Part shown: positions 1 to 64,000 of the stretch, in pieces
Layout of the letters: each line of letters begins with the position of its first letter
How positions within the stretch are numbered: the stretch's first letter is position 1
Source of the DNA: an uncultured virus (IMG/VR IMGVR_UViG_3300016471_000493)
Taxonomy: Duplodnaviria > Heunggongvirae > Uroviricota > Caudoviricetes
Length of the DNA stretch: 64,000 nt
Reading direction: 5' to 3' (one strand)
IMG/VR virus record: IMGVR_UViG_3300016471_000493
Position numbers and translations under genes: made by a program
The notes under the pieces: generated by a model
Told to the model about the DNA's origin: nothing
The model's input: the letters and a program-made list of their open reading frames with translations, nothing else
The model's database searches: none

Positions 1-633
1 GTTTTTTTAATTGACGATATGTCAGAAGATAACGGTTCAGAATTATTAAAAGAATTAATACATAACGACGACCGGTTCAAGTTAATAGAAAATACTGAAA
101 AAAAATTTAAACTACGAAATTTAGATGAATTAATTTCTAATTTTGATGATGAGGATATCGTAGTGGAAGTAGACGCTGACGATTTTTTATTAGGTAACGA
201 TGTTCTAAATTTAATTAGTAAAATTTATTCAGATAAAACAACTTGGCTTACAAATGGGTCTTTTATGTTTAGTAATGGTACTATTGGATTTTCACAAGAA
301 TGTAATCCTGATACAATCAGGACTGATGAATTTAGATTTTCTCATTTACGAACATGGAAATCTTTTTTATGGAAAAACATACCTAAAGAAAATTTTTTGG
401 ATAATAATGGTGATTATTATAAATCGGCACCAGATGTGGCATATTCTTTTCCTTTATTAGAACTTTGTGGTAAAAAACACTACAAATTCATAAATAAAAT
501 TTTATATGTTTATAATGAAATATCGCCATATAACGAACATAAAGCCCAAAGTGCCGCAGGAGGAATCGATGTACAATGGAAATCTGCTAATGAAATAAGA
601 ACAAAATCCAAATTAAAACCTTTAATATTATGA
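1..633 (+). CDS. GT2-family glycosyltransferase, 5' truncated by window edge
   Basis: Frame is open from base 1 (VFLIDDMSED, GT-A 'IDDxSxD'); DxDD motif VDADD. Confidence 0.8.
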   Translation, partial: VFLIDDMSEDNGSELLKELIHNDDRFKLIENTEKKFKLRNLDELISNFDDEDIVVEVDADDFLLGNDVLNLISKIYSDKTTWLTNGSFMFSNGTIGFSQECNPDTIRTDEFRFSHLRTWKSFLWKNIPKENFLDNNGDYYKSAPDVAYSFPLLELCGKKHYKFINKILYVYNEISPYNEHKAQSAAGGIDVQWKSANEIRTKSKLKPLIL

Positions 634-1448
634 ACTTTATATCTTGTAAATTAATGGGTGGGTTAGGGAATCAAATGTTCCAAGCCGCCCACGCCATGTG
701 TCAAGGGTTATTACACAATCGTCCTGTGTATTTGTTACCGTATTCTTGGACACCAATGCAAGGTAGAGGGACTGAAAACTACAAAGAAAATATATTTAGA
801 AAGTTTAAATTTGGTTCAAATCACGATGGGTTCCAAGAAATAGGAGAAGGACCTTGGGAGTATTCAATTGTTGTTCCATTTAGTGAAAACACTGTGTTCT
901 CAGGGTATTTTCAAAGTAGTAAAAACTTTTTTGGGTTTGACGAACAAGTCAGAGAAATTTATTCACCGTCTGTCGATATAGTTGAAGAATTAAAACGAAA
1001 ATACCCTGAGTTAAATAATCCTAATACTTTGTCGATCCATATCAGAAGAGGTGACTATTTAAACAATCCGCACATTCATCCAAGCGTTGGATTATCTTAC
1101 ATACAAGAAGCGTTAAAACGAGTTGGTGAATATTCTTATGTTTTTGTATTCTCTGAAGATAAAGATTGGGTTAATCAAAACCTACATCTAAAAAATATGA
1201 CTTTAGTAAATGAAACTGAAGATTATAAAGAAATGTGGTTAATGTCGTTATGCCAAAACAATATAATATGTAATTCTACATTTTCTTGGTGGGCTAGCTT
1301 TTTGAATAAAAATGAAAATAAAAAAATAATTGTGCCTTCTATATGGTTTGGACATGGAGGACCTAAAAATTTCAAGGATATCTATGAACCATACTGGACG
1401 GTAATAAATGTAGAATCAAAAAATGGAATTTTAGAATATGTTGCTTAA
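630..1448 (+). CDS. GT11 alpha-1,2-fucosyltransferase-like protein
   Basis: GGLGNQMFQ, GYFQS, HIRRGDY, NSTFSWW motifs. Confidence 0.92.
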   Translation: MNFISCKLMGGLGNQMFQAAHAMCQGLLHNRPVYLLPYSWTPMQGRGTENYKENIFRKFKFGSNHDGFQEIGEGPWEYSIVVPFSENTVFSGYFQSSKNFFGFDEQVREIYSPSVDIVEELKRKYPELNNPNTLSIHIRRGDYLNNPHIHPSVGLSYIQEALKRVGEYSYVFVFSEDKDWVNQNLHLKNMTLVNETEDYKEMWLMSLCQNNIICNSTFSWWASFLNKNENKKIIVPSIWFGHGGPKNFKDIYEPYWTVINVESKNGILEYVA

Positions 1449-2058
1449 TTTAAATAACTTAGTTGAAAAATATGGTTTAACTATAAAGGGGGTATTACAC
1501 ATAGGTGCTCATTTTGGAGAAGAGAATGGAATATATGATCATTTACAAATCCCAAATAGAATCTTTTTTGAACCATTGAAATCTAATTTCAATATTTTGA
1601 AAGACAGAGTATCAGATGCCTACCAATTAATTAATATTGCACTTGGTAATGATAATAAAACTATAAACATGAATGTTGAAACAGCAAATAGTGGTCAATC
1701 TAGTTCAATTTTGAATCCTGTCCTACATCTAGTTCAGTACCCTCACATCAAATTTGAAAGTGTTGAAGAAGTTGAAATGAAAAGATTAGATGATTTGAAC
1801 ATAAATTTAGAAAATTTCAATTTTATTAATATTGATGTACAAGGTTACGAACTAGAAGTGTTTAAAGGCGCTGTAAAAACTTTAGAAAACATTGATTACA
1901 TTATGTCAGAAATAAATCGAGATGAAGTTTACCAAGATTGTGCAAGAATAGAACAACTTATAGAGTTTTTGAAACCTTATGGTTTTGAATTAGTTGAGCA
2001 GACATGGGACGGTGGAACTTGGGGTGATGGCTTTTTCATTAAAACTAACAAAAAATAA
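1438..2058 (+). CDS. FkbM-family methyltransferase
   Basis: HIGAHFGEE, FEP, NIDVQGYELEVFKGA. Confidence 0.9.
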   Translation: MLLNLNNLVEKYGLTIKGVLHIGAHFGEENGIYDHLQIPNRIFFEPLKSNFNILKDRVSDAYQLINIALGNDNKTINMNVETANSGQSSSILNPVLHLVQYPHIKFESVEEVEMKRLDDLNINLENFNFINIDVQGYELEVFKGAVKTLENIDYIMSEINRDEVYQDCARIEQLIEFLKPYGFELVEQTWDGGTWGDGFFIKTNKK

Positions 2059-2064
2059 CTAAAT

Positions 2065-2883
2065 ATGGTTCATTTAAATATGCTATCAGGAAACTTCGCC
2101 CACGCCTATTGCTCGACGTGGTGGAAAAGACCTAAAAATTTAATTTGGGATTTTAATTCAAGAGAAAATAATATTTCCGTTTACATTGATGGTGGAATGT
2201 GGGCAGGTTTTGGTGATAAAAACGATGGGAAAAAAAAGTTTCTATGGATTCTCGAAAGTAAATCATATGATGGTGGTACATCAGAACAAGCTAAAATTTT
2301 AGTTGATAGACTAAAAGAAACATTCGAACAAGTGTGGACTCACAATGACGAATTACTTAAACTTGACCCGATCTTCAAGTGGTGCCCAGGTATGGGCTCT
2401 TGGATTGAATCACCGAAAATATATGAAAAAAATAAATCAATTTCGATGATTACTACTAGTAAACAAGAAACTGAACAACATAAATTTAGATATAATTTTG
2501 CAATCCAAAATAAAAATATTTTGGATCTGTTCGGTAGGGGGTTCAGAGAAATAGAAAAAAAAGAAAAAGCCCTTAACGAGTATATGTTTTCAGTTGCTAT
2601 AGAAAATGATACTTATGACACATACTTTACTGAAAAAATATTGGATTGTTTTCTTACTGGTACTATACCGATATACAAAGGTACACGTAACATTTCAAAT
2701 CATTTTGATTCAAATGGTATTATTTTTTTAGACGAAATAAGTAATTTGAATGATATACTAATTAATATTCCTGAAATTTACCATTCCAAAAAAGAAGCTA
2801 TTAATAAAAATTTTGAGAATGCAATTCAATTCGACATTCTCGACGATTGGTTGTACGATAATTACATTAATAAATATTTTTAA
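2065..2883 (+). CDS. GT10-like (fucosyltransferase-type) glycosyltransferase
   Basis: YMFSVAIEN...YFTEKILDCFLTGTIPIYKG. Confidence 0.8.
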   Translation: MVHLNMLSGNFAHAYCSTWWKRPKNLIWDFNSRENNISVYIDGGMWAGFGDKNDGKKKFLWILESKSYDGGTSEQAKILVDRLKETFEQVWTHNDELLKLDPIFKWCPGMGSWIESPKIYEKNKSISMITTSKQETEQHKFRYNFAIQNKNILDLFGRGFREIEKKEKALNEYMFSVAIENDTYDTYFTEKILDCFLTGTIPIYKGTRNISNHFDSNGIIFLDEISNLNDILINIPEIYHSKKEAINKNFENAIQFDILDDWLYDNYINKYF

Positions 2884-2896
2884 ATGAAATCAACAT

Positions 2897-3709
2897 ATGA
2901 ATGAAAACAAAACTTATTTATTAGGTTTTAGTAAAGGATTTACTGCTTACGTTGGTTCTGACTCATCTAGTTTGAGTGAATACTGGGAGTTAGGTTGGGA
3001 AATAGGAGGATCTAGAATTATCCTATTAAAAGATTTATTAGACCAAAAAATTTCAAAAGATTCCACTATAGTTACACTAAAAGATAGAATGTTTTTATAT
3101 GATAATATATTTCCAAATGTAAAAGCATATGAAGATAAAGTTGACAATACAATATGGGATACTAGATACTGTGACTATAATTTTATTGAACCTAAATTAA
3201 GAGATATCGAACACAATCCAAATTATAAAACTCCTGAAATGATCAACTTGATTAAAAAAACAGGAGAAGTAAAAAATATGGATTCAGAATATTATGTTAT
3301 ACATTATCGTCAAAGACCCCACGGTGGTGATAGAAATATAGATAATGAAGCTTATAGGTTATTAATTTCTAGTCTTGATAAAAAAGGTATAAAGTATATT
3401 GTTTATGGTAAAAATTCTAAAAATTTATTAGAAAATAGACCTTTACAAGAAACTTCATTGAGTGATGCTAATGCGTTTTTGAAAGGAATCAACTGTTTAG
3501 GGTTGATTGGTCCAGTAAGTGGTGGGTCAATGATCGCATTGTTGTCTTGTAATTCTAACCATCATATAATCGATAGTTCTCATATAATGTCACATATGAA
3601 TACAAAAACCCATCCTTTATACCACGGTAATGGTGCGAACTTTTCAGATGGAAAAATTCATTACTACAACAATATAAAAAAATTTTTAGAAACAAATAAT
3701 TTAATATGA
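2897..3709 (+). CDS. hypothetical protein, possibly a GT-B glycosyltransferase
   Basis: VIHYRQR and SGGS motifs; lies inside the glycan cluster. Confidence 0.4.
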   Translation: MNENKTYLLGFSKGFTAYVGSDSSSLSEYWELGWEIGGSRIILLKDLLDQKISKDSTIVTLKDRMFLYDNIFPNVKAYEDKVDNTIWDTRYCDYNFIEPKLRDIEHNPNYKTPEMINLIKKTGEVKNMDSEYYVIHYRQRPHGGDRNIDNEAYRLLISSLDKKGIKYIVYGKNSKNLLENRPLQETSLSDANAFLKGINCLGLIGPVSGGSMIALLSCNSNHHIIDSSHIMSHMNTKTHPLYHGNGANFSDGKIHYYNNIKKFLETNNLI

Positions 3710-4275
3710 TTGAAACTTATTTAAACAAACACCTTAAAACAATTTCAGAATCTTTTGACTTTCTTGACAAGGAAAAGTTAATATATTTTGCAAATATCTT
3801 GAATGGTTGTAAAGGGGTTATTTTTTTTTCAGGGGTTGGAAAGAATGGTCATGTTGCGTCTAAAGCGGCTTCAACATTTAACTCTATGGGAATAAAATCT
3901 TACTTTTTAAACCCAATAGACGCCGTTCATGGGGATATGGGTATCATTTCTGAAAATGATATTATCGTAGTAATATCTAAGTCTGGTAATACATCTGAAT
4001 TGATAAATTTTTTGGAAAATTGTTTTAAAAAAAATAAAAATATATGGATGATCCACTCTAACGAGAAAAACCAAGGGTTAAAATATTGTGAAGGTAATGT
4101 TTATTTACCTATAAATAACGAGGCTGATGATTTGAATATAGTACCAACTGTATCCATAGCCGCATACGTAATATTATTACAATCAATATCGTGTGAAATT
4201 TCTTCATTTCGTGGTCTAACGTTATCGGAATTTGTTAGTAATCATCCTGGGGGAACAATAGGTAAATTATTATGA
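3706..4275 (+). CDS. KpsF/GutQ-like sugar-phosphate isomerase (SIS domain only, no CBS)
   Basis: SGVGKNGHV, HGDMG, SKSGNTSE, HPGGTIG. Confidence 0.88.
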   Translation: MIETYLNKHLKTISESFDFLDKEKLIYFANILNGCKGVIFFSGVGKNGHVASKAASTFNSMGIKSYFLNPIDAVHGDMGIISENDIIVVISKSGNTSELINFLENCFKKNKNIWMIHSNEKNQGLKYCEGNVYLPINNEADDLNIVPTVSIAAYVILLQSISCEISSFRGLTLSEFVSNHPGGTIGKLL

Positions 4276-5795
4276 AATCGGATGGTATTAAAAAGTTAAT
4301 AGTTCAAGCTGGTGGTTTGGGCGTTAGAATGGGGAAATACACAAAAAATAAAAATAAATGTTTGATACCATATCAAGGTAAAACAATAATACATCATTTA
4401 TTAGATATTTTTACTGATGTTGAAATTACTATCATAGTGGATTATAAAAGAAATCTTTTGATTAATTATGTTCATAATATATTGAATCGAAAAGATGTTA
4501 GGTTTGTGACTGCCCACAAAAAAAGTACTTCTGCTGGTCTAATTGAATCTACAAAAGAGTATGAAAAAGACGAACCGTTTATTTATGTTTGGTCAGATTT
4601 GGTTTTTTTTAAAAAACCAATATTTGATTTCGTATCAGACATTTTTGTGGGTACTACAAATGATTTTGAATGTCGATGGTCAATTCAAAATGATAAATTA
4701 GTAAATGTTGTCTCATCTCAAAATGGGGTTATGGGGTTGTTCGCCTTTAGAAACAAATCAGTGATAGCCGATTTTGATGAAGAGTTATCATTAGTTGGGG
4801 GTAATTTATCAAAAAAAGAAAACAATATTTCATATTCAAACATAACTGATGTCATTGAAATTGGTACTGAGTGTAAATATAATGAATTATTAAGTAAAGA
4901 TTCAAAATGTAGGTTTTTTAACAAAATATCAATTAAAGATAATACTATAGTTAAAGAATGTATTAACAAAGAATATAGTAATTTAATTGAATCTGAGCTT
5001 GAATGGTATAATACCTTACGTCAATTCAATATTAATTTTATTCCAAAAATTATAAGTACAAATCCACTTACTATGAGTAAAATAAATGGGGTACATCCGT
5101 TTGAAAAAAAATTTTCGTATATCGAAAAAAGGAGTATCATCGAAAACATTATGAAAAACTTACATTTACTACATAACTTAAATCAAATCAAATCAATTCA
5201 AAAAGATGTTACCGAAATATACTATAATAAAACATTTCAAAGAGTTTATTCAGTAAAATCCGTAATACCATTTTTTGATGATTATGAAATATGTATAAAT
5301 GATCAAAATTTCTTAAATCCATTTAGTAAACTAAACTTAGATCTGTTTCAAAAAAATATTAGTTCAATAAACGTAGAACATTATAATATAATACATGGTG
5401 ATCCCACATTTTCTAACACTTTGGTTACCAATAATTTAGATACAATTTTTATAGACCCAAGAGGTTATTTTGGAAATACTAAAGTTTTTGGAGATAAAAA
5501 TTATGACTGGGCAAAATTATTTTACTCTGTGGACGGAAACTATGATTCTATTAATTCAAAGAAGTTTTCTGTCGATTTACACAATGAAAAAGTTTCACTA
5601 TCAATTGAGTCTTCAGAATTTGAAAGTTTTTCTGATATAGTACTCATTAATTCAAAAATGTCATCTGAGATGATGCATTTGTACCAATCATTGATTTGGT
5701 TTTCCTTAACAGGATATGTAAAAGAAGATATAGATTCAATTTTATATTCTTTTTATAGAGGTATTGTATATTGGAACAAACATCTATCACACTAA
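4272..5795 (+). CDS. sugar nucleotidyltransferase fused to an APH/choline-kinase-like phosphotransferase
   Basis: N-terminal QAGGLGVRM...K; C-terminal IHGDPTFSN and FIDPRG. Confidence 0.82.
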   Translation: MKSDGIKKLIVQAGGLGVRMGKYTKNKNKCLIPYQGKTIIHHLLDIFTDVEITIIVDYKRNLLINYVHNILNRKDVRFVTAHKKSTSAGLIESTKEYEKDEPFIYVWSDLVFFKKPIFDFVSDIFVGTTNDFECRWSIQNDKLVNVVSSQNGVMGLFAFRNKSVIADFDEELSLVGGNLSKKENNISYSNITDVIEIGTECKYNELLSKDSKCRFFNKISIKDNTIVKECINKEYSNLIESELEWYNTLRQFNINFIPKIISTNPLTMSKINGVHPFEKKFSYIEKRSIIENIMKNLHLLHNLNQIKSIQKDVTEIYYNKTFQRVYSVKSVIPFFDDYEICINDQNFLNPFSKLNLDLFQKNISSINVEHYNIIHGDPTFSNTLVTNNLDTIFIDPRGYFGNTKVFGDKNYDWAKLFYSVDGNYDSINSKKFSVDLHNEKVSLSIESSEFESFSDIVLINSKMSSEMMHLYQSLIWFSLTGYVKEDIDSILYSFYRGIVYWNKHLSH

Positions 5796-5895
5796 ATTTA
5801 TATTTTTTAATTTATGAAAATTTTTGAAAAATTACTAGAATTGTATAAAAACTACGATGATAATCAAAGTGGTATTGGTATAATTTCTAAAGGTT

Positions 5896-6276
5896 ATGAG
5901 ATTATTATTTAACATTAATCAACCAAAAACTTGGATAATTGACTTGGATGGTACAATTGTTTCTCATAATGGTTATAAAAAAGGAAAAGATTTACTTTTA
6001 GATGGAGTTTCTGATTTTTTTAAAAAAAATATAAATGTTAACGATATAGTAATTATCACAACATCTCGACAAAAAAAATATAAAAATCAAACAATTAAAT
6101 TTTTGAAAGAGAACGAAATAAGCTACAATTATATCATTTTCGATTTACCTTATGGTGAAAGAATTCTTATAAATGATAATAAACCCGACGGCACAGAAAC
6201 AACAAAATGTATTAGTTTAGAGAGAAATTTAGGACTACAAAATATTTTTGTAGAATCAAAATATATCGATAATTGA
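5896..6276 (+). CDS. HAD-superfamily phosphatase
   Basis: DLDGT, TTSR, INDNKP. Confidence 0.8.
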   Translation: MRLLFNINQPKTWIIDLDGTIVSHNGYKKGKDLLLDGVSDFFKKNINVNDIVIITTSRQKKYKNQTIKFLKENEISYNYIIFDLPYGERILINDNKPDGTETTKCISLERNLGLQNIFVESKYIDN

Positions 6277-6299
6277 ATTGAGAGTAAAATAAAAATTAT

Positions 6300-6896
6300 A
6301 TGGCAAAAGTCCGAATAGCAATTGATATAGAAGGTGTTTTAAGGGATACATTCGAAAAAATAGAACAAATTTATCAAAAGTTCTTTATTGATGAATTAGA
6401 GTTGGTCGATGATGATTTCAAATTTGAAATCTATAAACCTTATAACACTAATGATTACCGAAATCATTTTAATTTTAAAAATGACGACGAATATTATAAC
6501 TTTATGTTCAACGAATTTACTATGCAAATTTTTGGACATGCTCCATCAACTGAGATGGGTACATTTCATATTTTGAATGAAATTTATAAAGAGTATTTTG
6601 GTAAAGTAGAGTTTTTGTTAATTTCAAAACAATTAGGTAAAAGTAAACCAGCAACCTTGTTCTTTATATCCAAATTTGGATGTGAAATTGAAAAAATTAT
6701 TTTTTACAATAATAAAAACAAAAATAAAATATGGAAAGAATTCGACATTTTATTAACGGCAAATCCTGAATTATTACTAAAAAATAAAAATAAAACTTTA
6801 ATTAAATTTAAAAAACCTTATAATAATGATATACAAATAAAACATTCTATAAGTTCAATCTCAGAACTTACAGAACTTGTAAAAAAATTAAAATGA
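6300..6896 (+). CDS. HAD-fold 5'(3')-deoxyribonucleotidase-like protein, degenerate motif
   Basis: IAIDIEGVLRD at N-terminus; PYN near C-terminus. Confidence 0.55.
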   Translation: MAKVRIAIDIEGVLRDTFEKIEQIYQKFFIDELELVDDDFKFEIYKPYNTNDYRNHFNFKNDDEYYNFMFNEFTMQIFGHAPSTEMGTFHILNEIYKEYFGKVEFLLISKQLGKSKPATLFFISKFGCEIEKIIFYNNKNKNKIWKEFDILLTANPELLLKNKNKTLIKFKKPYNNDIQIKHSISSISELTELVKKLK

Positions 6897-7159
6897 TGTT
6901 AGATATTTTAGGTGAAAAATACTATTTGAATATAAATGCGATTGATTCTTTTGTTGATCGTCCTGAATTTTCAGCAACTAGTGAAAATCAACATATTTCA
7001 GTTATAAAATATGAAGTCATTAAAACTTTAACTGATGTGATTTTTTCTGAAGTACAACAAATAGATGAAAAAATGGTTACTAAATCACAAGACTTAAGTA
7101 TTTCATTTCGTTTAGCATGGAATACAATGTTATTTAATAAATTTATACAAAAACTTTAA
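6893..7159 (+). CDS. hypothetical protein
   Basis: ORF translationally coupled within the operon. Confidence 0.6.
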   Translation: MMLDILGEKYYLNINAIDSFVDRPEFSATSENQHISVIKYEVIKTLTDVIFSEVQQIDEKMVTKSQDLSISFRLAWNTMLFNKFIQKL

Positions 7160-7161
7160 AA

Positions 7162-8211
7162 ATGAGTGAAGAATTAAAACAAAATTTACAAAAGTCTCTC
7201 TACAATATAGACACCAAATCAAACAAAATATATTTTTTTGTTCAAGACACTAAAGGAAACGCTAAAGCGTCAATAAGAATCACTTATGATATTGCGAATT
7301 CTCTAAATGAGAGTGGTTACAAAGTTGTTATGTTATATGAAAAATCAGATTATACATCAATAAATGATTGGTCTTTTAAAAAATATAATGGATTAGAATA
7401 TCAAATTATTGATGGTACTAATTTGCAAATTGCACCTGAAGATATTTTAATAATTCCAGAAATTTTTGGATTTGTAATGGAACAAGTTAAAAATTTACCT
7501 TGTGGTAAAATTGTTCTTTGTCAAGCTTATGATCATATATTAGAAACTTTAAGTCCAGGAGCAACATGGCAACAGTACGGTTTTTACAAATGTATTACCA
7601 CTTCAGAAATTCAAAAGGAAGAAATATCTAAAATAATGAGGAATGTATCTTTTGATATTATCAGACCTACTATTTCAGATTGTTTTGTAAAACAAAATTA
7701 TCCACCTAAACCAATAATTTTGGTTCATGCTAGAGAACAGAGAGAAGGTCTTAATTTAATTAAAAGTTTTTATCTCAAATATCCACAATTTAGATTTTTC
7801 ACATTCAGAGACCTTAGAGGTTTGAGTGAGGAAGAGTTTGCTGCCGCTATGAATGATGCGTTTTTGGGAGTATGGTTAGATGTAACATCATCGTTTGGCA
7901 CTTTCCCTATAGAGTGTATGGCATCAGGAATTCCAGTAATAGGAAAAGTTCCAAATTTGAAACCTGAATGGATGAATGAAAAAAATGGTGTTTGGGTTGA
8001 AAATACATTACAAATTGTTGATGTTATTGCTGATTTTGCACAAACATGGTTAGAGGATAGTGTTTTATCGACACTGTATAGTGAAGGAGAAATTACCGCA
8101 AATAATTATAGAATAACTGAAGAGTTTAACACCAAAGTTAATAAAATATTTGAGGATTTTCAGAATAAAAGAAAAGAGTTTTTCTTTAATCAATTAAACA
8201 ATTTAAATTAA
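7162..8211 (+). CDS. GT4-like glycosyltransferase
   Basis: SFGTFPIECMASGIPVIG motif. Confidence 0.75.
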   Translation: MSEELKQNLQKSLYNIDTKSNKIYFFVQDTKGNAKASIRITYDIANSLNESGYKVVMLYEKSDYTSINDWSFKKYNGLEYQIIDGTNLQIAPEDILIIPEIFGFVMEQVKNLPCGKIVLCQAYDHILETLSPGATWQQYGFYKCITTSEIQKEEISKIMRNVSFDIIRPTISDCFVKQNYPPKPIILVHAREQREGLNLIKSFYLKYPQFRFFTFRDLRGLSEEEFAAAMNDAFLGVWLDVTSSFGTFPIECMASGIPVIGKVPNLKPEWMNEKNGVWVENTLQIVDVIADFAQTWLEDSVLSTLYSEGEITANNYRITEEFNTKVNKIFEDFQNKRKEFFFNQLNNLN

Positions 8212-8218
8212 AATTAAA

Positions 8219-9022
8219 ATGGAAACTTTAGATATAAGTGTTATTTTACCAATAAAATCCGCAGTAGTCAGAAATTTTGATGAATACTTTGACAAAGCGA
8301 TTAAATCTCTACAAATACAAGAGGTTTCACTCAATGAGTTAATAATTGTTCACACAGAAGAAGAAACTTTAATAGAAAAACTCAAAAATTATAATTTCGA
8401 TAAATTAAACGTAAAACTATTAAATTATAGTGAAACACCAAATTTTCAGTCACAAATAAATTATGGTGTTGAAAATGCTCAATCATCATATGTAAGTTTT
8501 TTTGAATTTGATGATGAGTACTCAAATTTATGGTTCAAAAATGTTAAAAAATACATTAACTTTTATCCTGAAGTAGATATATTTTTACCAATTGTTGTTG
8601 ATGTAGATGATAAAGGTGTTTTTTTAGGGTTTACTAATGAGGCAACATTTGCCGCCAATTTTTCTCAAGAAATTGGGTATTTATCTAATGATACTTTGTT
8701 ACAATACCAAAATTTTCAAACATCCGGATGTGTAATTAAAAAAGAATGTATTAAAAATTTTGGTGGATTTAAAACTTCCATGAAATTGACATTTGTATAT
8801 GAATTTCTATTAAGAATGACTTATAATTCTGTTAAAATAATGACAATTCCAAAAATTGGTTATAAACATATTACAATGAGAGAAGGTTCTATTTTTTGGA
8901 ATTACAAAAATGGACTAAACAGTTTAAGTGAAGATGAGATTAAATTTTGGATATCTTGTGCCAAAAAAGAGTTTTACTTTAAAGATGATAGAAACATAAA
9001 ATTTGAATCACAAATGGGTTAA
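8219..9022 (+). CDS. GT2-family glycosyltransferase
   Basis: ISVILP at N-terminus; EFDDEY (DxD-like). Confidence 0.7.
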   Translation: METLDISVILPIKSAVVRNFDEYFDKAIKSLQIQEVSLNELIIVHTEEETLIEKLKNYNFDKLNVKLLNYSETPNFQSQINYGVENAQSSYVSFFEFDDEYSNLWFKNVKKYINFYPEVDIFLPIVVDVDDKGVFLGFTNEATFAANFSQEIGYLSNDTLLQYQNFQTSGCVIKKECIKNFGGFKTSMKLTFVYEFLLRMTYNSVKIMTIPKIGYKHITMREGSIFWNYKNGLNSLSEDEIKFWISCAKKEFYFKDDRNIKFESQMG

Positions 9023-9744
9023 TGTCCATAAAAAAAGAAGAAAAAAAGGAGAAAAAAGTAATAAAAGAAAATTATTTTGATCGAAGAGAAGAAGATGCGG
9101 TAATTAAATTTTTAGCAACTAATTCTGTTCAAGAAAAAAATGAGATTTACAATACTTATTTAAAAAGTCCTTTAGACAAAATGATATCTTCTATAATTAG
9201 AAGATACAAATTATATCGTAAAGATATGAATTTTGATGAAATTCATAACGATACACATAGTTTTTTAATGACCAAAGTTGAAAAATTTGTGCCAGAAAAA
9301 AACAAAAAAGCCTACTCATATTTTGGTACAATATGTAAAAATTATTTGATGGGTCAAATAATTAAAGACCAAAAAGATATAAATCGTAATATTTCATACG
9401 AGGATATATCATCAACATTAGAAAATAGACCAGATATGGTTTATTTTTTGGAAAATGAAAAAATTGAAGCTGACGAAGTAATTAAAGTTTTTATTAAAGA
9501 ACTAAAAAATTATTTAAAAGAACAAAATTTAACAGATAATGAAAAAAAACTAGGGATTTCACTTATAGATTTATTTGAAAACTATAAAACAAATTTTCAA
9601 AGTACAGATAATAATAAATACAATAAAAACATTATCTTACTATCTATGCGAGAAATGACAAATTTAAACACAAAAGAAATTAGATCATCTATCAAAAAAT
9701 TTAAAAAATTATATTTAAATGTTTTAAAAAAATTAATAAATTAA
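9022..9744 (+). CDS. sigma-factor-like protein (T4 gp55-like late sigma candidate)
   Basis: NYF...EE, KF.PEK..KAYSYFGTICKNYL resembles sigma region 2 of gp55-like proteins. Confidence 0.6.
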   Translation: MSIKKEEKKEKKVIKENYFDRREEDAVIKFLATNSVQEKNEIYNTYLKSPLDKMISSIIRRYKLYRKDMNFDEIHNDTHSFLMTKVEKFVPEKNKKAYSYFGTICKNYLMGQIIKDQKDINRNISYEDISSTLENRPDMVYFLENEKIEADEVIKVFIKELKNYLKEQNLTDNEKKLGISLIDLFENYKTNFQSTDNNKYNKNIILLSMREMTNLNTKEIRSSIKKFKKLYLNVLKKLIN

Positions 9745-9753
9745 TTATTTAGT

Positions 9754-9767
9754 TATAAATATTTATA
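9754..9767 (+). promoter_or_regulatory. ATATTTATA box within palindrome TATAAATATTTATA, putative late promoter
   Basis: Ends 5 nt before ATG 9773; same box precedes many genes in the window. Confidence 0.55.
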
Positions 9768-9772
9768 ATAAT

Positions 9773-10144
9773 ATGCCAACTCATAAAAAAAAAGAAATAA
9801 ATCTTTCTAAGGACTCAATACTTACTCTTTTACAGGAAATATACAACGAGTTAGTAGAACAAAGAACTACAGCAATTAGAGTTCAAAATAAAATGTTGTC
9901 TTTTTTAAAAGATCTTGAAGATATGCAAAACATAGGACCTGTTTTAGAAAAACAACAAAAGATAATTAACGATGTTGTTGAAAAAAAACTTACATTGGCC
10001 AAACTTCAATCAACAATTTGGGAAAAATCTCAAAATCGTCAAACTGATATGTTAATATCAGATATTGACGAAGATACGTTACAATCTCTCATTTTAAAAG
10101 ATACTCAGTCATTAGATGACGAAAAATATAAAATGAATAGATAA
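9773..10144 (+). CDS. hypothetical coiled-coil protein
   Basis: 123-aa ORF. Confidence 0.65.
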   Translation: MPTHKKKEINLSKDSILTLLQEIYNELVEQRTTAIRVQNKMLSFLKDLEDMQNIGPVLEKQQKIINDVVEKKLTLAKLQSTIWEKSQNRQTDMLISDIDEDTLQSLILKDTQSLDDEKYKMNR

Positions 10145-10145
10145 T

Positions 10146-12317
10146 ATGGGCGGGCCTTACGATCAACAATGGCAAGAACTCAATGGTGACGTTGAGGCTA
10201 TAACCGAATTTAACAATGTACAGAAAAAACAACAAGAGATTACTAAAAAAAAAGAATTAAATTTGGAAATAAGTGGAAAAAAACTTGTACAACAAGTGAA
10301 AAAATTCCAAGAAGAAAAAAAAGAATTTCAAAGAAAGGTTAAAAATAAATTAGAACACCTTATAGATCTTTTAAAAAAACTTCCACAAAAAACAGTTAAT
10401 AAAAACTTAAAAGGAACTATAAATCAAGGTTTAGGAACTTATGAAAATCTTCCTGTTCCAGATTTAGTAAGTAAATCAAACGATATAATAGGGTCTGGAA
10501 ACACATTAATAAATTCAAGCATAACAAAAATAAACTCGATAGTTAATCAAAGACTTGGATCGGTTAGAAATGTAGATAGTAAATTACAATATATTATTAT
10601 AATTTTTGTAAAAGCTTTTAATAAAATAAGATCTGAATTACCAGAATTATTAATAGAAGAGACTATTAATCAACTTGGTTGTTCTGAAGAACAAATTTAC
10701 CCAGGAACAGATCTTTCACTTGTTTTAGGAACATCAACAAGTGGTACTAGGAGTCCTTCAATTTATATTCCAATACAGTCATTAGATTTTTTTAATATTT
10801 TAAAAACAAATCCAAATAGTCAAGTTGGAAAAATATTTTACGAAACTGGTACAACTTTCAATACTCAAATAAACGGTACAATTCCATTTAACAAAGAATT
10901 ATATTCCTTGATTCAAGATGGTGGGGTTTCATACTCAACAAAAAAAGGAAATGTATATCGTGGAGTATCCAATCAAGGATTATTTGACATAGAATTTGTA
11001 ACTCAAGATAATCAAGGAAATCCAGGTGAGTTTTTCAAAATTGATGTTGTAAATAGATTAGATAATAAAAATATAGTATCACAATTTTTAATTGATTACT
11101 ATGGAACTTTAGAAATTGTAAATTTACAAAATTTATTTGGACAAATATTTGATTTAATTTGTGGTGCCGTAAGTATACAAACCAATCTTTCATCCAAACA
11201 AATAGAAGAAAAAACAAAATTTCAGCTAATAATAGAAAGAGTTTTAGGACTTTGTTTTGATAATAGAGAAGAAATTGATGTCTCAGGAATATCTAAAGTT
11301 TCGTCAACACAAAATGTTGATGTGTCATTTTATGAATTTTCAGAAATAGATTTACGTAATATAGACAATATTATAAATAATATTCAAAATGGTGTTGTTG
11401 AATTTGAAGATTGTAATAATGTAAAATTACCAGTAAACAATGAACAAATTATATCACAAATTTCTAATGTGTTAAGTGCTACCACATCCGATGAAATATT
11501 ACAAGTTTTTCAAGAAGTTCAAAGTACTTTTGTAAACAATATAAAATCAAATTTACAACCAAACATATTAATTCCGTCATTACAATTAAAGTTAGCGGTT
11601 GATACAGAATTACTTAAAGCAATACCACAAGCAATGTTTTCATCAATTCTGACTCCAAAAATTTTACTTGGTTTTTATATTATGTTTGCGGTTAGTTTTA
11701 AAGGATATTTAGAAGTTTTATCAAACGTTAAAAATAGTTTAGACTTTTCTATCACTTTTAAAAAATTATTTATTAACTTTTCAACAAGGGTGATGGCGAA
11801 GTTTATAAAATTACTTGTAATAGAAATAAAAAAAGAAATTATTTTGTTACTTAGAGTGATAATTCTAGAATTGAAGAAAAAAAGACAAACAAAAAAAATA
11901 GCAATAATTTTACAATTATTAACAATAAGTGGTTTAATCATAAAACTTATCGGAGATTATAGAAGATGTCAAGGAATTTTAGATGAAATTAAACAAATTA
12001 TAGATGTTGCACTTACTGGAGTCAGATTAGAAATACCATCAAAACTTTTACCGTTAGCAAGATTTAGGACTGGTTTTTCAGAAATAAGAGCTAATTTAAA
12101 CATTATAAAAGAATTTCAAAAATTTGGTATTCCAACGGGACCTATGCCTGATGGTGAACCAAATCTTACGTTACAATCATTTTTCAGTGCTAGTGAAGGA
12201 ATAGAAAAAGAAAGATATTTAAATTCATACACAAAAATATTCAATATTCCACCACCTTCGGTTGGACTTATTGTAAATGGAACTCCACCTTTTACATCAC
12301 ATGGTTTAACTTTATAA
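10146..12317 (+). CDS. hypothetical large protein, probably virion/baseplate associated
   Basis: 723-aa ORF upstream of the gp5-like gene. Confidence 0.55.
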   Translation: MGGPYDQQWQELNGDVEAITEFNNVQKKQQEITKKKELNLEISGKKLVQQVKKFQEEKKEFQRKVKNKLEHLIDLLKKLPQKTVNKNLKGTINQGLGTYENLPVPDLVSKSNDIIGSGNTLINSSITKINSIVNQRLGSVRNVDSKLQYIIIIFVKAFNKIRSELPELLIEETINQLGCSEEQIYPGTDLSLVLGTSTSGTRSPSIYIPIQSLDFFNILKTNPNSQVGKIFYETGTTFNTQINGTIPFNKELYSLIQDGGVSYSTKKGNVYRGVSNQGLFDIEFVTQDNQGNPGEFFKIDVVNRLDNKNIVSQFLIDYYGTLEIVNLQNLFGQIFDLICGAVSIQTNLSSKQIEEKTKFQLIIERVLGLCFDNREEIDVSGISKVSSTQNVDVSFYEFSEIDLRNIDNIINNIQNGVVEFEDCNNVKLPVNNEQIISQISNVLSATTSDEILQVFQEVQSTFVNNIKSNLQPNILIPSLQLKLAVDTELLKAIPQAMFSSILTPKILLGFYIMFAVSFKGYLEVLSNVKNSLDFSITFKKLFINFSTRVMAKFIKLLVIEIKKEIILLLRVIILELKKKRQTKKIAIILQLLTISGLIIKLIGDYRRCQGILDEIKQIIDVALTGVRLEIPSKLLPLARFRTGFSEIRANLNIIKEFQKFGIPTGPMPDGEPNLTLQSFFSASEGIEKERYLNSYTKIFNIPPPSVGLIVNGTPPFTSHGLTL

Positions 12318-12318
12318 C

Positions 12319-12540
12319 ATGATAAAATCATCAAAGATAGACGTAGAAAAATTGAATAGTATTATCACAGAAATAAAATCTAGTGGTAATCAAGAATTAT
12401 TTCAAGCTTTAGAGTTTCTTTCTGAAGATTTTGAAGATACAAAACAAATGATCGTATATCTTTCAACACATTTAGATAATGTAGAAAATCTTTATAATAA
12501 AGTTTTAAATGAGTATAATTTAAGAAATAATTATGAGTAA
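12319..12540 (+). CDS. hypothetical protein
   Basis: 73-aa coupled ORF. Confidence 0.6.
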   Translation: MIKSSKIDVEKLNSIITEIKSSGNQELFQALEFLSEDFEDTKQMIVYLSTHLDNVENLYNKVLNEYNLRNNYE

Positions 12541-14029
12541 GATATTTTACCCAGCAACTGTAGTTAATAATGAAGATCCTATGATGTTAGGTAGAATAAG
12601 AGCATACCCATATGACCAAAATGTTGAGTCAATTTTAAAAGGGTATAATTTTCAAGAAGGTAAAGATGAATTTACTGAAAAAGATCCTTTTGTTATTTTA
12701 CCATTATTACCTATGTTTCTATCACAAGTACCGTTGGTTAATGAAAGAATTACCGTTATTTTACAAAATAGTGAAAAAAGATATCAAGACGCATATTATA
12801 TTCAAGGAGCATTTTCTAGTCCTATGACTTTACCGTTTGAAAATGCTCAAGCGGCAAATAAAAATACATCACTTGGGTATCGTATACGTAATAGTTTAGC
12901 TTTAAAAAATCAAAACGGACAATTAAAAAAACCAACGACCACATTTGGTATTTTCCCAGAATTAGATGATGTTTCAATATTAGGCCGCGGAACTTCGGAT
13001 ATTATTGTAAAAGAAAAAAGTGTTTTGATTAGAGCTGGTAAAACATTCGAATTAAAAGTTAACAAATTTCCTGTAGCAAATGAAAAAATGGCATACATTC
13101 AAGTGTCAAGTTTTAATACTAAAATAGCTAAAGGAAAACCACAAGATTTATTAACTCTTAATACTCTTAATAAACACGTAAAATATTTAATTGAATGGAA
13201 CGTCTATAATTTAGAAAATAAAGAAAACTCATTTACTGGTGATATTATTTTGTATAAATTAAAAGAGAATACCGCCACTTATTCAGATAAAATAAGTTAT
13301 GATAGTGATTTAAATGATTTAAGATTTTTAGTATTTAATCAACCATTTCAAGGACAAACATCTGAAAATGCGATTTTAATTATAAATTCATTTATAAATA
13401 AAATTAATCAAGGTACGTTTCCAAATGGAAGTAGTTTAGGTAATGAAAGATTTCCATTTGTTTATAGACCAAATCAAACTGTTCGTGAGTTACTTCAACC
13501 TGGAAATATTGACGCGGGCGATCCGATAATATTTTCAAATGCCGCAAAATTTATCGGAGGAATTACATTAAATGCCGGGACAGGACCAAATAGTTATAAC
13601 TTTGGGTTAGTTAGTTCTAAAGACACCATTGGTAAGCCAAGTGAAATACAACTTGAAACTATTACACCAAAACAAGTTGAAAGTTCTTTTGGTACTTTTA
13701 TGTTAAGTGCTGCAGATACTTTAGTTATGATGTCACATAAAACAGGTAATATTACATTTGACCCAAAATTATCACGTAATTCAAACACAATGATGGGGAT
13801 TACTCAACAACAACTTGAAGATAATTTAATTCCAAACACATATGCTATGATAAGAGGTGACTTATTATTTGATTATCTAGAAAAAATTTCAAGTTTTTTA
13901 CAAAATCATGTACATCCTCATGCAAATTTACCGCCGTCAAGTCTTACTTGGAATGGGGATAAAAAATCAGATTTATTCTCTTATTTTTGGAGATATAAAG
14001 TATTGAACGAAAATATCAGAATAAATTGA
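12533..14029 (+). CDS. baseplate hub/spike protein (gp5/VgrG-type OB-fold N-terminus)
   Basis: ATVVNNEDPMMLGRIRA...VPLVNERI; C-terminal HVHPH metal-binding spike motif. Confidence 0.72.
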   Translation: MSKIFYPATVVNNEDPMMLGRIRAYPYDQNVESILKGYNFQEGKDEFTEKDPFVILPLLPMFLSQVPLVNERITVILQNSEKRYQDAYYIQGAFSSPMTLPFENAQAANKNTSLGYRIRNSLALKNQNGQLKKPTTTFGIFPELDDVSILGRGTSDIIVKEKSVLIRAGKTFELKVNKFPVANEKMAYIQVSSFNTKIAKGKPQDLLTLNTLNKHVKYLIEWNVYNLENKENSFTGDIILYKLKENTATYSDKISYDSDLNDLRFLVFNQPFQGQTSENAILIINSFINKINQGTFPNGSSLGNERFPFVYRPNQTVRELLQPGNIDAGDPIIFSNAAKFIGGITLNAGTGPNSYNFGLVSSKDTIGKPSEIQLETITPKQVESSFGTFMLSAADTLVMMSHKTGNITFDPKLSRNSNTMMGITQQQLEDNLIPNTYAMIRGDLLFDYLEKISSFLQNHVHPHANLPPSSLTWNGDKKSDLFSYFWRYKVLNENIRIN

Positions 14030-14050
14030 TATTTATAGTAAAATACATGA

Positions 14051-15529
14051 ATGTCAATTTTCCGTTCTTATTTTTCAAAAAATAATACCATACAAAAAAA
14101 TAGTTTGGTAAACACAGGCCGTAACCCTGTAGTACAATTATTTTTCGGTTCGAATTTACAAATATTAACACCAAATGGTTTTACAAGGTTTATCTTTGAT
14201 TTAGATCTTGATCCATTATTGGAAAACATAGTTTCAGGTGTTATATCCACAGGTTGTACATCCGCTATGACCCACACCTTGAAGATGACCAACACTTCAA
14301 GTTTTGATATTGATCTTCTTAATACAGAAACTTCCGATCAATCAATAAGAGCAACCTCATTTGACTTAATTCTTTTCAGAATACCTAAATCTTCAGGGTC
14401 AACAGGAAACTCACAAACTTGGGATGAAGGAGTTGGATATGATTATGTAGAATCACAAACGTTAAGTTGGGGGCATAATAAAAACTTTTCAAATAGAGCG
14501 TCAAATTGGTATCAAACAACCACAATCACAAATTGGTCTTTTCCAGGTGTTTATAGTAATGACAATACTAGCACAGGTAATACAGGATTAAATTATTCTG
14601 CTTTGACTATTGTTGATACGCAACACTTTGAATTTGGAAACGAAGATATCAATTTTGATATGACCCATGAAATAAATTCGATTATAACGGGTTCTACGAC
14701 AGGGTCTACAGGTTGGGGAATTGCGTATGTCCCTCAAATAGAAAACATCACAGGACTCACCATAACGTATTCTGTTGGGTTTTTTACAAGACATACACAA
14801 ACATTCTATCAACCATTCTTAGAAACCACATTTAATGATTTGATTGAAGACAATCGAGTCACTTTTGTACAAGGTAGAACAAACAAATTGTACTTGTATA
14901 TTTTTGTGAATGGTGATTATTTAAATTTAGATCAAAATCCAACTGTAGACATTTTAGATCCTGATGATGAACCAATAGTAGGTTATACGGGTTTGACTAC
15001 TTGTTTGGTCACCAAAGGTGTTTATGAGGTTGTAATTCCACCTTTATCAGGTTACAACACTCCTTGTCAATTTACAGATAAATGGACAAATATTATTGCA
15101 CAAGGTAATAATCTTGAGGATGTTGAAAATCAATTCGTTTTGCAGCCCTCTTCGGCATTTTACCAGATTGGCAGTGTGTCTAAAGACCCACTGTTGTATG
15201 GTTTTGATTTTAGTGGTATCAAACAAAATGAAAAAATTGTAAATACCGACATACGAAAAGTGATAGTGGTAATAAAACAAGCATATTCAAGTGCATATGT
15301 TTTACAAAACATAGAAGCTCAGTACCGAGTATATGTAAGAGAAGGACAAATAGAAGTAGAAGTTCAAGGGTGGACACCTATAAACCGAACACCTAACGAG
15401 TATTATTTTATTTTCGACACAAGAGATAAAATACCCAATGAATATTACGTTGACATCAAAGTGAATACTTCTGGACAAAAAGATACTTATAAAAGACAAT
15501 TAACTTTTCAAATCGTAAACCAAAAATGA
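14051..15529 (+). CDS. putative virion structural protein
   Basis: T/S/G-rich beta composition; WDEGVGYDY; ATATTTATA box at 14029-14037. Confidence 0.55.
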   Translation: MSIFRSYFSKNNTIQKNSLVNTGRNPVVQLFFGSNLQILTPNGFTRFIFDLDLDPLLENIVSGVISTGCTSAMTHTLKMTNTSSFDIDLLNTETSDQSIRATSFDLILFRIPKSSGSTGNSQTWDEGVGYDYVESQTLSWGHNKNFSNRASNWYQTTTITNWSFPGVYSNDNTSTGNTGLNYSALTIVDTQHFEFGNEDINFDMTHEINSIITGSTTGSTGWGIAYVPQIENITGLTITYSVGFFTRHTQTFYQPFLETTFNDLIEDNRVTFVQGRTNKLYLYIFVNGDYLNLDQNPTVDILDPDDEPIVGYTGLTTCLVTKGVYEVVIPPLSGYNTPCQFTDKWTNIIAQGNNLEDVENQFVLQPSSAFYQIGSVSKDPLLYGFDFSGIKQNEKIVNTDIRKVIVVIKQAYSSAYVLQNIEAQYRVYVREGQIEVEVQGWTPINRTPNEYYFIFDTRDKIPNEYYVDIKVNTSGQKDTYKRQLTFQIVNQK

Positions 15530-16158
15530 AAAAAATTATTTTAAACCAAAGTCAGTATAAATTATTAGAAAAATTAGTATTAGAACAAGAAGACAGATAT
15601 ATGTTTTTTTCTAATTTAGAGCAAATTAGAGATCAAGCAAATGAATTGTTAAAATATGATAGAAATAAGGTAGAACAACTATTGGATGATGGTCACGACT
15701 GGGCTCAGGATCATGTTGCGTCATCAACAGAATCGATTGACCAAGTCTATGATTTTATGAAGAATAATTTCAACAATGAAACTAATATGATACAGGAACA
15801 ACCAATGTTGACTAACAATATGAAAAGTTCAATAGAGTGTCTTAAAAGTATAAAGAAAGACGTAAGTTGGCAAGAAGTATTACAATGGTTCAATGAAAAT
15901 AATATTGATTATTTTGGTATGAATGATTTGGAAATGTACATAAAATATTTAGAGGAGAGATCAGATAGTAAACAACTACAGGTTCAAGAAGGTCGAAAAA
16001 AAACAGGAACAAAATTATGTGCGAGAGGTAAATCGGCAGCGAAAGCGAAATTCGATGTATACCCAAGCGCCTACGCTAACGGTTATGCTATACAAGTTTG
16101 TAAAGGAAAGATTAAAGGTTTGGATGGAAAAAAAAGATGTTCATCACCATATTGTTGA
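15526..16158 (+). CDS. putative internal head protein with basic Cys-containing C-terminal domain (DUF5872-like)
   Basis: MKKIILNQSQY..LVLEQ leader; AKAKFDVYPSAYANGY motif. Confidence 0.55.
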   Translation: MKKIILNQSQYKLLEKLVLEQEDRYMFFSNLEQIRDQANELLKYDRNKVEQLLDDGHDWAQDHVASSTESIDQVYDFMKNNFNNETNMIQEQPMLTNNMKSSIECLKSIKKDVSWQEVLQWFNENNIDYFGMNDLEMYIKYLEERSDSKQLQVQEGRKKTGTKLCARGKSAAKAKFDVYPSAYANGYAIQVCKGKIKGLDGKKRCSSPYC

Positions 16159-16190
16159 TTTGGTTTATTCAATCAAATCTATTATATTTG
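16159..16190 (+). promoter_or_regulatory. Bacteroidota-type housekeeping promoter
   Basis: TTTG (16159-62), N20, TATATTTG (16183-90). Confidence 0.7.
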
Positions 16191-16207
16191 TAGGACTAAA
16201 CCAAGCC

Positions 16208-16612
16208 ATGAAAAAATTATACTTGAAAATTAGAAGGTATTTCAAAAAAATTTATATTAAAGGTTTAAGATATTCTAGACCTAAAATAGAATCTAGGTAT
16301 GAAGTAATCGTCCTCAAAATTTGTATGAATTTGATTGACGATGAATCAAGTGAACTTTTAATGACACCAATCACAAATAAACGGTACATTAAAAACGAAT
16401 CCAAAAATCTATTTGTGACTATTGATTCGGTTAATGTTAATATTGTAAATGATCATTGTGCATATTCAGTATTTTTAAACGAATCTTTACACACAAAACT
16501 CGTAGATAAATTCAATGAAAAAATTGAATTAAAGAGGTCTATGATGGAAAAAAAAATAACCCAAAATATCAAATACTCACTCAGAGGTATTCTTCATTTT
16601 CTAGAATCGTAG
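16208..16612 (+). CDS. hypothetical protein (start reassigned to ATG 16208)
   Basis: ATG follows the promoter above; the longer ORF call overlaps the upstream gene. Confidence 0.6.
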   Translation: MKKLYLKIRRYFKKIYIKGLRYSRPKIESRYEVIVLKICMNLIDDESSELLMTPITNKRYIKNESKNLFVTIDSVNVNIVNDHCAYSVFLNESLHTKLVDKFNEKIELKRSMMEKKITQNIKYSLRGILHFLES

Positions 16613-17159
16613 GACATATCTCTTTAGCTATTTTTTTGGCATCTTTTTCATCAATTAATCCTATTCTAAACATTAGACAGTAATATTTTGAATTTTGATC
16701 CAAGTGGTCTTTGGCTATTTTTTTAGCTTTGGTATGATTTTTAGTATGTTCTAATTCTACTAAAGTACCTAATTCAAGCATTTGTTTTCTATTTATTGTT
16801 TCCTGCAGAATATTTTTAATCATGGCTCTCATAGCCTCATTTTTTTTAGTTTTTTTTGGTTTATATGATGTGTATACAGGGCTTTGACCTTTACCTGATT
16901 GTGTATCTTTTTTTTCTGCAGTTCTTTTTTGTTGACATGCCGCTTTCTTTTGAGCGTCAGTCATTCTTGATGCAACTCCTTTAGCTCTACATTTAGGATA
17001 TGCACCTTTGTCGGTATCTCCTCTTCCACATGGTGGATGTCCACCACCATCTTTTTTTCTACAAATGTTAACCCAAGGCCCTTGTGGTTGTTTAGTTCCC
17101 TTTTTTTTCTTTTTAGTTCCAAACCAAACAGCTAAATCCTCCCAAAGTTGATTATTCAT
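16581..17159 (-). CDS. basic Cys-rich protein with C-terminal DUF5661-like domain, putative head protein
   Basis: PCGR..GAYPKCR; GTLVELEHT...AKKIAKDHL...YY. Confidence 0.6.
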   Translation of the reverse strand: MNNQLWEDLAVWFGTKKKKKGTKQPQGPWVNICRKKDGGGHPPCGRGDTDKGAYPKCRAKGVASRMTDAQKKAACQQKRTAEKKDTQSGKGQSPVYTSYKPKKTKKNEAMRAMIKNILQETINRKQMLELGTLVELEHTKNHTKAKKIAKDHLDQNSKYYCLMFRIGLIDEKDAKKIAKEICPTILENEEYL

Positions 17160-17193
17160 TTTTTTTGTGTATCTTACGATAAATACCTTTTGT

Positions 17194-17433
17194 ATGGAAA
17201 ATGAACAACAAAATTCAAAAATTTTAGGAACTTTATTTGGTTCTATAAATTATGACTCGGAAGAGAATCTATCAAAATTTATTGATGAAATTAATTCTGC
17301 TCAAGCGGCTTATTGTATTCAACAAGCTCTGAATTATGCTCACATAAATGGAGTATTTTCACTAAAAGAAAGTGAAGTTATATCTAAATCTTTAAGAATT
17401 CTCATTCTTTCATCTCCAAAATCTGAAACCTAA
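17194..17433 (+). CDS. hypothetical protein
   Basis: ORF from ATG 17194 to the terminator. Confidence 0.6.
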   Translation: MENEQQNSKILGTLFGSINYDSEENLSKFIDEINSAQAAYCIQQALNYAHINGVFSLKESEVISKSLRILILSSPKSET

Positions 17434-17436
17434 AAA

Positions 17437-17464
17437 AAAAGGGGACAATTTCTTGTCCCCTTTT
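17437..17464. terminator. bidirectional intrinsic terminator downstream of the major capsid gene
   Basis: AAAAGGGGACAA-TTTC-TTGTCCCCTTTT between convergent genes. Confidence 0.9.
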
Positions 17465-17482
17465 CAATTACCATTGAGAAGA

Positions 17483-19345
17483 TTAGCGTAATTCTCTCAA
17501 ATCGAAAGTACGGATACCGTCACAAGTCACACGACCATAGAAACGGTTGTTAACCATTTTCTTAGCGTATCTTGTCATTATACCTTTGATAGGTGTAAAG
17601 TTGAACGGATTGTACATAGTAGGTGTCAATTGTAGAGGTACATACGGAGCGTAAATGTAACCTGTGTCTAACAATGAAGTACCTTTGTGACCGATGATAA
17701 GTTGGTTTGGTGGGAAATATGGATCTCTGTAAACCTGATATCTACCGGATAGTGTACCAATTCTCTCAATACCCATGTTGTATTGATCTTGCTCAGGAGC
17801 TGCGTTTGATACGTGGAAATATTCCAAATCATCAAAGATCGCTGAAATCTCAGAAGAACAAACGATCCAGTTAGCACCACCTCTCAATGTCGACTTATGG
17901 ATTTGTGCCGACAATTGGTTGATAGCGGTAATAAGTGTTTGGTTCCAATCTTTCTGAGTATAAGGAGTAGTTCCTGTGGAAGCTAATCTCTTCCAACCGT
18001 TGTAATCCCATCTCAAGTTCCAAGCAGCACCTTTTCTCAAATCTCTCAAAATCTCTCTATCGATTTCTGCGGCAACTTGTTCAGAAAGAAGAGCTGTAAG
18101 CTCAGCCTCTGCGTCAATGTTGTGGAACGCTGAAACGTCTTGAGCAAGTTCAGGAGACCATTGTGCTCTCAATTTACGTTCTGTTACAGATACTGTAACT
18201 GATTCTAAATCAAAAGAAACCTCACCGATTTGATCTTCAAATTCAAGTTCTTTATAAAGTCTGTAAATCGCGGTAAAGGCTTGGTTATTCGCAGTTGTCG
18301 ATGAGAATGTTGAACCAGTGTAACCATCAGGCGTTGTTTGTCCACAAGAAATACATACAGGAACTTGTAAATCAACTTCCAAATAAATAACCCCATTAGC
18401 GTCACAAATGTTATTATAAGCCCCACCTGAGTTATTACCAGTTGGCCATGTGGTACTAGTTTGTGTGCCATATTGAACAACACCTTTACCATACTTTTGA
18501 GTTACAACTCTAAAAAGGTATGGATTTCCAAGACCAATTGTATTACCAGATGTTGTTGCGTTTGATGAACCACCAAAAATGTTTAATCCAGATAAAAATT
18601 CTTCAGTATCCATGGTATTACCGTTGGGGCCAATTAATTGACCAGCACCAGCGTTTGAAAAACCACTCATCGCTAAAATTACTTTACGATAATCGGATGT
18701 TGTATAACCTGAAGGTACTAGAGATCCACTAGCATTCCAAACAACCGTTACTGTTGTAGCAGTTGTTGCTGTCCATTTACCTTTGGAGTAGTCAAAAAGA
18801 CCTGGAGGGGATAATGTCGCCTCATCACCTTCATAAAAGGAATCGTAAAGACTTTTTGAGTAAAAAGGGTTATAAGTACCACTACCATCTGCCGAACTAT
18901 AACCTCCATTTTGATTTCCTGGATAGTTACCTGGTGAGCCAACAGGAGCATAATGGTCACCACTTTGACCTAACCAACCTAAATCATTAGGTGATGTTCC
19001 ACCAGAATAACCTTGAATTTTTGGAACAAAATAGAACAATTTACCGATAGGTAAGTTCATTGCTTGTACCGATACGATATCGTTAGCTAAAAGTTTTGAG
19101 AAAACCCTTCTTACGATAGGAAATACAACGGTTTCAAAAGAACCACTGTCAGAAGTCGATGATGCTTCGTTTATCAAGAATGACGCTTGGTTCTCATATA
19201 ACTGAGCAACGTTTTCTTTCATATGACCTTTTAGTCCTTCTAAGAACCCAAGTTTGTCCCACTTGTTTATTGTATCTTCTTTGATAACTTTGAGATGTTT
19301 TAACCCAATATTACCAACAAGACCGCTTTCTAATAATGCACCCAT
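17483..19345 (-). CDS. major capsid protein (T4 gp23-like)
   Basis: VSVQAMNLPIGKLFY, RKLRAQWSPELAQD..AFHNIDAEAEL, EIDREI, YAPYVPL, KGIMTRYA. Confidence 0.97.
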   Translation of the reverse strand: MGALLESGLVGNIGLKHLKVIKEDTINKWDKLGFLEGLKGHMKENVAQLYENQASFLINEASSTSDSGSFETVVFPIVRRVFSKLLANDIVSVQAMNLPIGKLFYFVPKIQGYSGGTSPNDLGWLGQSGDHYAPVGSPGNYPGNQNGGYSSADGSGTYNPFYSKSLYDSFYEGDEATLSPPGLFDYSKGKWTATTATTVTVVWNASGSLVPSGYTTSDYRKVILAMSGFSNAGAGQLIGPNGNTMDTEEFLSGLNIFGGSSNATTSGNTIGLGNPYLFRVVTQKYGKGVVQYGTQTSTTWPTGNNSGGAYNNICDANGVIYLEVDLQVPVCISCGQTTPDGYTGSTFSSTTANNQAFTAIYRLYKELEFEDQIGEVSFDLESVTVSVTERKLRAQWSPELAQDVSAFHNIDAEAELTALLSEQVAAEIDREILRDLRKGAAWNLRWDYNGWKRLASTGTTPYTQKDWNQTLITAINQLSAQIHKSTLRGGANWIVCSSEISAIFDDLEYFHVSNAAPEQDQYNMGIERIGTLSGRYQVYRDPYFPPNQLIIGHKGTSLLDTGYIYAPYVPLQLTPTMYNPFNFTPIKGIMTRYAKKMVNNRFYGRVTCDGIRTFDLRELR

Positions 19346-19362
19346 TTTTTTATTTATTTTAT

Positions 19363-20860
19363 TTACTTGTTTATTTTTTGCATGATATCCTTCATTCTCA
19401 AGAACTGAGGATTTTCATAAGTTTTTGATTCGATTAAATTTTGTGAAGAACCTGAAGAGTGAGTTTTTTCTATTTTTTCCATAGACTCGGTCACAAAATT
19501 TGTTGAAGAATTTGTTAATTCTTTTTTAATTGAATTATAAAGATTTTTAGATTCTTTGATTGTTTCAACATCATCAAACCTTCTAAGAATGTTAATTTTT
19601 TCTTGTTTCGAAGTAGGATGTTCTGTGAACAATCTAGTGGCATAAGCCAAATTAGAATTGAAAACAGCGACTTCATTAAGTTTTTCTCTAAAAACATTTA
19701 AAGCTTTTTGATACTCAACATTCTTTTGTCTTAGAGATTGAACTTCTTCACTCACGGCCGAATTCGGAATTACTTTAGCTTTTGGTAAACCTTTTCTCAG
19801 ACCGTAATTTCTAGTTCCGTTACTTAGTGTTCTAGCGGCTTCTTTAGTTTCACCTTTTGAGAAAGCTCCGGCAATTCTTTTTTCCACAGCAGAAATGTCA
19901 TGTTTCTTACCTCCCTTATATTCAAATTTCTTGGGAGAAAGATTCATTCCAATACCTTTAGGTTTCATTTTACCAACACTTTCTTCTGTTTCAGTTTTTC
20001 TAGCTTTAGGGGCTGGATTTGGGGCTTCTCTACGGAAAGGACTGCGTTTCGTATCTTTACCAGTTTCAACTTTTTCTTTTTCTTTTGGTTTTGTAGTTGT
20101 AGATTCTTTGGTTTCGGCTTTTGAACCTAATGGCTTACCCGCCTTCCAATTTGAAAACATTATTGGTTTCATACCACTTTTTGATTCAGAGAGATCAGGA
20201 TTATCATCACCATACATGTCATCATCCTCATCCATAGAAATTTCATACACAACCTCATCCATTTCTTCATCCATTTCCTCATCCATTTCCCCATCCATTT
20301 CTTCTGAGAAAATATCATTCATGATTTGGTCCATTTGGGAATCGGACATTTTTTCGGTAATAGATTCGTTTGTTGAGATGATATATTCTACATCTTCTTC
20401 TTCGTCATCAAGGTGAATTTTATCACCTTCTTTTTTCACGATAATTCTATCAGATGGACCCATTTTTTTGAAAACGCTTAATACGTCTTCCATAGATGCA
20501 TCATCAGGGATTTCTACAACATCTTCATCATCCATATCGACATCCAATTCATCGGAATCTATATCCATTTCATCGTCAGAATCANNNNNNNNNNNNNNNN
20601 NNNNNNNNNNNNNNNNNNNNNNNNNNNNNNNNNNNNNNNNNNNNNNNNNNNNNNNNNNTTTCATCGTCAGAATCAACATCTAGTTTATCTTGTTCTTGTA
20701 GTCTTTTTCTAGTTTTATTTTTCAAAGACTCTTTTACTAATTCAGAGATTTCTTCCTTCATTGTTGAAGCAAGTATTCCTTTTGCGTTTTCAGTTACAAC
20801 ATCTTCTAGATTTTTCATCTGAAGAAGAGCTTCTTCTACTAATGACTTTTTGTCTGACAT
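19363..20860 (-). CDS. prohead core/scaffold protein (gp22-like), spanning the assembly gap
   Basis: Sits between protease and capsid; acidic and coiled-coil; the two ORF halves join in frame if the 17-nt overlap flanking the gap is merged. Confidence 0.8.
20585..20658. other. assembly gap (74 N)
   Basis: N run flanked on both sides by TTTCATCGTCAGAATCA. Confidence 0.99.
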
Positions 20861-20933
20861 AGAATTATTAAATTTTTACATATAAATATATCTATGTTAG
20901 AAAAAACATTCATTTTTTAAATTAAATTAAAAA

Positions 20934-21007
20934 AAATCCCACAAATCTTTAGTTTGTGGGATGAATTATGGTAGTTATTGAATTAGCAAACAAAGTTTGT
21001 TAGTTCA
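20934..21007 (+). mobile_element. IS200/IS605-type end hairpin(s), possible miniature element
   Basis: ATCCCACAAA-TCTTTAG-TTTGTGGGAT hairpin, then a second hairpin ending TAGTTCA; related to 45283, 61631 and 62817. Confidence 0.55.
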
Positions 21008-21217
21008 TTCGATTACTTCATCAATTTTACTTTCGATCACTGACGTTATTCGCCAATCATGTTGAAATCCTTGATACTTTTCAGTTACTTTTGCTTCCAC
21101 ATCTGTGACTGAAATAGCTAACACCAATTTCATTTCAGTGATTTTTTTGATTTTGCCTGAATTTTCATCAGGTAGATCGTATTGTATTTTCGATACAAAA
21201 TACTTTGATTCTTCCAT
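21005..21217 (-). CDS. small protein, DUF4494-like
   Basis: YFVSKIQY...GKIKKITE..LV.AISVTDVEAKV resembles the Bacteroidota DUF4494 N-terminus. Confidence 0.6.
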   Translation of the reverse strand: MEESKYFVSKIQYDLPDENSGKIKKITEMKLVLAISVTDVEAKVTEKYQGFQHDWRITSVIESKIDEVIE

Positions 21218-21220
21218 AAA

Positions 21221-21952
21221 TTATTTTTTCAAAAAGTTATTCAATTTATTCATCAAGTCAATAGACCGGTTCATAGGATTTGTATTATCAGTAGATTCTG
21301 ACGACATCTGTTTCATTCTTTTTTCTTCCTCGATATTTTCATCAAATGAATGTCGATCGTCAATGTTTGAGAACAAATAAGCTCCTGGTGTGGAAGGTGA
21401 AGAAACCAAATCAAAACATATTAACTCAAAATCTTTTTGAACTTCATTTTGTTCTCCGACTTTTTTTAAAGACCCAACACCCCTAGACGATATTCCTAAA
21501 GTTACTCCTTGTCTGAGTAAATTTGCTGCTTGGTCTCCCTTAGTTGATACAATCCCTCTTTCATGAAATCCAGGTGACGTTAAAAGTTTTAGTTTTCCAA
21601 GTAACATCTGACCTTCCCACCATAAGTCACTTATTATATGAGATACTCGATCTAAATCAATCAATGAAGACTCAGGATGATTTAATTCTGAGAGTGCAAC
21701 ACCTTTTTTTATTAACTTTTTATAATTTTCAGCTTCTCTTTTTAAAATTTCTTCAGGATAAATTCGACCATTTCTGTTAGGAGTGTTGTATTTCTGTAGT
21801 ACCGCATAAAATTCAAAAGGTTTTGAATAATCTAATTGAGTTTTTTGTTCTTCCAAAACTTTAAGGTTTCTACGGTCTGTCGCAGAAATATATCCTGCAT
21901 CCATTTCAATTAAGATACCTTTTCCCACTTCGTTTGGCCCTAATATTTTCAT
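21221..21952 (-). CDS. prohead core protease (gp21-like)
   Basis: NRNGRIYP, ELNHP, GISSRGVGS, FDLVSSPSTPGAY. Confidence 0.95.
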   Translation of the reverse strand: MKILGPNEVGKGILIEMDAGYISATDRRNLKVLEEQKTQLDYSKPFEFYAVLQKYNTPNRNGRIYPEEILKREAENYKKLIKKGVALSELNHPESSLIDLDRVSHIISDLWWEGQMLLGKLKLLTSPGFHERGIVSTKGDQAANLLRQGVTLGISSRGVGSLKKVGEQNEVQKDFELICFDLVSSPSTPGAYLFSNIDDRHSFDENIEEEKRMKQMSSESTDNTNPMNRSIDLMNKLNNFLKK

Positions 21953-21973
21953 AAAAAAATTTATAAATAAATA

Positions 21974-22423
21974 TTAGGTAGTTTCGATTGTTTTTGTTTT
22001 TTTTGTTTTATCAAATTTGAAATAATTATTTTTAGAAAAATTTTCATAATTAATAATAGATGTAAGATTTTGTAGGTGAGATCTGAGTAAAGAAGATTTA
22101 AATTCTATATTGTTTTCAACAAAAAAAGTTATCTCTAAATTCATAAAACTTTTTTTGCCAACTAATAAACCACTTGTTCTTAGATCTAAGTCAACAATAA
22201 ATTTTGGTTTTAGTAATGAAATATTTAAATATTCGTTTATTGTTTCTTTTATTTCTCGATTCAATGAGTTTATAACTCTTACCCAGTTATCAGTAGATTT
22301 TTGGGGCGTGACCCAAGATTGTATGTTTAAATACAGTGATTTAAAAACTTTGGAATCTACAGTTCCATATGTACTTTTTACTCGTGTAAATCCATTTAAT
22401 TTACAAGTTTTTCCTTTTTTCAT
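21974..22423 (-). CDS. hypothetical protein
   Basis: 149-aa ORF in the head module. Confidence 0.65.
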   Translation of the reverse strand: MKKGKTCKLNGFTRVKSTYGTVDSKVFKSLYLNIQSWVTPQKSTDNWVRVINSLNREIKETINEYLNISLLKPKFIVDLDLRTSGLLVGKKSFMNLEITFFVENNIEFKSSLLRSHLQNLTSIINYENFSKNNYFKFDKTKKTKTIETT

Positions 22424-22530
22424 TTATTCATATTCAAAATATGGTTTATTTTTTTTAAAAAAATAACATTATTATGATAATAATCAATTTTTTTGAATTT
22501 TTTATTTTTTAATTATATTTAGAAACACAA

Positions 22531-22722
22531 ATGATTAAAATTAAAGTAAACGGAACGTCAAATCTTGATAAATCCTTAAAATTATTAAAAGGAAAAGTTA
22601 TCAGAACAAAACAAAATGAAAGTCTTTTAACAAGACTATTTTTTGAAAGTAAGTCTCAAAAAAGAAGAAAAGAAATTCTAAAAGCTCAGTTTATACAAGA
22701 AAAACGTAATTCTGAGGGGTAA
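22531..22722 (+). CDS. rpsU: 30S ribosomal protein bS21 (phage-encoded)
   Basis: NLDKSLK..K.KV.RTKQ...L..R.FF.SKSQKRR.EI.KA.FIQ fits the Bacteroidota S21 pattern; 63 aa, basic. Confidence 0.82.
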   Translation: MIKIKVNGTSNLDKSLKLLKGKVIRTKQNESLLTRLFFESKSQKRRKEILKAQFIQEKRNSEG

Positions 22723-22724
22723 AT

Positions 22725-23426
22725 TTACAAACTTTCGTATAGGTTTTTTAACCTTACAAAGTTGATTCTATCAAAAGTTTCTTTCTCAATAGTACTGATG
22801 GTTTCTTGAATTTTTGAAGAAATGTCTTCAGTATTTTCTTTTGAAATGTCTACTAATTTATTGATAGTATTGGTTTTGAATTCGTCATATTTTTTTTGTA
22901 GAGTTTCTTCACTCTCTGTCAATATACTCATCAACTCTTTTTGAGTATTTTCATCTAAATTAGAAACATATTTAGATACAGTATTATTTGCAATCTTCAA
23001 AATAGAATTAATAGGCAGATTAATATTTTCTTTCTTTTCGGTTTCTTCTGAAAGTTGACTAATTAACCTTTTTTTAGAGTGTGCGCTCTCAACCAAATTT
23101 GTAAAATCAGGGTAAATTAAATTATCAATATCTTTGTATATGTTATCAGTTTTAATTTCTTTAACCCAAAATTCGGCTAATTTTTTTTTTACCGATTTTT
23201 TATTTTGTTCAATCTGTTTTACAGATTCTTGAATAAAAAATTCAGCAGTATCTTTATTTAGAGACCTTGTGTTTTTTAATGATTGATAGTGATAAAATAC
23301 AGAAGTTAAATCTTTATTTTCAAGAACCAATTTCTTGAATTTTTTAATTTCCTGTTCTAAAATACCATTTTGGTATGATGAAATTAAATGGTTTTCTATT
23401 GAAGAAAAAAGTTCTCCGAATTTCAT
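22725..23426 (-). CDS. hypothetical protein (head module)
   Basis: 233-aa ORF downstream of the portal gene. Confidence 0.65.
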   Translation of the reverse strand: MKFGELFSSIENHLISSYQNGILEQEIKKFKKLVLENKDLTSVFYHYQSLKNTRSLNKDTAEFFIQESVKQIEQNKKSVKKKLAEFWVKEIKTDNIYKDIDNLIYPDFTNLVESAHSKKRLISQLSEETEKKENINLPINSILKIANNTVSKYVSNLDENTQKELMSILTESEETLQKKYDEFKTNTINKLVDISKENTEDISSKIQETISTIEKETFDRINFVRLKNLYESL

Positions 23427-23438
23427 AATGTTTATTGA

Positions 23439-25283
23439 TTAAATATCATCGTCAGACAATTTATCTAATACTTGACTTATTGATTTTAATATTTTTTTTC
23501 CTTTATCAAAATCAATCTCACTTTTTTCTTCTATTTCTAATCTTTCTAAAATAATATTTGTAGACTTCTTTATATTTTCAGGAGCTAATACCGGCTCTTC
23601 AGGAGGAGGAAGTGTTTCACCGCCAGGGCCAGGTGCAATACCACCTAACTCACCACCCATGGGTGGTAAAGGTTCTACACCACTAGGCGGAACAGACCCA
23701 CTCGTGGCGGTTTCACCACTTAAAATGGATTTACTATACAGTTTATCAATATTGTCAAAGATACCCGTTCTATTAATAACGTTAGGAGTATTTGTTAACT
23801 CAGCGGCTACAGCAATCTCAATTCTTTGTTGATTAAGATCTAATTTTATTTCATCGTCAGAGAAACCAAGTATGTGTTTTTTAGCCCAAGCGTTTGACAC
23901 AGGTGAAATTCCATCAACTTTTGTAACCGCATCTCTATACAACAACATTTTTTCTTTCCAAACTTCAACAGTAAGTAAATCGGCTTGTTTTGATGGATTA
24001 GTCAAAGACAATTGAAATGAACTTAATTCGTCCTCAAACCCTAAAAGAAATAAATGAATTATTGCGATTTTATTCAGTTCAGCAATCATACATTTTTGTA
24101 TACGATTGATTGTTCTGGCAAAACGAATATCTTGAAGTGACAGATTTTTACCATCACCAACAGGTTCTTCAAATCCTAAAAATGCTTTAGGAATTCTTAA
24201 AGCAGTCAGAAGTTTCTTTTGAATGTATTCTATATCCGCAATTTCAGAAAGATTTTGAGCGCCAGGTAAAGTATCTATAGGAGTTGGAGCGGCAGGGTCT
24301 CTAACAGGAATAAAAAAATCCTGATCAACTGCCATTTGATTGAATCTCATATCAACATTACCAGTTTTAGGATCGGAAATTTGGTCTTTTTTGAATTGTT
24401 GTGCAAATCTTTGTACATATGGATATACATCCGCATCATCCATATTTCCGACATAAACTTTGAAAACTCTTCTCTCAGGGGCTCGTGAGGTCCTATAAAC
24501 TAACATAGCATCCTCAGCTAACACCAATTGTTTCCAAATTCTTCTTGCCTTCTCAGTCATCGATGTACCATATGGTAACTTACGATCGTCTCCTAACAAT
24601 CTAAAATGTGCGATTTCCCAACTATTAAAATCAAGTTGTTTGTTTTTCCAAGTGAATGTTAAACTCTTCACATCTGGTCTTGATGATTGTGCCGCCCCAA
24701 AACCTGAGGTTGCTCTACCTTTCATACCAACCTCGATCCTTTCTATCTCTATATTTGGTAACTGTAGACACCCAACGACACCTCTTTCAGGATCTAATTT
24801 CAAAAACACAAAATTATCACCATATTTAGCGGTATTACGTGTCCACATAGGTAAGTTTGTATTGATATCCAAAGCATTATTAAATAAGTCAGCCAAAATT
24901 GATTTGATCCTCGGTGAATCCGAATAGATTTGTAACATAAATCCATTTTCATCGACCGTAGTTGATTCTTCGGCATATGTATCTAATGCTGAGGCAATTT
25001 CGGGCGTGTATTCCATACTTTCAAAATCATAATATGATGCCAATCTTGTTGGTTCATAGTATACTGCCTGATTGTACAAGTTATTTTCAACTTTAGCCCA
25101 TTGACTTACAAGATAGTATGTTTGTTGAGCTTGAAGTTTTTGTTTTTCGTATTCGTCTTTACTTTGTGTTCTAAGTAATTCTTTTTTATCAAAAGTATAC
25201 GTCGGTATATCTTGGCCTAATAAAGAATTTGGCCCTAAACTTTGAGATAGTCTTTGCCAAATTGTTAAATTTTTATTTTCCAT
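23439..25283 (-). CDS. portal protein (gp20-like)
   Basis: EDAMLVYRTSRAPERRVFKVYVGNM, IDTLPGAQNL, IRFARTINRIQ. Confidence 0.96.
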   Translation of the reverse strand: MENKNLTIWQRLSQSLGPNSLLGQDIPTYTFDKKELLRTQSKDEYEKQKLQAQQTYYLVSQWAKVENNLYNQAVYYEPTRLASYYDFESMEYTPEIASALDTYAEESTTVDENGFMLQIYSDSPRIKSILADLFNNALDINTNLPMWTRNTAKYGDNFVFLKLDPERGVVGCLQLPNIEIERIEVGMKGRATSGFGAAQSSRPDVKSLTFTWKNKQLDFNSWEIAHFRLLGDDRKLPYGTSMTEKARRIWKQLVLAEDAMLVYRTSRAPERRVFKVYVGNMDDADVYPYVQRFAQQFKKDQISDPKTGNVDMRFNQMAVDQDFFIPVRDPAAPTPIDTLPGAQNLSEIADIEYIQKKLLTALRIPKAFLGFEEPVGDGKNLSLQDIRFARTINRIQKCMIAELNKIAIIHLFLLGFEDELSSFQLSLTNPSKQADLLTVEVWKEKMLLYRDAVTKVDGISPVSNAWAKKHILGFSDDEIKLDLNQQRIEIAVAAELTNTPNVINRTGIFDNIDKLYSKSILSGETATSGSVPPSGVEPLPPMGGELGGIAPGPGGETLPPPEEPVLAPENIKKSTNIILERLEIEEKSEIDFDKGKKILKSISQVLDKLSDDDI

Positions 25284-25312
25284 ACTTAAGAATAAATATT
25301 CGACTCATTAAA

Positions 25313-27082
25313 TCAACGCTTACTACCTCCAAACAACCATGAATATTCTTTATAATCATTTAATGAAGGTTGATTTCTAAACGCAGGATTTTCTCTATAA
25401 TTTGTGTTTGGTAATGCGGGATTAAAATGTGTTGTTGCTAGTTGTTCATACGATTTAACCTCCCATGATTCTAATAAAACTTTTGCTTGTTGTGAAACTT
25501 TTTGTAACTGAGCAAATGAATAATCTGCCACATATACAGCAATTGCTAAAGACATAATAAGATCATCATGTTGTCCTTTCATATGATCTGGTCTACCATT
25601 CACATAAACAAAAGTGTTCATTTCGTTGACTAAACGAATAGAATGTATTTTTAAACCATGTCGAAAATACTCTTCTAACGCAGCAATAATTTGAACTCTT
25701 TTATTGTTGAAATTAATACCTGGTATTTTGTCTTGCATTTTTGGATCAAATTTCCATTTATTTGCAATGTCCATACCGTCTACATAAAGTTCTTTATAAC
25801 CAAGTTCTTGGAGTTTTCTTGCTGTAGAAACCCCCATTCCACCTGTAATATCAATCACTACAAAAGCTTTATACATAGTTGCCCATTTATAAACTATGTC
25901 AGCTAAATTATCAGGGGGGAGTTTTCCTAAATATTCAACAGCTTGTTCTTTATCGTCAAAATCAAAAATTTGGAAAGTTGAAAAATCTTCACTATCACCT
26001 CTCGAAACGTCTACACCCATAATGTATCTATGGCCTATAATAGGTTCTTTCCATAACCATAATCCACCACTTACCATTTTATTTAATGGGTCTTTAACAT
26101 CGTTTTCTAATATTTTTTGAATTAAGTTTGAATCAAATACGTTATCTCCTGACCCCAAAAAATTACATTCTAATTCTTGAGCAACTTTTCTTTTATCATA
26201 TTTTAATTTCTTGACCATTTTTTCAAACCAATTCGAGGTTGGTTTGAACCCATCATCTATAAGTCTTTGTATCTCGTCATAGTCTCTATCTGCAGGTAAT
26301 TTTTCTGAAACATCAACTATTTCAGGATTTGGATATTCATCTCTGTTTAAATAAAAATGTATTAAATCATCTACTTTAATAAATTGTAAATCTTTTGTGT
26401 ATCGTGGATCTCTCCACCAAAACATTTCTGATATTTTGAAGTCGTTAATACCTCTTATTGATTGATCGTAAATTTCATAATAAATTGGATCATACCCGTT
26501 TGGTGTTGATATTACAATAACTTTACCACCTGTGGATAATGAGGCCATACAAGCGGCCCAAAAATCACTATCGGCCTCGATATACGCGGCTTCGTCAAAT
26601 ATTAGAATTGTCGGGGTGTAACCACGTAATGCATCCTTAGATGTTGCAACTGCTTTTACTTCACACCCATTTGATATTTTAAAGTGTCTTTGAGAGTTTT
26701 TTTCATTACTATAAGTGACTCCAACCCAATTAGGCCATTGGTCAATAAATCCTCTAACTTTATTTGCAAATTCAACGGCCGTGTCTAACTTATTTGCAAT
26801 ACACAAAACCTTTTCTGGTTTATTCTTAAGAGCAAAAACTAATTTCTTACTTATCCAAGCAGCGGTTACTGTTGATACCCCAGCTTGTCTATATTTTTTT
26901 GCAATGTTTTCGTTGTACTCTTCGTAATCTTTGATAAGTTTTGCTTGATCAGGAAATAACTCTAATGGAACATATTTTGATTGAGTATTGTCGTAAGTTT
27001 GTAAATACGTTCTTAAAGCATATTCAGTATTCCTTACACATTTAGTGTACTCAAGTAATAATTGTTCTTTTGAAAAACCCAT
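25313..27082 (-). CDS. terminase large subunit (gp17-like)
   Basis: RQAGVST (Walker A variant), LIFDEAAY, ISTPNG, GVDVSRG, HDDLIM. Confidence 0.95.
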   Translation of the reverse strand: MGFSKEQLLLEYTKCVRNTEYALRTYLQTYDNTQSKYVPLELFPDQAKLIKDYEEYNENIAKKYRQAGVSTVTAAWISKKLVFALKNKPEKVLCIANKLDTAVEFANKVRGFIDQWPNWVGVTYSNEKNSQRHFKISNGCEVKAVATSKDALRGYTPTILIFDEAAYIEADSDFWAACMASLSTGGKVIVISTPNGYDPIYYEIYDQSIRGINDFKISEMFWWRDPRYTKDLQFIKVDDLIHFYLNRDEYPNPEIVDVSEKLPADRDYDEIQRLIDDGFKPTSNWFEKMVKKLKYDKRKVAQELECNFLGSGDNVFDSNLIQKILENDVKDPLNKMVSGGLWLWKEPIIGHRYIMGVDVSRGDSEDFSTFQIFDFDDKEQAVEYLGKLPPDNLADIVYKWATMYKAFVVIDITGGMGVSTARKLQELGYKELYVDGMDIANKWKFDPKMQDKIPGINFNNKRVQIIAALEEYFRHGLKIHSIRLVNEMNTFVYVNGRPDHMKGQHDDLIMSLAIAVYVADYSFAQLQKVSQQAKVLLESWEVKSYEQLATTHFNPALPNTNYRENPAFRNQPSLNDYKEYSWLFGGSKR

Positions 27083-27092
27083 TCCATCAACT

Positions 27093-28328
27093 TTATTTGA
27101 ACAAATCGTCTATATTTATATCTTTCAATTCATCATCATCATCGTCGTCACCCTCTCCCTCAATTTCATTCAACTTATTCACAATTTCACTCACCATTCT
27201 GTCTATGATTTGATTAGCTTTAGGATCTCCAACTAAAATTTTTTTAGTCAAATTAATAAAATCCTCAGCACTTATCATCACAAATTTTTGGAAAAGATAA
27301 TTTTGAATAATTCTTTGTCCTGGTTCAAAGATTTTGTTCGGGTAAGCGGTAATTAACTTTTCCCAAAAAATTGGACCAAATCTTAAATCCCAAACTTCAG
27401 CAGGTAATGTATCTTCATAACCCGTCACCGCTTTTTGTTGGTCAGGGTTTGATGGTAAACCATGAGTTCCTATGACATCGTATGTTCCTTTGACTAATTC
27501 ATGTAATAGAACAGGAAATATAACACCTCGAGCAATTACTGTTGGTGGATCAGTATTTGTATCAATTTCTTCTGAACCAGCTTTACTACTCATCAAATTA
27601 CTCAACATATTTTCATTCAAAATCCAATAAAGTATTTCATTTATAGACATTAACGTGCCATATAAATTCAACAATCTAGGATCTAAAGCATTTAATTTTT
27701 CTTCAACTAGATGAAACATATACTGACCTTTAGCCCCAGCACCTTGAACAAACATATTAATTAAACGTCTCTTACTTCTTTCAATATTAAATTCGTCCAA
27801 GGCCTTTATTAACGCATCAACAGGGTTTTCCTCTTCATTTTCAGGATCTTTAAAAAGTTGAAGTATTTCTTCTTCAGTTTTTTCTTCAGGTTCCATCTGA
27901 AACCCTTCATCAGGAATTTCAGATTGACTTACTAAGTAAGCCTGGTATTGTATGTCTGTGGGTGGTACTTCTAATTCTTCTCTTACTATTTCAATAGATA
28001 AATTTTCTAGATATTCTTTGTGTTGTCTTTCAATTGTTACGATTTCTCTTAAAGACCGCATTAATAACATTTGTAAATTACCTATACTTCTTATGTCGAT
28101 AGGACCTGGAATTTGAGCATATCTCCTAATATTATCGACAACTTGTTTGAATCTATAGGATGCTATAATTTCCTCAAAAGTCTGGTTTCCTGTGGTTTTT
28201 GGTAAAAAAGGTTGTTTTGAAACGGGAGTCTCTCCCCTTTCAATTTTCCTTTGAATATTAGGATCCATCCTTTCGGGTCTATCACCATAATCGATGGGGG
28301 CCTCTTTTATATGTTTTTTGTAAGACAT
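27093..28328 (-). CDS. hypothetical protein with HELVKG motif
   Basis: 411-aa ORF; IKE-A leader. Confidence 0.65.
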   Translation of the reverse strand: MSYKKHIKEAPIDYGDRPERMDPNIQRKIERGETPVSKQPFLPKTTGNQTFEEIIASYRFKQVVDNIRRYAQIPGPIDIRSIGNLQMLLMRSLREIVTIERQHKEYLENLSIEIVREELEVPPTDIQYQAYLVSQSEIPDEGFQMEPEEKTEEEILQLFKDPENEEENPVDALIKALDEFNIERSKRRLINMFVQGAGAKGQYMFHLVEEKLNALDPRLLNLYGTLMSINEILYWILNENMLSNLMSSKAGSEEIDTNTDPPTVIARGVIFPVLLHELVKGTYDVIGTHGLPSNPDQQKAVTGYEDTLPAEVWDLRFGPIFWEKLITAYPNKIFEPGQRIIQNYLFQKFVMISAEDFINLTKKILVGDPKANQIIDRMVSEIVNKLNEIEGEGDDDDDDELKDINIDDLFK

Positions 28329-29149
28329 TATTTTTTAAATTTTATATTTAATTGATCAAATGTTAAATAATCGGGTATTTTAACTTTCCTAGAATTTGAA
28401 ACTAAATTATTAATTTTTTTTTCACTTGTTTCTATTTCATTTAAATCACTTTCTAATTTTTCTTTTGTAATTGAAAAAATTGGAGTTTGTGATTTCTTAT
28501 TCATTTTGTATTTTCCAATTTGTTTGTTGTTGTGTAATGGTCTTTTGATAATAGATTGGTTTTTTGCAATCATCTCAATAAGAGATGCTTTGTCTGTTTG
28601 TGGTAATAAATTTGTTTTTATTTGATTTCTTGTTATGTTCTCCAAAATTGGAATTATTGGGTTCTTGTTTTCCTTAATTTGTTTTTTGACATCCATAACA
28701 CATCTCTCATATTGTTTCATTTGTTTTTTAGACCAATCACTTCGTTCGGTACTACCAAATTTTTTACCCATGGTTGCGGTACATATTGCCCATGGGTTTT
28801 TTGTTTGTTTTTTTTCCGTTATTTCACCTTCGTCCATACCATCACCATAATTACCAAAACCATCATCTGTAGATGGACCAACCTGATGAGGGTCTTGTGT
28901 TCTTTGTCCTTTTTCGAAGTCCATAGGATCTTCTTCATCCTCAGTCACTTCTTTTTCATAGACCTGAAATATTTTCTTTTGGTCTTTCATTTTTTTAATG
29001 GTCACTTGGTCACGAGCTGGAACCATAGTGACTTGTTCATTGACAAAAAATTTATTAAATAATAAATTTACAGAATTTTCTGAAAGTTGAGTAACCATTT
29101 TACGACTCAAACCAGCACTGATTAGTTTTTCAATTTTATTCTTAAGCAT
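28328..29149 (-). CDS. putative internal head protein
   Basis: VNEQ, ITEK, IKEN candidate protease sites; NPWAICT...YERCV domain. Confidence 0.55.
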   Translation of the reverse strand: MLKNKIEKLISAGLSRKMVTQLSENSVNLLFNKFFVNEQVTMVPARDQVTIKKMKDQKKIFQVYEKEVTEDEEDPMDFEKGQRTQDPHQVGPSTDDGFGNYGDGMDEGEITEKKQTKNPWAICTATMGKKFGSTERSDWSKKQMKQYERCVMDVKKQIKENKNPIIPILENITRNQIKTNLLPQTDKASLIEMIAKNQSIIKRPLHNNKQIGKYKMNKKSQTPIFSITKEKLESDLNEIETSEKKINNLVSNSRKVKIPDYLTFDQLNIKFKK

Positions 29150-29537
29150 ATGATACTTGTTTTTCAAATTCTAATACGATGTCTCTTTCGTAAAGTTTAT
29201 CGTTGATACTTTTTTCAGATTCTCCGAATTTAAATACCAATCGTTTATTATCACCACAACTTTCATCAGTTTCCCACCCCAAAGCTATTATATCCTCCAT
29301 AGCATCAATAACCGCCATATAATCTGAGTTCTGTACTAACTCCATTACTACTTCAGTATTACGTAATACACCAACTTTTTGAATGTATTTTATATCGGGA
29401 GGAGTTGGAGTTCCATGAGCTGGTTTGGAATCCCAATTTTCACCCCAAACATCAAAAGATTCACTAAAGATAAATTCGTAAATGTTATCCCCCTTATAAT
29501 TTGGACCTAGTCCGTTGATATAGATAAGGTGACTCAT
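29142..29537 (-). CDS. hypothetical protein
   Basis: 131-aa coupled ORF. Confidence 0.65.
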   Translation of the reverse strand: MSHLIYINGLGPNYKGDNIYEFIFSESFDVWGENWDSKPAHGTPTPPDIKYIQKVGVLRNTEVVMELVQNSDYMAVIDAMEDIIALGWETDESCGDNKRLVFKFGESEKSINDKLYERDIVLEFEKQVSYA

Positions 29538-30778
29538 AAAAATTCACCATCTAAACTAATTTTCAAAATATTGTCTTCATGTTCAAAAACTAAATTTTTT
29601 AAATTTGTTTTTCCTTTAAACTTAAACCCACTAGTTTCACGTATAATAAACTCAGCACTTTCTCTTTGTTCTTTGGTCTCTGCTAATTGTCTCACTTGTT
29701 TTATTGTAATTTTTTTGTAGTGATTGTCTTTATTTTTTTTCTGTAATTGTTCACTTTCATTAATTCTATAATATTGAGATAATAGTTTTTCGACTTCAGA
29801 TTCAGCAAATACAGAATCCATAATTGAACCTATTTTCTTTCTATACATACCTTCCTCTGTTTCATCTTCTATTTCTGCTTTCATTGGCGGCATTTCTTGT
29901 TCTTCATCATCTGTCTCTATATCTATTTTCATATCAGTGTTCATTTCATCTGAACCTATCATGTCCTCATCGTAATCTTCTTCGAATTTAGCTAAAATAT
30001 CTTCACGATCCTCATCATTCAATTTACCCAAATTAACTGCAGATAATATTGAATTTAAAACATATTTGATGTCTTCGGAGGTCATACCCATAGAATCATC
30101 CAACATTCTTAACTTTTGACCTAACTTTCCAGTCAATTTTTGTATAGTACGAAAAGTAACCTCTTCTCTATCTCCCATATTAGGCATCTCATTACCCATA
30201 TCAGGCATTTCAGCATTCATATCAGACATTTCATCTCCCATTTGTTCACTAGAACCACTCATGTCTTGACTCATATCCATAGGAGGTAAATCATCTGGTG
30301 GTGTTGCACCTGTCTGAGATGATTGTACATCAATAGATGGCATTTCTTGTGGAGCAACAGGTTGTGGTGTAACAGGAGTGGGAGCTACAGGTGGTTTTGG
30401 AGTTTTAAGAGTAAATTTTTTTTGTTCACCTATGTTCAAAAGTGGAGTTTCCTCTTGATTTTCAGTTAATCTGTTGACTTCTTTTGCAATTAAGTTGAGA
30501 CGTTTAAGTGCCGCAGAATATGAACTATAATGTTTTCTATTTTTCATTGGTTCAATATAGTCATATGACTCATCAACTCTTTTTTTGATGACATATCCCA
30601 TTTTTTCTTTAACGATTTCATATTCTTTTCCATCTGACAGAACTTTACTATATTCAGTTCTATCAGTTTCATTAATATTACTCGGAATATTTTCTTTGTA
30701 TCGTGAAATTTCTAAAATCCGTTTTATTTTGGATTCACCTGTTAATTTTTCACTTCCAATTGGTTTTAAGTCTGCCAT
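29534..30778 (-). CDS. putative prohead core/internal protein
   Basis: Pro-rich and acidic low-complexity segments; multiple (I/L)xE sites. Confidence 0.55.
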   Translation of the reverse strand: MADLKPIGSEKLTGESKIKRILEISRYKENIPSNINETDRTEYSKVLSDGKEYEIVKEKMGYVIKKRVDESYDYIEPMKNRKHYSSYSAALKRLNLIAKEVNRLTENQEETPLLNIGEQKKFTLKTPKPPVAPTPVTPQPVAPQEMPSIDVQSSQTGATPPDDLPPMDMSQDMSGSSEQMGDEMSDMNAEMPDMGNEMPNMGDREEVTFRTIQKLTGKLGQKLRMLDDSMGMTSEDIKYVLNSILSAVNLGKLNDEDREDILAKFEEDYDEDMIGSDEMNTDMKIDIETDDEEQEMPPMKAEIEDETEEGMYRKKIGSIMDSVFAESEVEKLLSQYYRINESEQLQKKNKDNHYKKITIKQVRQLAETKEQRESAEFIIRETSGFKFKGKTNLKNLVFEHEDNILKISLDGEFL

Positions 30779-30800
30779 TTTATTATTTTTTTTAATTTTA

Positions 30801-31145
30801 TTATGAATTTAACCCGTGCATTCCGCCCAATTGAACTAGCCCTAACTGAATTACCGCTCTTTCTTGGTTGTTGGACCAATAAGGATGGGGTAACGATTGT
30901 TCTGTAGATGAAGTACAAGTACAACCAGTTGTACTGAAACAAGTCCGACATTCGTTATACACAGTACCAGCACTCAATGCAAATGGGCTTAAAGACGGAG
31001 TTGGTGTCCGAGTTTGTGTTGGTGTTACAGTAGAGGTTACTGTTGCAGTAATACTAGGTGTTGGTGTTACACTACTAGTGATACTCGGAGTAACTGTAAC
31101 AGTTGGTGTGTTAGTAGGTGTAGGAGTAGGTGTTTCCGTAGCCAT
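30801..31145 (-). CDS. Thr/Pro-repeat protein with Cys-rich C-terminus
   Basis: TPTPTPTNTPT...; CRTC...CTC. Confidence 0.65.
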   Translation of the reverse strand: MATETPTPTPTNTPTVTVTPSITSSVTPTPSITATVTSTVTPTQTRTPTPSLSPFALSAGTVYNECRTCFSTTGCTCTSSTEQSLPHPYWSNNQERAVIQLGLVQLGGMHGLNS

Positions 31146-31200
31146 ATATTTTTTTTATAAATAAATATACTAAAATGACAAATAATTCATTTTTTGTAAA

Positions 31201-31935
31201 TTACAATGAAAGTTTCCTATCCATTAATTGATTTTTAAATGTATACAATTTGTCCAAATATCCATTTCTTCTCAAAAATTTAAAAACTATATTTTCATAG
31301 GATAATTCACCACCACTATCTAAACCTGACTTTCTATATTTTTTTAATTTATCTGTAAAATTTTTTATCTTTTTAAGAGCGGTGTCAATATTCAAATCTT
31401 TGGCATCAATCATTAAATTATCAATTCTATCCATCATTGTGTCCGCTTTTTTGAGGAAAAACTTTTTATCAATCGATACTTTTTTCTTAACTGGTTTATT
31501 AATCCAATCATTGTAAAGGACTGAAAATACCCCCGAAGACACATGTTTTTCTGAAATATCTTCAGCGTATAATTCCACCTCATAACCTTTTACGGTTATG
31601 TCGTGGTTTTCATTAAAAAGTGTTTTTTTTAAATTGAAAAGTTCTTTATACAATTCTCTTTCAGATGGTTCGAATTGATCATAATCCAAAATTACATGTA
31701 AATCTATATCTGAAAATTTGGACCAGTTAAAATTTGCTAAAGATCCTGTAAATCTTACATCTGATACGAAAATATCGTCACCTAAATAACCCTGAAATTC
31801 AGAAGCTATTTTTAATAAAACTTTTCTAATTTGAGGTTTTAATACTGGGTTGTCTGTAAATACATTATTCCATATTTCACCATTGAGAATATCTCTAGTT
31901 TCAAATGACTTAAGTATTTCTTGATAACCTTCCAT
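31201..31935 (-). CDS. Pol-beta-superfamily nucleotidyltransferase
   Basis: GSLANFNWSKFSDIDLH (GS...DxD) plus third acidic residue in VELY. Confidence 0.85.
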   Translation of the reverse strand: MEGYQEILKSFETRDILNGEIWNNVFTDNPVLKPQIRKVLLKIASEFQGYLGDDIFVSDVRFTGSLANFNWSKFSDIDLHVILDYDQFEPSERELYKELFNLKKTLFNENHDITVKGYEVELYAEDISEKHVSSGVFSVLYNDWINKPVKKKVSIDKKFFLKKADTMMDRIDNLMIDAKDLNIDTALKKIKNFTDKLKKYRKSGLDSGGELSYENIVFKFLRRNGYLDKLYTFKNQLMDRKLSL

Positions 31936-31952
31936 TCATTATAAATATTCAC

Positions 31953-32198
31953 TCAAATCAGTTTTTTGTATTTAAATACTTTAGCAATTTTTGTATTAAA
32001 AAAATTACCTTGAGACTCAGCTAACCTAAATTGAGCATATATTTTATGAGGTACATTTTCATATGAATACCTCGTACCATTTTTGAATTCAACCACCAAA
32101 CTACTATCACTAGTGTCGTATTCCGATCGAATTAAATTCGATGATTGAATTTCATTTATAATTTTGGTACCCTCGATTGTTTGTTTTAAAATTCCCAT
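31953..32198 (-). CDS. KTSC-domain protein
   Basis: SSNL...YD....LVVEFKNG.RYSYENVP......AESQGNFFN. Confidence 0.88.
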   Translation of the reverse strand: MGILKQTIEGTKIINEIQSSNLIRSEYDTSDSSLVVEFKNGTRYSYENVPHKIYAQFRLAESQGNFFNTKIAKVFKYKKLI

Positions 32199-32210
32199 AT
32201 TTCTAAAATT

Positions 32211-32242
32211 AAAAGACCGACCTTTCAAGGGGTCGGTCTTTT
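32211..32242 (-). terminator. intrinsic terminator after dnaK
   Basis: AAAAGACCGACC-TTTCAAGG-GGTCGGTCTTTT hairpin. Confidence 0.85.
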
Positions 32243-32264
32243 ATAAATATACTGACATTAATTT

Positions 32265-34133
32265 TTACACTTCAGTATACTCGATATCTTGAACTTCGTT
32301 ATCTGAAGTTTCATTATCATCGTTAGGTTTCATAGTCGAATAAATTTCATTTGAAATTTCTGTAAAAATTTTATTTAAGATTTCTGAATATTCTTTACAG
32401 TTTTCTTCATTTCTTTCTGAATAAGCATCTTCTAAATTTTTAAGGGCTTCATTCAATTTCAAAGATTGTTCTTCAGTAAATTTATCTTTCCATTCTTCCA
32501 TATTTTTCTTTGTATTAAATATTTGAGAATCACATTGATTGAATAGCTCAACTCTCTTTTGGGCTAGCTTGTCTTGTTCCAAATTTTCTTGTGCTTCTTG
32601 TTTCATTTTTTCAATTTCCTCTTTAGTCAAAGAAGATCCTCCCTCAATTCTTATTTTGTTTTCTTTTCCTGACGCTTGATCTTTTGCGGTTACATGTAAA
32701 ATTCCGTTAACATCAATATCTATTGTAACTTCAATTTGTGGTACTCCTCTAGGAGCTGGTGTAATACCTTCTAAGAAAAATCTTCCTAGTGAACGATTGT
32801 CATTTGCCATCGGTCTTTCACCTTGTAATACGTGAATATCTACTGTTGGTTGATTATCGATTGCTGTCGAAAACGTTTGTTGTTTTTTGATTGGTATTGT
32901 GGTATTTGCCTCAATAATTTTTGTCATTACACCGCCCATTGTCTCAATACCAAATGAAAGCGGGATTACATCTAAAAGTAATACATCATTAACTTCTCCA
33001 GTAATTACGGCTCCTTGAATTGCGGCGCCTAAAGCCACAACTTCGTCAGGATTTACTGATTTATTAGCTTTTTTACCAATAAAGTTTTCAACAGCTTCTT
33101 GAATCGCAGGAATACGAGTAGAACCACCAACTAAAACCACTTCATCAATATCTGAAGGTTTAAGATTGGCATTTTTTAAGGCTTTTTTTGCACAAGTAAT
33201 TGTTCTATTTACTAAATCTTTTGTTAACTGTTCAAATTTACTTCTTGACAAAGATTTAACAAAGTGAATGGGTACATTATCACTCACAGAAATATATGGT
33301 AAATTAATTTCACTTGATAATGAAGAAGACAATTCAATTTTAGCTTTTTCAGCGGCTTCTCTAATTCTTTGAAGGGCCATAGGATCTTTATTAAGATCAA
33401 TGTTATATTCTGTTTTAAATTCAGATGCCATCCATTCAATAATGGCATTATCGAAATCATCACCACCTAAGTGAGTATCACCATCAGTGGATTTAACCTC
33501 AAAAATACCATCTCCAATTTCCAAAACTGATACATCATGAGTACCACCGCCACAGTCGAACACAAGAATTTTTGAGTCTTTAGATTTTTTATCCAAACCA
33601 TAAGCTAGAGCTGCGGCTGTAGGCTCATTTATAATTCTTTCAACTTTAAGACCAGCAATTTCACCAGCCTCCATTGTTGCACTTCTTTCTTGGTCTCCAA
33701 AGTATGCCGGTACAGTAATAACCGCTCTTGTAACCTCATATCCTAAGTAATCTTCGGCTGTTTTTTTCATTTTTTGAAGAATCGTTGCAGAAATTTCTTG
33801 AGGGGTGTATACTTTATCATCAATTTTTACACCAACTAGTCCGTTTGAAGTCTTTGTGGTTTTATATGGAACTTTTTTAGATTCAGATTTACATTTATCA
33901 AAATCTTTACCAATAAATCTTTTAATTGAGTAAATTGTTTTTTCAGCGTTGGTTATTGCTTGTCTCTTTGCTGGATCACCAACTTTTCGATCTTTATCAG
34001 TAAAAGCAACAATTGATGGAGTGGTTCTTTTACCTTCTGAATTGGCAATTACTAAAGGTTGTCCTCCTTCAATAATAGCTACTGCTGAATTTGTGGTACC
34101 TAAATCAATACCGATAATTACATTTTTATTCAT
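32265..34133 (-). CDS. dnaK: Hsp70 chaperone DnaK
   Basis: [41 protein letters not shown]; start set at MNKNVII. Confidence 0.97.
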
Positions 34134-34170
34134 AATTTTTTTATTTTTTTTGTTTATTTTAAATAAATAA

Positions 34171-34242
34171 GAACAAATAACATACCAAATCACAAAATAA
34201 GTCATTATGTCATATAAAATTTAATTAATATGACAATTTGAC
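34171..34242 (-). promoter_or_regulatory. possible sigma54-type promoter for dnaK with upstream inverted repeat
   Basis: Minus strand TGGTATG-TTAT-TTGT (34187-34173); GTCATTATGTCATAT...ATATGACAATTTGAC inverted repeat at 34201-34242. Confidence 0.4.
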
Positions 34243-34246
34243 AAAG

Positions 34247-34278
34247 ATTGTTTTTTTTTCAATACGTCATTATATTTG
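34247..34278 (+). promoter_or_regulatory. Bacteroidota-type promoter for clpC
   Basis: ATTG-N20-TATATTTG (34271-78), ending 13 nt before ATG 34292. Confidence 0.6.
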
Positions 34279-34291
34279 TAAAAAAAAGACA

Positions 34292-36301
34292 ATGATTGAA
34301 TCAATGGATGAAAACGAAAAAGAACAAGAAATTCGTAAAAAAAGTGTAGGAACTCCAGTATTGGATAATTTCAGTAGAGATTTGAATAAACTTGCATCTG
34401 AAGGTAAATTGGATCCTGTTATTGGTAGAGAAGTCGAAATTACTCGAATTGCTCAAATTCTTTCTCGTAGAAAAAAAAATAATGCAATTATCATAGGTGA
34501 ACCAGGGGCCGGTAAAACCTCTATAGTAGAAGGTTTGGCAATTCAAATTCATGAAGGTAAATGTCCGAGAAATTTAAGGGATAAACGAATTGTAAATTTG
34601 GATCTCACTTCAATTGTGGCAGGAACTAAATATCGTGGTCAATTTGAAGAACGTATGAAGGCAATTTTAGAAGAAATTGCTGAGAATCTAGATGTAATTA
34701 TTTTTATTGATGAAATTCATACTATGATTGGCGCTGGGAATTCTTCAGGAGCTATGGACGCCTCAAATATATTAAAACCTGCGTTATCTCGAGGCGAGAT
34801 TCATTGTATTGGTGCGACGACATTTGATGAATACCGACAACATATTGAAAAAGATGGAGCTTTAGAAAGAAGATTTCAAAAGGTTGTTGTTGACCCACCT
34901 TCCAAATCAGAAACTCTTCAAATCATTAAACAATCCAAAACAAGATATGAAGATTTTCATAAAGTAACCTACTCGGATGAGGTTTTGGAGCTGTGTGTAA
35001 ATTTGGCAGATCGATATATTACGGATAGAGAATTCCCGGATAAAGCTTTTGATATCTTGGATGAAGTAGGTTCAAAATCACAAATTGATGTCAAATCTCC
35101 ACCGATTATTGAAAATCTCAAGAACAAAGCCGCAGAGATCAAAAAACAAAAATTAGATGTTGTAAAAAAACAAGATTACGAAAAAGCCGCAGATTTAAGA
35201 GATGCCGAAAAGAAAATTTTAGATAAATTAGAACTTGAAAAAAACAAATTCGAACAAGAACTTCTAATGAACAAAAGACCGATTGATGTTGATGTGGTTT
35301 TGGATGTAGTATCTAGTATGACTAAAATACCTTTAAATCGGTTAACTCTTGACGATAAGAATGGTTTATCTAATCTAGAATTAGAATTATCTAAAAAAGT
35401 GATAGGTCAGAGTGAGGCTGTCACAAAAATTTCAAAATCTATTCGTAGAAATAGATTAAAATTCAAAGACCCAAATAAACCAATTGGTTCATACATTTTC
35501 TTAGGAGCGACAGGTGTCGGAAAGACACATTTAGCAAAACAACTTGCCGAACAAGTTTTTGGTTCTTCTGATGCTCTAATTAGAGTTGATATGAGTGAAT
35601 ATCAAGAAAAACATACTGTATCTAGATTAATTGGTGCTCCACCAGGTTATGTTGGTTACGACCAAGGAGGACAACTTACTGAACAAGTAAAAGCAAAACC
35701 ATACTCACTCGTTTTATTTGATGAAATAGAAAAAGCTAACAAAGACATTTTTCATACACTTCTCCAAATGCTCGATGAAGGACACATCACCGATGGCTTA
35801 GGTAGAAAAATTAGTTTTAAAAATTGTTTGATTATTATGACCTCAAATATTGGGATCAAAAAAATTCAAGATTTTGGAACAGGAATTGGATTTACAACAA
35901 ATAGATACGCTGAAGAGGAGAAAAAGAAATCGATTCTTAAATCTGAAATGAAAAAATATTTTCAACCAGAATTTCTTAATCGTATTGATGATGTAATTGT
36001 TTTCAATTCATTGGGAAAAGAAGAGGTAAAAGAGATTGTAAAAATCGAAGTCACAAAACTAACAAACCGTCTGAAAAGTTTGAAAATTAATATAATTTGT
36101 CAAGACTCAGTTATTGATCACATAGCCGAAGTTGGTTTTGATGAAACATATGGTGCTCGACCAATAAAAAGGGCTATACAAGAAAAAATCGAAGACCTAG
36201 TCTCCGAAAAATATCTCTCAGGAGATATTGTAGAAGGTAAAAATTATTACTTAAATTTTAAAGAAGAAGAGATTAGAATATCAACAAAAAAAGGGACTTA
36301 A
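34292..36301 (+). CDS. clpC: ClpC-type AAA+ unfoldase lacking the N-terminal Clp-repeat domain
   Basis: LDPVIGR, GEPGAGKT, FIDEIH, UVR-like QDYEKAADLRD, GATGVGKT, GIGF ClpP-docking loop, GARP. Confidence 0.9.
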   Translation: MIESMDENEKEQEIRKKSVGTPVLDNFSRDLNKLASEGKLDPVIGREVEITRIAQILSRRKKNNAIIIGEPGAGKTSIVEGLAIQIHEGKCPRNLRDKRIVNLDLTSIVAGTKYRGQFEERMKAILEEIAENLDVIIFIDEIHTMIGAGNSSGAMDASNILKPALSRGEIHCIGATTFDEYRQHIEKDGALERRFQKVVVDPPSKSETLQIIKQSKTRYEDFHKVTYSDEVLELCVNLADRYITDREFPDKAFDILDEVGSKSQIDVKSPPIIENLKNKAAEIKKQKLDVVKKQDYEKAADLRDAEKKILDKLELEKNKFEQELLMNKRPIDVDVVLDVVSSMTKIPLNRLTLDDKNGLSNLELELSKKVIGQSEAVTKISKSIRRNRLKFKDPNKPIGSYIFLGATGVGKTHLAKQLAEQVFGSSDALIRVDMSEYQEKHTVSRLIGAPPGYVGYDQGGQLTEQVKAKPYSLVLFDEIEKANKDIFHTLLQMLDEGHITDGLGRKISFKNCLIIMTSNIGIKKIQDFGTGIGFTTNRYAEEEKKKSILKSEMKKYFQPEFLNRIDDVIVFNSLGKEEVKEIVKIEVTKLTNRLKSLKINIICQDSVIDHIAEVGFDETYGARPIKRAIQEKIEDLVSEKYLSGDIVEGKNYYLNFKEEEIRISTKKGT

Positions 36302-36312
36302 GTCCCTTTTTT
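36286..36312. terminator. bidirectional terminator overlapping the clpC stop
   Basis: AAAAAAAGGGAC-TTAA-GTCCCTTTTTT. Confidence 0.85.
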
Positions 36313-37131
36313 TTACCATCTAAATCCATTTGGTTCCATTAGGTGAGTTTTAAAACCTAGTGATTCAATCATTCGTTTAACTACCTCGATTGAATTATAA
36401 AGGTCATCCAATACAATATATTCATTTGCGGTATGATAATTATAATATCCACAAGAGATATTAATTGATGCTAATCCGTGTTTTAAAACCATTTGAGAAA
36501 CATCAGTATATGGGTGATACATATATTCAGAATCAGTCATCATTTCACAAATTATAGGATCTACACAACTAAAAAAATCTGAATCCCTTTTGAATAATCT
36601 TACACCACTACACACCTCTGAAACCATATAATTTTCAGGAGCATCGAGTTGAATGGTGTATCCAACATTTTTAAAAAATTCAGAATCACTTTTTTTTGAT
36701 CCATGACAACCTGTTTCTTCACTTACAAAAAATGCCGCTTTAACATGCGGTAAATCCATTAAAACTGTAAGAGCTCCGAAAATTCCACATTTATCATCGC
36801 CACCAATACCTGTTGGCATTCCTTGTGAGTTGAGACCTTTTAAACATGTTTTAGACCTTTGTTGTCTGTCTTTACCTATAAATTCTTGAACAATAATTTT
36901 GTCAACTAACGCGTGAACAGTATCGGTATGTGCAATTACACAAGGAAATACTTGGTCTGAAAATTTTTCAGAAGTTTTAGTAGCGTACACATTTCCATAA
37001 TTATCAATATAATGGGGTATGTTTTGTTCAGTAAGAAATTTATCCAAAAACTCTATCATCAAGTCTTCTTGATACGTTTTTGTTGGTACTGATAAAATTG
37101 ATTTCAATAATTCGTAATTTCGGTATTCCAT
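36313..37131 (-). CDS. M28/M20-clan zinc peptidase
   Basis: AHTDTVH, GGDDKCG, EETG, YHTANE. Confidence 0.85.
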   Translation of the reverse strand: MEYRNYELLKSILSVPTKTYQEDLMIEFLDKFLTEQNIPHYIDNYGNVYATKTSEKFSDQVFPCVIAHTDTVHALVDKIIVQEFIGKDRQQRSKTCLKGLNSQGMPTGIGGDDKCGIFGALTVLMDLPHVKAAFFVSEETGCHGSKKSDSEFFKNVGYTIQLDAPENYMVSEVCSGVRLFKRDSDFFSCVDPIICEMMTDSEYMYHPYTDVSQMVLKHGLASINISCGYYNYHTANEYIVLDDLYNSIEVVKRMIESLGFKTHLMEPNGFRW

Positions 37132-37139
37132 ATTACATA

Positions 37140-37170
37140 CAAATATAAATCAAAAATTTGACATTTCAAA
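37140..37170 (-). promoter_or_regulatory. Bacteroidota-type promoter for the peptidase
   Basis: Minus strand TTTG (37170-67), N19, TATATTTG (37147-40). Confidence 0.7.
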
Positions 37171-37188
37171 TTATAGTTGTATATTTAT
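37157..37188 (+). promoter_or_regulatory. tmRNA promoter
   Basis: TTTG-N19-TATATTTAT, ending 8 nt before the mature 5' end. Confidence 0.65.
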
Positions 37189-37196
37189 TTTAATTA

Positions 37197-37592
37197 GGGG
37201 CTAACAGGAATCGACTGGTTTCTACGGATCTGAAAGGGCATGACGGGGCTGAATTAACCTCGTAAAAACTGATTCAAAAAACTAAATGGCGATGTTTTCG
37301 CAAACATGGAGACTATCGGACTCTTGAAGACCGAAGTCGCGGTTGTAGCTTAATTGATACAATCACCAGGGGTTACGGACTGTACACCTTGCAACAGAAG
37401 TCCTAAAGGTGTGGTTTCTACCATAACAGGAATGGAGGATTTATTAAGTTTTTCCGTAATAAAACTTGATGTAGTTGTCGGAGACATTCATTTAAATGAA
37501 CCGTCTATTTGTTAGTTAAGAATAACTAAATAATCATGTAGACCTTTCGTGAAGTAATTCACAGGACGGTGGTTCGAATCCACCTAGCTCCA
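37197..37592 (+). ncRNA. ssrA: tmRNA
   Basis: 5' GGGGCTA pairs with 3' TAGCTCC+A including G3:U (Ala identity); T-arm GGTGG-TTCGAAT-CCACC; helix 2 GAAAGGGCATG/CATGTAGACCTTTC; tag frame 37288-37353; CCA not fully encoded. Confidence 0.93.
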
Positions 37593-37627
37593 CAAAAAAA
37601 ATTTCATATCCGATATGGAATTGTTTT

Positions 37628-37924
37628 TTAAAAACATCCAGCAAAAGGTATGTATTGGTTTTTTCCATGTTTTTGTAAAATTTGAACAACAACCTTACCA
37701 TCAATTTTAGAACTACCTTTTAAAAATTGTTTAAAATCTTCAACTGCTAGTTTAGCGTCCTTATCATTTTCTTTCATTAATAAGTGAATAAGTGTAACTA
37801 AACCACCAGTATAAGTTTTGGGACCGCCAAAACATTTTTCAGGAACTTGAACTTCAAGTTTTTTATTTTCTTCTCTAATATGTCTTTTAAGATTTTCTCT
37901 CAAAATTCTTTTTAAATCGTTCAT
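37628..37924 (-). CDS. putative internal head protein
   Basis: LKRILRENLKRHIREE leader. Confidence 0.55.
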   Translation of the reverse strand: MNDLKRILRENLKRHIREENKKLEVQVPEKCFGGPKTYTGGLVTLIHLLMKENDKDAKLAVEDFKQFLKGSSKIDGKVVVQILQKHGKNQYIPFAGCF

Positions 37925-38082
37925 ATTCTTAAATATCTGTAATTTCGGATTTTTTCTAAATTCTTGAAATTATTAAGAGTGTCCAAAATAATGTACATTT
38001 ATAATTAAAAATATTTTTTTTTGGACAAATTATTGATTAATTTATTTTTATGTGTATATTTATATTATAAACAAAATAAAAT

Positions 38083-38241
38083 ATGAAAAACTTACTTTTC
38101 TTGGCATTGACCGCCACCGCTCTTGTCTCTTGTCAAGAAGCGACAGAAGAAACAACTGTTGAAGAAACTGTTGTTGAGGAAACTACTGAAGTTGTCGATA
38201 CAACTGCAGTTGTAATTGATTCTACTCAAGTGAACGATTAA
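38083..38241 (+). CDS. small acidic lipoprotein (52 aa, absent from the ORF track)
   Basis: MKNLLFLALTATALVSC-QEATEETTVEE...; lipobox LVSC; own promoter (TTGATT-N16-TATATTTAT) and terminator. Confidence 0.8.
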   Translation: MKNLLFLALTATALVSCQEATEETTVEETVVEETTEVVDTTAVVIDSTQVND

Positions 38242-38264
38242 AAGTTAACTTGAAAAAATCAATT

Positions 38265-38292
38265 AAGTCCGAGGTATCTCGGACTTTTTTTT
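38265..38292 (+). terminator. intrinsic terminator
   Basis: AAGTCCGAG-GTAT-CTCGGACTT followed by a T run. Confidence 0.85.
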
Positions 38293-38936
<644 letters not shown>

Positions 38937-38937
<1 letters not shown>

Positions 38938-39563
38938 TATATTAAATATACTTGTAAAGAATTGGATTCAGTTAATAACTGATTTTTAAAATTTTGTGAA
39001 AAACTATTATTTTCTAAAATTTCATCAGGAATTTCTGAAAATACCCAACTTAATGATAGAAGTCCTATCAAATTTTTATTACTATCGTATATTGGTGCTG
39101 AACTAATTGCATAATTACCAAATGTTTTTAATAAACTTCTAGTTGGTAAATCTCTAATATCATCTTCAATATTAGTCGAAAACATAGACATATTAATTGT
39201 TTCAGATATGTACCAAGTATGATGTGAAACAAATACATTTTGGAATCTTTCAAACATTCTTTCTAAACCATCTGAACACCTTTCGAAGGTTATTGACACT
39301 TTTTGCATCGGAGCTTGTGTATAAAACATTCCTCCATTGTGAAATTGCATAATATAAATTCTATCTGCATTGTATTTCTTTCTTAATTCCTTAATTGTAA
39401 AATGAACAACTTCATCTTTTTGAATTTGTTTTACTAATTTACCCTGTGTTTTTTTTTCTTTAATCTTTTCAATCCAATTTTTGAAAAAACCAGCCGCAAT
39501 CAATGCTACAATAATTGATGTTGTAGAGGTAATAATAGTTGTAACAATGTTAATCCAACTCAT
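38937..39563 (-). CDS. N-terminal TM plus GAF-like domain (T4 holin T-like architecture)
   Basis: Single hydrophobic helix, then ADRIYIMQFHNG...SAPIYD...IGLLSL. Confidence 0.5.
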
Positions 39564-39600
39564 TTAACTAATCTATTTTAATTATTATATTTTTACAAAT

Positions 39601-39614
39601 TATAAATATTTATA
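39601..39614. promoter_or_regulatory. palindromic bidirectional ATATTTATA box
   Basis: TATAAATATTTATA between divergent genes. Confidence 0.55.
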
Positions 39615-39619
39615 ATGTA

Positions 39620-39874
39620 ATGAAACTACCATTATCCTTTGAAGATTATTTAAAAGATCCTCTGAAATACATCCAATTTATTTTGATTTTGGTCGTAGGA
39701 TATCTATGGATCGATAACAAAATGAATTATCAATCGAGGATTACAGAGTGCTCAACAAATGTAGAAAAATTAAGTACGGATGTAGAACAACTAAGAGAAC
39801 GATTAAGAAAGACTGATTCCACTTTAGCTAGAACACAAGGAATATTATCAGTTATTGACAAAGATTTGCAATGA
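39620..39874 (+). CDS. TM plus coiled-coil protein (i-spanin-like)
   Basis: FILILVVGYLW followed by heptad repeats. Confidence 0.45.
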   Translation: MKLPLSFEDYLKDPLKYIQFILILVVGYLWIDNKMNYQSRITECSTNVEKLSTDVEQLRERLRKTDSTLARTQGILSVIDKDLQ

Positions 39875-40242
39875 AAAAAATATTTTTATTTATAATATTA
39901 TTTTCTTACTCTTGTACAGAATTTGGTAAAACTAATTATGAATCTAAATTAGAAGAAATTGATTCTACAATTGTAATTGATACAAATGTCACTACAGTAA
40001 ATTTGGATAGTATCAACGAGGTATTAGACAAAATCGAAATGAAAGTGGAAAAAATTAAGTTAATAACTGAGGATAATGAAAACAAATCGGACTCTTTAAT
40101 TAAAGTTCGAAACCAAATCAAAATCAAAGAAAAAATAATCAAACAAAAAGAAAAAGAATGTTTGATTTTGATGATGAAAGACCATTATAATCGTTTGAAA
40201 TTAGTCGACACCGTCATCATAGACACTAATTTCGTTAATTAA
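39871..40242 (+). CDS. lipoprotein with coiled coil (o-spanin-like)
   Basis: MKKIFLFIILFSYSC; ATGA overlap with the previous gene. Confidence 0.45.
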   Translation: MKKIFLFIILFSYSCTEFGKTNYESKLEEIDSTIVIDTNVTTVNLDSINEVLDKIEMKVEKIKLITEDNENKSDSLIKVRNQIKIKEKIIKQKEKECLILMMKDHYNRLKLVDTVIIDTNFVN

Positions 40243-40935
40243 TTCATCTATAGTTGTTTGGTAAATTACTTCATTTTCAAAAATTTCCTGTCTTTCTCGA
40301 TATTCTAAGGCAATTTTTGCTGAGTCCAAATCTATCGAAAAATGGCCAGTACTTCCTTCGTTTTGCTCCCACCCACTGGCTGTATTATTTAACATTTCGT
40401 AAAGTAAATCATTTAGACTTGCGGACACATTTATAGATTTTTCTCCTTGTGTCATCAAATCTTGAATGTCACCATTATCACCCCAACCATCGAATGTTAC
40501 TATCCATTTTCCTGTATACCCAGCTTCTGTGTAATCTTCAAAAATTTCAAGAGTATCTGAAGATTTACTAAAATTTTTTGTTTTATAGACCGAATCGTTA
40601 AGATAGAAAAAACTATAATTCCCTATGACTATAAATTCATTAGATTTAAAATTAAAAAATACTACATACCCTGAAATATTTAGATCCTCAATATCAATTG
40701 AGTCATACATTTTTTGATCTAAATCAAGAATATTTTCACATAAAATTTTTATTACACTGTCTATTTGAAACGGATGACGTAATTTGGTATCTTCTCCATT
40801 TTTGTTAATACATTCACATTTATCTTGATTGTAAAAATCCAAACGACCCTCCTCTCCCACATTTACTTGTACTTCAATACATTTAGTTCCCCACCATTGA
40901 ATGAGTTTTGTTAATGCTTTTTTTGGATCTGGCAT
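40201..40935 (-). CDS. DUF6878-like protein, paralog A
   Basis: VTFDGWGDNG...GWEQNEGSTGHFSID. Confidence 0.65.
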   Translation of the reverse strand: MPDPKKALTKLIQWWGTKCIEVQVNVGEEGRLDFYNQDKCECINKNGEDTKLRHPFQIDSVIKILCENILDLDQKMYDSIDIEDLNISGYVVFFNFKSNEFIVIGNYSFFYLNDSVYKTKNFSKSSDTLEIFEDYTEAGYTGKWIVTFDGWGDNGDIQDLMTQGEKSINVSASLNDLLYEMLNNTASGWEQNEGSTGHFSIDLDSAKIALEYRERQEIFENEVIYQTTIDELINEISVYDDGVD

Positions 40936-40982
40936 ATTAGTAAATTTTTAATACAATAATTTTGATTTTGTAATCATACAGA

Positions 40983-41711
40983 TCAATCAACATCATCTTT
41001 TGAGTTAATTTCGTCGATTAATTCATCTATTGATGATTCATAAATAACCGTCTCCTCATTTTCTTCGAAATTTTCAGTGTAATACAGTTCGATTTGTTTT
41101 TTTGGTAAATTAATCATAAAATTTCCAAAACTCCCTTCATTTATTTCCCACCCTCCATGTTCACTTTCCAAAAAATCATATAATTCATTTTCCAATTCTG
41201 TGGGTACTTGTAATCTACGTCCATTAGAGTCAAGTAAAGTGTCTTCAATATATCCAGAGTCACCACTTCCATTAAAATCAACTTGACATATACCACGTGC
41301 TCCATTTCTTTCAAGATCATTAAATATTTCAATTAAACTCTCATTTTTTTCTACAGATCGTACATCTATCATTTCTTCGCCTTCTCTATAAAATGAATAT
41401 TGTACCTTTACAATAAATTTATTCGAATTAAAATTAAAAATTAAATCATATCTGTAGATGTTTGGGTCATCCACATCGATAGAATCATCTACTGTCGAAC
41501 GCAAATCACGAATATCATCGCAGAGAAACTCTATTACCTGTTGTATTTGAAACGGATGACGTAATGTAGTATCTTCTCCATTTTTTTTGATACATTCACA
41601 TGTGTCTGTATAATTTAAATAATAACCTTCGTTAACTTCAATTGTTACTTTATTACATTTGGTTCTCCACCATTGAATAAGTTTTGTTAATCTTTTTTTT
41701 GTATCTGCCAT
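40983..41711 (-). CDS. DUF6878-like protein, paralog B
   Basis: VDFNGSGDSG...GWEINEGSFGNFMIN; shares LTKLIQWW and LRHPFQI with paralog A. Confidence 0.7.
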   Translation of the reverse strand: MADTKKRLTKLIQWWRTKCNKVTIEVNEGYYLNYTDTCECIKKNGEDTTLRHPFQIQQVIEFLCDDIRDLRSTVDDSIDVDDPNIYRYDLIFNFNSNKFIVKVQYSFYREGEEMIDVRSVEKNESLIEIFNDLERNGARGICQVDFNGSGDSGYIEDTLLDSNGRRLQVPTELENELYDFLESEHGGWEINEGSFGNFMINLPKKQIELYYTENFEENEETVIYESSIDELIDEINSKDDVD

Positions 41712-41723
41712 GTTGATAAATAT

Positions 41724-42077
41724 CTAATCTTCCAATTCTAGTTTGGCAGTTCGCATAAACCACATTGGTTTTTTTTCCGTTTTGATAGCATCAATCCATT
41801 CTTTTGCTGTTGGAATGTAATTGTAACAATCTTCTAAAACGTGTTGTTCGCCAACATATCTCACATACACAACTTTTTCATCACTATTTACAAATGAACT
41901 TCCAAAAATTTTTTCCATTTCGAAAATCCCTTCACTATGATGTCTAAACATCCTATGCACTGAATGACCGACCCAGGATTTAGTTTCATCCAACCAATTG
42001 TGTAAATGAATATAATCCTCCCATTTACCACCGAATTTTTTTGCGGAAGATTTGGAATGTAAAATTGGGTGAGCCAT
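41724..42077 (-). CDS. DUF6915-like His-rich protein
   Basis: MAHP..H..SS.KKFGG..EDY..LH.W.DE.K....HRMFRHHSEGIF...GEQHV.ED. Confidence 0.75.
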   Translation of the reverse strand: MAHPILHSKSSAKKFGGKWEDYIHLHNWLDETKSWVGHSVHRMFRHHSEGIFEMEKIFGSSFVNSDEKVVYVRYVGEQHVLEDCYNYIPTAKEWIDAIKTEKKPMWFMRTAKLELED

Positions 42078-42078
42078 A

Positions 42079-42270
42079 TTAGATTTTCTTAATTAAATAT
42101 TTGTGACCTGAATCGGAATTTAATTGTAATAAATCTCTAAATTTTTCAGCCTCATCTAAATTTCCGAATTCCAAAACTTCATCTTGACTATCTAAGAGAA
42201 TGACAGGTAAAACTTTTTTGTTTGTATCAGTATTTCTTATTTCTACCATTTTAATAATACAATACGACAT
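42079..42270 (-). CDS. hypothetical protein
   Basis: 63-aa ORF ending 1 nt upstream of the DUF6915-like gene. Confidence 0.55.
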   Translation of the reverse strand: MSYCIIKMVEIRNTDTNKKVLPVILLDSQDEVLEFGNLDEAEKFRDLLQLNSDSGHKYLIKKI

Positions 42271-42319
42271 AATTTGATTTTTGACTAAAAATTAATACTT
42301 TTTGATAAAAAGTCAAACT

Positions 42320-42811
42320 ATGAATCAAGTTTTAGTGTTGAATTCAGATTTCACACCATTAAATGTAACTTCTCTTCAAAAAAGTGTAAAACTAATTTTA
42401 AAAGGAAAAGCCGAGGTATTAAAAGAAAATATAGAAAAAATATTAACAACATCTGGTGAATTTGTACGACCTATCATAATCAGATTGTTAAATTATGTTA
42501 AATTTAGAACAAAACCAATCAAAATTAGTCGTCACAGAATTTATGCTAGAGATAATCACCAGTGTGTCTATTGTGGTTCTAAAAAAAATTTAACCATTGA
42601 CCATATTATACCAAGATCGAAGGGTGGTCTTAATACTTGGACTAATATGGTTACATCATGTTTTAACTGTAATGTTAAAAAAGGAGATAAAACTTTGGAG
42701 GAATCAAAAATGAAATTATGTTCACAACCCTATGAACCACAATTTTTTACTGAAATAGCGGGTAGAAGTTTGGAAAATGTATGGGAAACGTTTAAAAAAG
42801 ATTTTTTTTAA
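42320..42811 (+). CDS. HNH endonuclease
   Basis: VLVLN...PL; RDNHQCVYCG...TIDHIIPRSKGG...N..TSC..CNVKK. Confidence 0.92.
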   Translation: MNQVLVLNSDFTPLNVTSLQKSVKLILKGKAEVLKENIEKILTTSGEFVRPIIIRLLNYVKFRTKPIKISRHRIYARDNHQCVYCGSKKNLTIDHIIPRSKGGLNTWTNMVTSCFNCNVKKGDKTLEESKMKLCSQPYEPQFFTEIAGRSLENVWETFKKDFF

Positions 42812-43485
42812 GCCGTGCCAACTTTACCTACCATGCTCTTACCTAAATTTACAATATTTTCTTTCCACTTAGATACTGCACCACAAATTATATCTGACAA
42901 TGCATCTTCCAAATTTTGGATTACTGAACCTTGTTGATCTGCTATTATTTTTATAAAAGAATTTCTTAAAGCATTTAGAAAAAATCCTCCAGCACCCGTG
43001 TCTAGACCGCGTTTAGCTTGTTGTTGTGTAAGAACAGCTTCAATAAATCCATCAGCAATCTGATTAGTTAAAAATCTACAATTTGTAAAAAGTTTAGGAT
43101 AATCCGTTATTTTTGTAGTTGTAATGACGCTTTTAAGAACATTGTAAAAATAATCTTGTTTATTAATACCTAATAATTTTGCAATTTTATCAACTAAATA
43201 CTCGCCTATAACTTCTGGAAGTGATCTTACAGATCCACCAAATAAACTACCCAAAAATCCAAATATATCAAATTGTTCATTTAATTGTCTTAAATCATAT
43301 CCTTGTTCTTCTAAGATAATCATTTCGGATAATAGAAACATAGATTTTTCACGGTCACTTTTATAATTCTGTTCAAGTACAAATTTTAAACGTGACTGAA
43401 CAATAGAGTGTTCAATAATCAAATTTTTTTTAGTTTCTTTGATTTCGTTAATATTTTTTCTTAAACTTTTTGTTATATTGTTCAT
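42808..43485 (-). CDS. putative internal head protein
   Basis: IIE, VLEQ, LNEQ candidate cleavage sites. Confidence 0.5.
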   Translation of the reverse strand: MNNITKSLRKNINEIKETKKNLIIEHSIVQSRLKFVLEQNYKSDREKSMFLLSEMIILEEQGYDLRQLNEQFDIFGFLGSLFGGSVRSLPEVIGEYLVDKIAKLLGINKQDYFYNVLKSVITTTKITDYPKLFTNCRFLTNQIADGFIEAVLTQQQAKRGLDTGAGGFFLNALRNSFIKIIADQQGSVIQNLEDALSDIICGAVSKWKENIVNLGKSMVGKVGTA

Positions 43486-43503
43486 ATATTTTTTTTTAAT
43501 TTT

Positions 43504-44604
43504 TTATCGTATTCCTTTGTCGCCGCCTGAGGAAGTAAGACCGTATCTTTGTTTTATTCTAACCGCTCCTTGACCTATACCAAAATTGTATTGTTGTAAA
43601 CATTGTGATAAATCATTTCTTTGTTGCGGAGTTGCTGTTGCTCTTCCTGCGTTTTGGTCTTGTTTATCAATAAAATTGAATAATTGTTTACAAAACTCTT
43701 TAACCAAAGGTAAATTATTTGGTGCTAATTCTTCTACTTTTGTCAAAGTTATATTTGGATTTTGAACTAGACTTTCGACTTGTTTTACTAACAATGGTGA
43801 CATTTGTGTAACGGGGTCATTATTTCTTTGTTGGGTTTGTGATTGATCGGTTGTCTGAGTTGTTGCAGATGTTTGTAATTGTGTAGGACAAGTTTTTACC
43901 AAAACATCTATTGTTTTTTTGTATGCTGGGAATTGTTTAGTAAGTAATGTCAAATTAAATCTTTTATTATTCTTAAGATTTAATGCAAACCAATTATTGT
44001 TCTTAAATGTATAAGCATAATTTTTATCACCAGGAACTTTACATGTGAATTCCGTTACTTTGGGACCTTGGTTGGGATCTAGAGGTTTTGCTTGATTTTT
44101 TTTGTTTTCTGGCTTGGATTGATTTTTTTTGTTTTCTGGCTTAGATTGAGTGCCGTCCAAATTTATTCTAATAGAATTGATTTTGAGATTTCCTTTAGTA
44201 AATTCACTATTTTTATATGTCATATCAATTCCAAGTTGTTTCAATTTTGTTTGGATGTACTGTGCTGTATACAAATTATCTTCTTCTAATTCACCATTCA
44301 ACATATCTTGGATGTTTTTATAAGAATTGGGAGGTACTGAAAAGTATTTTGGATTACTTACAACTGCATTATTTAAATTAATAAAATCTTGTTTACTTTT
44401 TAACTTATCGAAAACCGTACGTAAATTTTGTTCGTTTGTACCAGGCCCCCTAACTGCTCTCCTCAATAATTCCTCAATAGACATTACGTTCTGTTCTATT
44501 AAAATATTATCAACATTCTCAGTTAAGGTTTTTTTATTGTCATAAGACATTAACAATAAACTTCTGTTCAAAGCCTCAACCCCCATCTTTTTAGTGTAAT
44601 TCAT
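43504..44604 (-). CDS. putative head protein with an annexin-like repeat
   Basis: LTEN..ILIEQ leader; LRRAVRGPGTNEQNL resembles annexin LxxAxxGxGTDE. Confidence 0.55.
   Translation of the reverse strand: MNYTKKMGVEALNRSLLLMSYDNKKTLTENVDNILIEQNVMSIEELLRRAVRGPGTNEQNLRTVFDKLKSKQDFINLNNAVVSNPKYFSVPPNSYKNIQDMLNGELEEDNLYTAQYIQTKLKQLGIDMTYKNSEFTKGNLKINSIRINLDGTQSKPENKKNQSKPENKKNQAKPLDPNQGPKVTEFTCKVPGDKNYAYTFKNNNWFALNLKNNKRFNLTLLTKQFPAYKKTIDVLVKTCPTQLQTSATTQTTDQSQTQQRNNDPVTQMSPLLVKQVESLVQNPNITLTKVEELAPNNLPLVKEFCKQLFNFIDKQDQNAGRATATPQQRNDLSQCLQQYNFGIGQGAVRIKQRYGLTSSGGDKGIR
44092..44148. repeat. 27-nt tandem duplication (QSKPENKKN x2)
   Basis: TTGATTTTTTTTGTTTTCTGGCTT(G/A)GA repeated. Confidence 0.9.
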
Positions 44605-44629
44605 ATTTTTTTTTTCAATAAATATACGA

Positions 44630-44863
44630 TTATAACAAAGTATTTGCTTTACCCCTCACTATAGGATATGAATCTTTCCATTTTGTATTTCCTATTTGAT
44701 TGGCCGCCCCTCTTTTGATCCCTGTTTCCCATTTGGTGACCGTGGGATATGCGGCAGGAGGACTAACTGAAGATGTTCCCATTTCTTGTTCTCCGACCTC
44801 AACCTTGTCACTAATCAAAGATTGTAACATTCTAATATAATAATCTATATCTATACCACTCAT
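44630..44863 (-). CDS. hypothetical protein
   Basis: Internal repeat KW..GI.RG.AN; ATATTTAT box upstream. Confidence 0.6.
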   Translation of the reverse strand: MSGIDIDYYIRMLQSLISDKVEVGEQEMGTSSVSPPAAYPTVTKWETGIKRGAANQIGNTKWKDSYPIVRGKANTLL

Positions 44864-44880
44864 GTATAATAAATATCAAA

Positions 44881-45183
44881 TTAATATATTTCTGCATCAG
44901 GAATATTTTCATTGATTGAAAAATATTCATTCATAAATGAGGTCAATTCAGTTTCGTCAATATCAGTTTCCCAATCATTTAATTCATATTCTTCTTCCAA
45001 ACTATCTTCATCAAAATCATTTACAATATTAGGGATTTTAAAGATTTCATATCCATATTCGATTATTTCATCAATATCAAATATACAAGTTCGAATTACT
45101 TCATCGGAGTCTTCATTCGTTCTAAATTTAACTTCCAAATTATTCGATGATAAATTTGTTTCAAAAATTTCTCTTATTTCCAT
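44881..45183 (-). CDS. acidic hypothetical protein
   Basis: 100-aa ORF. Confidence 0.6.
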   Translation of the reverse strand: MEIREIFETNLSSNNLEVKFRTNEDSDEVIRTCIFDIDEIIEYGYEIFKIPNIVNDFDEDSLEEEYELNDWETDIDETELTSFMNEYFSINENIPDAEIY

Positions 45184-45282
45184 AGTTTTTTTTCATTACA
45201 AATATTTTGATTTTTCGAAAAAAACTAATTTTTTTACAAAAAAATAAAAAAATATCAAAATGTTACAGGAAATACGATTACA

Positions 45283-45323
45283 TTCAACAAACTAAAGATT
45301 TGTGGGATTTCTTGTGGGTATTA
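45283..45323 (-). mobile_element. IS605-type end fragment
   Basis: 24 nt identical (inverted) to the 20934 hairpin; shares TTTCTTGTGGGTATTA with the 62817 element. Confidence 0.55.
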
Positions 45324-45324
45324 T

Positions 45325-45912
45325 TTAAAACTTGGATGTTCTCTGAAACATTTCCAAGATTCTGTTCCTCTGATTCTGGAATGATTCATCCAAATCTTCG
45401 TTTTCAGTAAATTCATCCTCAACAAACATCCAATTATTATCCTCTTCATCTTCCTGAGGACTTAATGTTGCACCAGCTTCTCTAGGAGTTAATTCATCAT
45501 TATCCATTGGTTCGTAATCTTGGTCTATTCCTATCAAATCTATGGTTTCAAAATCCGTATCCACTTCATCATTTATTTCATTGTCTCTGAACGCATACGC
45601 TTCCTCAAACTCAGTCTCTTCGTAAGTTTCTTGCATTCCACATTCCATACATTCCGATTCTTCAACCTCATCCAAAAATAAATCAGAATACATTTCCTCC
45701 GATTCATTGATTCCCACATTTGTATATTTTTTCACCTCACCACTATTATTAACCACAAACCCTTCTTTGTCGTTGGCAAAATCTTGTGTATACAAGGGTT
45801 GAGGTTTATTATCGGTTTGATGTGTAATTCTATAACCATCATAAATTTTTTTATGTTGGTCTAAAATGTTATTTTTCTCTTGTTGAGTAATTCCTACGAA
45901 AAATGCGTTCAT
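45325..45912 (-). CDS. acidic putative core protein
   Basis: EKNNILDQH N-terminus; CMECG; C-terminal RILEMF.R. Confidence 0.55.
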   Translation of the reverse strand: MNAFFVGITQQEKNNILDQHKKIYDGYRITHQTDNKPQPLYTQDFANDKEGFVVNNSGEVKKYTNVGINESEEMYSDLFLDEVEESECMECGMQETYEETEFEEAYAFRDNEINDEVDTDFETIDLIGIDQDYEPMDNDELTPREAGATLSPQEDEEDNNWMFVEDEFTENEDLDESFQNQRNRILEMFQRTSKF

Positions 45913-45932
45913 AATTTTTTTTATAATAAATA

Positions 45933-45964
45933 TTTGATTCTTAAAAAAAATATTTTATATTTTA
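45933..45964 (+). promoter_or_regulatory. promoter for candidate sRNA
   Basis: TTTG-N19-TATATTTTA, same spacing as the tmRNA promoter. Confidence 0.6.
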
Positions 45965-45966
45965 AA

Positions 45967-46048
45967 TGTCACACGGGTCAAATTAATTTCATAGTCTTGG
46001 TCGGCGATTGTTATTCAAATTTGGGGGTTACCGTGTGACTTTTTTTTT
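45967..46048 (+). ncRNA. candidate trans-acting antisense sRNA
   Basis: 9-bp closing stem GTCACACGG/CCGTGTGAC plus T9; loop 45987-46004 matches 57554-57571 at 17/18 nt. Confidence 0.65.
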
Positions 46049-46069
46049 AATATCATTGTATTTAGAATA

Positions 46070-46666
46070 ATGGCAAATACTATGGTTTTACAAGAAAATG
46101 TAATAGAAGATATAAATTCTATTTTTTCTAAATTTGAGAAAACAACTAAAGCCATTTACAATACCGCTAAAACATTAGGTGTTGAAAATACAAAGTTTTT
46201 ATTAACATATTCGGCAATGATCGGTGCATTGGCTAGGCCATTGAATGCGACTTTGAATATGGAGTTTCCATCTCTCACGGGTCCTGAAAGAACATTACTT
46301 ATAATTGGGATTTGTTCTATTTTGTATAATCAAAATGCTTCTGAGATAAGACAAATTACTAGATTGATCAGAGAAAGAAATTTGATAAAAGAGTTTAATT
46401 TTGCAAAACGTAAAATTGATAAATTAATTGATTTGTTAAGACTTTTTGTGACTAATTCAGTCAAGTCAGTCAAAATGGCAAATGAAATAATTTTTTTTAC
46501 CTTCCTATTACCAATATTAGATTATCTTCTGAAAATCGGTGATAATAACTTGACTAGTGAAGATTTCACAGAATTAGCAAAAAGAGTGGTAGCACTCAGT
46601 GTAGTTGCAATTAATCAATATACGATTAAGAAACTATTGCAAAAAGTAACCAAAGAAAAAAAATAA
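46070..46666 (+). CDS. hypothetical hydrophobic protein
   Basis: 198-aa ORF with hydrophobic helices. Confidence 0.6.
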   Translation: MANTMVLQENVIEDINSIFSKFEKTTKAIYNTAKTLGVENTKFLLTYSAMIGALARPLNATLNMEFPSLTGPERTLLIIGICSILYNQNASEIRQITRLIRERNLIKEFNFAKRKIDKLIDLLRLFVTNSVKSVKMANEIIFFTFLLPILDYLLKIGDNNLTSEDFTELAKRVVALSVVAINQYTIKKLLQKVTKEKK

Positions 46667-46738
46667 GTTACTATCCAAAAAAACGTTTTTTTCAAGTTCG
46701 TAATTTGACTTCGATATATTTCTTTTTATTTTTTTTGT

Positions 46739-46900
46739 ATGGAACTTATATCGACACATCCTGTTAAAAAATCTGATTTGGGATTTCATGGGAATCTTTT
46801 TGGTGGAAAAGCATTGGCTTGGATTGACGATTCCGCGGTTTCTTATGCGATGCAATTATGTAAAATTAATAACCTTATACAAAAACAAACAAATGGCTAA
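46739..46900 (+). pseudogene. truncated acyl-CoA thioesterase (HotDog) N-terminal fragment
   Basis: MELISTHPVKKSDLGFHGNLFGGKALAWIDD... stops after 53 aa. Confidence 0.7.
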
Positions 46901-47828
46901 ATTATCACAAATCAAAAAAGATTTTCCAGAACTAGATTTTTCTTTTATCGATTATCTTACTTACCTAGACAAATCTGAAACCAACAAGTTTTTACCTATG
47001 TTGTTAAAGTTAATCCAGGCTCAAGTAGAGAAAAAAAAATCAAAGATAGATTCTGAGTTTGTCAAACGTATCGAAAGAGAAACAAATAGAAAAATCACAA
47101 ACAATATAACCATACAATCATTTCATTTTTTTAATGAAGTATTTAACGATCTTTTCGAAGACGTGTCGGGTAATGTAATTAAAGAGTTTATAGATTTATA
47201 TCAAAAAAATTACATTACAGGTGTTGATGTAAACAACATTAAAAGTATTGTAGAATTGAGTGAGATCTATAAGAAAGCTCACGCCAAATATCTTCAAAAT
47301 TATTCCAAAAAAGAGGTTATTAAAGTTTTTGATAATGATGAATGGTTACTTGTTAGACCTTTAACTTACGAAGCTTCAAAGGTGTACGGAGCTGAAACTA
47401 AATGGTGTACAACATCAAGAGAATCTTCAAGACATTTCTACAGATATACTCATAATGGTCTACTCGTGTATTGTATTAATAAAAATACAGGACTTAAAGT
47501 GGCGGTACATTGGGAAAAAGGTGCCACCTCCCCTACTTTTTGGAATGTTTTAGATTTTCAAATTGACTCAATAATGTCTGACTTACCAAATGAAATTCTT
47601 AAAATTATAAGGGAGATGGATAGATCATCAAATTATGAATTGTGTTCAAAAGAAGTATTAGAAATAATTTCAAATGATCCAAATTTGATGGAAATTATAA
47701 ACAATTATGAAACACGAGAAGAAATCTACATAAACGAACTAGCAGAAATTAGAGTTAATTACGTTCAAGAGGAAGTATTACATATCAACACGAGTGAAGA
47801 AACCGATATACCAATGTTAAATGGTTGA
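46893..47828 (+). CDS. hypothetical protein with YGxxTKWCT motif
   Basis: WLLVRPLTYEASKVYGAETKWCTT; start reassigned to MAKLSQ. Confidence 0.65.
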   Translation: MAKLSQIKKDFPELDFSFIDYLTYLDKSETNKFLPMLLKLIQAQVEKKKSKIDSEFVKRIERETNRKITNNITIQSFHFFNEVFNDLFEDVSGNVIKEFIDLYQKNYITGVDVNNIKSIVELSEIYKKAHAKYLQNYSKKEVIKVFDNDEWLLVRPLTYEASKVYGAETKWCTTSRESSRHFYRYTHNGLLVYCINKNTGLKVAVHWEKGATSPTFWNVLDFQIDSIMSDLPNEILKIIREMDRSSNYELCSKEVLEIISNDPNLMEIINNYETREEIYINELAEIRVNYVQEEVLHINTSEETDIPMLNG

Positions 47829-47834
47829 CAAGAT

Positions 47835-48104
47835 TCAACTTTCTTTGATTGAAACGATTAAATCTCCGTCACCCTTAATTACTCTGTGATAGACATAAGG
47901 TGGTATTTCAATAATTGAATTTTTTTCAATTTTCTTGGGTAATTCATTATCCATCTGAAATAACCAGTTTGTTTCATGTTCACAAACAACAATACGATGT
48001 TTCAGATCGTAATGCCACTTGAGTTCGTGACTTTTAACTTTGTTAGAAAATTTACGAATAATTATATTATCTTCTTTTGTTTGTTTGAAGGGACGTTTAG
48101 ACAT
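47835..48104 (-). CDS. small cupin-like protein
   Basis: LKWHYD...W.FQ.DNELP...IP...YHRVIKG. Confidence 0.6.
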   Translation of the reverse strand: MSKRPFKQTKEDNIIIRKFSNKVKSHELKWHYDLKHRIVVCEHETNWLFQMDNELPKKIEKNSIIEIPPYVYHRVIKGDGDLIVSIKES

Positions 48105-48709
48105 TACCAAGGACTTGATGATTTTATACCTAATTTTTTTCTATATCTAGAGATATTACAAGACCAATAGCCAGCAGTAGTTTTGTCTTTTTTGGTGTGA
48201 CATTTATGTCTAGCTCTAAAAGATTTAGCGGCTTTAGGATTATTACTTCTGACTCTTAAGTTCGGGTCACCAAAAGATACTTTTATCACATTTCCAGTTT
48301 TATTCTTTACATAAACTGAAAATTTTTTTGGGCCACCTGGGGTTCTGAATGGAGAATTTAAATTAACTTTTCGACCTCTATATTCAGCTTCAGACAAAAA
48401 GTTTCCATCTCGGAATGGTATATCCAACCAAACTTCATCTCCATTGTAGTAAGCGGTTTTTCCGATGTCGGTATTCACTAACCATTCATCTTCTTTATTT
48501 AACTCTATCATATCCATACTATAGAATTCTCTTACTTCATTTATTAAATTAAAATAATTGTCAGAGTATGGTCTAAAAACGTTTTCTGACAAAGTTAGAC
48601 GATTATCTATGTGATGTTTTAAATTTTCTGAAATATCACAACTTTCCTTAAGTAACATAGGTCGTTGTATTAGATCTTCACGTAAAATTTTTTTAATTAC
48701 TTCTTTCAT
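48104..48709 (-). CDS. putative head protein with basic C-terminal domain
   Basis: IKKILRE leader; LSE-AEYRGRKV...KVSFGDP...SFRARHKC...AGYWSC. Confidence 0.6.
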   Translation of the reverse strand: MKEVIKKILREDLIQRPMLLKESCDISENLKHHIDNRLTLSENVFRPYSDNYFNLINEVREFYSMDMIELNKEDEWLVNTDIGKTAYYNGDEVWLDIPFRDGNFLSEAEYRGRKVNLNSPFRTPGGPKKFSVYVKNKTGNVIKVSFGDPNLRVRSNNPKAAKSFRARHKCHTKKDKTTAGYWSCNISRYRKKLGIKSSSPW

Positions 48710-48719
48710 AATTTTTTTT

Positions 48720-48739
48720 TATAAATATTAATATTTATA
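48720..48739. promoter_or_regulatory. palindromic bidirectional ATATTTATA boxes
   Basis: TATAAATATTAATATTTATA between divergent genes. Confidence 0.55.
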
Positions 48740-48754
48740 AATAAAATTAAAATT

Positions 48755-49591
48755 ATGATACTAAAATTAAATTCAAAAGGTGAAGATGTAAAAAAACTTC
48801 AAACTAAATTAGGTTTAACTCCTGACGGAGTTTTTGGAGCCGGTACAGAAAAAAAAGTAAAAGAATGGCAATCAACAAACGGACTGACCCCTGATGGTAT
48901 TGTCGGTGATGGTACTTGGAATAAAATGTTTCTAACAACATCAACCAAACCTGAAATTGTTAAAGAAGACGTTATAATTAACAAAACCTCCAATTTCAAA
49001 TTAGAAAAATTAAAAGGTCATATACCAGACTCTGTAATTGCACAAATTCCAGATACGGCTCTAAAATTTAATATAACAACACCTTTACGTCTTGCACATT
49101 TTTTAGCACAATGTGGCCATGAATCAGGTGGATTTAAACACATTCAAGAAAATTTGAACTATTCAGCCGACGGTCTAAAAAAGATTTTTCCAAAATATTT
49201 TCCAGGTAACTTAGCGGAATCCTACGCTAGAAATCCCGAAAAAATAGCATCAAAAGTATATGGCGGAAGAATGGGTAATGGAGACGAAACAACAAAAGAA
49301 GGTTATAAATTCAGAGGTAGAGGATATATTCAATTAACAGGAAAACAAAACTATACAAATTTTGCAAAATTTATTGGTGAAGATACCGTTGCTAATCCTG
49401 ATTTAGTTGCTAACAAATACCCTTTAGCATCTGCGGCATTTTTCTTTGATTCTAACAAATTATGGGCTATTTGTGATAAAGGAGCTGACGACGCTACCGT
49501 TACTGCGGTAACAAAAAGAGTAAATGGGGGTGTTATTGGATTAAGTGATAGAATTAAACATTTCAAAGAATATTATTCATTGTTAAATTAA
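48755..49591 (+). CDS. endolysin: peptidoglycan-binding domain plus GH19 domain
   Basis: DGVFG.GT...WQ..NGL.PDGIVG; AHFLAQCGHESGGF..ENLNYS; FRGRGYIQLTG; TKRVNGG. Confidence 0.93.
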   Translation: MILKLNSKGEDVKKLQTKLGLTPDGVFGAGTEKKVKEWQSTNGLTPDGIVGDGTWNKMFLTTSTKPEIVKEDVIINKTSNFKLEKLKGHIPDSVIAQIPDTALKFNITTPLRLAHFLAQCGHESGGFKHIQENLNYSADGLKKIFPKYFPGNLAESYARNPEKIASKVYGGRMGNGDETTKEGYKFRGRGYIQLTGKQNYTNFAKFIGEDTVANPDLVANKYPLASAAFFFDSNKLWAICDKGADDATVTAVTKRVNGGVIGLSDRIKHFKEYYSLLN

Positions 49592-49611
49592 TCCAATGAT
49601 TCATCGGTATT

Positions 49612-50151
49612 ATGGTTAGTCGGATTGAAATTTTAGAACGTTTTCCAACAAAAGAGAGTTTATTGAGATTTATAAAGGCTTATTACAAAATGTTTTCTAG
49701 AAAATTAGAAATAACATTAAACAACTTTGATGAAGACCTTATAGAAAGTTATACAGGATCTTATTGGACATTTTGGGTTTCATTAGCAAATTCTATTGGA
49801 ATGAATAAAAATGATACAAGACAATTTTTTTTAATTATGAATTGTATTGCTGAAAATATTGAAAATCTTGATAATGGTACTATTACATTGGATAATTTCG
49901 AAGTACCCGAAATACAAACGTTTGAATTAGAGGTGGCTGCTATTGTATGGGAAAGTCAATTCGGTACATATGACATAGATTATGAGGGATATATGACTAA
50001 GGAACAGTTAGAAATTAATTATGATGAGTTAATCCTAGATTGGTCAAACCCGTTTGATTGGGATTATGAATACACAGATACTGAACAGAATGATTCTGAC
50101 ACTGATATACGAAGACTTAGAAAAATTAAATCTTTTCCAATATATGAATGA
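49612..50151 (+). CDS. acidic hypothetical protein, paralog A
   Basis: Shares F..KE....F/YLK..Y, G.Y.IDYEG..T..QL..N..EL..DWSN with the next gene. Confidence 0.65.
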   Translation: MVSRIEILERFPTKESLLRFIKAYYKMFSRKLEITLNNFDEDLIESYTGSYWTFWVSLANSIGMNKNDTRQFFLIMNCIAENIENLDNGTITLDNFEVPEIQTFELEVAAIVWESQFGTYDIDYEGYMTKEQLEINYDELILDWSNPFDWDYEYTDTEQNDSDTDIRRLRKIKSFPIYE

Positions 50152-50644
50152 GTTTTTTGAAAACAAAGAAGATTGTTTTAATTATTTAAAATTTCTTTAC
50201 GAAGAATTTTATAAAAATTATTCGGATGTTAAAATCAGTGAATCTGAAGTTAATCTTACTGGGAAGATCTACACAAAATTCTGGACTAGTTTTATAAACA
50301 ACCCTAATGTTCCCAAATTTAGAGACTCAGAATCTTTCTTTTTCTTTTCTATGAATCTAGTTATAAAAAATTTTAGTAGTTTGAAAAAAGATTTATTAAG
50401 AGTTGACAATATGGATATACCAGAAAAAAAAAGTTTTAGAATGGTTTTTTCATTTAGAGAAAGTCAAAAAAGAAGAGGTGACTATGAAGTAGATATTGAG
50501 GGAGTATTCACAGAAAAACAATTAAAAGAAAATCTCAATGAATTAGCGGAGGATTGGAGTAATTGGTATGAATACACCCCTGATTTCGAAACTATAGATA
50601 ATGAATTTGACCATGTAGAGCTTGATAACATTTACGAAACTTGA
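50144..50644 (+). CDS. hypothetical protein, paralog B
   Basis: Similar to paralog A; start at ATG 50144. Confidence 0.65.
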   Translation: MNEFFENKEDCFNYLKFLYEEFYKNYSDVKISESEVNLTGKIYTKFWTSFINNPNVPKFRDSESFFFFSMNLVIKNFSSLKKDLLRVDNMDIPEKKSFRMVFSFRESQKRRGDYEVDIEGVFTEKQLKENLNELAEDWSNWYEYTPDFETIDNEFDHVELDNIYET

Positions 50645-51049
50645 TCAATCTTTCTCAAAAGATTTCGATAGTGCCTGTCTTAATGCCGAGCTAAATTCAG
50701 TTCGTTCAAACGGTAATTTATCATCTTGAAGTTGTAATATAGTAGAAGAAACTGAGGTTTTGTTAGTTCCCTCCCCAAACAACTCTTTACCGTCCATCGT
50801 GATTTTGGTTTTAACAATTGTTTTTTTCTGTTTAAATTCAAATGGACCGACCCTGATACCTTTTGTAGGAGCTTCTATAGACAAAATTTCGACAGTAACA
50901 GGTCTCCCATTTTCACATAAACCATAATTTTCATTTACAAGTTCTGTTACAATTTGTTTTGCACCATAAGTTAATTTTGTATCAGACACTCCCTCCATAT
51001 GTGCAAGTGTGATAACACTTGAAATAAAATAACATAAAATTGTATCCAT
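50645..51049 (-). CDS. small CsgG-fold-like protein
   Basis: YGAKQIVTELV...GEG......FSSALRQAL parallels the CsgG-like gene upstream. Confidence 0.4.
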   Translation of the reverse strand: MDTILCYFISSVITLAHMEGVSDTKLTYGAKQIVTELVNENYGLCENGRPVTVEILSIEAPTKGIRVGPFEFKQKKTIVKTKITMDGKELFGEGTNKTSVSSTILQLQDDKLPFERTEFSSALRQALSKSFEKD

Positions 51050-51062
51050 TGTAATTATTTTT

Positions 51063-52775
51063 TTAATAAGTTAATATTGATTGATTTGTAAATCCTGGTG
51101 ATAATAAATATAGATTAGTTGTTCCACCACTCGTTGGTGTAAAAGTATAGCTGGATTGAGTACCTGGTATTGAACTCCTTAAATCCCCCGTTCCTGTTGT
51201 TAAACTTGTCCATTGTGAGTTTGTAAATAGTAATGTTCTTTTTGTCCAATTTAATCCATTTATTCTTCTCGCTATTGTATAAATATCATTTATTGTAATA
51301 AAATTATCACCACTTACCTCATATTTGTGATAATGATATGATTTGATTGGTATTCTTTGTAAAACAATATCATCAATTCCCACAAAATCAGCAGAGGATA
51401 GATTTGATGTTGTAGTTGGGATTACTACTTCAATATACCACTCATCTCCATTTACCATTGGTCGTGAAAATGAATATTCGCCTAAAACATTTGTTGTAGA
51501 TGTAGTTTGTTGAGACCAAGAAGTGAAAGTAGATGTTAAAATACCTAGTTCTGAGACTTGAAGTGAATAAGTTGATTGACCAGGTCTTCTCCATACTACA
51601 ATCAATCCATCACCACCACCATATTCTTGCATTCTAGCTCTGAATGTATATTGAGTTCCTGCGACTAAATTTATATTTCCATAAATTGGTCCACTCATTC
51701 CGTGCCCACCATAATAACTAACCACAAATGTTCCGCCAATAAACAAATCACTACCATCATCAGAATTTATTCCAAAAGAATATGTTCCGGTCACAGTAGG
51801 TATAAAAGTTCCTGTAACTTCAACTGAATAATAATTACCATTATTTGGTATAGTAGCACCTGCACTACTTAAAGTTGTGAATGTGGTAAAGTTTAAACAA
51901 GTTGTTGTTGGCAAAGTTCCAGACCAGTGTAATTGTGTATTAGAAAATGATGTATTGAATAATTTATCGAAATCAGTAGTTACTGTTGGAAATTGGGAAT
52001 ATTGTGAAGTATTCCCATTTCCAGCGTGTGTTGAAAAAACTTTCACATTCATCGTATTAGATAATCCTATTGTTTGTCCTCTTTTAAAAAGTTTAGTAAG
52101 GATATTTTGAACTGGAATATCGTTTTCTGTCCTTATAACCCCCGAATGGGTAAAAGGTGTATAAGGTGTGAAAATAACCGATGAGTTTGTTGTTGGACTC
52201 CAATTAACACCATTTCTACTAGGTGTCGTAACAATCAATGAGTTATTGTTGTTTGAAACACCTTGAAGTGATGCACCAGAAGAACAACCTGGATGTGAAT
52301 TTACATTTATCTGAATTAAATTGGTGGTTTCTGATAATACAATTTGGAAGTCTGTGAAAAGTGTAGAATTAGAATTACAACTATAATAACCTATGTGATA
52401 ACTAACAACAAATTTTCGGTTAGGAGATGAACCAATGGTTTGATATCTTACAAAATAGTTTGTAATTGGAAATAAATCCATAGCGTTAGCGTGAATTCCA
52501 TTACTTACTACACTATTAGGTGAACCACCTACAATATCACCACCTGTATTTGTGAACGATATCCATCCATTTGAACATATATTTGCTGTTGTGTAATTAG
52601 TTCCCCAATAGTTAAATGTAAAACCAATAGGTAAATTGGATATAGTTTGGTCATCCCCCAATGTTAGAGCAGTTCCGGTGGTTGATTCATATGAATAGGT
52701 TGTTGAAGATTGGGTATAAGTCATTTGCCCAAATACTGAAAGTGGTACTAGTAGTAATAGTATTAATTTTTTCAC
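51063..52775 (-). CDS. secreted protein with PA14 domain and dockerin-like C-terminus
   Basis: Signal peptide from GTG 52775; GTYSFGINSDDGSDLFI...YGGHG...QEYGGGD (PA14); EVSGDNFITIND. Confidence 0.75.
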   Translation of the reverse strand: MKKLILLLLVPLSVFGQMTYTQSSTTYSYESTTGTALTLGDDQTISNLPIGFTFNYWGTNYTTANICSNGWISFTNTGGDIVGGSPNSVVSNGIHANAMDLFPITNYFVRYQTIGSSPNRKFVVSYHIGYYSCNSNSTLFTDFQIVLSETTNLIQINVNSHPGCSSGASLQGVSNNNNSLIVTTPSRNGVNWSPTTNSSVIFTPYTPFTHSGVIRTENDIPVQNILTKLFKRGQTIGLSNTMNVKVFSTHAGNGNTSQYSQFPTVTTDFDKLFNTSFSNTQLHWSGTLPTTTCLNFTTFTTLSSAGATIPNNGNYYSVEVTGTFIPTVTGTYSFGINSDDGSDLFIGGTFVVSYYGGHGMSGPIYGNINLVAGTQYTFRARMQEYGGGDGLIVVWRRPGQSTYSLQVSELGILTSTFTSWSQQTTSTTNVLGEYSFSRPMVNGDEWYIEVVIPTTTSNLSSADFVGIDDIVLQRIPIKSYHYHKYEVSGDNFITINDIYTIARRINGLNWTKRTLLFTNSQWTSLTTGTGDLRSSIPGTQSSYTFTPTSGGTTNLYLLSPGFTNQSILTY

Positions 52776-53983
52776 AACAAAATTTTTGTTCCAGTTAAAA
52801 CTTGCCAATTTAAAAATGTTTGATTTAATTGATAAACTCCTGAAAAACTTATTGTCCATTTAAATTTATTAGTTACTTTCAAATCTGTATTTACCATTGG
52901 GATTATCAAAAAACCACTTTTATACCATTGACCAGAATAAAAAAAAATGTAAGGAGAATATACTCCTAAACCTAAAAAATTCAACCCTATTGATTTATTT
53001 CCTTTGAAGTTGGTAAAGCCGCCACCAATTAAAGACCAATTACGAAAATCATTTTTATCTATCTCACCCAAAGTAAAGGTAGTTCCTCCCATTAAAGTTA
53101 CTTTATTTATTTTTTGAGCATTGAGTAACGATGCAGTTAAAAACCAATTATCCTTAAAATTACTCATATATGATGTAGAAAATATGCCCATATACCCTTT
53201 AACCTTTAATGAACCATATCCTGATAAGTTAAGTATGTTTTGCCCCGTCTGGTAATTTATGTTTATACCTTTGATAAATGTTTGTTTTGTATTAACATGA
53301 GTCAAAGAAGTATTAAATCTAAAATTATCATTACCTTTCTTTGTAATATTTGAATCGTTTCGTATTATAACAATATCCCCGGTAGCGATTAAAGCACCAT
53401 TAGACGCTTTGGAAGAACTTTTACCGCCTTTACCACCACCCCCTCCACCTTCACCATTATTTTCACTTTCACCACCACTTGCAGTTTGTTGATTTTTATC
53501 ATCAACCGCCGTTATTTCACCACCACCTTCGGATGTAGAATTATTATTATTGCTTCCTCCTTCATTTCTTGGTGTAGGTGGAGGTGTGGGTATATTACCA
53601 ACAGAACTTCCAATAGAGCTAGCCATAGAGACTACTGAAGATATGTTTGCTACACCATTCGCTGTAACACTGCCTATAAAGTTTGTAATATTGTTTGATT
53701 CCTCAATACCCTCAGATGCACACGGGTTGACATTAGGTGGTAAAGCATCTCTAATGGATTGAACCCATTGGGTATACATCCCAGCATCTAATTCTGTATA
53801 TGTAAAAGATCTAAATTGCCCTGCATAAAACATTGTAACACTAGAACTCTGAGTTTCAAGTTGTACTGATTCAGTTCTTCCATTACAAGGGTTAACATAA
53901 AAATAGGTGAAACTTTGAGCGTGGGTTCTCAAAATTCCACCTATCAAAAAGATGAATAAAAATAAAATTTTTTTACCAACCAT
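52772..53983 (-). CDS. secreted protein with probable C-terminal outer-membrane beta-barrel
   Basis: Signal peptide, G/S/N linker, alternating amphipathic strands ending WQVLTGTKILL. Confidence 0.6.
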   Translation of the reverse strand: MVGKKILFLFIFLIGGILRTHAQSFTYFYVNPCNGRTESVQLETQSSSVTMFYAGQFRSFTYTELDAGMYTQWVQSIRDALPPNVNPCASEGIEESNNITNFIGSVTANGVANISSVVSMASSIGSSVGNIPTPPPTPRNEGGSNNNNSTSEGGGEITAVDDKNQQTASGGESENNGEGGGGGGKGGKSSSKASNGALIATGDIVIIRNDSNITKKGNDNFRFNTSLTHVNTKQTFIKGININYQTGQNILNLSGYGSLKVKGYMGIFSTSYMSNFKDNWFLTASLLNAQKINKVTLMGGTTFTLGEIDKNDFRNWSLIGGGFTNFKGNKSIGLNFLGLGVYSPYIFFYSGQWYKSGFLIIPMVNTDLKVTNKFKWTISFSGVYQLNQTFLNWQVLTGTKILL

Positions 53984-54665
53984 TTTGCTCCAGACGCTTA
54001 ACAAGGTTCATCGTAGCGACCTCTAAAGCTTTCTGAGTAGCAATACCAACGGTTGATTGGTCAAAACCCATTGTTGGATTTTTGAAATACCCTTCACCAA
54101 ATTGAGTTGATTGACCTTGACCTGACGCAACAATATATTGTGAATTGTCAACTTTTACCAATCTAATTTGAATACCGATTATTGTGGTGTTGGTTTTTTT
54201 TAACTTACCCTTGTCATAACTTTCGGCATATGATACTGAAAAGTCGTAAATTTCGGCATAAACAATAAACTTTGGTAATCTAATACCATCTGTTTTAAGT
54301 TTTGTTTTTCCATCATCTAAACCTTCAATTTTCTTTTCCCAAGCGTCTAACATTTGATTTACAATTGCATCTTTTTCTTCAGCAAATTCAAATCTGTTGG
54401 TATAAAGTAAATTCTCAACAATTCTATTCGAAACACCTAAACCCAATCTTTTCTCTCTCAATTCAGGGAAACTCTCCCAAAGATCTTTATTGACATTTAA
54501 TTTAGAAAGTTGCACTGTTTGTTTTTTACCAGTATAAGTAGAAATACTTTCTAGTGTACGATCAGTTTTTTCAAAATCAGCTTGATACTGTTGAGTCGAA
54601 ATCGTTGATTTACAACCTAACAATAAAAATAAATTTAGAGTCGAAATAATAATAATTTTTTTCAT
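53973..54665 (-). CDS. CsgG/HfaB-family lipoprotein
   Basis: Lipobox LLGC; GLGVSN...L..TNRF...E; IQIRLVKVD...IVASGQG. Confidence 0.75.
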   Translation of the reverse strand: MKKIIIISTLNLFLLLGCKSTISTQQYQADFEKTDRTLESISTYTGKKQTVQLSKLNVNKDLWESFPELREKRLGLGVSNRIVENLLYTNRFEFAEEKDAIVNQMLDAWEKKIEGLDDGKTKLKTDGIRLPKFIVYAEIYDFSVSYAESYDKGKLKKTNTTIIGIQIRLVKVDNSQYIVASGQGQSTQFGEGYFKNPTMGFDQSTVGIATQKALEVATMNLVKRLEQNGW

Positions 54666-55060
54666 TCTTCTTCTTCGTTTTCCAACTGTTTAGCTCTCAA
54701 TCTTTTCATTCTTTCGGCAGGTGTTTCTTTTTTCTCTTCAGCAGGCACTACCGCAGGTTGTGTTGCTGGTTGAGCTGCTGGAGCAACTTCTCTAATTGTT
54801 TCTTTTTCTCTGATTACAGTAGTTCCGCCCCCACTATTAGAAGAAGCATTACTCTGATTGTTATTCTCTAAGTTAAGATTAATAACTGGAGCTGTTGCTG
54901 GTGCTACTTGTTCGGTTTTAGTTTCTTCATTATCATTTCCACCACCAAACAAAGTTGTGGAAATCCATACACCACCACCTGTTACGATAGTGGCAAGTGT
55001 TCCTACGATGGTTTTCTTTAAACCACCCCAAGAGCCATCATTTTCTGTTTCTTCTGACAT
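54662..55060 (-). CDS. single-TM protein with low-complexity tail
   Basis: IVGTLATIVTGGGVWISTTLF. Confidence 0.65.
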   Translation of the reverse strand: MSEETENDGSWGGLKKTIVGTLATIVTGGGVWISTTLFGGGNDNEETKTEQVAPATAPVINLNLENNNQSNASSNSGGGTTVIREKETIREVAPAAQPATQPAVVPAEEKKETPAERMKRLRAKQLENEEEE

Positions 55061-55064
55061 AATT

Positions 55065-56966
55065 TTACTTTTTAATTATTTTATGAATCTTCTGTTTTTC
55101 ATTGGTCGTTAATCTTACAAAGTAGAAACCTGGTTTCAAATTACTAACATCAAATCGTCTTGTAACAATCTCATTTTGCGTAACAAATTCCTTATTTGTA
55201 AAGTGTAATTTACCAGCGTAATCATAGATTTCGTAATATAAATATCCCCAATTTGTTTGATAATAATCTATATTTAAATTTTCATCAACAGGATTTGGAT
55301 AAACTATGAAACCATTTACTAGTTCGTTGACTAAGTCTCTTGCTCTTCTTCCATTGATAACTGTCGCATCAACAGGTGATGGAATAATATTTAGATCTTC
55401 GGCTTTATCATTTCCTGCCGCTTTATTTATAATTTTAATTGGCGATTGTTCCCAATTTGAATTTAAAACATCAAATTTAAAATTAAACATTTGAGTTGAA
55501 TTTGTAATAATAGATGGAGATAATTTAGATTCATGACCTCCCCATAAAATTTCACCTAATTTTGTAGAAATAAATGAGTTCCAAGAACTTGCCTCAGGAC
55601 CAACATTAATTTCTGAAAATTTAAAAATATTTGGATCATATTTCAAACCTATTTGTGTCGCGCCAACTCTATTACCATGTGTAATTAAAGTTACTGTAAC
55701 ATTAACTGAATTATCCTCAGAAATAGTTAATTTAGGTATTCTAAATTGTACTGAGTCTTGAATATTCTGATAAATAGTTCCCTCATCCAAAACATAAGAA
55801 GTCCCTACACTTGGGTTATTTACTCTTTGAATTTGAAATGATAAATTATTCAATCCTGTATTGGTGACATCCCCCAAAACGTATCCATAGTATGTTATTC
55901 CATTAGTACCGTTTAGATTTTGGTCTATCAATGTAGTTCCTATAATTCCTGTTTGGAAAATATTGGGATTGGCGATGATGGTATTGTATTCATTTGTTGT
56001 GTAATATCTTACATTATACTCGTTTGCAATAACAGGTGACCAAGATGAACGTCCTGTGGCTAAACGATTGAATATAAGGTAGGCGTCAGATACTGATAAA
56101 TTGCCACTTCTATTTACATCGCCTTGTTGGAATTCATAGGACTGAGCAGTATCCGCATAAATACTCATGTCAGACAAACGGTAAGCATCAGTAATGTTTA
56201 TAGATGAATTGTCTGATAAAGTGTCCAAATTGGAAACTAATTTTACATTATAAAAAGAAGTATCATATGGGATTTTTATAAGAGCAATACCATTTGTATT
56301 GGTTGTGAAACGATTTCCTCTAAAATAAACCTGAGACGACTTTAGTTTGAAGTCGTAGGCAAATGGCATTTCAGGAGCTGGTGTACCATCAACATTCAAC
56401 ACTGTAATCGGAATACTAACAGTATCCATTTTGAAACCACCACCATAATTGAAAGTTCCCAAAGTGTTATCAAATCCACTCATTGTTGTTGCTATGTTGG
56501 AATAAGAAGGATTGCCTTGAACTCTCAATGAGTCAACTGAAGATGGATTGAATGTTGATGAATGCGGTAGTAAAATCTCAAAAACCGCTCCATCTGGAAA
56601 ATCAAATATTGCTTGGTTTCCTGTATAAATTGCAGTAGCATTAACCCAACCAGGTTGTGTATAGTACGAACCATATTTTGTGGAAATTGTACTTACACTC
56701 GGGCCCCATTTCACAATAGGAGTTTTGAATGATTGAGACGGATAAAAAAACCTTACTTGAAAACCAACATAGTTGGTTGTAGTTGGATTATGATAGTGTA
56801 AGTATACGACTGTCGTGTCATTGAGTATACTACCCAACGTGAACACAGTATCTATCAAAAAATAAGGTGACGATGAATTGGGAGAAACTAATACTTCGTT
56901 TCTCCCATTCTGTCCATATACATTTACAGAAAACAATAATAAAAATCCTAAAATTATTTTTTTCAT
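55065..56966 (-). CDS. secreted cohesin/dockerin-like protein with T9SS type-A sorting domain
   Basis: Signal peptide; GDVNRSGNLSVSDA; VGATQIGLKYDP; VYPNPV...L.PGFYFVRL...KIIKK. Confidence 0.8.
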   Translation of the reverse strand: MKKIILGFLLLFSVNVYGQNGRNEVLVSPNSSSPYFLIDTVFTLGSILNDTTVVYLHYHNPTTTNYVGFQVRFFYPSQSFKTPIVKWGPSVSTISTKYGSYYTQPGWVNATAIYTGNQAIFDFPDGAVFEILLPHSSTFNPSSVDSLRVQGNPSYSNIATTMSGFDNTLGTFNYGGGFKMDTVSIPITVLNVDGTPAPEMPFAYDFKLKSSQVYFRGNRFTTNTNGIALIKIPYDTSFYNVKLVSNLDTLSDNSSINITDAYRLSDMSIYADTAQSYEFQQGDVNRSGNLSVSDAYLIFNRLATGRSSWSPVIANEYNVRYYTTNEYNTIIANPNIFQTGIIGTTLIDQNLNGTNGITYYGYVLGDVTNTGLNNLSFQIQRVNNPSVGTSYVLDEGTIYQNIQDSVQFRIPKLTISEDNSVNVTVTLITHGNRVGATQIGLKYDPNIFKFSEINVGPEASSWNSFISTKLGEILWGGHESKLSPSIITNSTQMFNFKFDVLNSNWEQSPIKIINKAAGNDKAEDLNIIPSPVDATVINGRRARDLVNELVNGFIVYPNPVDENLNIDYYQTNWGYLYYEIYDYAGKLHFTNKEFVTQNEIVTRRFDVSNLKPGFYFVRLTTNEKQKIHKIIKK

Positions 56967-56973
56967 AATAGAA

Positions 56974-57324
56974 TCAGTTGACTTCGTTATTGGATGATAA
57001 AGAAACACCATCTTCTTCGTCCATTTTTTGAACTAACATTTTATCTCTATCTTCGTTCGAAAACCAAAAATCAATAACTTTATTCAAGTTACCAACAAAG
57101 GCGCCTAAGAGAATAAGAAGTAACTCTTTCCATGCTTCTTCGATCGTTGCTTTAAACATTACTGCCATTACAATACCAAAAACGATAAAGAAAAAGGTAA
57201 ATAAAATTAATAATGTAATTTTCCAACGATTTGATTGCATTTGTTGTAGCATAAAATTAAACCTTTGGTCGGGTTGTACATTTTGGAAATCCGTATTGTA
57301 CAAAAGTGATTTAAATAATCCCAT
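56974..57324 (-). CDS. two-TM membrane protein
   Basis: Two hydrophobic helices; KVIDFWF. Confidence 0.7.
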   Translation of the reverse strand: MGLFKSLLYNTDFQNVQPDQRFNFMLQQMQSNRWKITLLILFTFFFIVFGIVMAVMFKATIEEAWKELLLILLGAFVGNLNKVIDFWFSNEDRDKMLVQKMDEEDGVSLSSNNEVN

Positions 57325-57325
57325 G

Positions 57326-57559
57326 TTATTCTGAATTTTTTTTCGTAAAAATTTTATCAGCAGACGCTAGTCCGAGTGCACCAAAAGCCAAAGCGGCTAC
57401 GGACTGAATTAATGCAGGTGCTGGGGCCACATCAACAGTCGAGAATGAGTTATGGTACATTGTGACGCATAAAGAAATTGCACACATTATTCCAACAAAT
57501 CTTTTGCTAGAAAATGATCCTTTTTCGTCTTGGAAAATTTGAGTTAAGAATTTTTTCAT
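57326..57559 (-). CDS. small two-TM membrane protein (holin-like), first gene of the operon
   Basis: SSKRFVGIMCAISLCV...VAALAFGALGL; ATATTTATA box at 57577-85. Confidence 0.65.
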   Translation of the reverse strand: MKKFLTQIFQDEKGSFSSKRFVGIMCAISLCVTMYHNSFSTVDVAPAPALIQSVAALAFGALGLASADKIFTKKNSE

Positions 57560-57616
57560 AATCTTGGTCGGTTCTCTATAAATATATCCAACCATCCAAA
57601 ATTATCACAATTTACA

Positions 57617-57802
57617 TTAAAATAATTTTTGAACTTCGATCATAATTTCTCTTTGTTTACCCTCGAAAAACTTTATTTGTTTTTGTTCTTCTAAAGTTTG
57701 GTCAAAATTATTACCTTTAATTTGTCTAATTTTTTCAGTGAGAAAATCATGTTGTTCTAGCAACCACTGATATCTTTCAGCTTTTCTTTGATTTATATCC
57801 AT
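57617..57802 (-). CDS. hypothetical coiled-coil protein
   Basis: 61-aa ORF. Confidence 0.55.
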   Translation of the reverse strand: MDINQRKAERYQWLLEQHDFLTEKIRQIKGNNFDQTLEEQKQIKFFEGKQREIMIEVQKLF

Positions 57803-57806
57803 TTTT

Positions 57807-58748
57807 TCATTGTTCGATCAGTTTATGGTCAAATACTATTTTGATGTAACCATCTTCAGGTATTTGGTCAATGTCTAAATATCTACTTATTTTTTGAGGA
57901 GGTAAATACTCATGTAAATTTTTAGTGATATTTTTGATTATTTTTTCTTCAACATCGGTTTTTTTTACTTGGATTGCCCGATAAAGAGAAACCGTAGAGA
58001 CATCTTCATATTTCAAAGGACCATTTTTATCATAGATACTGAAAATTGTAACAACTATTTCAATAGTATCATCATCTTTTTTTTGAATGTCTGTAACTTT
58101 GAATTTAATTTTTGGACTGTAATAAGATAAATTTATATTTTTTTTTCTTGTAGGTATTAAACTATTATACCTACTTGTAAATTCTTCTTTTCTTTTTTTC
58201 AAAAGTTCTTCATTTGAAATAGGCGTGCCTGAACGTAATATTTTATACATGTCCCAAATGTTTATTGGTACTAATTTTGCATTAACATCTAGTTTCGGGT
58301 ATGCCAACCAATAATGGCCTTCTCGAGAATTTTTTGTAAAAAACCAAATACCATCACGATAGAGATAAATTGGACTATTATAGGATTTAACGAGATATAT
58401 TAAATCACCATTAGAAATGTATCTCAAAGTTCCTGACATATTTGATGCCTTGAATGGAATTTTTTTGGAAATAAAATCTTTGATAAGGTTACTATTTATT
58501 GTTCTAGTACCATATTCTTCTATTCTTTTTGCGAGGTCTTGTAACGTAATTTTTTCATAATTTCCATTTCGATTGTAGAGTAATCTGTAAAGGTAAAGTA
58601 ATACACTAGGGTCATAATTTGATAGTGGCGCCGCATTCAAAACATCTTTTATGAATTTTGCCGCCTCAAATTTATTTTTTTTGAATAAATTTTTTTTGTT
58701 CAAATAATTAAATAATTTTACTTCGGGATCACTTAATAATTTTTCCAT
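57807..58748 (-). CDS. hypothetical protein, paralog A
   Basis: Colinear similarity to the next gene (KIPF.ASN, LIY.V.SY..PIY..RDGIWF, YLPP.K...YLD...IP..GY). Confidence 0.7.
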   Translation of the reverse strand: MEKLLSDPEVKLFNYLNKKNLFKKNKFEAAKFIKDVLNAAPLSNYDPSVLLYLYRLLYNRNGNYEKITLQDLAKRIEEYGTRTINSNLIKDFISKKIPFKASNMSGTLRYISNGDLIYLVKSYNSPIYLYRDGIWFFTKNSREGHYWLAYPKLDVNAKLVPINIWDMYKILRSGTPISNEELLKKRKEEFTSRYNSLIPTRKKNINLSYYSPKIKFKVTDIQKKDDDTIEIVVTIFSIYDKNGPLKYEDVSTVSLYRAIQVKKTDVEEKIIKNITKNLHEYLPPQKISRYLDIDQIPEDGYIKIVFDHKLIEQ

Positions 58749-58752
58749 ATTT

Positions 58753-59715
58753 TCAATCAGTATTGTATTCAGGTAGTGGTTGATGCTCGAACGTAAATTT
58801 TAAATACCCTTCATCAGGAATCACATTTCTATCTAAATATTTATCCATTTTTTCGGGTGGTAAATAATCTTGTAAATTGGAAAATAATTTTCTCACTATT
58901 ATATTTTCTATTTCTTTTTCATTCATTGTCACATATCTAAATTTTTCTTTAACTTTAGGGTCGTTGTAATTCACAGCAATTGGGCCATCGAATAACCCTA
59001 AAACGTTTATAATTACATTCACATCACCATCTTGATCAATTTCTATTTTTTTAATTTTAAATTTGATTTTGAAATTTGCATTCCAAGCGGCTTTCAAATT
59101 TGTTAATTTTTTGGGTAAAAGATTTTCGATTTCTTGTCCCAATTTATCTTTTCTCGATTTGATTATGTCTTCATTACTCATTTCACCATATGTGTTAATG
59201 TCTTTCATAACATCTCGGTCGACCATAATCATTTTTGACTCTCTGTCTCTAGCAGGTAAAGAGTGACTAATGTGTCTTGCTGTTGTGGTTGAGTATTTGT
59301 CTGAATTAACAAACCATATTCCATCTCTGAAAATGTAAATAGGGTAATGTCCATATGAATATACAACATAAATCAATTCTCCTTGATAGTTATATTTCCA
59401 TTCCCCCTTCAAATTCGAGGCGACAAAAGGTATTTTACTAGCGGTATACTTTTGAACACTTGAATTTGTGGTTTTTTTAATTTTTAGACTTGTTTTATCA
59501 ATAAAATCATTCCAAGAAATATTTTCATAATCTCCTTGTGGTCTGTAATTTTGTCGGTATAAGTAATATATTTTTTTCCAATCATCTTCTGTACTTGTTG
59601 CTTTTAATAGATTTTTTACAAAAGCTAACCCTTCTCTAGTCTTTTTACTCAATAAATTTTTTTTGTTAAAGTATTTGAAAAAAGCAATCTCTTTATCTGT
59701 AAGCGGTCTTGACAT
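58753..59715 (-). CDS. hypothetical protein, paralog B
   Basis: As paralog A; retains YSTTTARH. Confidence 0.7.
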   Translation of the reverse strand: MSRPLTDKEIAFFKYFNKKNLLSKKTREGLAFVKNLLKATSTEDDWKKIYYLYRQNYRPQGDYENISWNDFIDKTSLKIKKTTNSSVQKYTASKIPFVASNLKGEWKYNYQGELIYVVYSYGHYPIYIFRDGIWFVNSDKYSTTTARHISHSLPARDRESKMIMVDRDVMKDINTYGEMSNEDIIKSRKDKLGQEIENLLPKKLTNLKAAWNANFKIKFKIKKIEIDQDGDVNVIINVLGLFDGPIAVNYNDPKVKEKFRYVTMNEKEIENIIVRKLFSNLQDYLPPEKMDKYLDRNVIPDEGYLKFTFEHQPLPEYNTD

Positions 59716-59733
59716 ATATTTTTAAATATTGTT

Positions 59734-60135
59734 ATGATAAATAGTCCAAAAAAAATTTTTATCAGGCCTTCACATGGTAAAGGTTTAGGTGTTTTTGCTA
59801 GTGAGAATATATCTCAAGGTGAAACTATCGAGGATTGTCCTTTGTTATCACTACCCATTAAAAAAGGTGAAAGTTCTAATCTCTTGTTGGATTACCGATT
59901 CAATTATCCTTTAGGTTTAGATTTTGAAGAACAAGTTATAGCATTAGGTTACGGTAGTTTGTATAATCATTCAGATACACCCAATGCAATGTGGATTCAT
60001 CATCCAAATTTAAAAAAAGTTTTTAGGTTTGTAGCAATCAAAGAGATTGCCCTAGGTGAAGAAATTTTGGTATTTTACGGAGACGAAACTTATTGGTCTG
60101 ACGGAAGGATGAGTTCAAGAACTAAATTAGTTTGA
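59734..60135 (+). CDS. SET-domain protein-lysine methyltransferase
   Basis: GLGVFA, YNHS..PNA, GEEILVFYG. Confidence 0.9.
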   Translation: MINSPKKIFIRPSHGKGLGVFASENISQGETIEDCPLLSLPIKKGESSNLLLDYRFNYPLGLDFEEQVIALGYGSLYNHSDTPNAMWIHHPNLKKVFRFVAIKEIALGEEILVFYGDETYWSDGRMSSRTKLV

Positions 60136-60138
60136 AGA

Positions 60139-60348
60139 CTACTTACCTTTTATCAAAATCTCATCGTAATCTTCGACAAGTTTGGTTTTAAGTTTCTTTT
60201 CAACATAGGTCAATTCATCATCTGTTAAAGTGTTATACATTTTGTTGAGATTAATGAGAAGATTGTCAGGTACTGTCTCATCTTTTTTTCTCATATCAAA
60301 AATTACAGATTCAAGATTCAGAATTTTTGCAATTTTTTCGTTGTTCAT
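60139..60348 (-). CDS. hypothetical protein
   Basis: 69-aa coupled ORF. Confidence 0.5.
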   Translation of the reverse strand: MNNEKIAKILNLESVIFDMRKKDETVPDNLLINLNKMYNTLTDDELTYVEKKLKTKLVEDYDEILIKGK

Positions 60349-61376
60349 TTTTTATTATTTTTTTTTGTGTAAAGTGGAGTTGTAATCGATTTTCCAGTTT
60401 TCAAGGCTGTTTGTGGTACAATAGTCTCAGAACCCTTTGCCGCTCTTTCAAATCTTTTTTTACAAATATAATTCATAAAAGGTAATTTTTTTGTCATAGG
60501 AATCAACCGATAAGTTTGAGCATCTGATAAACCTAATATTTTTCTATTAATTTTTACAAATTGTGGACTTAATAAAATTTCATTCAATTCAGCATTAATT
60601 TTTTCATAACTAGGTTCGTTCACTAATTGTGGATCATTCATTAATTTTTGAAAAGGTTTCCAACTAACAATACAAAATTTATTATCAGTAGGATCTTCGT
60701 TGTTGTAGGTTGAAAATTTATTCCAATAGTTTAGCGCATTTGGTCCGAGTGTAGTTCCACCTACTCGTTCTTTGCCGAAATCAATAAATTTGTTAGAAAA
60801 GTTCACATATGGTTGACTAAAATATACAACATTTTCCATTTTTTTCCCAGTTATTTTTTCAAATTCTTGAGTGAACGCATCTTTGTTGACTTTTTGTATC
60901 GAACTCATTTTAGATTTGAAGGATTCACCATCCTGGAAAAAAAGTTGATTTCTCATTTTGTTAGCCTCTTCTCTTCTAATTGGTTCGGGCGTAAGTAATT
61001 CGGGTTCACCAAAAAATTGTTTAAAATAGTTTGTGAAAAATCTGCTATCATAAGAATCGACATTATCCTCTGTTTCAGTAATCATTCTATCTACAATCCA
61101 TTGATATAAATAACTGTCTTCGGGTTTGGTTGGTTGTCCATATTTGTCTACTGAAATTTCTCTATATTTATTATTTTTGTATCTATTTTTTGCCTGTGAA
61201 ATCAACAAAGGAATCACTTCATTACTTTTTTTACTGGTTACAGAGTAATAATTGTAAGTTTTACCATCAATTTGAAATGGAACTTTGTATACCGATACTA
61301 GGTCATCCACTGTTTGAGCTTCACTCACATAGTCTACAATGTATGTTAAATTTTTTTCGGACAAGATATATTTCAT
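60345..61376 (-). CDS. hypothetical protein, putative head protein
   Basis: MKYILSEKNL...VSEAQ leader. Confidence 0.55.
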   Translation of the reverse strand: MKYILSEKNLTYIVDYVSEAQTVDDLVSVYKVPFQIDGKTYNYYSVTSKKSNEVIPLLISQAKNRYKNNKYREISVDKYGQPTKPEDSYLYQWIVDRMITETEDNVDSYDSRFFTNYFKQFFGEPELLTPEPIRREEANKMRNQLFFQDGESFKSKMSSIQKVNKDAFTQEFEKITGKKMENVVYFSQPYVNFSNKFIDFGKERVGGTTLGPNALNYWNKFSTYNNEDPTDNKFCIVSWKPFQKLMNDPQLVNEPSYEKINAELNEILLSPQFVKINRKILGLSDAQTYRLIPMTKKLPFMNYICKKRFERAAKGSETIVPQTALKTGKSITTPLYTKKNNKK

Positions 61377-61437
61377 AATTTTAGGACATTTTAATTTGAT
61401 TAATAAGCATAACCCTTTATTATTCTATGGGTTACTT

Positions 61438-61662
61438 TGAACTACCCAACCACAGAAGATGGTTGGGATTCTGAAACTACGTTCAGAATTTTAAACGTTT
61501 CATTGATTGTGCCAACAATAGTTGGTCTTATTTCATCTCCACGTCTGTAATCGTCAGTTCCTGACGATGTTTGTTTATATCCTTTAATTTGGATGTTTTT
61601 CATTTGGTTTTTTTTAGTCAATTTACACCTTTCATCCCATCGGCTGAAGAGTGATGGGGTTT
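61438..61662 (-). mobile_element. internally deleted IS200/IS605 element retaining both end hairpins and the tnpB 3' tail/omega-RNA region
   Basis: 53-aa ORF 61603-61442 (MKNI..KGYK.TSSGTDDYRRGDEIRP...SVVG) resembles a TnpB C-tail; right-end hairpin ends GGGTAGTTCA; left-end hairpin at 61631-61662. Confidence 0.72.
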
Positions 61663-61754
61663 AATATAAATATCTCATTCATAATAAAATCAACAAAGTT
61701 ATAATTATTCTACCTATTCTAGACACAAAAATAAATAATAGCTTTCAAAAAAAA

Positions 61755-61785
61755 TTGACACTGAATCGTAAATTACTATATTTAT
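61755..61785 (+). promoter_or_regulatory. promoter for the methyltransferase
   Basis: TTGACA-N16-TATATTTAT, identical layout to the tmRNA promoter. Confidence 0.6.
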
Positions 61786-61792
61786 TAAAAAA

Positions 61793-62806
61793 ATGACTGA
61801 TAAATTAAAAATAGTTTCATTATTTTCAGGATATGGAACACAAGAATTGGCATTAAAATATATCGGAGTGAATTATGAGGTTATTGCTAACTGTGATAAT
61901 TTTAACCAAGCAAATGAATGTTATGATGTTTTACACCAAACCTCTAACGGTAATCTTGGTGATATCAAACTGATAAAAGAGAATGAATTTCCTAATTGTG
62001 ACTTTTTGACATACTCTTTTCCGTGTGTTGATGTTTCAATTTCAGGTAAACAACAAGGAATCAAAGAAGGTACAAGAAGTGGTTTATTATTTGATGTGGA
62101 AAGAATTTTATCAGTGAATAGACCGAAATACCTTTTAATGGAAAATGTAAAGAACCTAATATCTAAAAAACATATTAAATCATTTGAAAACCACATTCTT
62201 TTTCTGAAACAATTAGGATATAGTTCTTTTTGGAAATTATTAAATGGTGCTGATTTTGGTTGTCCACAAAACAGAGAAAGAATTTTTATGATGTCTGTTC
62301 TAAATGGTGATCTAGAAGACGTTAAACAAAAGATGATGAATGTTGATAAGTATAAAAAAACTAGAGTACCAATGTCTTTGTTCGTTGAGGAAACTAATGA
62401 CTCATCATTGTTTATCAATTGTCCATTCACATTACACAAAACAAAACAAAACACTGTCTGTAAGTTAGCCGCTAGACGAAATGATATTAATTATGATCAA
62501 ACAAAACGGATTTACTCTATAGATGCTTGTTCACCTTGTTTAACCACTAGTGGGTCTCCACAAATTATGACACGGGATGGTAGAGTAAGAACACTTACCG
62601 CAAGAGAGGGGTATAGATTTATGGGTGTCCATGATCAAGATATCGATAAACTATTAACAACATCTTTATCAACTAGAGCTCACATTTCATTAGCAGGTAA
62701 TTCGATATGTGTTCCAGTTATGGAAGTAATCTTTAAAGAATTTTTCTACGAATACATTCAAGAACCTACAATGTCTGATACTATTACAGAAATCGTTGAA
62801 GTTTGA
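61793..62806 (+). CDS. DNA (cytosine-5) methyltransferase
   Basis: SLFSGYG, FPC, ENV, PQNRER, AGNSI. Confidence 0.93.
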   Translation: MTDKLKIVSLFSGYGTQELALKYIGVNYEVIANCDNFNQANECYDVLHQTSNGNLGDIKLIKENEFPNCDFLTYSFPCVDVSISGKQQGIKEGTRSGLLFDVERILSVNRPKYLLMENVKNLISKKHIKSFENHILFLKQLGYSSFWKLLNGADFGCPQNRERIFMMSVLNGDLEDVKQKMMNVDKYKKTRVPMSLFVEETNDSSLFINCPFTLHKTKQNTVCKLAARRNDINYDQTKRIYSIDACSPCLTTSGSPQIMTRDGRVRTLTAREGYRFMGVHDQDIDKLLTTSLSTRAHISLAGNSICVPVMEVIFKEFFYEYIQEPTMSDTITEIVEV

Positions 62807-62816
62807 TTTTTTTACA

Positions 62817-62862
62817 TGAACTATCAAACCACTAAAGATAGTTTGGTTTCTTGTGGGTATTA
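62817..62862 (-). mobile_element. IS605-type right-end hairpin fragment
   Basis: TGAACTATCAAACCACTAAAGATAGTTTGG resembles 61438 TGAACTACCCAACCACAGAAGATGGTTGGG. Confidence 0.55.
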
Positions 62863-62874
62863 ATTAAAATTTAC

Positions 62875-64000
62875 TTACAAATCAGCTAATCTGTCAGAAA
62901 GGTAAGAATTAAACTCACTATCATCACACCATGGACTCCAACGACTATCTATAGAGAATGAAGGTTGTTTAATTATATTTTTGTAGTAGTCAAAAAGATA
63001 GTCTAGAAATAATTCTAACGAAGTTTCATTTGCACTCTCCATAGATTCTGCAATCTCATCCAAATCAGAATTTTCTAAAAATGGTAGTAAATCAAAACCA
63101 TTTATTTTTAATTTAACCCCAGTGTCGTTCATTTCAACCACTTCCCCGTATTGACTCAAAGCACTTTTCAACGTGTCATAATAATGGTCATAAGTTGCGA
63201 CCTCTTCACAATCATTCCTTGCTGAATTCATAGCACTTTTTATATCTACCAAATCATTAAATTCCTCAATAGCCTCTTCTAACTCTTCAGGAATTTCTTC
63301 AATACTATGTTCATTTGCGGTTTTTCTGATTATACCCCAAATAGTTTCTGCATTTTTTTCACTAACATCGTCTATAAGATCACTCAGGGAATAATCATAA
63401 TAGTCATAATGACCCCAAAAGTCTCCACTCAAAAGTGTTTCAAAAAACCCAACTTGGATTATTCTACCACTTGGAGTTGTTCTTCTTCTTTCTGTCCAAT
63501 CCCCATCGACATAATCTTTCACATTTTCTGGGTCGATAGAAATTTCAAATGTAAGATCTTTACCTTCAAATGGACTTTTATCAATCAATCCCATTTTGTT
63601 AAGTTTATATTTTGTAATAAATCCATCGAAAAAGTCAGGTCTTTGGGACATTAAGGTGTTTATTTGGTCTTTGGAAAGATCCCAAATTTGGAAATCTGTT
63701 TCAGGTCTATATTCACTTTTAAATTTATTTATAAAATATTCCGAGTCATTATCAGGAACAGGGTTTTTCAAAGTAAGAAGTGGAAGTATGTATTTGATAT
63801 ATTCTTCATCAGGTTTGGAATTTTTGGGTCCTTTCATTTGAATCACAACACCATCATTATCAATTGCCGCGGTAACGTGACTTCGGTTTATTGTAAATTT
63901 ATCTGATAATTTTTGAAACGATCTTAAAGAATATAGATTAGCTCTAGACCTACCACAATGACCCATTCGTTCACATTCTTCAGGTGAGTTATTAGTTCCC
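62875..64000 (-). CDS. PcfJ-like domain protein, 5' truncated by window edge
   Basis: Frame open to 64000; ECERMGHCG...LYSLR...HVTA...QMKG.KNSKP. Confidence 0.6.
   Translation of the reverse strand, partial: GTNNSPEECERMGHCGRSRANLYSLRSFQKLSDKFTINRSHVTAAIDNDGVVIQMKGPKNSKPDEEYIKYILPLLTLKNPVPDNDSEYFINKFKSEYRPETDFQIWDLSKDQINTLMSQRPDFFDGFITKYKLNKMGLIDKSPFEGKDLTFEISIDPENVKDYVDGDWTERRRTTPSGRIIQVGFFETLLSGDFWGHYDYYDYSLSDLIDDVSEKNAETIWGIIRKTANEHSIEEIPEELEEAIEEFNDLVDIKSAMNSARNDCEEVATYDHYYDTLKSALSQYGEVVEMNDTGVKLKINGFDLLPFLENSDLDEIAESMESANETSLELFLDYLFDYYKNIIKQPSFSIDSRWSPWCDDSEFNSYLSDRLADL

Follow-up and report, generated by a model that had tools for sequence, protein, structure and literature searches.

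A conserved hairpin element of a probable giant Bacteroidota phage is a candidate small RNA gene with complementarity to the start of another phage gene

A short intergenic element in a viral genome fragment, consisting of promoter-like boxes, a hairpin and a T-run (Table 1), is very probably a real genetic unit maintained by selection, and it probably constitutes a gene for a small RNA read from the plus strand. The hairpin contains an 18-nt stretch, hereafter referred to as the seed, that is complementary to the leader and start codon of a gene encoding a 77 aa protein elsewhere in the same genome. We tentatively read the RNA as a trans-acting antisense repressor of this gene. The element represents a putative new family of phage sRNAs.

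The window, by which we mean the whole 64,000-nt stretch of DNA analysed here (IMG/VR virus record IMGVR_UViG_3300016471_000493), is probably part of a giant phage with a Bacteroidota host. This assignment follows from the presence of a tmRNA and of a gene for a protein with a type IX secretion system (T9SS) sorting domain, from the nearest DNA relative among 50,697 phage records, a Flavobacterium phage that was the sole match to the window, and from the sizes of its relatives, which comprise contigs of 15-115 kb rated 6-38% complete and more distant, complete genomes of 308-373 kb. The window includes 74 N, from position 20585 onward, which represent a gap or sequence that was withheld, and two tandem pairs of paralogous genes (40201-40935/40983-41711 and 57807-58748/58753-59715; repeat families D1, D3, D5, D7 and D9). 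The element occupies a 157-nt gap between two divergent genes encoding proteins of 195 and 198 aa. Neither these two proteins nor the 77, 116 and 61 aa proteins produced a Pfam or PHROG match at E <= 0.001, with only sub-threshold matches at E <= 1, and a protein atlas contained nothing on the function of the neighbour proteins. A 33-nt terminator-like hairpin (CCCACAAA...TTTGTGGG) is present twice in the window, at 20931-20963 and 45281-45313, in opposite orientation and with 91% complementarity between the copies; the second copy is placed just past the 195 aa gene.

Table 1. Features of the element, its surroundings and its proposed target. Positions refer to the window unless a contig is named.
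Feature	Position	Strand	Remarks
195-aa gene, left neighbour	45325..45912	-	divergent; adjoins the element in the window only
-33-like TTTG	45933..45936	+	invariant in 9/9 aligned copies
-7 box TATATTTT	45956..45963	+	consensus TAnnTTTG; separated from TTTG by a 19-nt spacer
Predicted small RNA	45968..46048	+	72 nt plus U-tail, about 76-81 nt
Closing stem P1, 5' arm GTCACACGG	45968..45976	+	9 pairs, invariant in 7/7 sequences, so no covariation
Inner helix P2, 5' arm TCAAATT	45978..45984	+	7 pairs with AATTTGG at 46018-46024
Seed, 18 nt	45987..46004	+	antisense to target leader and start codon; invariant in all copies
Variable patch	46011..46019	+	holds all variation of the RNA among relatives (46011, 46014-46017, 46019)
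Closing stem P1, 3' arm CCGTGTGAC	46031..46039	+	pairs with 45968-45976
T9 run	46040..46048	+	invariant; forms an intrinsic-terminator-like end with P1
198-aa gene, right neighbour	46070..46666	+	starts 20-22 nt after the T-run in every copy
Proposed target gene, 77 aa	57326..57559	-	two hydrophobic stretches, from reading the translation, not from a predictor
Proposed target site	57554..57571	-	spans the leader (12 nt), start codon and second codon of the 77-aa gene
-7-like box TATATTTA of target	57579..57586	-	upstream of the target; kept in the window, G001, G002 and G004
402-aa gene, contig L001	1641..2849	+	has its own hairpin; ends directly left of the element
282-aa gene, contig L018	2095..2943		between the element and the 195-aa gene

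A preliminary description of this element, based on the letters alone, had reported a promoter, a 9-bp stem extended by an inner helix, and a terminal T9. These features are all present in the sequence, with some of their positions shifted by one base. Five positions of the promoter spacer vary among the copies, whereas TTTG and the -7 box are kept, the box changing only at its fourth base (A to G, in one contig) and at its last (T/C). In silico, the element has a putative Bacteroidota-type promoter of its own, with a conserved -33/-7 pair and a variable spacer. The underlying TTTG-N18-20-TANNTTT pattern is not rare (28 found vs 19.4 expected). In promoters of Flavobacterium johnsoniae, position -5 is described as being occupied by the final base of the -7 box (PMC6847099), a rule that puts the predicted transcription start of the element at G45968, the first base of the stem. 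The box of the element lacks the G at -5 that is nearly invariant in F. johnsoniae, and in one contig position -9 is occupied by G, a base hardly ever found there in that organism (PMC6847099). The same promoter geometry precedes the phage-borne tmRNA (37197-37595; Rfam, 102 bits), as had been observed earlier, with TTTG at 37157-60, N19 and TATATTTA at 37180-87; application of the F. johnsoniae rule has transcription of the tmRNA begin 5 nt ahead of the mature end. The tag peptide that ARAGORN assigns to this tmRNA is an odd 28 residues long and unlike the usual degradation tag.

At the other end of the element, the 9-bp G+C-rich stem stands directly before T9, and the T-run adjoins the stem on the plus strand only. 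The resulting predicted intrinsic terminator is atypical, since its stem encloses a 54-nt interior. A loop of 54 nt is unusual in terminators, and among the six sites in the window that combine a hairpin with a T-run the element is the sole long-loop one, the other five having loops of 4-16 nt. A separate structure at 32205-32251(-), behind a 646 aa gene, consists of a TATATTTATA box followed at once by a hairpin (GACCGACC...GGTCGGTC) and a T-run; its hairpin has a GGTCGG motif in common with the seed, and it is probably just a terminator.

The fold of the element alone is modest (-20.3 kcal/mol, z = -2.3). The RNAalifold consensus for seven sequences consists of P1 (9 bp), P2 (7 bp) and a weak P3, and none of its 22 predicted pairs within the RNA shows a compensatory change; one pair of P2 shifts from U-A to U-G in 2/7 sequences, which is compatible but not compensatory. 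The G+C-rich 3' half of the seed, UUGGUCGGC, forms the apical loop of this consensus fold. With P1 closed, the predicted energy is -22.9 kcal/mol, as against -14.4 and -9.1 kcal/mol when one or the other arm is held open, and no rival pairing was found. By reading, the plus strand of the element has no ATG-started frame from the predicted +1, and the sole mini-frame on its minus strand is MKLI-stop. At the Rfam gathering score, the tmRNA alone was matched in the window, and in particular the C4 antisense RNA family was not.

Related IMG/VR contigs were first reached through the 198 and 195 aa proteins, and searches for further copies used a pattern that specified only the stem and left the interior free. 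The element was recovered in 10 IMG/VR contigs, and a metagenome search returned 13 stretches, of which five were new copies, four were already known and four were unrelated; eight stretches in 185,579 species genomes fit the pattern, none of them related to the element. Every true copy carries the identical seed, and in 15 contigs other than that of the window the promoter, body and T-run have been kept together as a single unit. Identity in the RNA part amounts to 95-99%, compared with 65-68% DNA identity for the flanking genes in diverged relatives. Contig L003 matches the RNA at 80/81 nt and the 198 aa gene at 96% in DNA, while contigs L006, L007 and L018 match the RNA at 79/81, 77/81 and 78/81 nt and the same gene at 67%, 65% and 66%; in the latter three, the 21 nt from the T-run to the ATG are 48-57% identical. 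Confinement of all variation to one short patch of the RNA (Table 1) indicates that mutation has had time to act and that the remaining RNA is held by selection. The complete relatives G016, G017 and G019 have no homologue of the element, which is thus a clade-specific insertion.

Such extreme conservation would also be expected of an element acting at the DNA level, as a protein-binding, recombination or replication site, in which the 18-mer would be a protein site shared with the promoter region of the target gene. The 9-bp inverted repeat and the occurrence of the 18-mer twice, in the same orientation, could be accommodated by such a site. The 18-mer, however, is not palindromic, there is just one element per contig, and the combination of kept boxes, a free spacer and a kept T-run with its polarity fits a transcription unit. 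We consider a DNA-level role very unlikely and retain the interpretation of the element as an RNA gene.

The genes to the left of the element bear on the strand from which such an RNA would be read. Three kinds of left context are found among the relatives: that of the window, that of L001 with its 402 aa gene, shared by L002 and L004, and that of L018, in which a 282 aa gene intervenes. The left side of the promoter is a hot spot of gene gain, with different genes inserted in different relatives. A minus-strand transcript of the element in L001 would be antisense to the 402 aa gene, making use of the minus strand implausible there, and a minus-strand role, be it as leader of the 195 aa gene or through the MKLI mini-frame, was ruled out by these left-flank rearrangements. 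Persistence of the block in 15 further contigs, with changing flanks and left neighbours, suggests an independent plus-strand unit, as the preliminary description had proposed. Two contigs from one lake metatranscriptome run, which contained 6% of the sampled words, cover 45506-45688 and 46086-46345; they fall on the flanking genes of a relative, show 10 differences each, and leave 45704-46077 uncovered. Only contigs were available from this run, and standard-library contigs cannot show a small RNA.

Unlike the left neighbour, the 198 aa gene follows the element at nearly constant distance whatever lies to the left. This arrangement would suit a cis-acting leader, in which the promoter at 45933-63 drives the 198 aa gene, the hairpin and T9 serve as an attenuator that fixes or switches the level of read-through, and the short RNA is a by-product. 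In addition, only one promoter-like box (46057-64) lies between the T-run and the ATG, and an mRNA started from it would be nearly leaderless; mRNAs of this kind are described as uncommon for F. johnsoniae, in which leaders longer than 10 nt make up 87% (PMC6847099). The predicted structure argues against an attenuator: the predicted +1 is already the first base of the terminator's 5' arm, and there is no competing fold and hence no switch. Neither a mutually exclusive fold nor a known aptamer was found, and an Rfam scan of 45850-46150 at E <= 10 returned two noise matches and no riboswitch, leader or c4-type family. Moreover, distant homologues of the 198 aa gene in G018 and G019 have an upstream region of ~55 nt with the same TATTTA box right before the ATG and no hairpin, which implies that the gene needs no such element. 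A cis leader thus appears distinctly unlikely next to a separate small RNA gene. In a read-through transcript, a weak 7-bp hairpin at 46053-46074 could enclose the start codon of the 198 aa gene.

The preliminary description had pointed to a 17/18 match, in the same orientation, between the seed and the proposed target site, and this match was confirmed. With as many as 3 mismatches allowed, the window contains no match beyond these two stretches; shuffled controls gave a mean of 0.13. Their single difference (G45994 vs A57561) yields a G:U pair, so that the RNA and the mRNA could form 17 Watson-Crick pairs and one G:U pair. When the 54-nt interior was dinucleotide-shuffled, 14/400 shuffles produced a 17/18 match between any interior 18-mer and either strand of the window, and an 18-bp helix with G:U allowed was common by chance (100/300 shuffles). 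Matches of 17/18 elsewhere were found for 3/101 ORF-start regions, all of them AT-rich (3-4 G+C of 18). The match alone is weakly to moderately significant, and the case for pairing therefore rests on its coincidence with a start codon and its retention among relatives.

In energetic terms, the predicted duplex contributes -27.3 kcal/mol, with opening costs of 5.9 kcal/mol for the RNA and 1.5 kcal/mol for the target in its primary transcript; in a polycistronic context, opening of the target site costs 7.9 kcal/mol. A duplex-energy scan of the window gave -29.1 kcal/mol for the target vs -30.5 kcal/mol for 59201-59236, which lies within another gene. Three candidate sites other than the target were set aside: that at 59199-59248(-) (-32.8 kcal/mol), which encloses the stronger stretch of the scan, is not conserved in G004 and was attributed to chance, that at 15722-61(+) is out of frame or internal, and that at 52135-78(+) is on the non-coding strand.

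The complementarity had been reported to cover a start codon. The corresponding ORF in the window (57326-57595) contains a further in-frame ATG upstream, but G004 has no upstream in-frame start, and on this basis ATG 57559 is taken as the true start of the 77 aa gene. Upstream of the site, the 7 nt between it and the -7-like box vary while the box is kept, and the target mRNA is predicted to start at 57574, which would leave 3 nt of mRNA ahead of the site. Boxes of the form TATTTA[GT]A lie within 30 nt before an ORF start in 14/37 cases, and the reversed motif, which is no clean control, does so in 19/40. The gene had also been taken for the first of an operon, a placement that is no more than tentative: minus-strand genes extend upstream of it to 59715 with small gaps, and the promoter-like box is the only feature favouring a start there.

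The description of the gene product as holin-like is likewise conjectural. The 77 aa protein could be placed in no Pfam or PHROG family, and a lysin was not found among its neighbours. Its 274 homologues, which include proteins of phages without the RNA, have no Pfam domain and no informative name, being called only 'hypothetical' or 'predicted membrane protein', and the one match in a cultured phage, Flavobacterium phage MaF61, is to a hypothetical protein. The annotated features of the neighbourhood are T9SS-sorting, cohesin and PA14 domains: a protein combining cohesin with a C-terminal T9SS sorting domain (55065-57011(-)) and a PA14-domain protein (51063-52859(-)) are both encoded downstream of the proposed target, and phage proteins may be sent via the host type IX secretion system.

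If the seed acts on this gene, loop and target should occur together in related phages, and the target 18-mer is indeed present in all six RNA-bearing contigs that reach the relevant place (the window, G001, G002, G004, G008 and G009). The remaining five RNA-bearing contigs are without the target gene and end before its expected place (positive control 3/3). In G004, the site is conserved at 18/18, as opposed to 34/45 for the adjoining intergenic sequence, 107/124 for the coding part and 62/84 for the upstream gene. Homologues of the target with at most 83% identity have unrelated leaders, and their phages are without the RNA. Seed and target are both unvaried in the six contigs holding both, and the co-occurrence of RNA and target leader may reflect shared ancestry only.

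The seed is no more invariant than the rest of the RNA outside the 9-nt patch, and pairing with the 77 aa target therefore cannot explain all of the constraint. This observation leads to an alternative in which the element encodes a real phage sRNA whose main partners are others, be they a protein or mRNAs of the host or of other phage genes, and in which the match to the 77 aa gene is a coincidence or a relic of how the seed arose. Invariance extends over 72/81 nt, including a G5 run and its flanks to which no role has been assigned, similar duplex energies occur elsewhere in the window, the match has a chance rate of 3.5%, and many phage sRNAs are described as acting on host genes in a 2025 review (PMC12197685). 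A relic or coincidence would, on the other hand, have to coincide precisely with a start codon located where an mRNA is predicted to begin, to be kept intact in G004 despite diverged surroundings, and to involve a leader whose matching form is confined to the RNA-bearing clade. We hold this alternative to be rather unlikely, and continue with the antisense reading, under which the seed is conserved, accessible and complementary to the initiation region of its target.

The seed probably began as a copy of the start of the 77 aa gene that is now read from the opposite strand. Both 18-mers have the same orientation, which means that the RNA reads the gene-start copy backwards, and homology ends sharply at either edge of the 18-mer. 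In a further clade (L096-L104), the leaders of the 77 aa homologues, ..GGACAAGACTATGAAA (14 nt before and 6 nt into the gene), agree over 13 nt with the seed's complement, an identity that includes the base at which the target of the window differs to give the G:U pair. The leader ..ACAAGACTATGAAA was found as one copy in each of 4/5 contigs of this clade and not in the fifth, with no RNA-like second copy.

The minus strand of the element reads ATG AAA TTA ATT TGA, as noted in the preliminary description, which had viewed a leftover duplicated gene start as a potential argument against an RNA. Duplication is the probable origin of the seed, but it does not refute the RNA, since the copy is invariant within a conserved hairpin. 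A functionless leftover, located in a hairpin by chance, would account for a minus strand that runs from leader copy through ATG and AAA to a stop after four codons, and the 13 nt shared with the L096-L104 leaders likewise point to copying. It would not account for an element so much better conserved than its flanks, for variation limited to a patch outside the copy, or for the sharp edges of the 18-mer, and we regard it as extremely improbable.

According to the antisense reading, host RNA polymerase would start at G45968, make a 72-nt hairpin and stop in T9. The loosely folded interior of this RNA would expose the 18-nt seed, whose G+C-rich half UUGGUCGG would occupy the apical loop, and the seed would pair with the leader (12 nt), start codon and second codon of the 77 aa mRNA, which is encoded 11.5 kb away. 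By covering the initiation region, such a duplex would deny access to the ribosome and might also expose the target mRNA to decay, holding back the 77 aa membrane protein and perhaps the closely spaced genes downstream of it. We infer transcription of the element, the two start sites, pairing in vivo, its effect and its timing from the sequence. A more specific proposal for a giant phage of Flavobacteria-like hosts, in which the RNA is an 'antiholin' whose copied membrane-gene start, read backwards from a host-type promoter, times or brakes a holin-like protein and the gene train that follows, seems doubtful.

The known base-pairing RNAs of phages come mostly from enterobacterial prophages, or are cis-antisense transcripts. 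One of them, c4, has 5' and 3' ends that pair, and is cut from a longer transcript, upstream in its target's own operon. The c4 antisense RNA of phages P1 and P7 is described as ~77 nt long, without overlap with its target, and as repressing a phage gene through loop pairing (PMC12197685, citing Citron and Schuster 1990). The element resembles c4 of P1/P7 (and the CI RNA of P4) in being phage-encoded and non-overlapping, with pairing through an exposed loop proposed here. It differs from c4 in its separate predicted promoter and terminator, in the 11.5 kb that lie between it and its target, in its single long seed and in the phylum of the host, and the C4 family gave no Rfam match at E <= 10 in 45850-46150.

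A parallel in mechanism is provided by GibS of Bacteroides thetaiotaomicron, a chromosomal sRNA of about 145 nt described as having a Bacteroidota-type promoter, an intrinsic terminator and a long conserved seed in its unstructured 5' end, which covers start codons and represses several metabolic targets in a phylum without Hfq or ProQ (PMC7366714). By comparison, the element is phage-borne, about 80 nt long, has its seed within a closed hairpin and a phage gene as proposed target, and shows no sequence relation to GibS. Small cis-antisense RNAs of phages, such as sar of P22 and PAK_P4as15, are thought to block translation of phage genes (PMC12197685). These RNAs lie opposite their targets and are fully complementary to them, whereas the element is encoded elsewhere and shares only 18 nt with its target. 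Neither sequence nor model assigns the element to the family of c4, GibS or these cis-antisense RNAs.

Type I toxin-antitoxin systems include pairs of limited complementarity, of which tisB/istR-1 is an example. The proposed pair resembles such systems in the small hydrophobic protein and in ~18-20 nt of pairing near the initiation region (PMC2887945), with repression being proposed here. The element and the 77 aa gene are not adjacent, lying 11.5 kb and more than ten genes apart, and, unlike type I pairs, the 77 aa protein has homologues in phages without the RNA. In the 2025 review on phage sRNAs, Bacteroidota and holins have 0 occurrences each (PMC12197685), and searches of the open-access literature yielded no sRNA from Bacteroidota phages and none directed at a holin.

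The element is a clean candidate for an sRNA in giant freshwater phages, obtained from comparison alone, with clear borders, one strong predicted target and a probable origin in a copied gene start. If the antiholin proposal were true, the RNA would be the first base-pairing regulator known from any Bacteroidota phage. Confirmation of the antisense reading would mean that phages of an Hfq-less phylum apply long-seed antisense control to their own genes, and would provide a simple, portable repressor-target pair for Flavobacteria-type hosts.
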